Shown piece after piece: positions 1 through 64,000 of a DNA stretch of 64,000 bases. How positions within the stretch are numbered: the first letter of the stretch is position 1; every line of letters starts with the position of its first letter. The position numbers were made by a program, and so were the translations under genes. Below the pieces are notes generated by a model. That model searched no databases and was not told where the DNA came from. It was given only the letters and a program-made list of their open reading frames with translations. Source of the stretch: Ginglymostoma cirratum (taxonomy: Eukaryota); NCBI GenBank assembly GCA_024137785.1, contig JAHRHZ010000166.1, forward strand, positions 885,367 to 949,366. Reading direction: 5' to 3'.

Positions 1-165
1 TCTATCACTGGCAACCACCTGGAAACCAATATCTATTTCAAGACTAACCACTCCCACATCTACCTCGAATACACCTCGTCTCACTGAACTTCCTGCAACA
101 ATGCCATCCCCCCTTCCCAATTGCTTCGCCTCTGCCGCATCTGCTCCCGAGATGAGGCACACCAA
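1..165 (+). mobile_element. Penelope-like element RT fragment
   Basis: Translates to TNIYFKTNHSHIYLEYTSSH...NAIP...QLLRLCRICSRDE, typical of the PLE RT C-terminal region. Confidence 0.7.
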
Positions 166-569
166 ATTACTTCCAACATATTACATACTCGGCAATCTAC
201 ATAGCTCTATGATCACACATTTCTATGCAATTCTTCCACATGTGACAACACAGGTTTCCAACAATGCATGCCTGCTAGTCACCTCAGCTACCGCTGAGTT
301 CCAATTCTAATGTCTCCTTGAAGAGGAATTTTCTCTGGAATTTGAATCAGATTGATTATATAGAACTCACATGCTCTTTTCGACGCAGGTCTCCCTGGAA
401 TGTAGCAACATGCTTTCTACATAATTTTTTTACATCATTTCGTAATATTAAATGCACTGATCAAAGCTCACATTAGGCTATCTATACCAAAGAAAAGGAA
501 CCACAAACTATTGATTTATTTTTTCTTATTTATAGAATCGCTCAGTGGGCAGCTATTTAAGCAGATAGA

Positions 570-2215
570 CTCATAGAATTATACAGACATGCGGCATTGA
601 AATAGGCCCTTCAGCCCAAGTTTTACGTGCTGATCAGGTTTCCTTAAAATGAACTAATCCCATTTTCTGTGTTTGGTCCATATCGATCTAAACATTTCCT
701 CTCTGTGTGCGTGTCCACATGTTTTAAATAGCATAATTACATCTGCCTCGAAAACTTCATCTGGCAGCTCGTTCCATATAAGCACCACTCTCTGTGTGAG
801 GAGAAAACGTCCCACAATTATCTTTTATGTTTCCCCTTTCACCTTAAATCTATGCCCACCAATTTTGGACCCCGCTATACTCCGGAGAAAAGATTGACTA
901 TTTACCTTATCTATGCACCTCATGATTTTATTGATTTTTGTATGGTCATCCTTCAGCTTCCTACCCTCCACCAAAAAGAAATGTCGTAGCCTATCCAACA
1001 TCTCCTTATAACTCCAGCCTTCCAGTTTTGGTAACATCTTGTTCATCATTGTTGTTACATTTGAATAATATTCCTTCTATAGCAGAGCACCTAGAATTGT
1101 AAACAGTAGTCCGAATGTGGCCTTACCAATGTATGGACCAGACCAAACCCCATCAAAGTGCACGAAAAAATTTTTAAAGGCAAGCAGCAGGCCTAAGTAA
1201 AAAAAAAAATCCCAATGTCTTACAAGCTGTTCACTTTATTTGATTCAAATAGACAATTCGCACCTCTGTCATAAAAAGCTCTTCAAAGAAAGAAGTCGAG
1301 TACAACTTATATCTCTTAAAGCCATAGTATTGTCACATCAATGTATTTTACAGCTGTATTATGATGTACCAGTTCCTTTCCTCAATGCTGTAACAGATGC
1401 ATGCATGCTTGTTAAAAAACCTTCTTCGCCACCCTGTCCATCTGTGATCTCACTTTCAAGGAATTCTGTATTTGTATAAATAAGGTGTAGAGCTGGATGA
1501 ACACAGCAGGGCAAGCAAGGCCAAGATGCTGCTTGGCCTGCTGTGTTCATCCAGCTATACACCTTGTTATCTCAGATTCTCCAGTACCGGCAGTTCCTAC
1601 TATCTCTGTATTTGCTTCCCTAGTTCTCCGTGTTCGACAACAGTCTGCAGGGTCTGATCATTAACTGGGTAGGCATTTGTCCTTGTTTGCCTTATCAAAA
1701 TGCAACAGCTCGCTTTTATTTGATTTAAACTCCATGTGCTATTACTTCGCTCGCAGACTTTTTGATCAAGATGCAGGTGTACTACTGGATAATTTTCTTC
1801 ACTGTCCACTATAGCGCCAATTTTTCTGACATCCACAATTTTACTAAGAATATCGAGTATATCTGCATTCAAATCATTCACATAAATGATGAACAACAGT
1901 TGACCCAGCACTGATCCTTTTGGCATGCTGCTGGTCACAACCCTCCACTCTGAAAACCAGCACTGCACTAGCACCCTCTGTTTCCTTCTATCAAACCAAT
2001 TTTGTATCCAACTGTTCTCGCTCCACCTGAACTCCATGTTAGCTAACCTTCCTAACCAATCTACCATGTTCTGCTTTATCGAAGACCTTGCTAAAGTCCA
2101 TATGGACAACGTCTACTGCATTACCCTTGCCTATCTTCTTCATTATTTCTTCAAAAAATGCCATCAAATTTGTGAGACACGATTTCCTCTGCAGAAAACC
2201 ACAATGATTATCCCT
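570..2215 (-). mobile_element. CR1 LINE 3' half (degenerate, interrupted)
   Basis: ORF 1600-2109 (VTSSMPKGSVLGQLLFIIYVNDL) and ORF 825-1049 are CR1 RT and C-terminal sequence. Confidence 0.85.
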
Positions 2216-2254
2216 ATTCGTTCCCTAATTACACTTTTGTCCTTAACATACAGT

Positions 2255-3335
2255 TGAACTTTAAAGTTTTGGCAACGAAGCAGTCATGCAAAGACTAGAA
2301 CAAACTACCCTCCCTCACATTCAACCTAAACTGTGTATCCAGTAGACGACGAATTTGTCATTATTAAACGCAACAAATTAGAAGCGACCCATTACCTCAT
2401 CTACAGCGTATTCACAGGGATCAAATTCAGTAGGGAAGCAGAAAACAACAAATAATTTACGTTTCTGTATGTCAGAGTAGAACGGGATGTCAGATTGACA
2501 AACGGGATGTTCCAAACCTCAGTATACAGGGAAAAAAAACAAACTTTCGGATCAAATACTCAAAATCCACAGCAACCACCCCAACCCCCATAGACGAAAC
2601 AGCATTAGGACACTACTCAAACGAGCCAGGACATACTGCAACGCTCCAGAACTATGCCGGGAAGAGGAAGAACACTCATGCAAGATCCTTAATTTAAACG
2701 GATATCCCCACAACTTCATCCATAGATGCCTACAAAACAGACAATATCAGGAGGACTCAGTACGACCTAACACACTGGCCACACTGCCCTAAATCAAGAA
2801 CACATCGGAACTGACAAGACTCCTAAGACCACTAGGAATCATGGTGTTCCACAAGCTCACAACCATTCTACAACAACGTGGTTTACAAAATACCATGCAA
2901 CGATTGCTAAAAACATTACATCGGACAGACAGGAATGAAACTAGCCATCAGAAAACATGAACATCAGCTAGCAGCAAGACAGCGCAACAAACTCCCTTTA
3001 ATGTTGGCGCATTCAGACAATGACGGCCAACAATTTAACTGGGACAAAGTTAACAGAGTGGCCCAAGCCAATATAAACACGCACGGGGATTCCGGGTGGC
3101 GTGGCTCTCCGTCCATACTTCAATCAACAAACATATAGAATTGCACCCCATATACAAACCCGTACAGATCAAAACCGGAAATGACAGTACGCACCACAAC
3201 AGACCAGACAGTAAAAATTCCAAGCGGAGTAGAATAACATCGCTTCATTGGCAGCACCACTGATGATATCACCTAGCATGGTGACGAAACGTCTGAACAT
3301 AAACAAGCCAGTTCGGTGACTAAGTCAATAACCTC
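2255..3335 (+). mobile_element. Penelope-like element (RT remnant plus GIY-YIG), 5'-truncated
   Basis: VDDEFVIIKR...IKFSRE RT remnant; NVVYKIPCNDC..YIGQTGMKLAIRKHEH GIY-YIG motif; hammerhead-like core at 3260-3293. Confidence 0.85.
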
Positions 3336-5738
3336 TTACTGTAGAACTTCTTTGGATTCTCCTTTAACTTATCTGACCAAGCTATCTAATATTCTTCACT
3401 TTTTACCTTCTGATTTCCCACTTAAGTGTACTAAATATACCCCGTAAAATCTTTAACCCCGTAAAGGGATTAATTTGTCCCCAGCTACCAATACCTTATT
3501 TTTCTTGACCAAAACACCAATATCTCCTGTCATCCAGTATTCCCGACTCCTTCCAGCCTTGCCTTTCAGACCAGCAGGAACATGCTGGCCTTGTTGTCTC
3601 AATTTTCAATGTCGCCACTTGCCAGACATCTCTTTACCTGCGAACAGCCCTCCCCTAATCAACTTTTGAAAGTTCCTGTCGAATACAATTAAAGTTCATC
3701 TTTCTCCAATTTAGAATTTCAACTGCTGATTTAATTGATGAAGTTCATGTGTTGTGAAAATGTGTTGATCTTTATCCTCACTTACAACAATGCACGTCAG
3801 TTCCATAATTCTGCACTGCCATTTGTTCAAAACGGCACACCAATTGTTTTCAGATTATAGTTATATTTATTTAGAACAACAAACCCATGACATTACAAGT
3901 TATGCTTGACTCAACTTGTAAATGTTTATTTGAATTATTGTAAAAATTATTTGCATTGCATATTTTTTCAGTGAGTTTTTGAAGTCACACAATCATATCT
4001 AAATAGTAAAGAGAATAGGAACATTATGATATCGAATGATCTTTTAAAATATCTTCATTTGTGGGAAGATGCTGGGAATACTGGAATTTGTCACCCATTC
4101 ATAACTGTCCTGGAGAATTTTCCACTGTATCGGTACCATCTACTGTGCATATGTTGTCACTAAAACACTGTTATGTGATGGTTAAGGGTCAATTTAGTGA
4201 TACTTCTGAATGACAGTTGAGTACTTCAGAAGGAATCATTTGACTTATTTAAAACTAGTTAGTTCAACTTGCATTTTGGGCATATTATTCAAATGAATTC
4301 TTGAGGACTGCTTAAAACTTCATTTTAGGAATGTTGGAATAATCTGGAAAAATATACATCAATTTGTGAACGACTCACTCTTGCTTAACTTAACGAAATG
4401 TTATGAGGAAGTGAAAACTTGCTATAAGGCTTTTTCTTGAGATGTCGTCTGTGTGATTTTAACTGTAACTCGTGAACGGTTCCAACTGGGACACAGATCG
4501 TTGACGAAGATTCAGTTGAAGAGGCTGTTGAAATTAGGATCTGAAATTTTCTTATTTTCAAAAAGAAATCACCATTGCAAATTAAATTGCCTCATGTTTA
4601 ATGTCAATGGGGTCCTCAGGGTTAAAGATTCATTAATTGCTTTTAGAAATATTTGTTACTTTCTCTAGATTCAATTAAGAGGGAATAAGAATGTACTTTG
4701 AAGCTATAATAGGAATGAACCCTGACATTGAAAATTTGTGTAATGACATAGAGCAGAACTTATTCATTGCCTGTATGATAGAAATTGAAAAGTTTGCATA
4801 AATCCAGAAATGGTGCACACTATTCTGGGTAGTGAATCTGGGTGGGTAAATACAGTATAGAAGAAAATTGAAGGATGTGCAGCAACAGAGGTGGGCATGG
4901 ATCACAACAGACATTTGGTAGCAGTCTGTCAGCTTGATAAAGTGATTAAAACGCCAGATTACACAGTCAAATATTAAGTGACGTATAAAATTAAAAACCA
5001 AACGTCCTATTATCAATAACAATCATGCGGTCGCTTCATGCTTGTGTATAGCACTAGTCATCCAAAGGATAAATTGAGTTTGGAGTGTTGAACACGTATA
5101 AGGGTGACTGAGAAGGCATACTAATTCACAATAGTTTCGAATATCATTCGTGTCCAGAAGGGAAATGGATTCAAGGCCAGATGAGATTTTTTTCACTGAT
5201 GGAGAAAGCGGGGTGGTGTGCAGGGATCGGAAGAAAGTTAGTTTTCTCTTTTCCTTCTCTTATATTACAAGGAAAGGAAGTCAGTTGTTGTAGGTATGGT
5301 GCAGAGAAACCATCCGTTGTTGCAGGTAGAAATGGAAAACATACATACCATGAAGAAACATTTTATGGTTTGGGTTTGTATGTCTTTGGAGAACAAAAGA
5401 TGAAGAGGTACTTAATTGCCATTCATGCAATTGTGCTGTGTTGTGATGTGGTAAATTTGATCAACATATTCAACATACCAGTGAGGTTGAGACAGTAAGT
5501 TTAAACTTAAAAATAGGTTGAATGATTCGGCTGGTGCAACAGTAAAGAATTTTATCCGATGATGGTCAGGACCTGGACCTCAATTCCTGAAACGCTTATG
5601 GAGGCATATAAATTAATGAGTGACATCTTTAATAAAAGTATCACGTAAGATGACAGATCCAGCACAGGGATTTTTCCAATGGCTTGGCTACATACTGCTC
5701 ATGCACGTATATATCTAAATACTTCCTTCTCTATTCCA

Positions 5739-5783
5739 TCAGGACGTCGGATCTTCAATAAATGTCAAGTGAGCGTAGACAGT
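5739..5783 (-). CDS. Terminal cytoplasmic exon with TVYAHL motif, copy 1
   Basis: attttcttccttAG acceptor; phase 0; TVYAHLTFIEDPTS*. Copy 2 has TVYAHLTFTTKATF* with the same length and stop position at 48671-48627. Confidence 0.85.
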   Translation of the reverse strand, partial: TVYAHLTFIEDPTS

Positions 5784-8700
5784 CTAAGGAAGAAAATGGA
5801 CAGCATTGTGATTTTAGAATCTTCAGGGTAGTATTTGTGCAATTGGTTCTAACCAACTAATCAATCAGATCATACCCAATATGTATAGCTGTATGTATAC
5901 AACTATTTCCAATGGAAAGACGACATTATAAAAATGGAAGTGAGGTGCTTCCTGATTTCCTCCCATAAAAGTGTGTAGTGTTGTTCATAAAATCATAGAA
6001 TTACGCAGTACAAGAAATGGCCTTTAAGCTCATCAAATCTGTACCATCAAAACTCCACCAGTTCTTCTTTAGTCACTTTTGGCCCACATGCTTGGATATG
6101 ATTATGTTCAAAGTGTTCCAAGTATTTTTAATGCTTATACGTTTACCTGCCTCAGCATCCATCACCACCTCCAGCCCCCACCACAGACAGAGCAGTCCTT
6201 AACGCCAGTGCTCTTTGGGTGTTGTTTACACCCCTCCTTAAATCCATTCTAAATTCCCTGCCTTTCACATTAAAGTGCACCGTTTTTCATTTGATCCTTC
6301 AACTCAGGAGAATGTCTGCCTTCTATCCATCTTGCCTCTACCCGCCATAATCAGGGATATCTCTGTCAGCTCTACCCTCAAATCATGTGCTGCAAACAGC
6401 AACAATAACAAAAATCCTGTGTCCCTTTATAGCTAAATTTTTAAATCCAGGGAACATCCTGGAGAATCCCAACTGCACTTCCTCACATCCTTTCAAAAAC
6501 CAGAACACAATGCCCCAGCTGTGCCCTAAACAAGGTTCAGCACAGCTGCAAAAATATGCCTGCTCTTTTAATGCATGCCATGATGATAATTGTAAGTGTC
6601 TTTATGAGTTCATAACTGCAGTAGTAACCTATCATGCTACATTAGGGATCAGTGGCGAAGCACCCCTACATCTTTCTGTTCATCTAAGCTTCAGCATGTG
6701 ATTCATTGAGTACTCATTCAATGAGTACTCCCTTGTTCTGTTACTCCTTCCAAAGTATATCAGCTCACATTTATCAGGGTTAAATTCCAGCTGCCACTGA
6801 TCTACTGTTCTGACCAATCCATTCACATCCTCCTGTAACCTTACTGATTCTTCCTCACTGTCAACCACCTGGCCAATTTTTGTTTATGAAGTTATTTTTA
6901 GGTTCCGCAATCACTAAGGCTTCTCATTTATATCGTTTATATATATACACATCACAAACAAGAAGGGACACAGACTGATTGCTGTGTCATACGATTGAGC
7001 ACGGAAATTCAGTCACACTAACAACATTCTATCACCAGTCTATGTCTCTTCTTTTGGATCTAATTTATAAATTATCCTGGGTTACATGTAATTTAAACCT
7101 ATTTGTCAGTCACATCAGCTCCAGAATGTAGAATGCCTACAGTGTGGAAGCAGACTATCCTGTTCATCGAGTATACACCACTGCTCCAAAGAGCATCGTA
7201 CCCAAAACTACCCCTCTCCTTATCCCTGTATTGCTGCATTTTCCATGGCTAATCCACATAACCTAACGGTTTCTTGACACCATAGGTACATTAGCACGGC
7301 CAATCCACCGTAACCTGCGCATTTTTAGACTGTGAATGGAAACTAGAGCACCCAGGAGGAAACCCACGCAGACGCAGGGAGAATGTGTAGGTGCAGTGCT
7401 AACCAATGAGCCACCGTGTCACCCTAACGTTTGTGACCGAGTTTCACAGTGCTGTATCCTTGGCCCAACTGACTTCAACTTCTTCATCAATGACTTTATG
7501 CCCATCATGAAGTCAGAAGTCAGAATATTTGATGATGTCATAACAAGGTTCCACAATATTTGTGACTCCTCAGATACTGATGTTGTCCATGACATGTAGC
7601 AAATCTCGGATAATATCTATGCTTGGGTGCAAAATTGACAAGTAACAATCATGCCACAATTTTCTGGCATTAATCATCTGCAGAAAGGAAAAAAAAAATC
7701 TCTTCGAGATTCATGCCTTCACTATCTCTGAACACCCACTATCATCATCCTGGGGATTTCAAATGACAAGAAAATGACCTGGACTTCTTATGTATTTACT
7801 GTGGCTGAAAGATTCAACCATAAACCAGGCATTTTACATTCTGTAATTCGCGTCCTACTGAGCAAAGCCAGTGCATTATCTATGAGGCACAATTCAGGAA
7901 TGCGATGGAATACTCCAGATGTGCTGAAATGGGTAATGTTCCAACAATGCATAAATAACTCGTCACCATCCTGCCAAATCATCCCACATCATAGGCACCA
8001 GAACCACATGCAAACAGTTTCTCCGAAAGAAAGAAGAATGTAAGACCATAAGAAATGGGAATATGTGTAGGCCATTCAGATGCTGGAATGTGCGCCCCAG
8101 TCAATAGGATTTTGGCAGAACAGACATTCCTGATATTCATAACAAGGTGTAGAGTTGGATGAACGCAACAGGCCAAGCAGCATCAGAGGAGTTGGAAAGC
8201 TAACATTTCAGGTCTGGACCCTTCTTCACCTTGTTATCTCAGATTCTCCAGCATTCCATTGGCAGTTCCTAATATCTCTGATAAACATATTTCCGTGTTT
8301 TCAATAACCTTGAATTTCCTGTCTGATTAAGAATTTATCTTTCTAAGCCTTAAACATGCACACAGACTCTTTATCCACAGATTTATGTGGCAAAGTGTTC
8401 CAAATTATCATACCACAGGAAAAAAAAACAAAATTTTTCTTCATTTAGTTCTGAAATGGGCAACCCATGTTCTGAGACTATCTTCTTTGCTCCTATACGC
8501 TTCCTTGAGCTCAGCGTTCTTCTCAATATTTACCATATCAAGCTTTCAATTCTGTATCTCACTGCTCAGTAACAATAGTGTGTTCTATCAACAAAGAAGG
8601 GTTACAACAAAAAAATCACCAAAGCACTTCATGCTGCATCTTCCAAATGCATAACTGCTACTGTCTAGAAGGAAATGGGTAGCAGAAACATGGAAACGCT

Positions 8701-11364
8701 GTTACTTGCTATTTCGCCTTCATGTCACTAATCATTCATACGTGGAAATATATCACTGTATCTTCAGTGTTGCTAGTTAGAATTTGTGAACTTTCTCCCT
8801 AACGATCTGTAGGTTTCTCTCAACGACGTGGGCTTCAGCAGAGTTAACTTTCTTTCTCCTTCTCGTTTACTTTTTGCTTTAGCTGTTTTCCTTTTATTTT
8901 CCTTTCCCACTTTTATCTTCATTTTCTTTTTTTATAAATCTGGATAATGGCAGATGAATGCGACGATTTTGTTTGCAGTCGCAGCGGCAACAACAGAAGG
9001 ACAAACCAATCATGGCTCCACCCCAGACTGATATCTCCCACCAAGAGAGGATCAGGTTACAGGCTGACTTCTCCAGCCCCAACTCACAAGCTAGATCAAG
9101 GGTGCAGGTCCGCAGGTAGGCCTAGGTGCCTGAAGGAGAAGTGGTGATCTCAGCACAGTACGGCAGTCTGCTGGAGTAACAGCCTTGGTCCAGCATGGCG
9201 GTCTTGTCCTGGCATGGAGGTATCATCCCCTTATGGAGGTGGTCTTGATCTTTGATTTCCAGTTATTCAAATTGCCTGGCAGATAGTCTCATCCAGGAGT
9301 AGGCGTCTCATACAGGAGTGGCAGTCAAGGTCCTACAGTCTTCTTTGGCAGAGGTTTCTGGCTTAGTACTCCAGCAGCTTAGTGTACTGTTCTTGTGCCA
9401 GAATGGTGGTCTCACCAACGCTACGACTTCAGGATATTCCATCATTCCTTAATTAGTTTTTGGCCAGCCCAGGAACTGTTAACTACACTGTAGTGAACTT
9501 TGTCTAATTTTACATTTTTCTTACTATGTATGCCTTCTGTCACTGATGAAGGTTCCGCGTTGTGGACACTTGCAAAAAAATTTGACATATTTTTTCGTAT
9601 AAAAGTACATGTGGCAATAAATTTCTATTTCATTCTCTTATATGCTGAATGCTGACACAGCCAGCGATGCCCACATCACTTGAATGAATTGAAAAAGAAG
9701 TGATGGTTAAAAGAAAAGGCTCTTTTTTACTATTCACTTTTAATGCACCGTGAGGTTGCTGTAGTCCAAAACATTAAAACGTTCATTGAAATAAGCCAGA
9801 GAAAAAAAATCATGCACTTCCAGGAGAGGTGTCGTGTGGGAGGGTTGCGTCCTGGTGATATTATCAGTGGGCTGTTACTCTGCAAACCGAAGTAATGTCC
9901 TGACTGAGTTCAAATCTACCACGGTATAATGTTTAACGTGAATCCAACAAAAATATGGAATAAAGAGTCTAATGATGACCAAACATCAATTTCCATTTGT
10001 TCGGAAACACCCTTTGCTTCAAGAAGTGAAGTGGAAGACATGCACTTGTCTGTATCAATGTTGTTGAGGTGGAAGTGATAGACAGCTTCAAATTCCTGGA
10101 AATAAACCTCACCAGGAATCTATTCTGGTCCATTCACATCACTCCAGTCAAGAAAGCACGCCAGAAGGCTAAGGAAATTCAGCATGTCAACAATGACATC
10201 TATTAATTTGAATAAATGCACCATTGAGAGCATTCTATCCAGATCTTTCACAGCTTGACATGGCAACTGCTTCGTCTAAGAACGCAAGAAACTACATCAA
10301 GTTGTGAACACAGGCAGGCCATCACTAAAACAATCCTTCCTTCCATTGACTCCGTTTCCTCGAGAAAATAGCTAACATACTCAAACAGCCCTCCAACCCC
10401 CGGTTTCACTCTCGTACATACGCTTCCATGGACAGAATATGCAAAAGTTTGGAAACATGTGCCAACAGACTTAACAAACCTTCTTTAACTCTTTTATCCG
10501 ACTTAAGAACGGACTTCTCAAATCTTAGAGTTGATCTGTCTCTGCACCTTCTCTGTAGCTGGAAAACTATATTCTGAGTCCTGTTCTATTATGCTCCTGC
10601 ACTTGTGCAAGGTACGATTTGTCTGGTGAGCACTCAAAAACATAACAAATCACTCTATCTCAGTACAAGAGAAAATAATAAATCAAATTAAATCAAGTGA
10701 TAATGCCCTTTAGGGAAGAAAACTGTCATATATAACTGACCCAGCCTACTTGTGTATCCCAACCTATGGCAATGTGATTGACACTTAACTGCCCTCTGGT
10801 TAATATACGCTGACTGAGCCCACGTCTCATTCATTCTGTGATTGAGTAATAATAATAATAATAAAAAGAACATGAGAAATAAATACGTTAAGCACTTACC
10901 TCCTGTGTTTGCCCACGTGGTCGCACATCAGTTTTCCAGTTTCCTGATACAAAGACAAAGTTAATCGGTCATAAACTATCATCTCCATCACGTTAACTGA
11001 GATGCAGCACTTGCACAGCACAATAATGCAAAGACAGAGATATAGATCCCAATGGATTTCCATCACGAAAAACATTCCATACCTGAATGCCGATTCCTGA
11101 ATCCCCATCCTGTTCTAATAGTCAGTACAAGAAGGAGGAAGATTATCACTAACAAACTCCCGTAAATCTTGAAAAGGCAAACAGGATGTAGTGCTTCTGA
11201 AGAAAAAAAAAGAGATTACTTAAAAATATATAATCTGCATCAATTTCCAATCATAGAAAACTAATAGAAACACACCAAAACCAACAAACATATTTGGGGA
11301 TGGGGAGTAATTTGGTAGCCCTGTGGAAATAAAACAAGTAGAATGATGGAAAGCACTCACATGA

Positions 11365-11395
<31 letters not shown>

Positions 11396-14300
11396 CACGT
11401 GCGTATGTGTCAGGGAGAGGGACGACTAACTTACGCAAATGCAATAAGATTTGAGAATACATTTCTTTGCCATGTAGAGCAGACAATGACGTTCTAATAT
11501 TTTCCATGTGCTGGTGGTTCCTTGTTATATGAATCCTAATTTTATCCCTTTACTAGGATTTATCCTCAGTTGCCTGTATCTATTTGTGTCAAATCCAAAT
11601 TCCCCTTTGTTTCCTAGAGTGGTAAATCTCAACATTTTTTGCAAATGCAGCAATATGCAGTTATCCCAATTCTATACGTTCAATCTCACATTTAACTTAT
11701 CTCGTATAATCCCTCACATATTTTTTCAGAACACAACCTATTGTTTGCATACACTGACTTGTATGACCAGACATCATTGATTGCTGGAATTTCGAACAAA
11801 TATTGTCTACTTTAAACTTTACCTACACAATTGTTTGAAATGTCAATAAGAGAAAGTTTAAAGGAGATGTGCAAGATGTTCAAAGTGATTTTATTTTTGC
11901 ACAGACAGTGGTAAATGGATGGAATGACCTGCCAGCAGAGACAGACAATATCAACGCTTAAGACAAAATTAGACAGGCACATATGGGATACGAATAATAT
12001 ACAGCAGATGGGATTAGGTTGGAATGATATCATGTGGGCACATATTGTGTGCTGTACTGTTCTAAGTTCACGACATTGAAGATGGCTTCAGTTTCACAAA
12101 TTAGTGTTCGTTCTCCTTAACAAGCTGCACCTTCTCAGTTATAATTCTCAAAACTTCCAGGATATTACAGATCTGTAAGCCTCACATCCGTGGTAGGCAA
12201 GTTATTGGTAAAGATTTACATGGAGAAGATCTATACACATTTAGAAACAAATCAATGTATTAACGATAGCCAGCATGTTTTTGAGTGAGGGAGGTTGTGC
12301 CTTGCTATATTGAGTTTTTTGTGGAGGTGACAAGGATGTTTGTTAAGGGAAAAGCTGCTGATGCTGTTTACATTGACTTCAGTAAAGCCTTTGACAAGGC
12401 CCGTCATGGAAGAATGGTACAAAAGGTGAAGTCACAGAGTATCAGGGGAAGCTGGCAAGATGGATACAGAACTGGATTAGTCAGAATGGACAGAGTGTAG
12501 TAGTGGAGGGATGCTTTTCTGAATGGTGAGCTGTGACTAATGGTGTTTTACAGGGATCAGTGCAGGGACCTCTGCAGTTGTTGGTCTTCATAAATGATTT
12601 AGAAGAAAACGTAGCTGGTCTAATTAGTAAGTTTTTGGGAGATACAAAAGGTTGTGGAGTTGCAGATAGTGATGAGGATTGTCAAAGGATACAACAGAAT
12701 ATAGATGATTTGGAGACATGGGCAGAAAATGGCAGATAGAGTTTAATTCTGACAAGTGCGAGGTGATGAATTCAAGTACAGGTGAAAATTATGCTGTGAA
12801 TGGTAGAACCCTTACCAACATTGATATGTAGAGGAATCTGGGTGTATATGTTCGCAGATCTGACTTGATTTTGACTTGATAGAAGTGTACAAAATGATCA
12901 GAGGTATAGATAGAGTAGACAGCCAGAGACTTTTTCCTAGGATGGAGGTAGCTTTTACGAAGGGACATAGTTTAAAAATGAAAGGCGGTAGATATCAGGG
13001 AGACGTCAAAGGTAGGTTCTTTACTTAGAGAGTTGTAGGAGCATGGAATGCATTGCCGGAGAGGGTAGTGGAATCGGCCTCATTAGGGGCATTTAAGCGG
13101 CTATAAGATAGGCATATGGATGATAGTGTAAGGTAGCGGTGGAGGTTAGAATGACCATAGGTTTCGGGTAAAAGTTCGGCACAACATTGTGGGCCGAAGG
13201 GCCTGTACTGTGCTGTACTGTTCTATGTTCTATGATCACAGATGGCAGAACAGATAGACAAGATCGTAAAAATGCTTATGGCATGATTGCCTTTATTGGA
13301 CGGATAATTAAGGCAAAAGATAGACAAGTAATGCTGCATCTTTATAGAACTTTAGTTTGGCCACACTTGGAATATTGATTACAGTTCTGGTCACCACACT
13401 ACCAGAAGGAAGCTTGGGGAGGGCGGCTGTGGGGAGGCTTACATAAACGACTTACCAGTACGTTGCCTGGAATAAGGTATGTTACCCATGAATTAAGGTT
13501 GTATAGACTGTGTTTGTTTTCAGTGGAATGCGGGAGGATGAAGGGCGACCTGATAGAAATTTATAAGATTACTAGAGGACACGGCTTCAAGGTTCGTGGC
13601 GGGGTGGTGCGGTGTTGAAGTTTAAAATTCGTGTGCCAGGCAGGTTTTTTACACAAAGGACAGTCAGTGTATGGAACGAGCTGCCATACACAATAGTAGC
13701 TTGACAAAAAAAAAATTATCTGGACGAATACTTGAATGGGCGGAGAAATTAGGATCTTGTAATTGAAGACGGTTTTAGTGTGGACAGGCAATATGTGTCA
13801 GAGTAGGCTTTGAGGGACGCAGGACCTATTTTGGTGCTGTGTTGTTCTTTATTCTGGTTTAGAATTAATAAGCATTTTCCAGCATTCACTACAAGCTTAC
13901 TGGGATATGGCCACTTAACATTTTTTTTCCCCTCATTTCTCATTTCATTTTTGTTTAGGCATATGAAGGAGCTGGCATTAAGCCTTGAACTACCTCATCC
14001 AAGTGAATAGAAATAAAGAGATAACAAGGTGCAGAGCTGGATGAACACAACAGGCACATCAGCATCAAAGGAGCAGGAAAGCTGACGTTTCGGACCTAGG
14101 CCCTTCTTCAGAAATTTTCTGAAGAAGGGTCTAGGCCTGAAACGTCAGTGTTCCTACTGCTATGATGCTGCTTGTCCTGCTGTGTTCATCTAGCTCTGCA
14201 CCTTGTTATCTCAGAGTTTCCAGCATCTGCAGTTCTTACTATCTCTGAATAGAAATAAAGTTGATTTGCCTGTATATATTAACATATGACTGCAAGAAGT

Positions 14301-16573
14301 CACTCGCATTGAAGTGGACATTAAGGTCAAATAATGTCAAAGAAAATAATTCATAATATGAAGGACAGCATTTCGAATAAAGGAAGTGGAGTCTCCCAAA
14401 TTAACATTGATGTCATGAAACTTGGAATACCATGGATGTCTCTGTACTTGGTTTAGCAAAAGATGGATATGTCCTGCGGAAAGTAAGATAACAAGTTTTG
14501 AGGATGCCCCTGGAATATAATGGTGCGTCACTCAGAAAAGATTGTGAAAACATAAACTTCTTGCTTTTGAAAGGAAAAGTGTTGGTCTGGCAGATACTTT
14601 AAGGCTTTAATCAAACAGATCAAATCAAACATAAGAATTTTACAATACTGAGGCAAACGAATCTAATAGCTACAATGATAATAGTTTTGCCAATACATTC
14701 ATTTGAAATTTGCGGTGAACTTTTGTGTTCCGTTAAGCTATGCATATTGAAACCACTATCAAAAAGACGATCTGGGATGTGCTGTATTTAGACGCTTTAT
14801 GGTTGAACGAATGCTAGTGTAATAATTCCTTAACAAAACTCAGGGGAAAGGGATGTGAAGATATACATATTGATTACGTTTATTAAGTTTGAGAGGGATC
14901 TGGGAAAATCTGAATTTACTTACTGAACTAAATAATCCTTTAATGAGTTACAAATTCCTTGAAACACAAATAGTATTGAAACGCAGTAAGACAAAAGTCA
15001 CAAAATGAAAATTGCATGTCCCAATCCTATTCAACAAAATGTAAAAGCGCAAAAGGTAGGGCCAATGATGTAGAAAATACAACATCAGAACCATGAGCAG
15101 CATGAAAGTTATAAACTGTAAGATAATTAAACGTGAACACAAACAAGGAAACTTTTGGAATATCACATTTATATTGCTAATAATACACATTGGCATTATG
15201 ACAAGAAATAAAGTGACATTCAATAGATACCTTTCTTTTGTGAAACAATTTCACTGGTAAGAATTTCTTTTGAGTTGGTTCGAGCTGAGCAACTATGTAC
15301 AACACCATGCTTCCAAACTTCTCCTGGGGCTCTTATATGGCTCATGATGCTGTATGCCCCAGTGGCGTCCATTGTCCATGTAAGCATCCAAACCTCAGCA
15401 TTCCATGTGGAAGTATTCCAACTGATATTAAGCGTTTTGGATATGACATTTTTAACTAAGCAAATCAAAGGGACAACTTCCATCTGAAAAATGTCCTTCC
15501 TTGGTGGGGATAACATCAGTATGTTTGATGGACCTGATGAGATTGGGAGGAATGTTAAAATTAATATTCGACTATTATTCGTTGGTCTATGCTAGACTAT
15601 CAGAATGGGTTTTATTTCTTACCCGCTATGAGCAATTTAGAGCCATTTCCAAAAATGAAGGGCGTTCCATAAGATTTTCTAGCTGCACAGTAATACAGAC
15701 CCGAGTCATTCCTTTGAGCATTCTCAATCACAAGGGAATAAATAGATGCTTCGGTATTAATTTCTCCTGAATATCTTTGTTGTTTGGGGAAGCCATTTCT
15801 CACAATATAAACGAACTGTAGATGTTCTCGCAGATGCTGTTTGTACCAGAGAACCGCTCCGCTCGCAAACCAACCTGTGTGGCAATGCAGTTTAATGGTA
15901 CTTCCAACAGAATCTCTCTGGATTGGTGGAGTCTGCGGGAAGACTGTCTGAGAGACAATAACTGAGAAAAAAGAAACACATATCACATGAACTCTGAAAA
16001 GACACAGAAAATAAAAACAATAACTAAAGTAGCATCCAGCTGTAAACTGAGGGAAGCACCGTTAAAGATTACTGGTCATACTGTGAGATTCTTCAACATG
16101 GTGAGAGACAGAAAAGGAGAAAGAAAGAGGAAAGAAAGAGAGAAAGGAAGGAAGGAAGATAAATGAAAATAAATTTAAAAAGGAAGGAAAAATAAGTTAA
16201 ATGAAGAATGACCGTTTACATTTAATCTCAGAAATACAGCATACAAACCCGCTCAAAGGATTAGACCACAAAAGACCCTGACATAAAATTGAGATAAGCA
16301 GTTTTCGTTTCATCGGGGTGGCAATTATGAACAAAGATCTGTACAGTTGCTAATAACACTACAGACCATGTTTTCCCATTATTGCTCAGCATCAGTAGAA
16401 ATTCGTTCCATTTTGATTGTCCTTGATAATTTAGTTCTTCAATACGATGCTGATATTGTAAAATGTTAAACATCAATATTCTCTTCACCCGATTTGCCAG
16501 CAATATACGATGGGAGAAAGAAAATCGAACCTGGAAAAAGATGGGCCACCGCACATAGAGTGAAGATATTCAT
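5739..16573 (-). CDS. Non-rearranging antigen-receptor-like IgSF gene, copy 1 (L - VJ - C1 - TM - CYT1 - CYT2 with ITIM/ITSM-like motif); PRARP/VJC1-like; ~295 aa
   Basis: Hand-spliced exons 16573-16531, 15961-15623, 15533-15231, 11196-11083, 10943-10900, 5783-5739 (43+339+303+114+44+45=888 nt). All introns are GT-AG, phases are 1,1,1,1,0, and there is no internal stop. Product: MNIFTLCAVAHLFPVIVSQTVFPQ...LHC...VLWYKQ...DSGLYYCAARKSYGTPFIFGNGSKLLIAG-PSNILMLSPP...LICLVK...ISW...YSIMSHI...WKHGVVHSC...QKKE-ALHPVCLFKIYGSLLVIIFLLLVLTIRTGWGFRNRHSG-NWKTDVRPRGQTQE-TVYAHLTFIEDPTS*. Every exon except the leader has a homologue in copy 2. Confidence 0.85.
5990..7110 (-). mobile_element. Old CR1 LINE fragment
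   Basis: ORF 6680-6868 (DSEEESVRLQEDV...WQLEFNPDKC). Similar sequence occurs at about 48860-49800 in the duplicated segment. Confidence 0.75.
7125..7425 (-). mobile_element. HE1-like SINE
   Basis: Reverse complement of the SINE at 22390 (ggaaacccacgcagac, ccaatccac, gctaacca). Confidence 0.75.
7430..9700 (+). mobile_element. Old fragmented LINE 3' region with younger insertions
   Basis: RT-like ILGPTDFNFFINDF...VRIFDD; 3' end gccagcgatgcccacatc. The same element sits at the equivalent position in copy 2 (about 53640-54910). Confidence 0.6.
10020..10697 (+). mobile_element. Rex/Babar-like LINE 3' fragment inserted into a SINE-like repeat (~9830-10830)
   Basis: VEVIDSFKFLEINLTRNLFWS...RRLRKFSMS...TIESILS; ends in aataaatcaaattaaatc. 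Confidence 0.6.
10900..10943 (-). CDS. Cytoplasmic exon 1, copy 1
   Basis: ctttgtatcAG acceptor and GAG|GTAAGT donor; 44 nt; (G)NWKTDVRPRGQTQE. Same-length homologue at 55054-55097. Confidence 0.85.
11083..11196 (-). CDS. Stalk-Cys plus transmembrane exon, copy 1
   Basis: tttttcttcAG acceptor and CAG|GTATGG donor; 114 nt. Encodes (E)ALHPVCLFKIYGSLLVIIFLLLVLTIRTGWGFRNRHS; homologue at 55238-55350. Confidence 0.88.
11365..11395. repeat. (GT)n microsatellite
   Basis: Read directly from the sequence. Confidence 0.95.
11830..13850 (+). mobile_element. CR1 LINE fragments (nested 3' ends)
   Basis: ORFs 12285-12500 (YIDFSKAFDK), 12533-12739 (VLQGSVQGP...INDL) and 13187-13378 (LYRTLVWPHLEY). Confidence 0.85.
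14019..14245. mobile_element. Palindromic Penelope-terminal-repeat-derived mini element with 15-bp TSD
   Basis: Inverted arms of about 95 bp centred near 14115. Direct repeat TGAATAGAAATAAAG at 14004-14018 and 14246-14260. The arms match the 3' end of the PLE at 58555-58685. Related copies at about 1480, 8140, 39060, 43655 and 59560. Confidence 0.85.
15231..15533 (-). CDS. C1-type Ig constant domain exon, copy 1
   Basis: atctcatcAG acceptor and AG|GTATCT donor; 303 nt; phase 1/1. Motifs LICLV, ISW, TGAYSIMSHI and WKHGVVHSC resemble TCR/Ig C1 domains (ORF 15220-15516). It sits only 89 nt from the V exon. Confidence 0.9.
15623..15961 (-). CDS. Germline-joined V-J domain exon, copy 1
   Basis: ttttctcAG acceptor and G|GTAAGA donor; 339 nt. 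Contains V-set Cys (LHC), Trp (WYKQ), DSGLYYC and J-type FGNGSKL in a single exon (ORF 15612-15986). Confidence 0.95.
16531..16573 (-). CDS. Candidate leader (signal peptide) exon of copy 1: MNIFTLCAVAHLFP(V)
   Basis: ATG plus 14 codons plus 1 nt, then CAG|GTTCGA. Phase 1 matches the V exon and gives an Ig/TCR-style split leader ending IVS-Q. The donor is weak and I found no homologue in copy 2. Confidence 0.5.
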
Positions 16574-18689
16574 TTTCAGTTGTTGAGGTTGTTACTGTCA
16601 GCTTCACAATAACCATTTGCTTTTGTGAATTTCATTCAGGAAATACTAACTTTTGAAATTATTTGCCACTTTTCAAAATAGCTGTATGGAAATTGCAATA
16701 CATTGCAAATGATCACTTTTGGTTTCCTGTTTACGCGTTATGTACACACACAGATATACCTGCAAAGGTCAAGAGAGAGAAAAAAGTCACGATATGTTTC
16801 GAAGGCGGTTTGCGGTCCAACATAAGAGTGAAAATGTTGCATCATGCTGCTTCTAAAATTTTAAGTACTTTATTTCGTTTTATGAGCGAGCGTAGTTTGA
16901 TTTTGAGGTTTGCTTGCTCTAGAATATACAGCCACCAATTGCAGCAGCAAAATTGTACAAAAAAAGTTAAAGGTTTCGCAACGGCTTTCTATGAAATACT
17001 CTAACTTGCATCTACCATGCCTGTTTTGGCGTCGCCTCATAGCATATCAAATCATACTTAGTGGGTGGATGTCTGGCTTTTGATGCAGAACTTCAAAGGT
17101 TCATACACCTTTTCAGACACTCAAAATTCCTGAAAAAATTGTCAGTGTCAGTACTGCATGGACAACGTGCATTTCAGGTTACATTTTTTCGGATGAGGCA
17201 TTACAAGGAGACATCATCTCATACTTTCAGGTTATTACAAAATGCTACAAAACATTACATTCTCCAAGTGCACGTGAATTCTCCCAAGTGTTTGTACAAA
17301 AGTATTCCATTTCACATTGTTATCATTAAACTCTTGATTATTCACGAATTACTGTTTTATCCAAATTGCGTGCAAAAATGTGCTTGTCAATTTATCGGAT
17401 TCAGAGGGTAATGCCATTTCAGTGCCATCATTGGCTGCATGACGCTTTGTCTTGGCCATGATACAGAAATCAAAATTTTAATTAACTACTCTCCATGTTT
17501 TCCACTGGCCTGTAATTAAGCATTGACTCCAATGCTTCCCCAGGTGATTATCATTTCACATGCAACTATTCTCGCTGCACATCTCTCCTTAGTTATATGC
17601 TGGGGCTCATGGATCCTGGATTTTCTCAACTCTGCTTAGCTATGTGTCCAGAAAATAGTCACATATCCTTTTACTGAGTGTTTTGCAACGGTTTCCTGCC
17701 ATTTAAGTAGAATTAATAAAACTAGCTGCTCTGAATAAGAAAAGTTATACTTCAATATATATTTATTTATATTTTGGTACAGATCATTGAAGTAGTTCAA
17801 TTGATTTATGGCACATTTCCATACATGAGCGGGACTGTTCAAATTTGCACGTAATTACAATGTTCCAAAGTTTAAAAGGGAAGAATGACATTGTCTCTAA
17901 TAATGCTTAAATTCACTGATTAATAGATGCCTCTTACATTCTAAAAGAAAGCACAAACATATGTGAGCATGCAAGTTCGTATGAGGAACTACTTGAGTTT
18001 TTTTTTAAATTGCTTTTATATGGTGTGGGACATCACTCGTGAGTATGGTGCTAAACCAGTGAAGATGCCACCTACAGTTCATGAAGAGGTCAGACTAATA
18101 TTCTGGGAACAAACTATACAAAGAGCTTTGTGGCTGATGTAATGAAAAAATATCACGAATCACTGACATAGCATGCTGGAAATCAACAACACCTCCAATC
18201 CCCCACGTCTATTCCCGTCGTGATCACAGCAGTAAATGTTTCAAAAAGATATGTGCAAAGTCCCAAATTGCCTGATTTTCAGAGCCATGTTCTTAGAATG
18301 TACACAATGTTTCTCCATTTAAATGAGTAACAATTTATTACAATTGATTCAAATCTAGCAAATAATAAACAGTAAATTAAATAAACTGCACAATTCAAAA
18401 GTCAAAACACCTTCTAACAACACTCCATCTCGCTTCTTACCCAGACGTAGGGAAACTGAAGAATAAAAAACTCATGGCATGGCCAAAGAGAAAACAGAAG
18501 GAAAACTATACTTTCTGACTGTGTCTGCTGCAAGATTGGTTCTTGCTCATAGAATAGTTTCTCCTCTAACTTCATTTTTCTATATAGTTCTCCAGTTTGG
18601 AAGTGGCGCAGGGTACTTGTGTCACTTATTGAACGTCTCTGACATTTTTAATTCAAAGTCAAAATTGCTTTTAAACAAACAAACAAAAA

Positions 18690-20320
18690 AAAGCAGTTGC
18701 TGGAATCCAAGGGAGACAACAGTGAACGGGAGGAACACAGCAAGCCAGACAGCATCTGGAGGAAAGGAGAAGTCAATGTTTCGGTTATTACTTTTCTTCA
18801 GGACAGATGTGGGGTTAGGGGGACCTGTAGAGAAAGACAGAGTAGAGTGGGTAAAGGCAATGGTATGGTGGTGATAGTTGGATACCAGTAGTAGGTACAA
18901 CCTGATATGTCAATAGGAGGGATGAATCCGTTTGGTAGCTGGAAGGCAAGGTGAGTAAGTGGAAAGAAAGGGAGGAGGTGGGGGTGGGAAGGGAGCCGGG
19001 AGATGTGTGGGAAGGCTTTTTGAAATTAGAGAACTCAGTTTTAATTCCTTCAGGTTGTGGAGTCCCCAGACGCTTGATAAGGTGTTGTTCCTCTGATTAG
19101 TGACCTGATTCACTGAGACACCAGAGAAGTCTGAGGATAGATATGTTGGAGAGGGAGTGGGGGAACTACTCTATGGTTGGTCTCAGTGATGTAGAGTAGA
19201 CCACATCGGGAACACCGGATGCAGGTTGGAAAACATGCAGCTGAAACTTTGTCTCAACTGAAAGGCATGTTTAGGACCCTAGATGGAGGCGAGGGAGGTG
19301 TTGTGCCGGCTGCACTTACAGGGGAATGTACCAGGGTACTTGGAGTGGTTGGTGGGGAATGTGGCGCAAACTAAGGTGTGTTTTTGACGAAAGCAGAAAA
19401 TGGTGGGGAGTGGAAAATGTTCTGTGTGGTGGGATCTAATTTGAGTTGAGGGAAGTGTTTGAGGATGTTAAGCTGGATGTGATGGTAGTTGGGGTGGAAA
19501 GTGAGGACCAGGAGGACCCTATCTATATTGTGTTTGGAGGGTGGGGTTAGAGCTGTGGAACGGGGAGTGGAGTAAGTAGGCTGGAGAGCTGTCTGGATGA
19601 CAGAGGGGGAGAAAAATGTTGGTTTTAATAGGAGGACATCCAGGATGCTTGGCAGTCAAACATTTCTTCATTTGAGCAGATGCAATGGAAACGGTGGAGT
19701 TGGGACAACGGGATGGAGATTTTGCAGGATACAGGTAGGAGGAGGTGTATTCCAGGTAGGTATTGGAGTCTATAGGTTTATAGTAAATGATGGTCCACGA
19801 GCTATAGACGGAACTGGAACCAGAAAGGTCAAGAAAGGGGAGGAAGGTGTCTTAAATAGACCAAGTGAATTTGAGGGCAGGTTTGAAGTTGTTAGTGGAG
19901 TCAGTAAACGGCTCCAATTCAGTCTGGGTGGAGGATGTGACACCAATGTAGTCATTGATGTAACGGTGGAAGATTTTGGAACAGTGTACGTACTGAAGAG
20001 GGACTGCTTGACATAACTGAGGAAGAGGCAGGTGAGCACAGATCCTTGCTAGTGTCCCTGGACACCCAATGGACTTGTATAAAGTGAAAATAATTGAAGG
20101 AAAGTTATTGAGGGTGAGGAATAATTCAGCGAGGTGGAGGTGTGTTTTGGTTGTGGGTGGTCTGGGTGAATCTGTTGGAGACGGAAAACTGAGGGACCAT
20201 AAGCTGTCCTTGTGGGGCATGGAAGCATATACTGATTACATGTCCAAAGTAAAACTGAAGCAATGGGGACCAGGGAACTGGAAGTGTCTGAAGAGGTGGA
20301 GGGCATGGTTTGTGTCTCGG
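18690..20320 (-). mobile_element. Degenerate Penelope-like element
   Basis: ORF 19852-20220 (HLAELFLTLNNF...RYINDYIG...LKFTWSI) is PLE RT; pyrimidine-rich 3' region similar to 58250-58560. Confidence 0.75.
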
Positions 20321-20981
20321 GATGGTTTGTATTCTGTTTTAAAGTTAATCAATGTAGAGACAAAGTTTTTGGCTAAATGCAGGTCTACTTCTATGTCTTC
20401 GGGTCTGGTTTGCTAATCTCTCTTGGGCTGACAGCCCAAGGTGTTCAACTGAATGACAATCAATCACTTTGTTGTTGGCATGATGAGGACCTTTGTCATT
20501 TATCGCTGGTCTTCAGTTCACAAACAATTCAGGTACACTTGTAAACAGTCCTTCAGGTCCAATCCACCTATACATGCATTGATCTGATATGGATGCAAAC
20601 AGTTCAGAAATTGTAGCATATTCCTTACTTTTAAGGAATGCGACCACCCTTACGAAACCATGTGTTTCAAAGTGACTTCAGTCTACAATCTCAAAATGCA
20701 AAAACAGTCAAAGACTTTGAAGATTACTATAATATTTATACGAAATTGCTAATTAATTTAAAAACACAACAAATCGTTTGTAGAGGTATATGTGAATAAG
20801 ACATATGGTTTCTTCAAAGAAGTAGAGAAACAAAAGAAAAAAGAACAAGCATGTCCATATTTGCAGTAACGGTAAGATCTGTAGGATTCCAAAAGCTCTT
20901 CATCCTTAATGCTAAAAGTCCACTTCCCCTCTATGTCTAGGATTGAAGAATGCAGATATTAATGCACTGTTTTACACTTAC

Positions 20982-21425
20982 CTCGTGTTTTCCTGCCAAT
21001 TACACTTTTAATTTTATTTTCCCTTTTTGGATTGAAAGTAGAAAATTGAATTGCTACGAAATAAGTTTTTAGGTGCCTTGTACCACTTTCACCTTGTAAC
21101 ACTCCTATCTGCAAAGCTTTTCTATTTATCAGCTTTTCCAGACAATTTAATGCAACATTTATCTATTTGTCAGGTAAACTATGCCAATGAACGTGGCTGG
21201 TGAGTTACACTTTAAAGCAGATTATAATCTGCTGTCAAGATTTGTGCCCAGACTCACAAATAGTTTGTAGGTTATTTAGGTTTTCCCAAGTGGCATATCT
21301 CTGCTGATGTTCGCAAGCACAAAGTGAAGTCATATTTAATTTTGCTGTAATTCATATAATCCAAATAATAATCAACCAGACCAATTTACACGCATTTTAA
21401 ATGAGAGAGCATGTCTGAATATATT
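20982..21425 (-). pseudogene. Possible decayed TM plus cytoplasmic exon remnant of a third paralogue
   Basis: ctttccttatAG followed by (E)YIQTCSLI*NACKLVWLIIIWII*ITAKL. A 41-nt phase 1->0 block at 21022-20982, (G)KIKLKV*LAGKHE|GTAAGT, resembles CYT1. No V or C exon was found. Confidence 0.35.
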
Positions 21426-21529
21426 CTATAAGGAAAGACCGGTGAAAACAAACAAAAAAAGACAGTATGGTCTTTGTTTCACGTATTATATATATAATAG
21501 AAGTGGTATACTGACAACACTACCTGGAA

Positions 21530-23900
21530 CACAGAAATTAGAGCAGTTCAGCGCAGGACCAGGCTCTTCAGCATACCGTGTCTGTGCTGACCATGATGGC
21601 GTTCTAAACTGATCCCATAACCGGGCATATGATCCATGTCCCTATATTCTCCGCCTGTTCATGCATCTATCCAAATGCCTCTTAAACATTGCCATCGAAT
21701 CTGCTTCTACCACCACCTTGGCAGTATTCTCCAGGTACTTATCACACTAAAAAAAAAACACTGGCCTCACTCATCTCCTTTAATCTTTTCCTGTCTCATT
21801 TTAAACCTATTGCCCCTAGAGTTTGGCACTTAAATCCTGGGGCAAAACACGCCAGTTATCCATCTTAGCCTTTCAGAATTTCATATAATTCGATCAAATT
21901 GCTCCTTAACCTCCGAAGCTCAATTTCATCCAACGTCCTGTGAACGTGAACACACAGCAATAAATGCAACTTCATGTAAACCTCATGTGCACCCTCTCCA
22001 AAGAATCCACATCATTCCTGTAGTGTGACAACTGGAACTGCACACAACACTGTAAACATGACGTAGTTAATGATTAGACAGCTGCAGTAAGACTTGCCAA
22101 CTTTCATAGTCTAATCCTGACCGATAAAGGTAATCATGCCACATATCTTCTTTAAAAACCAGAAGAACAGTGGATGCTATAAGTCAGGAGCAAAAACAGA
22201 AGTTGCTGGAAAATCTCAGCACGTCTGGCAGCATTTGTGAAGAAAAAAACTCAGAGTTCACGGTTCGGATCCGGTGACTTGTGGTGACTCGTTGGGCTAG
22301 GGGTATGATTTTCGCTGGCAGTGTTGTACCGGATTGATATGTGAGATGCCCCGGGTTCAAATCCAAAACAAGCCCCAATCTGTTTGAAGCAGCATGGTGA
22401 CTCAGTGGTTACCATTGCTGCCTCACAGTGCCAGGGACCTGGGTTCAATTCCAGCCTCGGCCGACTGTCTGCGTGGCGTTTGCACATTCTCCCCGTGCCT
22501 GTGTGCGTTTCCTCCTGGTGCTCCGGTTTCCTCCCACAGTCCAAAGATGTACAGGGTAGGTGGTTTGGCTATGCTAAATTGCCCATAGTGCCCAAGGATG
22601 TTTAGGTTAGGTGGGTTAGCCATGGGAAATGCAGGGGTGGGGCGGTAGGCCTGGGTGGGATGCTCTTTGGAGGGCCAATGTGGACTTGTTGGGCCGATTG
22701 GCCTGTTCCTGTACTGTAGGAATTCTATGACTCTTCCTTGGAACTGAGGAATGGTCACTGTACCGGAAATGTTCACTCTGATTTTTACAGACGCTGCCAG
22801 ACCTTCTGATCTTTTACAGCAACTAATGTTTTACTTCCACATATCTTCTTTACCCATTATCCCCACCTGTGTTGTCACTTTCAGGGAGGTATCAACTTAC
22901 ATACAAAGATCCACATCTGTATCAATGCTCTAAAGGGTTGTGGTATTCATTGTATACTTTCCTCTTGTATTTTACCTTTCAAAATAAATAAATTCATACT
23001 TATCTGGGTAAGAGTCCATCTGCCATTTCTCTGACTAACTCTCCAACTGAAATATATCCTGCTGTATCCTTTTACAATCTTCCTCACTGTTCACAACTCC
23101 ACCAAGTGTTGTGATGTCTTCAAGCTTATGATTCAGACAGCATGCCTTTTCATTCAAATCATTTATAAATATTATAAACAGAGGTCCCAGCACAGTTCCT
23201 TGTGGAACATTAATAATTAGGTATGATTGTAAAAGTAAGAATTGGTAACTTTGCAGATGACACGGAAGTTGATAATGTTTTTCATATTGAGGAGGATGGT
23301 CTCAGGCTACAGTCTGAAATCGATAGGCCAATAGATTGGACAGAATAACAGCAGGTGGATCTTAATCCTTGCAGTGTGAAATGATGCACTTTGGGAGTTC
23401 AAATAAGAGAAGGAGATGCACGATGAATGGTAGTTCTGAGAGGAATGTTGAGGAACAAAGTACGTGTACAAGTTGCTGCATTTCTGAAGATGTCAGCACA
23501 GGTTGACAGGGTGGTGAAGAAGGCGTACAGGATTCTTGTCTTCACCAGTCAAGGCACAGCATGTAGGAACAAGGAAGTCTTGTGACAAATTTATAGAACT
23601 TCAGTAAGGCCACAGATGGAATACTGTGTGCAGTTCTGGTCATCATATTATCAGAATGATGGGAGTAAACTGGGGTGTTTGTAAAGACATTTTGCAAGAT
23701 ATTGGCTGGAATGAAACTTCTCAGCTGTGAGGAGAGATTGGATTTAGTTTGTTCAGAGCAATGGAGGGTGAGGGTTATCTCATTGAGGAGTACGAAGTTT
23801 TCAGAGGTATTGGCAGAGGACTTCATGAGAATGACTTCACAGAATCAGAGAAGGGGCTCATGGAGGTGTCAAGTACTTGATGGGCACAAGAGCATTGAAC
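21530..23900. mobile_element. Cluster of old CR1 fragments in both orientations
   Basis: FADDTEV...LQSEIDR and YCVQFWSSYYQND remnants on +; CR1 3' ends on -. Confidence 0.7.
22390..22730 (+). mobile_element. HE1-like tRNA-derived SINE
   Basis: A-box TGACTCAGTGG, B-box GGTTCAATTCC, body tttgcacattctccccgtg...ctccggtttcctcccacagtccaaagatgt, tail ttctatga. Further copies at about 49960, 50710(-), 53825, 55453, 61310 and 61925. Confidence 0.9.
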
Positions 23901-23919
23901 AGAAGTCAGGAAATAAAAT

Positions 23920-24790
23920 TGACTGAGAAAGATGCTTGGTGGAGTTGGCTCATTCACCACAACTGAAGAATAAATTTTGGACTGGAGTTCAGCAGGATGA
24001 ATAGCATCTAGCAGAGGGTGGCATTGTGAAGTGCCTCAGGATGATTCTATGAGCAAATGGCTCAGTCAGCACTACTTAAGAGGGATATCAGAGAATGTGG
24101 TGCTCAAAAGAAGGAAAGACATTCAACAGAGGCTAATAGTGTGAGGTGACTGGGGACTACTCTAAGTGAAGACAGCTCAATTACCACAACTGAATGGGAA
24201 ATCATAGATTATCCAGTGACACAACAGGAAGCAAAGGCAGTTATAGGAAATGACTGATGACGATTCTGGAAGAAGGCAGCTTGCTCACTACATCTGAGGA
24301 GGAAATCACAGAAGACCCAGTGATCAAGAAGAGGAAGTGTACCCAACAGAGGGTGTTAGAGAAATGCGACTGAAGAGAACACTAGAAAAAAATAAATAAA
24401 ACACTCTGAACACAGCTTAGGATGGTTTCGTGTAGCATCAGATGCTCTGCTGGAGAAAGCGGATCAGGATGTGAAGGAAGTGATGTCGACTCTGGATGAG
24501 CGCAGTTCATTGAACATAGCAGAGATGGAGATCATTGAGGGCCAAACGCTCAACAGCAGAAAGAATACCTAACAGAGGGCAGTAGAGAGAAGTGATTCAT
24601 GAGGATTCCAAGAATTGTTGATTCGCTCCCTGCACCTGAATTCAGAATCACATTGGAACATATTCTCAACAGGAAGAAGAACACCCCACCTAGGGTGAAA
24701 TACGACTTAGGAGGATTTTGGAAGAAATCAGTTCGATTACCAGAACTGATAAGGTTGCTCAACAGGAGAACCCAACAGACTGTGCTCGTT
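23920..24790 (+). repeat. Degenerate ~115-bp tandem array (left part)
   Basis: Recurring gactgaga/gg...ggagaag..agctca.tcaccacaactga units near 23921, 24035, 24148, 24252, 24368, 24488 and 24703. Confidence 0.65.
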
Positions 24791-27700
24791 TCCAGTACCT
24801 CAGGATCATTCTGTCAAATGTACAACACTGACACCCACATCCCTCCAATTGATAGCCACCTTGAATGGCTGTGTGTAAATAGGCGTGGCTAACACTGGGA
24901 CAATCTTTAACACAAAGTTTAGGGTGTCAAATGCCTCTGGCGTTGCGCTATCTAATATAATGACCTGCATTTCTTCAAAAAATCAGTCAGTGGAGCAACT
25001 ACGCTGCTAAAATTCAGTACTAGCTTCTGATTAAACCCAGTCAATTCCCAGAATCATCGTCCTGCCCTCTTTGTCGATGGTATTGTAAACTCCCCAATGA
25101 TCTTTATTTTCACATGTTTTGGGCAGTCAGTCCATGTCCAATGACATGAACCAGGAACTCACTTTTAGCCAGATTTATCACCAAGGCATTTCCAACAGAA
25201 TCTGCAAATATTCCTTTCATGTATCACAGGTCATCGATGTACAACACAGAACAGGACAATCTGGAAACCACTTTATTGGGAAAGGCGCATTTTTTGTACC
25301 AAACGGTCTGATTTTAATTTGGTGTAGTCCATTTGGTGTCACAAAAACCAAAATTGGCTTCATTCATTTCGATAAAGGCGCCTGCCAGTATCTTCTGAAT
25401 GAAGTCAAACTTTAAAATACACATTGCTTGTCTCGACTTCTTAACACAGTCTTCCAAATATGGAATAAGATATGAATCAGACTTTGCAATGCACTGACTT
25501 TGGGATAGTTCACACAGTGAGTGGACGCCATTTGGTTTTGGCGCCGTTGCTGTCGGTGAGCTCCTTTTGCTGCAACCGACTTCAAATTATGTTCCTTTCC
25601 ACATGTGTTCAATCTCTTTTTGAATCTTTGAGAATTTTAGAGGGTCAGGTATATGAGCATGTTACTTATTTGAAACAGCATTTCCTGTTTAAAAATGCGT
25701 AATTAGTTTAGTACTTTCCAGCATTTTCCCACATATCTCTATATGTTCTTGAAATAACTTTTTCAGATCATTTAGAATTTACTCTGGAAGGTAACTCAGT
25801 AATTTATCCTTTTTTTTCTGGAACTTCCTCATTGTTCAATTTAATTTGAAGAATTCGCAATTCATATCCATCTGAACTTGATACTTTACTGTGTGTTGCT
25901 CCAAAGAATACATTTTCCTTTTGTTTTCCCTATCAAAATAGATTTTGGCCATAATCACATGAGACAAATGCAATCTTTCTTCTTATTTGGTAATTTGCTG
26001 AAATAACTCTTTTCACTCAATTTCCTTTAGATTTGAATAGACCGACGAAACCTTGTTTTTAAAGGTTTACCTATATTGAAAGTAGGACTACCATTTCGTC
26101 TCCAGTGGCAAAATAGCTAGATTTTGATTTAGTGCAAGCCAGGGGACAGCCAGGAAGGTAAGGTTTACCTGAAAAAAAAACTTACCTAGTGAGTCAACCA
26201 CCTTCTTGATTTGAGCGGTGGGAGAGGTCACAGCATGAGCCGGGAAGTGAATGATTATATTCGGGCATTGGCTAAACCCAAAACATTACGCGTGTAGTGT
26301 CTCCAACCCATCCTCCTCCTCTAACCAAAAGAGGCGGAAAGGAAAGGTATTTTTTTCCTTTCTCTTTTGGCAATCTAGAGTAGAGGAAGCTAGGACAGTT
26401 GCAAGCTCTTCTTGTAGGATGTAGGAGTTAAGACTCACGTATAATTTCCTTTCTGACTTCACCTGCGAGAAGTGCACCGAACTCCAACCCCTCACAGACC
26501 ATGTGAGCGAGCTGGAGCTGGAGCTGGATGAACTCTGGATCATTCGGGAAGCTGAAGGAGTGATAGATAGGAGTTAGAAGAATGCTGTCACACCCAAGTT
26601 ACAAGGCAAAGGTAGCTGGGTGACTGTCAGGAGGGGGAAATAGAATAGGCAGAAAGCTCAGGGACACCTGTGGGCGTTCCCATCAATAATAAGTGTATCA
26701 CTTTGGATAATGTTCGGGGGTGGGGGGGAACCTACCATGGAAAAGCCATAGCGGCCAGGTGTCTGGCACTGACTCTGGCTCTGTGACTCAGAAAGGAAGT
26801 GGGGAGAATAGGATAGTGATAATGATAAGAGCTTCAATAGTTAGGGGAACAGACAGGAGATTCTGTGGTAATGATTGAGACTCTCGGATGGTATGTTGCC
26901 TCCCCGGTGCTAGCATCAGGGATGTCTTGGATCAAAACTTCAGGATTCTCAAGGGGGAGGGACAGCAGACTGAAGTCGTGGTACACATCGATAATAAAGA
27001 CATAGCTAGGAAATGGGATGAGGACCTGAAAAATGAATATAGGGAGTTAAGATGGAATCTAAAAGCTAGGACGAGCAATGTATAACTACCGGTGCCACGG
27101 GCTTGTGAGGCCAGAAATAGAAAGCGAGTTCAGCTGAACACATGGCTCCAAAGCTGGTGTAGAAGCGAGGGTTTCAGATATGTGGATCATTGGGATACCT
27201 TTTGGGAAAGGTGTGACCAGTATAGGAAGGACAGGTTGCACATGAACTGGAGGGACACCAATATCCTGGGCGGGAGTTTTGCTAGAGCTTTTCGGGAGGA
27301 TTTAAACTAGTTTGGCAGGGGGATGGGAACTGAAGCTACAGATCAGAGGATGTGGTAGCCAGTGTACAGACAGATAAAGCAAGTTGAGAATCTGTGGGGA
27401 TTTATAAGCAGTTGATAGGGCAAAGCGGCAGTCAGTGCAACGGGTTGGGGTGTGTCTACTTCAATGTAAGAAGTATCAGGAATAAGGATAACGAACTTTG
27501 AACATGGATCAGCACTTGGAACAACGATGTTGTGGCCATTACGGAGACTTGGATAATACAAGGGCAGGAATGGTTGTTGGATGCTCCGGGGTATAGATGT
27601 TTCAAAAGAAATAGGGAGGGAGGTAAAAGAGGTAGGGGAGTGGCATTGCTAATCAAGGATGGTAACACAGCCGCAGAAAGGGAGGCCGTGGAGTAGGGTT

Positions 27701-29362
27701 TATCCACTGCGTCAGTGTGGGTGGAAGTTAGAAGCAGGAAAGGAGCAAACATTTTATTAGGAGTTTTCTATAGACACCCCAATAGCAACAGAGACACTGA
27801 GGAACAGATTGGAATACAGATTTTTGAAAGGTGCAGAATTAGTAGGGTTTTTGTCATGGGTTACTTCAACTTCACTAATATAGACTGGAACATCCAAAGT
27901 GCAAATAGTTTGGATGGTTCTGAGTTTGTCAGGCGTGCTCAGGAAGTATTTCTGACTCAACATGTAGACAGGTTGACAACAGGGGAGGCCATATTGGATT
28001 TGGTGCTTGGCAACAAACCAGGTAAGTTGACAGATCTCTCAGTGCGGTGATAGTGACCATAACTCCCTGATCTTTACTATAGTCATGGAGAAGGCTAGGA
28101 ACAGACAGAATTGGAAATTATTTAATCGGGAGAGGGGGAATTACAATGCTATTAATCAAGAGCTGTGGAGCATAGATTTGGATCAGATGTTTTCAGGGAA
28201 ATGCACGACAGAACTGTGGAGGTTGTTTAGGAAGCAGTTGCTACAGGTACTGGATAGATTTGTGCCACTGAGGCAAGGAAAGGATGGGAATTTGAAGGAA
28301 CCTTGGCTGACAAGACATGTGGAACACCTAGTCAAGAGGAACAAGGAAGCTTACTTAAGGTTGTAGAATCAAGGACAGGAAAGGGCTCGAGAGGTTTACA
28401 AGGTAACCAGGAAGGAATTGGAGAATGGACTTAGGACAGCTAGAAGCGGTTATGAGAAAACCTTGATGGGTAGGATCAAAGAAAACCCCAAGGCGTTCTA
28501 TGCTTATGAGGAACAAGAGGAGGGCCATAGTGAGTGGAGGACCAAACAGGAATAGTGGAGGGAACTTGTGCACGGAGTCAGAGGGACGTCCTTAATGAAT
28601 ACTTTGCTTCAGTATTTGCCAGTGAGAGGAACATTGCCGTTTGTGAGGATAACATGAAACAAGCACATATGCTCGAAAAGGTTGATTTAAGAAGGAAGAT
28701 GTGCGAGAAATTTTGAATGACATGAGGATAGATAAGTCCCCTGGGCCAGACGGGTTATACACAAGGTCACTATGGGAAGTGAGGGAAGAGATTGCTTCCT
28801 CTTTGGCAATGATCTTTGCGACCTCAGTGTCCACTGGAGTAGTCCCAGACGATTGGAGGTTGGAAAATGTCATTCCCTTGTTCAAGAAAGGGAATAGGGA
28901 TAATAATGGGAATTACGACCGGTCAGTCTTACTTCTGTGGTGGGCAAATTATTGGAGATGATTCTGAGAGATTATATTTATGATTATTTGAAATATCACA
29001 GTTTCATTAGAAATAGTCAGCAATGCATTGTGAGGGGTCGGCCATGCCTCACAAGCCTTACTGAATTCTTTGAGGATGTGACAAAACATATTGATGAAGG
29101 GTGAGCAGTGGATGTGGTGTATATGGATTTTATCAAGGCATTTGATAAGATTCCACATGGTAGACTCATTCAGAAAGTAAGGAAGCATGGGATTCAGGGA
29201 GATTTGGATGTCTGGATTCAAAACTGGCTGTCCAATAGAAGACAGAGGGTGGTAGTAGATGGAAAGTATTCGGCCTGGAGCTAGGTGACCAGTGGTGTTC
29301 CGCAGGGATCTGTTCTGGGACCTCTGCTCTTTGTGATGTTCATAATTGACTTAGATGATGAA

Positions 29363-30128
29363 CAAAGAACAAGGAACAAAGAAAACTTACAGCCCAGGAA
29401 CAGGCCCTTCGGCCCTCCAAGCCTGTGCCGATCCAAATCCACTGTCTAAACCTATCGCCCAATTCCTAAGGATCTGTATCCCTCTGCTCCCCACCTACTC
29501 ATGCATCTGTCCAGACGCACCTTAAATGAATCTACCGTGCCTGCCTCTACTACCTCTGCTGGCAACGCGTTCCAGGCACCTACCACCCTCTGTGTAAAGT
29601 ACTTTCCGTGTGTATCCCCCTTAAACTTTTCTCCTCTCACCTTGAACGCGTGACTCCTCGTTATTGAATCCCTCACCCTGGGAAAAAGCTTATCTCTATC
29701 AACCCTGTCTATACCCTTCATGATTTTGAAGACCTCAATCAGGTCCCCCCTCAATCTCCTTTTTTCTAATGAAAACAATCCTAACCTACTCAACCTCTCT
29801 TCATAGCTAGCACCTTCCATACCAGGCAACATCCTCGTAAACCTTCTCTGTACCCTCTCCAAAGCTTTCACATCCTTTTGGTAATGTGGCGACCAGAACT
29901 GTACACGGTATTCTAAATGCAGCCAAACCAAAGTCCTGTACAATTTTAACATGACCTGCCAGCTCTTATACTCAATACCCCGTCCGCTGAAGGCAAGCAT
30001 ACCATATGCCTTCTTGATCACTCTACCCACCTGTGCAGCCACCTTCAGGGTACAATGGACCTGAACTCCCAGATCTCTCTGCTCATCAACTTTTCCCAAG
30101 GCTCTTCCGTTTACAGTATAGTTCGCTA
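29363..30128 (-). mobile_element. Young 5'-truncated CR1 inserted in the host CR1
   Basis: Open C-terminal ORF2 frame (ORF 29452-30279, LEYRVQFWSPHYQKD); flanked by ATGAA at 29358-29362 and 30129-30133. Confidence 0.9.
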
Positions 30129-30226
30129 ATGAAGTGGAAGGATTGGTTAATAAGGATGCCGATGACACGAAGGTTGGTGGAGCTGTGGACAAAGTGGAGG
30201 GCTGTTGTAGGACACAAAGGGACATT

Positions 30227-33200
30227 AAGACCATAAGACGTAGGAGTGGACGTAAGGCCATTCGGCCCATCGAGTCCATTCCACCATTTAATCATGTCTG
30301 ATGGGCATTTCAACTCCGCACTCTCCCGGAGCCCTTGATTCCTTGCGAGATCAAGAATTTATCAATCTCTGCCTTGAAGACATTTAATGACCCGGCCTCC
30401 ACTGCTCTCCGTGGCAATGAATTCCACAGGCCCACCACTCTCTGGTTGAAGAAATGTCTCCTCATTTCCGTTCTAAATTGACCCCCTCTAATTCTAAAGC
30501 TGTGCCGACGGGTCCTAGTCTCCCCGCCTAACGGAAACAACTTCCCAGCGTCCACCCTTTCTAAGTCATGCATTATCTTGTAAGTTTCTGTTAGATCTCC
30601 CCTCAACCCTCTAAACTCTAATGAATACAATCCCAGGATCCTCAGCCGTTCATCGTATGTTAGGCCTACCATTCCAGGGATCATCCGTGTGAATCTCCGC
30701 TGGACAAGCTCCAGTGCCAGTACGTCCTTCCTGAGGTGTGGGGCCCAAAATTGGGCACAGTATTCTAAATAGGGCCTAACTAGAGCTTTATAAAGTCTCA
30801 GAAGAACATCGCTGCTTTTATATTCCAATCCTCTTGATAAACGACAACATTTCTTTCACTTTCTTAATCACGTACTCAACCTGTAAGTTAACCTTTAGAG
30901 AATCCTGGACGAGCACTCCCAGATCCCTTTGTACTTCGGCTTTATGAATTTTCTCACCGTTCATAAAATAGTCCATGCTTGTATTCTTTTTTCCAAAGTG
31001 CAAGACATCGCATTTGCTCACTTTGAATTTCATCAGCCATTTCCTGGACCACTCTCCTGAACTGTCTAAATCGTTCTGCAGCCTGCCCACCTCCTCCGTA
31101 CTACCTGCCTGTCCACCGAACTTCGTATCATCGGCAAACTTCGCCAGAATGCCCCCAGTCCCTTCATCCAGATCATTAATATATAAAGTGAACAGCTGCG
31201 GCCCCAACACTGAAACCTGCGGGACACCAATTGTCACCGGTTGCCAATCCAAAAAAGAGCCTTTTATCCCAACTGTCTGCCTTCTGTCAGACAGCCAATC
31301 CTCAATCCATGCCAGTAACTCACCTCGAACACCATAGGCCCTCACCTTACTCAGCAGCCTCCTGTGAGGCACCTTATCAAAGGCCGTTTGGAAGTCTAGA
31401 TAGATAACATCCACTGGGTTTCCCTGGTCTAACCTACCTGTCACCTCTTCAAAGAAGACTAACAGGTTTGTCAGGCAGGACCTCCCCTTACTAAATCGAT
31501 GCTGACTTGTTCTGATACGACCCTGCACTTCCAAGAATTTAGAAATCTCATACTTAATGATGGATTCTAGAATTCTACCAACAACCGAGGTTATGCTAAT
31601 CGGCATATAATTTTCCATCTTTTGTCTTGATCCTTTCTTAAACAAGGGGGTTACAACAACAATTTTCCAATCATCTGGGACTTCCCCTGACTCCAGTTAC
31701 TTTTGAATGATCACAACCAAAGCCTCCGTTATTTCCTCAGCCACCTCCCTCAGAACTCTAGGATGTAGCCCATTGGGGCCAGGAGATTTATCAATTTTTC
31801 GACCTTTCAGCTTTTCTAGGACTTCCTCTTTTGTAATGCCTACCATACTCAACTCTGCCCCCGACTCTCCTTAATTGTTGGGATCTTACTCATGTCTTCC
31901 ACTGTGAAGGCTGATGCAAAGTACTTATTAAGTTCTTCAGCTATTTCTTTATCTCACATCACTAGCCTTCCAGCATCAGTTTGGAGCGGCCCAATGTCTA
32001 CTTTTGCCTCTCGTTTGCTTCTTATGTACTTAAAGAAACTTTTACTATCATTTCTAATATTACTGGCTAGCCTACCTTCATATTTGATCCTCTCCTTACT
32101 TATTTCTCTCTTTGTTATCCTTTGTTTGTTCTTGTACCCTCCCCAATCTTCTGATTTCCCTGTGCTCTTGGCCACTATGTAGGTTGTCTCTTTCTCATTG
32201 CTACATTTCCTGACTTCCTTTGTCAGCCATGGCTGTCTAATCCTCCCCCGGATAATCTTTATTTTCTTTGGGATGAACCTCTGTACTGTGTCCTCAATTA
32301 CACCCAGAAACTCCTGCCATTGTTGCTCTACTGTCTTCCCCGCTAGGCTCTGCTTCCAGTCGATTTTCGTCAGTTCCTCTCTCATGCCCCTGTAATTACC
32401 TTTATTTAACTGTAACAACATTACATCCGATTTTGCCTTCTCTTTCAAACCGCAGACTGAAGTCTACCATATTATGATCGCTGCCTCCTAAGTGTTCCCT
32501 TACTTTAAGATCTTTTATAAAGTCTGGCTCATTATATAGCATTAAGTCCGGAATAGCCTGTTCCCTTGTGGGCTCCATCACAAGCTGTTCCAAAGAGCCA
32601 TCCTGTAAACATTCCATGAATTCTCTTTCTTTTGATCCACCAGCAATATTATTCACCCAGTCCACCTGCATATTGAAGTCCCCCATGATCACCATGACCT
32701 TGCCTTTCTGACATGCCCTATTTATTTCCCGGTTCATCTTGCGCCCCTGGTCCTGACCACTGTTAGGAGGTCAGTACAGAATTCCCATTATGTTTTTTTT
32801 TTGCCTTTGTAGTTCCACCCACACGGAGTCCACATCTTCTGACCCTCTGTCATTCAGTGCTATTGATTTAATTTCATTCATAACTAACAAGGCAACCCCG
32901 GCCCCTCTGCCCACCTCCCTGTCTTTTCGATAAGTTGTAAATCCTTGGATGTTTAACTGCCCGGCCTGAACCCCCTGCGAGCACGTCTCTGTGATGCCGA
33001 CCACATCATAATCGTTCAAGATGATTTGTGCCGTTAATTCATCTACTTTGTTTCGAATAGTACGAGCATTAAGGTAAAGTTTCTTAATGCTAACTTTCTT
33101 ATCATTATTAGAGATATTGGAAATCATAAGATGTCCTAAGTTATCCTTCCTTTTTGCTGCATTCCTAGTCTGTCTCGATCTTAAACCCACCTGCTCACAT

Positions 33201-33637
33201 GCTATCCTGCTGCTTATCTTTCCATTTAACTCCATACTCCCTGTCGCTTTCGGTTTCCCTTCCCCACGACTCAGAAGTTTAAAATCCTACTGACCACCCT
33301 ATTTATCCTTTTCACTAGCACCCTGGCTCTAGATCGGTTCAGGTGGAGACATTCCCAACGGTACACATCCCCCCAGTTCCAAAACTGATGCCAATGCCCC
33401 ATGAAATGAAATCCCTCTTTCCCACACCAATCCCTTAGCCACGTGTTTACTTCTCTAACTTTCTTATCCCTCTGCCAATTGGCACGTGGCTCGGGCAGTA
33501 ATCCGGAGATTTTGACCTTTGAGGACCATTACTTCAATTTCCTTCCTCGTGCTTGATAATCCCTGAACAGGTCCTCTAGCCTCGCTTTGCCTATGCTGCG
33601 ACTTCACTTCCGACCAGCTCCCGCCGCTCTCTGCTGT
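30227..33637 (-). mobile_element. CR1 LINE with most of ORF2, inserted in the host CR1
   Basis: ORFs 32771-33235 (YLNARTIRNK, GITET), 32402-32737 (GDFN, SDH), 30818-31645 (YLDFQTAFDKVPH, FADDTK) and 30310-30828. Confidence 0.93.
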
Positions 33638-36600
33638 CAAAAGGCACTGACAGGATGCAGATATGGGCAAACAAGTGGCAGATGGAATTCAACCAACAAA
33701 AGTGTGAAGTGATTCATTTTGGAAAGTCGAATTTGAATGCAGAATACAGGATAAATAACAGGGTTCTTGGCAGTGTGGTGGAACAGAGGGATCTTGGGGT
33801 CCATGCCCGTTGATCCCTCAAAGTTGTGACCCAAGTTGGTAGGGTTGTAAAGAATGTGTACGATGTGTTGGCTTTCATTGGCAGGGGAATTGAGTTTAAG
33901 AACCGCGACGTTATGCGGCAGCTCTGTGATACTCTGGTTAGAAATAACGCGGAATATGGCATTCAGTTCTGGTCACCTCAATATAGGAAAGATGTGGAAG
34001 CTTTAGAGAGTTTGGAGGGGAGATTTACCACAATGCTGCCTAGCCTGGTGGGTGGGTCTTATGAGGAAATGTTGAGGGGGCTAGGGCTTTTTTTCATTGG
34101 ATGAAAGAAGGATGAGAGGTGCCTTGATAGAGGTGTCCAAGATGATGAGAGGCATAGATAAAGTAGATAGTCAGAGACTTTTTTCCCGGGGCGGAAATGA
34201 ATATTACGATGGGTCATAATTTTAAGGTGATTGAATGAAGGTATGGGGAGATGTCAGAGGTAGGTTCTTTCAGCAGAGTTTGGATGGCATGCGCAATGCG
34301 CTGTTGTCAGTGATAGTGGAGTCAGTTGCTTTAGAGACATTTAAACGCTTCTGGATAGGCACATGGAGGACACTAAAATGTAGGGTATGCAGGGCAGTTT
34401 GAACTTAGTAGGATAATAGGTCAGCAAAATATTGTGCGCTGGAGGGCCTGCACTGTGCTATACTGTTCTATGTTCTGTGTTTGTTTCATGTTTCATTGCA
34501 TGCTGTGCTATTTTCAAATGAGGTCTAGCTAAATCTCCAGCTCTTTTTACTCTTTCCCTAAAATTTGACACATAGTTTAAATATGTATTTTCTGAGCTCT
34601 GATTCACCCATTTCTCCTTAATCAATTGCAGTGGTTGTTCCACCTCTTGACTCAAAACTAATTCAAACGGACTGAATTTGGTAGATTCAGTTAGTGTGCA
34701 TTTCCAATTGCTAAAAGTTCAAATGGAATTCCTTTATCCAAAACCTCTGGACAATCTTGACTATAAGCCCTCAACCTGGTCTTCAAAGTTTGATGCAACT
34801 GTTCTCCTAACTACCCCACTCCCACTACCCTGTGATTCTGGATTTTACGCTTTGGATATGAATGGTTTTATTCCAAATCTATCCCTAACTACCTTGAATA
34901 ATGTTGATATGAATTTTGACTGTTCATCTGATTACCTCTGTGGGTAGTCCACATCTGTTGAAAAATGAACAACTCAATTACAACGCATTTAGTCGTGATA
35001 CTTTGTAATTGAATAACATCTGCAAATCGAGTAGAAATAGCCATTATTGACTGGTACTTTTGTTTTATTTTCCTGTAGGGGTCCTATTAAATCAATTAAG
35101 TCTCTTGTAAACATTTCTTCAAATATAGGAAAGTTTATTAAGGATGCTGTTTTTATCACTGCCTGAGGGTTTCCCATTACCTGACATTTGTGAATTGTCT
35201 GGCAAATTCGACGAAATCCTTATGCAGTATACATTCAAAAAATGTTTTTGCATTTTGGATTCAGTGTTCCTTGCAGCCAAATGAACTCCTTGTCGTTCAT
35301 GTGTGACCACAACTCTTTTTGCTTTAACCCAATAGTAATACAACGTGATAAGCTCCTGCCAATTCCTCATCCACCTCATAATATGATGGTCTCCATTTCC
35401 TGATCAAGACGTAACTTTGCAGGTAATACCTTTCTGGGATACTCTCAGAATCTGTTTCTGTGTACGCTTTTTGATACAACTGCATCAGCTTTTCATCTTT
35501 GTGTTGTAATTCAGTTAATTCCCCTGAACTAAAAATACTTAATTTATCCTCTGCTGTTCTTGTTTTTCTTCTCTCTCAACCATTTAATCAAACACGTTGA
35601 CTGACAATTGTGAGTCAACTTCCTCATGTTTATTCTTCGATTTCTCCTCCAGCTTCACCGTCAGGCTTTGTGACCTCCTTGTCATACAATCGGGAAGAAT
35701 CCCAGGATAAAAGTTGCCTGATGTTCTCCTGGCTTTCAAACACAGGAGACTTCAGTCCCGCCTGTGATCCAGCTATATCATTAACAAAGGCACATTTTAC
35801 TCGTGGAACCAAGAGTTTCTCCGTACTGTTATTACCACTTCCCCCCTTTTCCCTCGGACTTTCCAACCTCACTTTATATAATGAAGCACTTTTGGTCTCA
35901 CCATAAATTTGAACTATTAACACTACTCTGACAATAGTCGTTCTGAAATTCAGATCTCCTCATCTCTCATCATCAGAGATTGACATGGTCCCGTATCTGA
36001 TTAAACTTTAATTTCTTTCCCAGTTCTTTTTGGCACATTCGAGTAAACCTTACCAGTGTAATCACATTATTTAAGGATATGTGGCAGTTTCCGCTCAACC
36101 AATCCCTTATTTGTTTGCACATTCTGTTTCAGCTTTGCAGCTTCTACTGTGTTTTCCTCTACCACATTAACAAAAATCACTGGATTGTCCTGTTTTCCCA
36201 CATTCCTCTTCCCAGTGATTTTTCGAGTATACCAACACTGCAACTTCACGTAGCTTACTTCATCACATGGAAAACACTTGAGTTTCTTTACTTCTGCTTC
36301 CCCCACATGCATTTCCTTTTTTAAACACTGGTAAAGTTCGTTTAATATCTTCAATGCGAACTCCTTTTCCATTTCCACCTGGGGATTTCTCCATTCCTGA
36401 CTTTATATCCCTCACAGATTGAAATAGACGACGGAAGCAAAACTTTGATTTATGAAAAAACTCATAATCACTGATGATCTTGCAGTTTTAACTCTCTGCT
36501 CTTCCACGTGTTGTCATTACTTCAGCAAGTGAATTCTTGAAGTCTTCTAAAATAATCATTTCTCCTAGAGTTAAATGTTTGATGTATTTTCAAAGCCCTT

Positions 36601-37799
36601 TCAAGTCGACGTTCCTCTTTATTAGCCAATTTATGAATTTTAAACTGTCTCTGTTTCTGTTTATTTTTCTCTATCTGCATTTCTTCTGTAGGGCCATCCT
36701 TTACTTTTTGTTTTCCCCTGCTAGGGATATTCTTTGGTTTCTTTTTGTCTCTGATTTTATTTGGAATTCAAACTGTTTCGTTTCTTAGTCATGTCCGAGC
36801 TGCTTCATCAGTAATTGAATTCTAGCTCTTTCCAAACATTCAAATCGCATTGCCAGCAATCATAAATGCCAAGCTATTGCTGCAATTCTCTGTTTTTTTT
36901 CACGCGGAGAAAGACAAATCCAACTCCAGCTGGTCTGCCAATTCCTACAACTTTGCTCATTTTCTGAAAAATTGGAAGGTGACTTCTGGCACCCCCAGAA
37001 AATTTTTAGTGTCTGAAAGAGCTATGACGACAAAAGGCACACCTTGTTTAGACCAATCGAATTCAACACCCGAAACAAAAAAAAAATAACATCTACCACT
37101 TGCTGGCATTGAGTCCAATAATTGTAAACCCAACCTAAATATTAATCCTGTCAGGGCCCCTTGATTTGTTATGGAATAGCGGAGATCTTCTTAAAATATC
37201 TTAAGAAGGTAGTCTAGAGCCCAACTTTTTTCTTTTTTTAAGGCAAACGTAAAGTTCCATGTTCAAGATGCAATGTGACTAATCAAATTACTTCCCATTA
37301 AGCAAAACACGATGTATTTAAACATTACAGTCAAAATAGAACCAAACAACAGATTTTGTCTTAAATTCAGTCTAACAGCCTTGGAAGAAAACCCCTGGCA
37401 TCTGTTTATTATATAGAGAGGAAAAAAATGGCTGACGCTTCTCCAGTCCCAAAATTGCAACCGCTTAAAGCTAAACCTAACAAAAATCACGAGAAACCCC
37501 AGCACTCCTGGTCTATGAGAGCTGTCCACAAAAGTTCTAGTGATTTGTATTGTTCCATCTTGAACGTAATCCTCAAGGCTTGATAAGCTGTTTACTTTAC
37601 TTCCTTTCCAAGTTGGCAGCTCTACCCCTATATTTCAAAACCCCTCTTCAGAAAAGAAGGATAAGTAACCTCTTAAAGACACAGAATTATCACACAACCA
37701 TGACTGGGTTCAATTCATTACCTATCAGGACTCTTAGATTGAAAAGAAAAAATGACTCGCTCCATTTCTCAATTGCACCACCGACAGACAGGTCTGTTT

Positions 37800-38800
37800 T
37801 ACAATGTCTGTCACAGTTCCCAATTCCGCTCCCCCCACCCTTACTAATTTAAATCCTCCCACGTAGCCCGACAAATTCTCCCCGCTAGTATATTATCCCC
37901 ATTCCAATTCAGATACAATCCGTCATTTCAGACTGGTTACTTCCACCCCAGAAAAGAATCATACAGTCCAATGTTGTGTATCCTTCTCCCCTGTACCAAA
38001 TCCTCAGCAAAGTTGTCATCTGCTTTATCTTCGTATTCCCACTCTCACTAGCACGTAGCACTGGTAGTAATCCAAATATTCTTTTTTTCAATCACTTACT
38101 TTTTAATCTCGTCCTTATTTCCATATATTCTCTCCTCAGAACTTCTTTGTCTTTCATATGTCCTTTGTACCAAGGTGTGTAATGGTCTCCTGCTGTTTAC
38201 TGTCCCCCTTTGAGAATATTCTATATACTGTCTGAGACAGCCTTGACATTGGCACCAGGGAGGCAACACACTTTTCTGATGTCTCACTGTTGTTGGCAGA
38301 AACGTCTGTCTGCGCCGTTAACTGGAGATCCCCTATCAGGGTCTGTCACTTAGAATCCGTTGTGCCCCTCGTTACAATTTCACCACTAGAAGCATGGTTT
38401 TCAGTGCTACACTCCCCGAGAGTCTATCACCCTCTACATTTTCCAAAACAGCATATTTGTTTGAGATGTGAATAGCCATTGTAGAATCCTGCAATACTTG
38501 CCTAACTCTCCCACCTTTCGGAGAGGTAGCCCATCTACTCGACTCTATCTGTGCTTTTTCTACCTTCCTGAAACTGCTTTCCATCTCAGCCCCTGGCTCC
38601 TGTACATTCCTCGTTGCCTCTAACTGCCACTCCAACTAATCTGTGCGATCCAATATGAAATAGCAACGAAACACACTTCCTGCAGATTTAATCATCAGGT
38701 ACATCAAAATTCTCTCTGATTTCCCACGTCTAACAGGAAGAGCCGTTCACTTTGCTTAAGATCATCTATACACCTTAAACATCTGCAGATTTCAGAAAAT
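37800..38800 (-). mobile_element. CR1 ORF1 fragment
   Basis: ORF 38372-38635 (ISNKYAVLENV) resembles CR1 ORF1 at 26400-26900. Confidence 0.7.
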
Positions 38801-39159
38801 AGCAGTGTTCATGCTCTCAAACATTGTCCTGTGATGACTTAGTGTTTTTTTTGTATATAAAAAGGAAGTTTCATCGAACAGATCTCCCACGAGTATGTGT
38901 ATTAGAGTTTAAAAAAAAGTCCCTCCTCGCTATTGGAAATTTACAAAGAAAAAAAAATCACTTTAAAACCTAAGAGTTGAGAGTTCTGAGGAAAGCTCAC
39001 CTGACCCGAAATGTTATCTGTGATTTCTCTTTCGATATGTTGCTAAACCTGCTGAACTTTCCTGAAGAAGGGCCTGAATCGAAACGTCAACTTTCCTGCT
39101 CTTCTGATGTTGCCTGCCTTCTGTGCTCCTGCAGCTCCACACTGTGGCGACTGGCCCTA

Positions 39160-42100
39160 CCCCTCTGAATATTTTGTCATCTCCGGTCTCGTCACGAACA
39201 CATTTCTTCTGCGCATTCTGCTGCCAGGGACGTTTTATCTCTACGAATTCATCAATGAGGACTTTGAGCTAAAATACTGTGGTACATTTGATTAATGGTG
39301 CTGAAAGGTGCTAACTCTATTAGCTGGTGGATCGTTCTCTCTTTCAGATGGTAGTTGCCTTTCCCCGTCTTTCCAAATGCTCTTATCTTATATACACGTA
39401 ATGATAGAATCAAAGTCTTACAATATGATTAGTTTCAGGTTGTCAACATCATCAGGTTTAAATTCAATTATCTTTGAGCGGACGAGTTTGGTTTTAAGTT
39501 AATTGACCAAATGACCAAATTCAAACCTGTTCTTCCGAAATCATAATATATCAGCTTTTTTGCTGCCATCTGTAAGGCTTTTTTTGATACATTTGTTTCA
39601 GTTTTTGAGGCTGTCTGCGCTGGCAACTTCAGCTGCTGCTCACGAGCATATTTTTTTTCTTAACAGAAATTTCTTAAAGAAGCCATACACTTTAGCTTCC
39701 ACTTCACAATGACTCTGCCCAACTTAATTACACCTGCCCTTTAAGAAAAAGAAATGAACCATCATTATGAAAATATGCCTTTATTTCTTTTCTAAGTCTT
39801 AATAGTATTAACACAAAACACATAGTTTAGTACTTTAACGTTATACATTTCATACTAATTCTAAGTATATATGACTTTGGACCATACCAGTTTTAGCTTA
39901 GCTACATATTTTCTTTAAGGCCATGATAGCGCATCTGTAACATTTTTCAATCCCGCAACATACACAATTTGTAAGTTAAGACCCTGTATCATAAGACTCC
40001 AATGAAATAGTCTCATATGTTTGTACTTAAAATTTTCCAAAAAAGTAAAACAAGTGTGAGTGTTGTGGTCTGTATGCACAACAATTTCCAAAATATCGTT
40101 TGTAACATAAACCTTAAAATGTTGTAAGGCCAATACCAAACTCAATAAATTTTTTCAACAGTGGCGTATTTTCTCTGATGAATATTGAGTTTCTTCAGAA
40201 AATGTCAATTGGCCTTTAATTTTCTACCATTGTCCTCCGGCATTAACAAAGCCCCAAACCCTATATTGTTGTCATCAATAGTAACTTTAAAGTGTTTCGA
40301 GAAAATTGATGCAGCTAAAACTGGTGCAATTGATAATATGGCTTTTAAATTCTCAAATGCCTGCTGAGATTGTTCTCTCCACCGAAATTACATGTCCTTC
40401 TTTTGCAAATCTATCAGTGGTGCCACCACGCTGCTAAAAATGGGCAAAAACGTTCAGTACAAGCTGCTCAATACCAAAAATCAAAGTACCTCTTTCTTTG
40501 AGGATGGTCTTGGAAATTCCTCGACAGCCTTCATCTTTATGTTCGTCAGAGTCTTCCTTCCATGCCCGATGCTATGTCAGAAGAACGTCACTTCTGCCTT
40601 TGTGCATTCGGTTTTGACTAAGTTTATAACCACTTCCCCACCACCCCCCCGTATTCTTTCAAAGAGCTTTTCCAAATGCACCATGTGATCTTTCCATAAA
40701 TAGTTAAAGATCACGAAGTGATCTATATAGACAGCAGAATTATTCAATCTTGCAACAACTCCTCTCATAAGTCTTTGAAATGTGGTTGATGCGTTCTTCA
40801 TACCAAAGGGCATTATTTTAAATTGATACAGCCCTTTTGGGGTTACAAACGCAGAAACTTATTTCACTCTCTCTGACAAGAGTACTTGGCAGTAACCAAG
40901 GAGTAAGCGCGACTTGGTGATACAAGTGGTTTCTACAACTTTTTTCCACACTTTCCTCCAACTTTGAAATTGGTTATGAGTCCAATTTGTTTACAGCATT
41001 GACCTTCTAATAATCCATGCAGACCCATTTAAGCACCTTTACGCGATGGAATCAAGACGATCCCTGATCTCCACTCAGGTTGATTCAGCTCTTGGCTTCT
41101 TGCAGCATCGCTTCCAATTCCTTCTGTAACTGTGCAGGTTTAAGATGATTAAGTCTCTAGGTGTGTTTCTTTACGGGAGCAACATTCCCTACTTCAACCT
41201 CTTGCATTATAGTACTAGTCGTCCACATTCTGTTCCCACATAAGTCCTCATAGTTCTGCAAGAACCTTTTCAATTCAGCTCTCTGCTCCCAAGACAGATA
41301 GCTCACTATCCTATCCTATTCTCTAAGAACTTCTCATTATTTAATTTAACCTGAGGCACATCAAAATCAAATGATTTGTATTCTGACCTGTCGCTGCCAG
41401 GGGCTGTAACTGATACTTGTTTCTCTGCTTCCCTGCCCCTGTCATTGTAGGGTTTCAACTTATTCACATGACATATGCGATAAATCTTCATTCTACCTGA
41501 CATCTTTGCTAGATAGTTCACCTAACTCAACTTCTTCTCAGTCAGGTAGGGACCACTATACCTTGCTTTGAAGGTGTCTTCTACCACTGGAAACAGCACC
41601 AATAATTTATCCACAAACATCCGAACTTTTGCTTCATCAGATGGTGTGCCACCTTCGGATAGCCAATTCACCAACTCTGCCTAGTCTTTCTCTCACCCCA
41701 ATGTTATGTATCTCACCCCAGATACATAATCAAACTGTAAGATCTCCGACTTCGGACCTATCAACTTTATTTTAATTTCAAAGGCCATCTTATTTTATGT
41801 CCGAATATCAACTCAAATGGAGAAAATTGATCTGTTCATTTGGGGTATCTCTAATGGTAAACGATACAAATGGGATACCTTTATCTCAATCATTTGGATA
41901 ATCCTAGCAATAAGATCTCTGCATAGTTTTTTCTGGTCTGATGCCACCTTTCGAATGCTCCATAGGAATCAGGATGGTACACACTTGGTGTTTGATGCCT
42001 AAACTATCCATGACCTCCTTAAATATTTTGGCATTAAAATTGCACCCTTGATATGACTGAAACTCCCTGAGTATGTAAAGAAAGCAACCAAGCCTGTGGC

Positions 42101-45100
42101 TTTCTTATCATCTATCATATAACAGGTACGGCAAAATTCAACCACATCCTTATGCAATAATGCAGGTTAAAAGAAGTGCTTTTGTATTTTCGTCTGAGCC
42201 TTGGTCACTCCCAAATGACCTCCTACCAGTAATTCGTGTGTCACCCATAATACATTCGTCTATATGTTACCAGCAAGACAATCTGGTTCACTTCCACTCA
42301 TTTCTCCTTTGCACTAACCTTCCAAAGTCTCCATTTTTGACTTAGGATTATAACCTTGAGATTATAACGCTTGGGAATGATTTCTGATTCCTTTTCTCAG
42401 CAAGGTATGTGACATAGATATTTTATTGTCTCGTCATTTTATTGTAAGTGCGGTAATCTTTCAGAACTAAACATCTCTGCCTGATCCTCTTCGTGTTTAT
42501 GTTCTTCCTAGACCATTTCATTAAAAGGATTTCAGCTAACTGGACTTCAACTCTTTCGGATTTCTCTTTGGTTCTCCCTTCTTGCTTTAACCTTGTGCTG
42601 TGGGATCTTGTCACCACACAGTCCAGAAAATTTCCAGGGTATTTTTCTTCTAACTTCTCAGTTCCCTGCTTTTCCTTCGGCTTCTCCACTACAATGGGTG
42701 TCACTCCCACCTTTGATCCTGCTGGATCGTTTCCAGAAGCAAACTGCACTCCTGGAATTGACATTCTTTCAATCACTCCCACTGTCACTTCCCCAGCCTC
42801 AATGGCCTGTACAACCTGATCTTATGCGGGGAACGCTAAATCTCTGTCCATCTATTCCACAGCTTGCTGCTCTCTCAGGTAACATTTTAGAAAGAGTGCA
42901 AATACTTATATTTCTTACTATTGGAGACTGGCTCGCTCCCGTATCTCTCAATATTGTAACTTCTTTACCTTCTCCCCTGTTCTTTTTAAATAAACCTTAC
43001 CTACAGAGGTAAAGTCTTTGTAGAGATCGGACAAGGTGTCAGTCTTCATCCCGTCAATCGGTAGCACACTTTCCTGCAGCTCCTCGATTCCTTTCAGGAT
43101 TTTCTTCACCACCTCAACCAATCCCACTGGTTTAGCATCTTTTACCACATCCTTTTTCTAGTACCTTAAACCGCCAGCACTGTGACTTTGTGCGTTGCAC
43201 CCTATGGCAGTGAAAACCTCTTTTAACAGTATCTTTCTTAAACCACTGGCACTGTGTCTCTATGTGTCCCAATGAAAACGTCTAAGACCTCTTGCCTTCT
43301 TTTCACCGTCTTGGGTTTCTTTTTTTCACTTGTGGTAAACTGTCCCAGTGTGATCTACCTTTTGTTTTTCATTGAAGGATCTAATTTTTGCTCCGATTTC
43401 TGACAAGCCCAGGATGAAATTGCTATCGGAAGCTAAATTTCAATATTTTGATTAGTGCATATTCATCCTTCATCTCTGCAGCTCTTCCTACTTTGGTAAA
43501 TTTCTGTTCCTCAATATGAGTTCTTATCATCTCTGGAAGTGAGTTTTTAACCTCCTCCAGCAGAATAATCTGTCTAAAATTCTCATATGTTTTCTTTCTT
43601 TCTTTAATGCTCTCACACATCTATCGAAGTTGATGTATTTAATTCTTTAAAACTCAGATGAAGGGTCTAGGCCCGAAACGTAAAGCTTTCCTGCTCCTAT
43701 GATGATGCTTGGCCTGCTGTGTTCATCCAGCCCCACACCTTGTTATCTCTAAAACTCTGACTAGGTTCTTTCTTTATGTTTCTGAACCGTTGACTATATG
43801 CTTCTGATACTAATTCGTAGGCACTGAAAATAGCTTGTTTTACTTCTTTGTAATCTCTTGACACCTCGTCTGACAGGGCTGCGATTACCTCACTCGCCCT
43901 GCCTACCAACTTAGTATGAGTTAACGTTATTCACATATCCTCTTGCATTTCATCTGTTTAACGAATTTCTCTAAGAGAATGAAAATGACTTCAACAGCTT
44001 TTACATCAAATTTTGGTAACGTTTTGACATCTTTGTATACATCACTACTAGGCTGTTGGATACTATCAGTTTGCTTATCCTCACTTCTATCTTGTACTTA
44101 TCCTTCGGCCATTTGAAGTCTTTTTGCTTCCGGTTCCAACTCCATCTTTTCCAAGTTGAACATTCTTTCTCTTTCTTTTCTCTCTCTCTTTCTCTTTCGT
44201 ATCCTTGTAACCATAATTTAGCTCTCTCGCCTTCTTTTCATTCTCTAACTCCAGTTGTCTCTTTGCAATGTACGTTTACTTTTGCCACTGCGTTTGCCTG
44301 CTTCTCTGATATATCTGAGTGCTTGACTAACTCCATTAGAATTTCAGCTTTCCTTTTATATCGACTTAAACTGAATTCTAATGTATTTGCGAATTCTAAT
44401 AGTATATCCTTCCTTTGCCTTTCTAAACTTTCTTGGAAAACTTGGGAAACATCTTTAAAACCTCAGAACTTCTTTAACAATGTTAAAAGCCATTTGCTTC
44501 ATGGTAATTTTACCAAACACATGTAACCTAAATTAAACATTTTTTCTTGCCTAAGTTTGAATTAAAGAACTAGTACACTCGTTCCCACCTGTAAAAATCT
44601 TTCCAAATCTTTCAAGATCCTGAACTTAACAGACCAAATCTTGGACTTGAGCCCCTAATTTTTGTCACAACTGTGACTGGCCGGAACCCTGTGTTAATTA
44701 AGTCAAAATACAAGTCCCAATCTGTTATGACAGCAGTAGGGATTCTCTTTAATAATTACCCCCGAAACACCCAAAGAAGCTTATCTTTCCCCTCACAATC
44801 TATTGAAATACTGGCTAAAAGAAAGAAAGTCCCTGACTTCCAATTTACAAGTAGTAAGAAACAATTAATTATTTAACCCAATAACGAACAAATCAACAAA
44901 ATTATTAACAAACTAACAACTCCCCCGTGGACTACTAACTACTCCCTAACTGATCTAAATTCGAATCTACTGCTATTTAAGTAAAGACAAGTCCCACTAA
45001 TATAAATCGTATTAATAAGAAGCAATAAGTTATAACTTAATCTCTCCAATTTCACACAGACTCTCTTCTGGAATATTCTGCCGTATCTGGTCTCTTCACA

Positions 45101-45654
45101 AACACATTTTTTCCCGCTAATTATGCTGTTCGGTATGTTTTATCTCTGTAATTTCTTCAATGAGGACTTTGAGCTAAAATACTGTGGTACCTTTGATTAA
45201 TTAGAAGAGCTTTCTTTTTTCTGAGAGCTGAATGATGCTAACACTGACAGGTGGCGGATGGCTCTCTCGTACAAACGGTAGCTGGCTCTCCCCGACTTTC
45301 CAAATGCTCTCGTCATATATACCGTAATGATAAAATCGAATTCTTCAAATATGATTGGTTTCAGGTTATTAACACCATCAGTTTTAAATTCAATTGGCTT
45401 TGAATCGCTGAGTATGTTTTTAAATTAATTGGCCAAATTCAAACTCGTTGCCGCAACATCAACACAAGACTGCCGTTTTGCCTGCCACTTGTAAGTCGTT
45501 TTTGATACACTGTTTCAGTTTTTGAGGTTGTCTGTACTGGCAACTTCAGCTGCTGCTCACAGCCATTCATTTTGTAATTATAAGTACAGACAAAGCAGAA
45601 ATCTCAAAAAGGAACCATACATTTTAGCTACCTGCCTTCAACTTCATATTTACA
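39160..45654 (-). mobile_element. Gmr1-like Gypsy LTR retrotransposon B with paired LTRs
   Basis: LTRs about 44663-45654 and 39160-39732 share atgaggactttgagctaaaatactgtggtac. PBS-like TTAGGGGCTCAAGTCCAAG near 44640-44660; PPT-like AAAGGGCAGG|TGT near 39732-39742. Gag 44500-43100, ILRDTGASQS near 42950, integrase 42150-41450, RT 41020-40577, RNase H 40330-39915. Confidence 0.9.
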
Positions 45655-45677
45655 CTGCAAAATTTCTTAACAGTAGT

Positions 45678-46315
45678 GACTGAGAAGGATTTTGGGAGAA
45701 GTCAGCTCAGTTACTGCAAATGGCCAGACAATCGGAGAGGATTTGGTGCTTGGTAGAATTAAGGGCAGCAAATAGAGGGCGGTGGTGAGAAATAACTGAC
45801 ATGGATTCCAGTTGAAATGAAAAATAGTAATTAGCAGGGAACAATGCTGTAGACAGACTGGGAACGATTCTGGATGATGTTGGTTTAATCCGACAGATAG
45901 CAGCTGTGAAAAGTGACAGAGAAGAACTTCCAGAGATGTTACCCCGCTCACTGCAGAGGATGTGGTGAAGAAAGAACATCTAATAGAGGATAATAGATAG
46001 AAGTTAGTCAGGAGAATTCTTGGAGAAATTAGCACAATCACCCCAACTGAAACCGGGTTCATGAGGAACCAAGTGTTCAACAGAAGGATGAGAGTCCATA
46101 GAATGACACAGAAAATTGACTTAGGAGGATATTTGGAGATGTCAACTTGATCACCACAACTGAGCAGGGAATCCCTCAGAACCCGATGCTCAAAAGTTGA
46201 AAATTTATTCAACATTCAGTGGCAATGAAAAGTGATTGAGTGGGATTATTGGAGATGTTGGCTCACTCACCACAACTGAGCAGGGAATAGCAGATACCCC
46301 AGTACTCACTGTAGA
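45678..46315 (+). repeat. Degenerate ~115-bp tandem array (right part)
   Basis: The same unit near 45679, 45856, 46005, 46118 and 46233 (e.g. ggagatgt....t..tcaccacaactgagcagggaat twice). Confidence 0.7.
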
Positions 46316-49300
46316 CTCACTTATACATGGTGCATGTTAGTTCCATGACCTTGCACTCTCATTCATCAAGACTGCGTACTAAATGTTTGCAGATTAAAAT
46401 TAAATTTAGCTCAAATAATAAATACAATAGATTACAAATTGTGCTGCGTAATGATTGTCAATCGTCCATTGGATTATTGTAAAAAGCATGTGAACTACAT
46501 AATTTTCACAGGTGAACACAAAGAAAACAGTTACATCGAAAAGGCTAAACAGTGACTTCAGTTTGAAATATTACCATATTGAACAGTGTTTTTTATGCAT
46601 TTCTTTATGAGAGGATATTAACAAGGTTAGAATGCATTACCCATCTGTAACTGTTCTGGACAATTTCTTGCTGAATCCGTTCCAGCTATTGTGAATCGGT
46701 TATCACTAAGACACAGTCAGCTGATAGAGAGGGCATAGTTCTGTTGACTCTTCGTGACTGATAGCCAAGTACTTCAGCACACTGAGAGGATAGTCCGATG
46801 AATTAAACGCCAATCTATTCAACTTCAATTCTGTCCATGATAATCAAACTAATTCTAGAAAACTGTTTATAACCCTTCATTTTGGAAGATATGCAAAAAT
46901 CTGAGAGAATTTGCATAGATTTGATCCGGAAATTTTTTTTTTCTTAACCTAATTAAATTTTATAAAGAACTGGACCTTTACTATACAGTCTGGCTACGTT
47001 GTCCAAATTAATTTTCAACAGGACATGTCGGAAAGTTCTCAGTGCCAACCAGATCAAAGGCAAAACTTCCATTGCAATTCCAGAGAGGGTGGAAATTTGA
47101 ACCCAATATTCACTTATTTTTAAGAGAAAATTTCGTTGAAAGTTAAGTGGCTTAGTAACTTCGATCTTAATTTTAGTGGACTCACAGAAACCATCACCTG
47201 TTAATAGAAATGTTTATTAATTTTCTCAATTCAAGACAGAAACAAGAATTATTTTTGCAGGTGGAAAGGAAGCGATCTCCAATTATGACAGTTAGGAGCA
47301 GTAACATCAACAGGAAAATATAAAGTATATGTTTTGTGTGGTAAAGAAAACATATGGACAATGGAATTTCATTTAGAAATATTGCAGATAATTCTGGGAA
47401 ATGGAGTAATGTCTACAAAACGGTATGTAAATCCAATACAGGGATAAAATATGAGTAATATTGAAGGACTGAAGTCCATGTGGAGCACAGCAAATAATTG
47501 AAGGCAGATGTAGAGTTTGACATTCATCTTTTCCTCCTGCGCGTATATTAAAAGACGAGGAGGTTGTTTGCTCTGGATATTGTGTAGTGGAGCTTTCAGA
47601 GTTTGCACATTGGAAGGAAGATATTACGATGAATAAATATTTGTTAGCTTGGGTTTGTTCTTCTTGGAACAAAGGAGCCTGAATAATGAAATATAGTGTA
47701 CAGCAGTACAATACAGGAATAGGCCATTTCGGGCACCATGTCAGCGCCAAACATGGTGCAATTCTCAACTATTCCCACCTGTCCGTATTTTGGCATATCC
47801 CACTATTCTATGCCACTTCAATTAACCCGTCCAAATGTCTCTTAAACTTTGCTGTCATATCTGCCTCCTGTATATTTTCTGCTAAGGACGCGATGGCAGT
47901 GGAGGCAATAGTCATATGGATTTCCCTGGACTGTTAGTACTGACACAAATTGATGTTTTGTTGAGTTCAAATTCTGCCATGGACGATAGTGGAATTTGAA
48001 AACAATAAAAATCTTTAATTAAAAGCCTCTTGATGATCGTGAATCCATTGTCAATTTTTTGGAAAACCCCATCTGGTTCACGGATCTCATTTTGGTTAGG
48101 AAGCTGGTGTTCTTACTTGGTCTGGCCTAAATATGATACTGAACCCACTCCATGTGGTTAACTCGCAACTGTCCTCTGGCCAATTAAGGATGTGCAATAA
48201 ACACTGACCCAGTCACCGATGCCCTCATCCTGTTATTGAATAAAGAAAAGGTACTAACAGTCCTCTGTGTAAAAATCACTCATTTGGATTGTATATAATT
48301 ATGCCATGTAACTCTGAAATAAATTTGAACCAGTTACAAAATGTGCCAGGGGGATCACGTAAAATGAGCACAAGATTAAAAAGACTTGAATAATGTGATT
48401 GGTGCAAAAGTAATATATTTCATCAGAAGATTTTAACAACTCAGACATCAATTCCTCAAAAGCTTCTGGAGGCAGAAAATCAAATCCTATATAAAAATGT
48501 ATTCGAACGACATCTTGAATAACAAATCATGCAGGTCTATTTCCTGTTTGAATGCAGAAAATTTGACTCAGGCTTAAAGACAATTTATCCATCGACATGA
48601 ATGTGAATACATCTTTCTGTTTTCCCTCAGAATGTCGCTTTTGTAGTGAAGGTCAAGTGAGCATAGACAGTCTATGGAAGAAAACAGAGACCACAATGAT
48701 CATGGAAACAAAGTGATACGTTTTGCCCATTCAATCCTTCATCCTCACCAACCATTAATTTGATATTCGCTGATGATTGTAGCAGTATTTAAGTAATTGC
48801 TTCGAGTGGACAAGCAACATTTAAAAAATGGTGAATTATTTCCAGGTGCAGGATTGGAAAGGTCATTCAACAAATCTAGTCTTAGCCGCCTAAAGTACAT
48901 TCAATCTACATGAATACCACTTTCCAACACTTGGCTCATAGCTTTGAATGTTATGATGTTTCAAATACTCATCCTAGTACTTTAAAAATGTTATGAGACT
49001 ACTTGCTTCTATATCCAGGACTCCATCTCACTTTCTGTGATTTTATTCCCTTAAATTGCCTCTAAATGTCTTGAAGTTCACCTAAAAATTCGCCTCTCCT
49101 AACTTTTCTTATGACTTGTAAACTCAGCGGAATAGCTGATGGCTATCCACCTTGTCTATATCCGTGATAATGATATAGACCTCTATCAGGACCACGCATA
49201 ACAATACCCGCTTCAACAAAACCAACTCGACCCAATCCTATCTCCCTTCTTAGCTAAAATGCTCCATCACGGACAAAACCGTGGAGAAGTTACACTCTAT

Positions 49301-50709
49301 TCCCTCCAAAGCAATCATATCCTTTTATGTGTGGTGACCAGAACAGCACACAATGTCTAGCTGTGGCCTAACCAATGTTCTGTACAGCTCCAACATAATG
49401 TTCTTGTTTTTATAATCTATGCTTCAACTAAAAAAAGCAAGTGCCCTATCTGCCTTCTTAAATGCCTTGTTAAACTGCCCTGCCACCTTCAGAGATAGGT
49501 AGGCAAGGAGCCAAATAGTTCTACTCCCCTAAGCATCAGCGTTCTTCTATTTATTGACTATTCCCTTGTTTTTTTCCCCAAAGCATACACTTCACAGGTA
49601 TGAGACTCAAATTCCATCTGTCATTAACTTACCCTTCTGACCAAATGTCTCATATTCTCCTGTGACCAAAGACCTTCTTCTGCACTGTCAACCACCTGCC
49701 AATCTTTCTTTCATCCACGAAATTACTTATCAGCCGCCCGCCATTGTATTTTCATATGGACCTTTAATATAAATATCACAAACAAGAGTGGACAAAGCTC
49801 TGATCTCTGATGTCCTCTAGTTCCGTTATAAGTTATCCTTCTTGGTGTCTAAAGAGACCTACTCTTTCGTTTATTCTCTTTCATTTTACATATTTCTGAA
49901 ATGCCCTGAGATCCAGCTGAATCTTGCTCGTCAGGGCTTTCTTTTAAGCCTCCTCTTTTTGTGGGTGGCATGTTGACTCAGAGGTTAATGCTTCTGCCTC
50001 ACAGCACCACGGAGCTTACACATTTTCCCAGTGTCTGCACAGGCTTCCTCCAGGTGCTTGGGTTTCCTCCCACAATCCAAAAACGAGCAGATTATTTGGA
50101 TTGGTCATGCTAAATTATCCATAGTATCCAGGGATAGTAAAGATCGATGGATTAGCCATGGGCAACACAGTATTACAGAGATAATGTTTGTGTGGGCGGG
50201 GGCGCGTAAGTGGGGATTAGATGTTCTTCAGAAGGGCAGAGAATTCAGAGAATTCCACACTGTAGGAATTCTGTGGTTCTCCCCTAATTGCTTTCCTGAG
50301 ATTCCCCTGCATTTTCTGTACTCGTCCAGGGCCACCATCGATTTACTTCCTTTGGTAGTTTTTATATCTTTCTCTTTTGCTTTGGATCCAGTCCCGATTA
50401 GTTCTCAACGTCCTTGGCTCTCCGGGTATGTTTCTTCTACATTTTACCCTGAAGATTTTTTTAACAACTTCTTCTTGATGTCACCTTTAAAATTCTAGGC
50501 TCAAATCTAAGGCCTTACATATTCACACTGAAGACTGTAAAAGCTCAATTAGTTTCTCCCTTTGTAAGTCAAACAATGTATTATGTTATTTAATCATCAC
50601 AACCAGATCATGCCTTTCTTTGCTTTATTCTCATATGTGAAAAAATGAATCATGTCAACTATTCAAGTAACTTTAACCCAGCTATCATTGCAAGAAAGCA
50701 TCATTTTTA

Positions 50710-51040
50710 TAGAATCCCTAAGGTGTGGGAAAAGGCCATTCAGTGCAACAAGTCCACACCGCCTCTCCAAAGAGCATCCGACACAGACCATTTCCCTACG
50801 TTGATTTCCCATGTCTAACCCACCGAACCTTAAGATCCCTGGGCATTATGGACAATTTAGCAAAGCCAATCCACCTACACTGCACGTCTTTGGACTGTGG
50901 GAGGAAACCGGAACACCTGGAAAAAACCCACGCAGTCACGGGGAGAATGTGTAACCTCCACGCAGACAGTTGCCCGAGGCTGGAATCAAACCCAGGGTCC
51001 CTGGTGCTGTCAGGCAGCAGTGTTAAACACTGAGTCACCA
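50710..51040 (-). mobile_element. HE1-like SINE
   Basis: Reverse complement of the 22390 SINE. Confidence 0.88.
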
Positions 51041-51049
51041 CGCTGCCAG

Positions 51050-53290
51050 GAAACAGGACCTTCGGCCCATCTTGCCTTATCCATGCTGCTCGTGATTTTA
51101 TATGCCTGTTTAATGTCACCCCTCAGTCCCCTATGCTAAAGTGAGAAAAATCCCAATCTATCCAACTTCTGCATATAACTCAACACTCTCAGTCCAGACA
51201 ATATCCCAGTAAATCTTTTCTGCACTATTTCTATTTCCTTTATAAAGTAGGGCAACCAAAGTCGCACACAGTACTCCAAATATGGTCTCAACAATGTCTT
51301 GTACAGCTACCATTAGAAATCCCAACTCTTACATTCAATTCTTTGACTGATGAAAGTTATAGTGATGAAAGCGTTCTTCACAGCCCTGTCTACTGAGACT
51401 CTATTTGCAGTGTATTACGAACTTGTACTGAAAGATCTGTTCGTTCTTTCACGCTACCCAGGTCTTTAACCCTGACTGTGTAAGTTCTGCCCTGGATTGC
51501 CTTACCAAAATACAACACCTTGCATTTTTCTAACTTAAACTGCATCTGCCAATCGTAAACCTACTGACCCACGTGTATCCCCATATAACCTTCGTCACTT
51601 TCCACTATAACAACAATGTTGGTTTCATTCACAAACTTACTAACTATATCGCTTAAATTGTCATCTAAGAGAAAATATATAAACAATGAAAAACAGTGGA
51701 CCCAGAACTGATCACTATGGCACACTGCTGATCACAGGCATTCAGTCTGGAAAATAACCCTCTACCACCTGTCTTCCCCTGTCAAGCTAATTTTGATCAC
51801 TTTGGCTATCTGTCTCTGGGTTCCACAAGATTTAAACTTACTCAAAAACCTGCCATGTGGTACCTTGTCAAAGGCCTTGCTAAAGTACATGTAGACAATA
51901 TCTACTGCACTGTCCTCATCTACATTCGGGTTCAGCCTTTCAAAAAAAAATCAAATTCATGAGACAAGATTTCCCACGCAAAATCCCAAATGAGTCCTTG
52001 TCTCTCCAAATGCCTTTATATTCTGTTCTCACATTCCCCTCGAACAACTTTCCACCACGGACGTTCGGCTCACCAGTATGTGGCTCCCGAACATTTCCCT
52101 GCAGCCTTTCTTAAATATTGTTACAACATCAGTCACATTCCAATCTTCTGGCACGTCACCTGTGGCTGTCGATGATACTAATATTTTCACTCGGATTCCC
52201 AATCTCTTCCATCACGTGGCACAAAGTCCTGGGATATAGTTCATCAGGTCCCGGAGATTTATCTACCTTAACGCATTTTAAGACTTCCAGCACTTTCCCT
52301 TCAAGACATCACTACATATTTCCCCAAAATCTGTAGCATCCATACATTTCTGAATAGCAAATATTGAATATTCATTGAGGATCTCACCCATCTCTTGTGG
52401 CTCTGCACGTAGATGACCTTGTTGATTGTTATGAGGCCATATTCTGTTACTAATTTCTCCTTTGGCCTTCATGTACTTATGCAATCTCTTTGAATCATCC
52501 TTTATTTTATCTGCCAATGCCATCTCATGTCCCCTTTTAGCATTCCTGGTTTCTCTCTTAAGTGTATCCCGACATCTTCCATAGGCTTCAAGGAATTCAC
52601 TCGATCCTAGCTGCCTATACATATCAGATGCCTCCTTCTTTTTCTTTCCAAAGGCCTCAATCAATCTAGTCATCCACCGTCCCCCATTCCTGTCAGACCA
52701 GCCTTTCATGGAAAGTTGTTTGAAAGTTTCCCACTTACCAGACATCACTTTAACTGCAACAACCTCCCCAAATCGACTTTTGATCATTCCTGTCTGCGAC
52801 CATCAAAATTGGTCTTGCCCCGATTTAGAACTTTAACTTCTGGACCAGACATATCTTTTACCATAGGTATTTTAAAACTGATTGAATTATGGTCAGTGGG
52901 CACAAACTACTTCCGGAGTGACAATTGTATCACTTGGCTTATCTTACTTTCCAAGAGGAGATTACACTTTTTCCAATTCTCTATTGGGCCATCTTCATAC
53001 TGCATGAGAAATTCTTCCAGAGCACACTCAACAAATTTCTTTCCATCTAAGCTCGTAACACTATTGCAGTCCCAGTCGATGTTTGGAAAGTTAAAGCCCC
53101 CTGCTGTTACAACCCTATTATTCTTACAGCTATCTGCAATCTCCGTAAATATTTGCTCCTCAATCTCCCGTTGACTACTGGCGGCCTAATGTGCAATGTT
53201 ATCAAATTGACTTCCCCTTTTTAATTCTCAGTTCTACCCATATTCTTTCAGTGAGTGAATCCTCAAAAATGTTTTCTCTCAGCGCTGCCA
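51050..53290 (-). mobile_element. CR1 LINE ORF2 fragments
   Basis: ORF 52278-52787 (KRETRNAKRGHEMALADKIK) with adjacent RT and endonuclease remnants. Confidence 0.85.
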
Positions 53291-55452
53291 GTTTCATACA
53301 ATTACTGACATTAAATGCTTAATTTGACATACTGCCGGTCCGACTAAAATCCGTTGATACAGAGGTCGATTTCATCCAAAGAGGGTCAACTCTTACACCA
53401 TAACAGCCCTGATCCAAAAGGAGGAAAGGGGCTGAATTCCAGGTGTGTCATAAGTATCAGCTCATGAAATGAAGCCCACATTTGAGAGTGTACAGCAATC
53501 AGAATACCACTCCCCAAAAAAGTTAGAGCCAATAGAAATCAGTGGAGGAATTTCTCCACTTGTTGGATTCATAACTTGCACAAAAATTGTCATGCTGGAT
53601 GGAGGTCAGTCATCTCAGCTGAAAGACATCTTGGAAGCAATTAAATATGATAGAGTTCTTGGCCCAAATATCTTAGGCTAATTCATCGTTGACTTTCCGT
53701 CCAACCTGAAATTAGAAGTGGGAATGTTTGCTAATTACTAAGCAGCATTTAACAGTATTTGCGACACCCCAGAAACAGAGATAGTCCATTCCCAAATGCA
53801 GAGGTCCATGATGTCATGATTTTGGGTGGCACCGTTTCACTGTGGTTAGCACTGCTGCCTTACAGCGCCAGGGATCCCAGGTTCGATTCTATCCTTGGGT
53901 GACTGTCTGTGTGGAGTTTACACATTCTCCCTGTGTCTGCATGTGTTTCCTACCACAATCCAAAGATGTGCAGGCTAGGTGGATTGGCCATGCTAAATTA
54001 CCCGTAGTGTTCAGGGATGTGTAGATTAAGGGGATATCTCTGAGTGGGATGCTTTGTGTGTTGATGTGGGCTCGTTGGGCCAAAGGGCCTGTTCCCTTGC
54101 TGTCGGGGTTCTATGATTCTGTGATGTTCACTTTTGCGTGGAAAGGTGTCAGGTATCATTTGTGTTGCACAGAGATCATGGATTAATCATATCTAGAAAG
54201 AAAGAATCTAACAATTGCTTCTTGAAATTCATGGCATCTCCATTACTGAAGCCCCATCTTCCCACTATCAACGCCAATAACAAGAAAATGAACTGTCTGT
54301 ATTGTGGCTGAAAGGTCAGACAGAAAACTAGAGATCTTGCATCGAGTAACTGACCTCCCACTAACAACATCCTGTCTATTACCTGCAAGACATGACTCAA
54401 GACTGTGATGGAACACTCCCTGCTTGCCGAAATGAGTTCTAACAATGTTCAAGATTGTCGACACTGTCCTGGGATATAACTGCCCAAGATGGAAGCTCCA
54501 CAACCACAGCTATTCATTTCCTCCACCACTGATGCTCGGTAACAGAACTGTATATATTCTATAAGCATCGGTGAAAGTGTTCACCAAAACGCTTCAGACA
54601 GCATCTTCCAAATGCAAAAACATCTAACATCTGTATGGACATAGGCGGCAGGTATATGGAATCATGACCACTTGTGATTTACACTTGTAATCACTCACAA
54701 ATATTACTTGGAAATATATCAAATGCCCTTCAATGTCACTCGGTCAAAATCTTTGCACACTCACTCTAATGGCATTGTGGCATGTTCTAAACTAAATGGA
54801 ATTCAGCAGCTCAAAAACACAGTTCGTTGCCGGCTTCTTAATGGTAATTGCTCATCGGAAATAAATGCTAACCCAGCCAGAGACGCTTATTTGAACGAAT
54901 TGGAAAAAGGTGTTAAATAATGCCATTTTGCATTTTTCCCCTTTAACATGCCAGTAAGTTTCTATAGACATAAATATTAAACATTGATTATAAAACCAGC
55001 CTCAGGAAATCACAACTTTTGACAGCATTAAAAAAAGAACGCGAAATGCTTATCTCCTGCTTCTTTTCACGTGCTTTCACATTACTTTTCCAATTCCCTA
55101 AAATAAAGAGAAATGTAACTGTTTATAGAGTATCACTTCCATCATGTAAATTAATACCTAAACGTTAAGCAGCATAGTAACACAGAAACAGGGATGTAGG
55201 TGCCAATGTATTCACAACACCGAAATGCATTCCTTACCTGCATGCTGATTCCTGTATCTCCATCCTGTTGCAAACAGCTAAGATAATGAGGAGAAAAATC
55301 AGCAACTTGGAAATACCAAAAAATATTTAATAGACATGGTGGATGTGCCGCTGTTGAAGAAGAAAAGCAAAGTTTTTTTGAAGATTTATGATGTCCAATT
55401 ATTGAAAACTAATGGAAACTCAAAAAAGTCAATTCAATTTCATTACTTTATT

Positions 55453-55770
55453 TGGGTGGCATGGTGGCACAGTGGTTAGCATAGCTGTCTCACAGCACCA
55501 AGGACCCGGATTTGATTCCAGCCTCGGATGGCTTTCTGTATGGAGTTTGAGACTCTCCCCGTGCCTATGTGGGTTTCCTCTGGGTGCTCTGGTTTCCTCC
55601 CAGAATCCAAAGATGTGTAGGCTAGGTGGATTGGCCATGCTAAATTGCCATTAGTGTTCAGGGATGTGTAGATTAGGGGGATGAGTCTGGGTAGGATGCT
55701 CTGAGGGTCGGGGAGGACTTGTCAGGCCAAAGGGCCTGTTTCCACACTGGAGGGATTCTATATTCTATGA
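55453..55770 (+). mobile_element. HE1-like SINE
   Basis: Same consensus as 22390; absent from the equivalent intron of copy 1. Confidence 0.88.
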
Positions 55771-55888
55771 TGAAAATGTTTGGGAATAGTGAGAACTTTG
55801 GCAGGAACATCTACAACTGGAATAAAGAGTGAGAGACTGTTAGAGCAGAAGAAAGCTACAATGAGCCAGAAAACGAGAGGGAGAAGGT

Positions 55889-55930
55889 CACACACACACA
55901 CACACACACGCACGCACGCACACACACACA
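55889..55930. repeat. (CA)n/(CACG)n microsatellite
   Basis: Read directly from the sequence. Confidence 0.95.
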
Positions 55931-57789
55931 AGCTGTGGAGAGAAACAGACTACTCATGACAAAAATTTAAGATTGTAGAATAAGATGACCTTGAAGTAAT
56001 GGATGTCTGGAATGGGGAATAGACATCTGATGTTCCACATGCATTTTCTGTTTCCTTACTATTTGAACCCTAATTCAGTCACCTTATTAGGATATATTTT
56101 CAGGTGTCTGTTCGTCTCAAATCCAAATTTAACTTCGCCTCCTGGAATGAGAAAATCTTAATGCTTCACCCAACACAGTAATATGCACTTACACTAGCTC
56201 CCTGCTTTCGCTTGATATTTAACTTCTCATCTGTGATACCTCATGTCCTCTTCTGGATACACTTCGTGATGACAGAACTAGTAGACAGAAATATAATGTA
56301 TTCACCAATAAATGCACATGGGCTTTCGTGTGAACTTTTCAATCGAAACTGAGGTCTTTCCAAGCAAAAAGGCATCACTATCTCAAAAACCTTCTGAGGA
56401 GTATTATGTTTTTAGAGTTTTGTGGTTGAAGGAATTCAACGTGAATTTCTTTCAGAAAATGTAGATGTACGAATTGTATGATGTTTAATATGTTTGTGAA
56501 TAAAACTGCATGCAACAAGAAAAACTACACTGGCTAAACAATCTCTTTCTGTATTGCAAATCGCATGAAATGCAAATTGCATTTTGAGGCTATAAGAAGG
56601 AAAGTCACGAAAACAAAACATGCATTTTTTCAAACTTAGGTGACAAACTTTTAAATTGCTGCATACCTTTCCCTATAGAGGGATAACCACGGACAAAAGA
56701 ATCATGTAGAAAACTAAACAGCAGAACTGTCCACGACGTAAAACGTTGTAAACTAGTAGACAATTAAACCTAAAATAAGGAAGCATTTATCAAATTAAAT
56801 CTGTGTCACGAACAAGAAATTCCCACATCAGCACCATAACTACGAATAAAGTAACAATCAATAATACCTCTCTTCCATTAACATTATCACTGATAAGAAT
56901 GTCTTTTGAGTTGAGTAGGACCAAGCTAGTACATTCAGCAACTTGGTTCAAAGCTTCTGCCGGGACTCCGATATGGCTGATAATGCTGTATGCCTCAGTG
57001 GAGTCCAGCATCTCAGTAGCTGTCCAACCCACAGCATTCCATGCGGAAACATTCCAACGGAATGTACGTATGTTGAAATTGGCATTTTTCACTAAACAAA
57101 TCAATTGGGCGGCTTCCAAAGAAAAAATATCGTTCAATGGTGGGTCCAATATCATCATAGCCGACGAACCTGAAGAGACTGGGGGGAAATCTGTCATTAA
57201 TAATCAATATTTATTCATGGGGTTTGTGGTAGACTAAATAAATAGTTTTTAATTCTTACTCATTATGGACAATGTCGGGCCATTTCTGAATATGAAAGGC
57301 GTTCCATAAAATTTCCTAGCTGCACAGTAATACTGACCAGAGTCATTTCTCTTTACATCTTGAATTTCAAGAGAATAAATGGACGATTCGTTGTTAATTT
57401 TTCCTAGGAATCTTCAATGTGGAGGAACGCTTGTTGTTTGTACCAACGAACAACTCCCCTTGGAAACTAACCCGTGTGGCAATCCAGCTTAATGGTACTT
57501 CCAACTGAAACAGTCTGGATGGCTGGCGCTTGCAGGAAAACGGTCTGAGAGACAATGGCTGAGAAAACAAAAGACACATCAAAGAGATTGCACAAAGACA
57601 GGGAAAAAGAAATCCAGTAGTTTCTGTTAGGAAACTGGAGGAAGAATAACGAACGATTACCAGTCATACTGTGCAATGCTGCAAAAGACATAGAAGGAGA
57701 GATAGAAAATCTGAATGAAAGAAAGAAAATGAAAAAAATGGAATAAATAATAGCCCTTTACACTTAATGAAATATCATGTCAAGCGTTA

Positions 57790-58685
57790 TCACTGAGTAC
57801 TCTATGAACACGCCCCTCCAGCCCCACAACCCCCAGCAAATTTCCATGCAACCGGAGCAAGTACTATACCTGCACTTACACCTGCCCCGTCACCCCCATC
57901 CCAGGCCCCAAGAAGACGTTCCACATCAAATAGATGTTCACCTACACATCTGCTAATGTAGTATACTGCATCCACTGTTCCTCTTACGGCCTCCTCTACA
58001 CGGGGGAAACCAAGAGGAGGGCTGGGGACTGCTTTGTGGAACGCCTACGCTCAGTTCGCAACAAACAACTACACCTCCCAGTTGCCAACTCTTTCAACTT
58101 CCCCTCCCACTTCTTGGACGACATGTCCATCCTGAGTCTCCTGCATTATCACAATGATGCCACCCAGAAGCCGCAGGAACAGCATCTCATATTTCGCTTG
58201 GGAACCCTGCAGCTCAAGGGTATCAATGTGGACTTCACAAGCTTCAAAATCTCCCCTCCCCCGACCGCATCCCAAAACCAACTCAGCTCATCCCCGCCTC
58301 CCCAATCCTTCCTTCCACCTCAAGGCCCACCCCCATCTCCTACCCACTAACCTCATCCCACCTCTTTGACCTGTCCGTCCTCCCTGGACCGACCTATCCC
58401 GTCCCTAACTCCCCCCCTACATTCACCTTTACTGGCTCCATCCCCGCCTCTTTAACCAGTCTGTGTACTCTCCACCTATCTTCGCCTTTATTAATCTTCT
58501 ATCCGCCTACCCATCTCTCCCTATTTATTTCAGAATCCCCTTCCCCTCCCCTATTTCTTAAGAAGGGTCTCGACCCGAGACGTCAGCTTTCCTGCTCCTC
58601 TGATGCTGCTTGGCCTGCTGTGTTCATCCAGCTCTGCACCTTGTCATCTCAGATTCTCCAGAATCGCCCGTTCCTATTACTCTGA
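57790..58685 (+). mobile_element. Penelope-like element 3' part (GIY-YIG endonuclease plus terminal repeat)
   Basis: ORF 57934-58350 (NVVYCIHCSSYGLLYTGETKRR...EQHLIFRLGTLQLKGINVDF). Confidence 0.9.
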
Positions 58686-60454
58686 CTTGATGTTCTTTCC
58701 TGTCAATGGCAATTAAGAACATTTTTTTTTATAGTTTGATATGGATCATTAAATTGTTTCGATTTTTAGATGGCATATTAAATGGACGAGACTGGACTGG
58801 TCATGCAATTATCTTTCATGTTGAATTTGCATTTCTTGGTTATGTTCCACATTTGGAAGGAGAAGTTATACCGTTTTGAATAAAGCGCAAATGCACTGTG
58901 TAATACATGTTTCCTTACTTAGAAAACGAATTATTTAGTGAAATTATTTTAAGCATCGAAGTTCGCAATGAGTGGGTTTCCTTATGGTTTTCTTTCTCAT
59001 CCATTCACAGGATGTCGGCACCACTTCCTGACATTTATTAGCCAGAGGCATTGCTGTCTGGAGTCACATGCTGGAAGACGAGGTAAGAATGACAGATTTC
59101 TTGTCTCCTGTCAGCCATTTATTCCCTAACAATGAAAATTATTTTTGTTCTGGATGTTTATTGAATACAAATTTCACCATTTAGCAAGTCTGATATACCA
59201 AGATAAGTCTCTTGAACATCATTATATTAAGTCTAGCCATAGAATCGTTCGGATATCTATTCCTCACAATGTAGCTTTCATCACTACTAATTTCAAAGCT
59301 TCCACCGTATATGATTAGGTTTTTGGTAGATCCTCTCAGAAAGCATCATCACCTACATGAAATTATCACTGATATTCTTTTGTTAAAACTGCTGTGTGGG
59401 AAAATAAAGGTAGGTCAGAGGTTATAATCAAATGTTAGAGTAGACTAGTCGCATTTATCATTTTCTATGCTGTGAAACCTTCGGATTATATGAAAGAACA
59501 TAGTTGAAATAAAGGACATAATCTTCTAAATGGTGAATGTGGTAAATCACCACATGAGGGAAATAAAGAAGGCTCCCGTCCCGAAACGTCTGCTTTCCTG
59601 CTCCTCTGATGCTACCTGACCTCCTCCCCCACCTCCACACTGTGTTATCTCAGGCTCCAGCATCGGCAGTTCTCATTATCTCCTCATGATAAAGATTTAG
59701 TTCGTTGTGGTATTATTCCACATTACGAACAGAAAACGATGAAGTTTCTTTTTTTTGATTGGATTTGGGAAGTCAAACAAAGATAAAGAATTTATGGTCC
59801 ATGAGGTGCAGAGCTCTACTTAATGGTTGATTGGAAATAATAATGTATGCAGAGAATAGCGTGTTCACAAAATTATTGAAAATTGGCATTTCAAAAATGG
59901 CACTTAGAAATATATTTGTTACGAAAGGTAATGTAATACAAAGTACAGTGGTTGATGATTTTTTTGCCTAATGTTTACGTGTTCCTTCATGACATAAACC
60001 ATTAAGAATAAATTGTGGATCTTTCTAATTGCATTCGACAATGTATGGACAAAGGGATAATGTTGATATGAAAATTGAACCTAGGTATTAATTCGCAAGT
60101 GAAAGTTATGTTGAAGTATGAAAGTTTATGTTGCATTATAATTGCAGTCACGTGTTGTTCATGGGTATGTGAAAGGCAGAATACCATTACAGCATCATTC
60201 AAAAGGGAGTGATATAAGATAGAATGCATGACTGAAAACAAAACAGCTATTACTTGCTAAACTAAGTCCAATAATTAAAAAACGAAATTGTCACATTATA
60301 AATAGTTATATGTTAGATTGCAAATAAGTGCATAATAAATAAAAATAACTAATTTATTTCTGATATGAGTACAATAAAGGACCAAATAAGCTGCCAATAT
60401 CTTTTGTTTTGTCGAAATTACTTTGGACAAGAAGGCAAAATGAAATAAACTTAC

Positions 60455-60520
60455 AAACGTTATTAATGTGTGAAGAAATTATTAGAAGCAGAAATGTAAT
60501 CAGGAGGGATGACGGTGCAT
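60455..60520 (-). pseudogene. Possible frameshifted leader exon for copy 2
   Basis: Hydrophobic APSSLLITFLLLIISSHINNV followed by a strong T|GTAAGT donor in phase 1. The ATG is 1 nt out of frame. Not similar to the copy-1 leader candidate. Confidence 0.3.
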
Positions 60521-62229
60521 TACTCAATAATTATGACAAGTTTTGCTCATGAGGACCATTGCGTGTACTCTATAGGCAGGCCAAATTATTAACCCTGTTA
60601 ATACGAATAGCACAGTGGGGTGATAGTAGTTAAAATTCTTTTAATTAAAGGTTTTAAAAAAGGTTCATGAATAAATAGCGTTAAATTAATTCAAAACTTG
60701 TCTGATAGATTGTGTTAGGTTGCTCGATAATGCAGTCAATTAAAATATGTAAAAAAGATGTTACTGTAAGAAAGGAAGTCTCCGATAATGTTTCTGTCAT
60801 GTGTGTAAAATGAGGTTATTGATGGACTGGTGTTGATATTATATTCAGGTAATTCAGAGGCCTCGGCGAATGTCCTGGGAACAAGATTCAAATTTTATCA
60901 TCACTTTTTGTGCAATTGAGACCATGGTACTGCACTGGAAAACATGACCCTCCCTCGACCCCCCATTCCTGGAACCTTAATAAAAGTAAATGTATTTAAA
61001 AGAAACTTGTAACACTACCTGATCTACCCGATCGTCAGAGAATTCTCAGAGAACCTATTGGTGCCAATGAAGGTTTCTATACTCAAAGAGAACCAACAAT
61101 CATTAGTGGGATCTGATTGCAGCAATGCATAATCAATTAAATTGAATTAAGTAAAATATATAGTCTAAAGCTCGAGGCATCAATTAGACTCCTGGTGCAT
61201 ACAGTCAGAGAGACTAAAAATAATCGTGGTTAAAAGAGAAACTGTGCAGGGAGGAAACTGGAAAGGAGTCTACAGTCTTTGTTCACTAAAGCGCAGGGCT
61301 AAAAGTTAGCACAGCTACCTCACAGTGCCAGCGACCTGGGTTCAATTCCACCTCTGTGTGAGTGTCTTCTTGGAGTTTGAACGTGCTTCCTGTGCATTTA
61401 TGAGTTTTTACTGGGTGCTCAAGCGTCCGGCCATAGTCTGAATTAGGTTAGGTGGACTGGTCATGTCAAATTGCCCATTAGTGCTCAGAGATGTGCAGAC
61501 TCGGAAGATTGCAATGATAAATGTAAGGTTATTGCGATGGACGGGAGTGGGAAAATGTGTCTGGTAGGTATGGTCTTCAGAGGATCAGTGCAGAGTTGAT
61601 GGGTGGCTTCTTTACCTCAAATATGGATTTTAAGATTCTGTGATTATACCCCGTGACACCTGGTGACACTCAATGATGCCTAGTCACAATCCATGTGCAC
61701 AGTAACACTCAATAACATCCAATGACGCCAATGCCTCCTGGTGTCACTCTGTGATGCCCAGTTGCACTAACGTTTTAACCAAAGACTAAGTGATGAGACA
61801 AAGAGTGATGAGACTGGCATTCTTCAGCTAAAGCACATTATGACACATTGAAGGGAAATTCCTTCGCCTTTTAGTCATGCAGGCCTCAGTAAGAAACAGT
61901 TGCTCAAGTAAAATTCAAACTGGAGAGGCACGGTGGTTTAATGGCTAGCACGGCTGCTTCACAGCACCAGAGACAGTGTTTGATTCTAGTCTCTGTGTTG
62001 TGTTTGCATGTTCTCCTTGTGTCTGTGGATATACACCTGGTGCTCTCGTTTCCACCCACAGTTCAAACATAGGCAGGCTAGCATTTTGGTTGTGGTAACT
62101 TGCACCGTAGACTCCAAGGATATTTAGGTTAGGCTGGTTAGTCAGAGTAAATTCGAGGTATGGGGATAGGGTGGGGTTTTGGATATCTTCAGAGATGAAA
62201 ATTCATTGGGCTGAACAGCATCCAACAGC

Positions 62230-64000
62230 TGGGACTCTGTAATCTGCTAAATTGGAAGTGCAGTTTCGAAGGTTTCTCCTTGACCTTCATTTGTCCGAAT
62301 ACTTCCTGTATTTGGAAGAGGAACAGAAACGATGTTTGACTTACGAAAAGTGTCTGCAATATCCAGTTCCAAGCCGTAACTTGTAGCATGTTCTGAAGTG
62401 AAGATAATATTGTTGTCCTCGCTTTTAAAGAGGTTTAATGCGGATAACAGAGAGACAGAGTTTTTAGCTGATGTGAATCTACTGCTTTCTCCTCTGGTCT
62501 GCCTAGAATCCCATAGTTTTGAGCCCAGCCTTGGCAGTTCAGCTGAATGACAAGCAATCAGTTTGTTGCTGATAGGAAGTTTACGTCTGTCTTGTACTCC
62601 ACCAACCAATCAGCTTTACTTGTAATCCGATGCATGGATTCAATTCATCTGTCCATGTCTAAATCACGTGACGATGAATAGTAACAATATTTTGAAGGTG
62701 TCTTGTCTGGTGCATAACAAACTAAGGGCTCGTCCAGGATCTAAATCTATAATTGTAAATTGGGGGTAAAATTGTTGGACTCAAAGCCAGCGAGTGTCAT
62801 GTGTTAGTGTCTTTTGTTTCAGGTATTGTATTCATTTTTTTTAAAGGGAGTGCCTTTTGTTTTAATGACTGTTTTGGTCACTGATAGTTTTCTGGGAGTG
62901 GAAGAAGTGGCTTCGGGAGTTTTACAAAAATTGAGAAAAGCAAAGGTATCAGAATTGGCAAATAAGCCAGATTTGGGGTTATCTGCATCTGTGGGGAAAG
63001 GGAAGATAATTGCTGCAACAAATGGAAATTTAAAGTTGCCAGAAATGTCATCAGAATCTTTAGAAATGGCTACAATTCAATTGCAAATGCAACAGCTTGA
63101 AAATGAAAAGGCAATAAAACAGTTTAAATTCCGATTAAAAGCCAAGAAAAAAAAGTGAAAGGGAGAGAAAAAATAAAGAAAGTAAGAGAATTTGAAAATC
63201 CGAAGTTGGCAGTTAGAGAGGAGAGTTGACTTAAAAGGGTAGAGGCTAAGCTTAGTTAGGTGGAAAGTGATGACAAGCAAATCAATCATAGCCAAAGGTT
63301 TGGTAGATATCGATTTAAATTTGTCCAAACATTTCCTAAATTCGATGAGAAGAATGTCAAAGACTTTTTCCATTTCATTTGAGAAAGTGGCTAAACAAAT
63401 GAAGTGACCATTGACCATGTACGTTTTATGGATCCAGACAAAGTTGGTAAGTAGAGCTAGGTAGGTGTTTGTTTCACGGTCAGAGGAGACAACTGAGGAG
63501 AATGAGGAGCTGAAGAAAAACACTTTAAGTGCATAAGATCTACTCGCAGAAGCCCAGAAATAACATTTCAGAAATCTAAGGAGGGACCCTGGTCAAACAT
63601 GTATTTGAGTTTGGAAGGATCAAACAAATTAATTTTGATAGTTGGACAAGGACATTGAAAATAGTTCAAACACATGACACTCTTCGAGAGAAGACTATTT
63701 TGGAGGAGTTCAAATTTCACTTCCTGAAGTAGGGTGGACTCAGGTGGAAGAGCAGAGAGTTAAAAAGGCAAGATTAGCAGCTGAAAATGTTGACGATTTT
63801 GAGTTGGCTCACTTTGGCATCAGATATCAATTTCAATCTTTAAGGGATAGAAACTGGGGAAAGGAAAAATCCTCAGCTGGTAAGGGAAAAAGGAGATCTA
63901 ATTGGAAATAATAAAGATAGTTTACCACAGGGTAGAAAAAAAAAGTCATGAGGGTGAAAGAGAAATAAAAAAAAAACCATAGGTGATGTCACTGCAATAA
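62230..64000 (+). mobile_element. Gypsy (Gmr1-like) LTR, PBS and gag remnant C, running off the window
   Basis: TAACA followed by tRNA-Pro-like PBS AAGGGCTCGTCCAGGAT near 62724-62740. Gag remnant (FSISFEKVAKQMK, ILEEFK...EEQRVK) is homologous to elements A and B. Confidence 0.8.

Follow-up and report, generated by a model that had tools for sequence, protein, structure and literature searches.

Positions 5783-5739 (minus strand) of a 64,000-nucleotide stretch of nurse shark (Ginglymostoma cirratum) DNA form the last coding exon, joined by splicing, of a membrane receptor of the non-rearranging VJ-C1 kind; on balance, we favor reading its tyrosine motif as a likely inhibitory dock for SHP-2-type phosphatases. 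The stretch, referred to here as the window, occupies C166:885367-949366 (contig JAHRHZ010000166.1) and holds two copies of the gene, of which copy 1 ends in this exon. The working motif is, as read from the sequence, longer than first described, and runs T-x-Y-A-x-L-x-F.

Organization and splicing of copy 1

The six exons of copy 1, all on the minus strand, total 888 nt with one stop, and every intron is GT-AG. A leader exon (16573-16531) is followed by a VJ exon (15961-15623; Pfam V-set, E 2.9e-14; covered by a contig of sequencing run X2), whose FGNGS end indicates germline joining of V and J and which splices straight into the C1 exon (15533-15231). The latter scores 28 bits against the Pfam C1-set profile, for which the cut-off is 21, and this second domain of the protein matches C1-set only. 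The transmembrane (TM) exon (11196-11083; 114 nt, phase 1-1) encodes a hydrophobic core without a charged residue, and the first cytoplasmic exon (10943-10900; 44 nt) runs from phase 1 to phase 0, matching the phase 0 entry of the last exon. The last exon contributes 14 codons and a TGA, encoding TVYAHLTFIEDPTS-stop, and closes a product of 295 amino acids with the build leader-VJ-C1-TM-tail. Its motif, T-V-Y-A-H-L-T-F, is centered on Tyr284, 28 residues beyond a membrane segment that ends near residue 256; the joints from TM exon to tail exon to last exon place it in the cytoplasmic tail, where it is the single tyrosine motif and lies close to the C terminus. The 3' UTR (5738-4500) reaches at least to 4500, the edge of the stretch examined, with X2 contigs covering 5321-5783, 4841-5327, and 4500-4563, and a signal scan gave candidate AATAAA polyadenylation signals at 3930 and 3871.

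The joint 5783-10900, with CT..AC ends, occurs in an X1 contig at depth 9, in an X2 contig at depth 10.8, and in one raw read of X6, and thus in three of the four sequencing runs examined; the fourth, X7, has two reads over the locus and gives no useful cover. X6 is an RNA run, and X1 and X2 are RNA by guess only, though their joints do jump introns at CT..AC ends. The TM-tail joint (10943-11083) is found in X1, X2, and X6, the V-C1 joint in X2 and X6, and the leader-V joint (15961-16531) in X2; the TM-tail and tail-last exon joints are of equal depth in X1 and in X2. A C1-to-TM joint was not found among the 15 of 36 joints listed. RNA backing for the splicing of copy 1 is thin, consisting of low-depth contigs from two runs guessed to be RNA and one raw read. 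In the C1-TM intron, a short interspersed repeat forms a 97-nt inverted pair (14018-14212) with its arms 1 nt apart. The V-C1 contig of X2 stops at the donor of C1, in the manner of a branch.

The original prediction of a terminal coding exon reached by a direct splice from 10900 to 5783 is borne out by these joints. It had also offered a route through a micro-exon at 9758-9738, which we have set aside for now: no joint to it appears among the 15 of 36 listed, an unspliced contig runs across 9567-9838, the other cluster copies hold no counterpart exon, and the closest database model (P0007) joins QTQE directly to TVYAHL. Rare use of the micro-exon is possible. The description of the last exon as hidden is apt insofar as it is absent from the open reading frame track, but 7 of 8 database models from other shark and ray species finish with a TVYAHL-type last exon, among them a whale shark model with the tail QTQETVYAHLTFIEDPKF; since these NCBI models end in it, the exon is already annotated elsewhere. 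One bamboo shark database isoform (P0001 compared with P0282) skips the TM exon in frame yet still encodes the tyrosine motif; such a form would be soluble.

Conservation of the last exon in copy 2 and in the cluster

The first 20 nucleotides of the exon occur twice in the window (5783-5764 and 48671-48652, both on the minus strand), against 0.01 occurrences expected from shuffling, and the sole difference is a synonymous one, TAC or TAT in the tyrosine codon. In both copies the exon follows a pyrimidine tract and a TAG acceptor and runs for 14 codons to a TGA, so that the claims of near-identity and of a common acceptor and stop stand. The further claim that the flanks had diverged strongly was overstated. 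Where the copies can be aligned, their DNA is 69% identical over 3,932 columns, alignment still takes in the acceptor and the first bases of the 3' UTR, and, with the V, C1, and TM exons at 68-71%, the divergence of the flanks is about equal to that of these exons. The two copies are products of an old tandem duplication.

Copy 2 adds less to the argument than had been supposed. Its terminal exon (48627-48671, minus strand; TVYAHLTFTTKATF-stop) still has an open frame, and to this extent conservation in both paralogues holds; however, the gene is broken. The donor (55053-55052) of its first cytoplasmic exon (55054-55097), which would lead into the last exon, reads AT and not GT; two single-base insertions break the frame of the TM exon region (approximately 55230-55360); and the VJ exon region (approximately 57255-57565) has an in-frame TAG at 57469-57467 as well as 15- and 25-nt deletions, all of these minus-strand defects being read from the assembly. 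Copy 2 is thus, by its sequence, a pseudogene in which the last exon persists as a relic, and therefore no second functional witness; the relic is evidence of past selection and not of present function.

The 20-nucleotide match is by itself not unique, because the V exon, the C1 exon, and repeats likewise hold stretches of this length with at most one mismatch between the copies. Together with the decay of copy 2, this could suggest that the match is a chance or conversion peak and the peptide free of selection. The pattern of codon changes appears more telling than the match: codons 1-8 of the exon carry three synonymous and no replacement changes between the copies, whereas codons 9-14 carry one synonymous and seven replacement changes. 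Moreover, the peptide or close variants of it recur in nine further cluster copies and in 15 shark and ray homologues. A chance or conversion origin is hardly credible in light of these data, which refute it for the family and leave it room only in the delayed decay of copy 2.

These further copies belong to a cluster of about 760 kb, with at least 12 related VJ exons between 635 and 1,393 kb of C166, about two-thirds of which was examined. Searches of genome DNA and with strict patterns returned the two window copies and two matches on other contigs, and the paralogues surfaced from the cluster sequence itself. The last exon is present in 11 of 12 copies; for the copy at 981 kb it was not found in the DNA examined there. 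The V exon is open in eight copies, six of which carry the tail motif T-L/V-Y-A-H-L-A/T-F, the other two reading GLYAQLAF and TSYAPLKF. Leucine at +3 is found in all 11 last exons and threonine at -2 in nine. The copy at 777 kb, which is decayed, with a stop in V and C1, reads TLNARLAS and has lost the tyrosine.

Mean V identity between cluster copies is 56%. Stops or frameshifts in V affect 4 of the 12 copies (at 777 kb, 942 kb, which is copy 2 of the window, 981 kb, and 1,089 kb), a pattern that we take as the birth-and-death turnover that clusters of immune receptors typically show. A plus-strand copy at C166:802.0-805.0 kb consists of VJ, TM, and tail exons without a C1 exon; a Stegostoma model (P0021) is a V-only form like it. 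The TM exon of the 1,089-kb copy was not located. None of the TM segments read in the cluster carries a charged residue at its center, and hence no activating partner is seen. The first identifiable neighbor gene is a clathrin propeller repeat match (L051:7149-7823, at about 1,437 kb of C166), about 44 kb past the last copy and the one gene-like match among the 76 of 422 candidate frames of the flanks run against Pfam. The window also holds two diverged, mutually related arrays that repeat about every 113 nt (23915-24300 and 45984-46308).

Selection on the tyrosine motif of the last exon is supported by two further comparisons. Among the eight open-V copies, pN/pS is 0.25 over the eight motif codons and 0.67 over the next four, and elsewhere in the genes it is 0.47 for V, 0.62 for C1 (seven of the copies), 0.69 for TM (six), and 0.64 for the first tail exon (seven), values to be read with the knowledge that the motif window was chosen for looking conserved, that pairs are non-independent, and that distances are uncorrected. 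Mean amino acid identity among cluster copies is 0.79 in the motif and 0.31-0.56 elsewhere. In the 15 elasmobranch homologues, tallied with a pattern that demanded Y-[AT]-x-[LIV] and that all rows matched, the tyrosine, alanine at +1, and leucine at +3 are invariant, which answers the expectation of conservation in other elasmobranchs. Phenylalanine occupies +5 in 11 of the 15 and isoleucine or valine in the other four; position -2 is threonine in ten, aspartate in three, and serine in two; and position -1 is hydrophobic (V/L/I/M) in 13.

The motif and its candidate partners

The tyrosine-based inhibitory motif of immunoreceptors (ITIM) is defined as (S/I/V/L)xYxx(I/V/L) and a switch motif (ITSM) as TxYxx(V/I) (PMC12151841). 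The motif of copy 1 has the leucine at +3 of a strict ITIM but threonine at -2, and the threonine at -2 of a strict ITSM but leucine, as throughout the family, at +3. The earlier placement of the motif between the two classes was sound in that it fails both strict forms; that analysis ended at +3, however, and so missed the conserved phenylalanine at +5. The additional positions bear on the choice of partner. The C-SH2 domain of SHP-2 prefers (T/V/I/y)-x-pY-(A/s/t/v)-x-(I/v/l), phenylalanine at +5 aids both of its SH2 domains, the N-SH2 domain favors leucine at +3, and the binding sites of SHP-1 and SHP-2 are conserved across jawed vertebrates (PMC12151841). As a match of residues, T-2, A+1, L+3, and F+5 of copy 1 fit all of these SHP-2 preferences, from which we infer an inhibitory receptor that would recruit SHP-2 or a relative; F+5 together with A+1 points to SHP-2-type phosphatases. 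Against this reading, the motif departs from both textbook forms, T-2 is replaced in 5 of the 15 homologues, and a hydrophobic residue at -1 is a SAP-linked feature.

In the mechanism that we propose, binding of a ligand via the V domain would cluster the receptor, a Src-family kinase would phosphorylate the tail tyrosine, and SHP-2 (or SHP-1 or SHP-2L) would bind the phosphotyrosine and damp activation. Because each chain carries a single motif, occupying both SH2 domains would take two chains. A bridging model with two chains for the SH2 domains of SHP-2 exists for PD-1, whose ITSM, (T/V)EYATIx(F/Y), has T-2, A+1, a hydrophobic residue at +3, and F+5 in common with the shark motif (PMC12151841). 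The two receptors nevertheless differ: PD-1 has two motifs, glutamate at -1, isoleucine at +3, and a single V domain, whereas the shark receptor has one motif, a hydrophobic residue at -1, L+3, and a VJ-C1 ectodomain. The ITSM of the CD150/SLAM family, TIYxx(V/I), shares T-2 and the hydrophobic -1 with the shark motif, which differs in its L+3 and in being the only one in its tail. SLAM ectodomains are of the V-C2 type, in contrast to V(J)-C1 here.

The likeness to CD150 raises the question of a switch, in which SAP (SH2D1A) or EAT-2 would make the receptor co-stimulatory in some lymphocytes and SHP-2 would act where SAP is absent. The affinity of SAP for the TIYxx(V/I) motif of CD150 depends on the hydrophobic residue at -1 (PMC12151841), and both this feature (13 of 15 homologues) and T-2 (10 of 15) are matched in the sharks and rays. 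An sh2d1a-like gene marks a T-cell subset of the bamboo shark (PMC11372145); the locus identifier LOC122552429 is absent from the main text of the bamboo shark single-cell work and from four of its supplement files (one of them in part), where other gene identifiers may be used. However, the L+3 of all 15 homologues falls outside TxYxx(V/I), T-2 is gone from the ray members, which have aspartate, and from two cluster copies, and SHP-2 preferences account for the conserved A+1 and F+5. We therefore regard a CD150-type switch as rather unlikely.

Still another role would be mainly in trafficking. Signals of the form Y-x-x-hydrophobic bind the mu subunit of AP-2 and drive endocytosis; Y-A-H-L fits this form, and a lone motif near the C terminus would suit it. 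That this is the main function seems improbable, as such signals do not require the conserved A+1, T-2, and F+5, and the two roles can in any case coexist. An inhibitory dock for SHP-2-type phosphatases is, among these readings, the one that we prefer.

A family of non-rearranging VJ-C1 receptors

Among 1.84 billion representatives searched, proteins of VJ-C1-TM build with a single tyrosine motif in the tail were found from sharks, rays, lungfish, coelacanth, sturgeon, paddlefish, and eel and, among tetrapods, from a caecilian, a frog, turtles, lizards, crocodilians, and birds. They are mostly named immunoglobulin-like, with labels that include heavy, kappa, or lambda chain-like. From 51 rows, a quick tree taken without T-cell receptor constant chains gives the elasmobranch clade that includes copy 1 SH-aLRT support of 99, its grouping with lungfish, sturgeon, and tetrapod proteins 87, and the separation of the whole group from Ig light chains 100. 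A V-only tree, from which 7 of 41 rows dropped out for want of a pattern match, agrees more weakly, at 98 for the elasmobranch clade and 80 for the wider grouping. The V domain of a lungfish SIRP-beta-2-like protein is not part of the clade and sits on a long branch, and a search of the PDB matched antibody chains only.

The PRARP-type non-rearranging receptors, a name that we presume to apply here, probably have their cartilaginous-fish branch in this family. PRARP-type receptors have a germline VJ, one C1, a TM segment, and one ITIM/ITSM-like tyrosine, as does copy 1, and the shark family fits the receptors reportedly described by Fu et al. in 2019 (J Immunol 202:1992). Proteins of this build from lungfish, sturgeon, amphibians, reptiles, and birds form a group with the shark clade, at the support given above for the full-length and V-only trees. 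Because no sequence named PRARP was among the homologues returned by protein searches, the presumed identity rests on build and tree. There are differences also. The chicken has a pair, PRARP1 and PRARP2, as opposed to at least 12 copies in the nurse shark cluster, and the YAxLxF tail here contrasts with the TEYA/TDYA-x-V/L of most reptile members. A literature search found no description of the shark cluster, though one may exist in Fu 2019, Ohta 2019, or Flajnik 2023, which were beyond its reach.

Other receptors are less similar. SIRP proteins resemble the shark receptor in a V domain with a J-like end, the use of C1 domains, and a tyrosine-based inhibitory tail, but they have two C1 domains and several inhibitory tail tyrosine motifs, compared with one of each here. 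The NITRs combine V with a second domain of the I type, whereas that of the shark receptor is C1-set only. UrIg and UrIg2 share with it an elasmobranch origin, a non-rearranging VJ exon, and C1-type domains; UrIg2 of the nurse shark has nine C domains, in contrast to one C1 and a tyrosine-motif tail here, and the main text of the UrIg2 paper makes no mention of ITIM, PRARP, or VJC1 (PMC12227049).

The genomic setting offers a further point of comparison. PRARP is placed in the MHC (PMC10751288), whereas the shark cluster lies on C166 and most MHC class I matches lie on a different contig, C2. A gene of a second VJ-C1 subfamily is found on C168 (L041:6791-7558), among light-chain genes, and APH1 and carbonic anhydrase are on C169, contigs that cannot be joined to one another. 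In Stegostoma, Chelydra, and Alligator sinensis, the second subfamily is apparently on the same contig as the first. One of the light-chain genes of C168 (L044:6328-8154) appears to be V-J joined in the germline. Placement of the cluster within the Ig/TCR complex gained no support, with no C166 row among the C1-set candidates scored (150 of 248). Dense C1-set matches on C85 (1.8-3.5 Mb) and C84 (6.8-7.4 Mb) are possibly another large V-C1 receptor cluster.

The last exon is real but ordinary, and a short exon with a tyrosine motif matters less than the family to which it belongs, which is under-described. For shark lymphocytes, the catalogue of inhibitory receptors is poor, and antibodies and T-cell receptors have been proposed to derive from non-rearranging VJ-C1 genes as their raw material (PMC10751288, PMC12227049). 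In a 12-copy cluster whose V domains are diverse and whose tail motif is fixed, there are concrete, testable candidates that are currently mislabelled in databases. The broadest reading, which we put forward as a tentative and still doubtful one, is that sharks and rays possess an expanded, fast-diverging PRARP-type cluster in which VJ-C1 ectodomains of the antigen-receptor kind are wired to one conserved SHP-2/SAP switch motif. If true, this would be a brake system undescribed in cartilaginous fish, germline-encoded and NK receptor-like, built from the unit that RAG later split and extending from sharks to birds.
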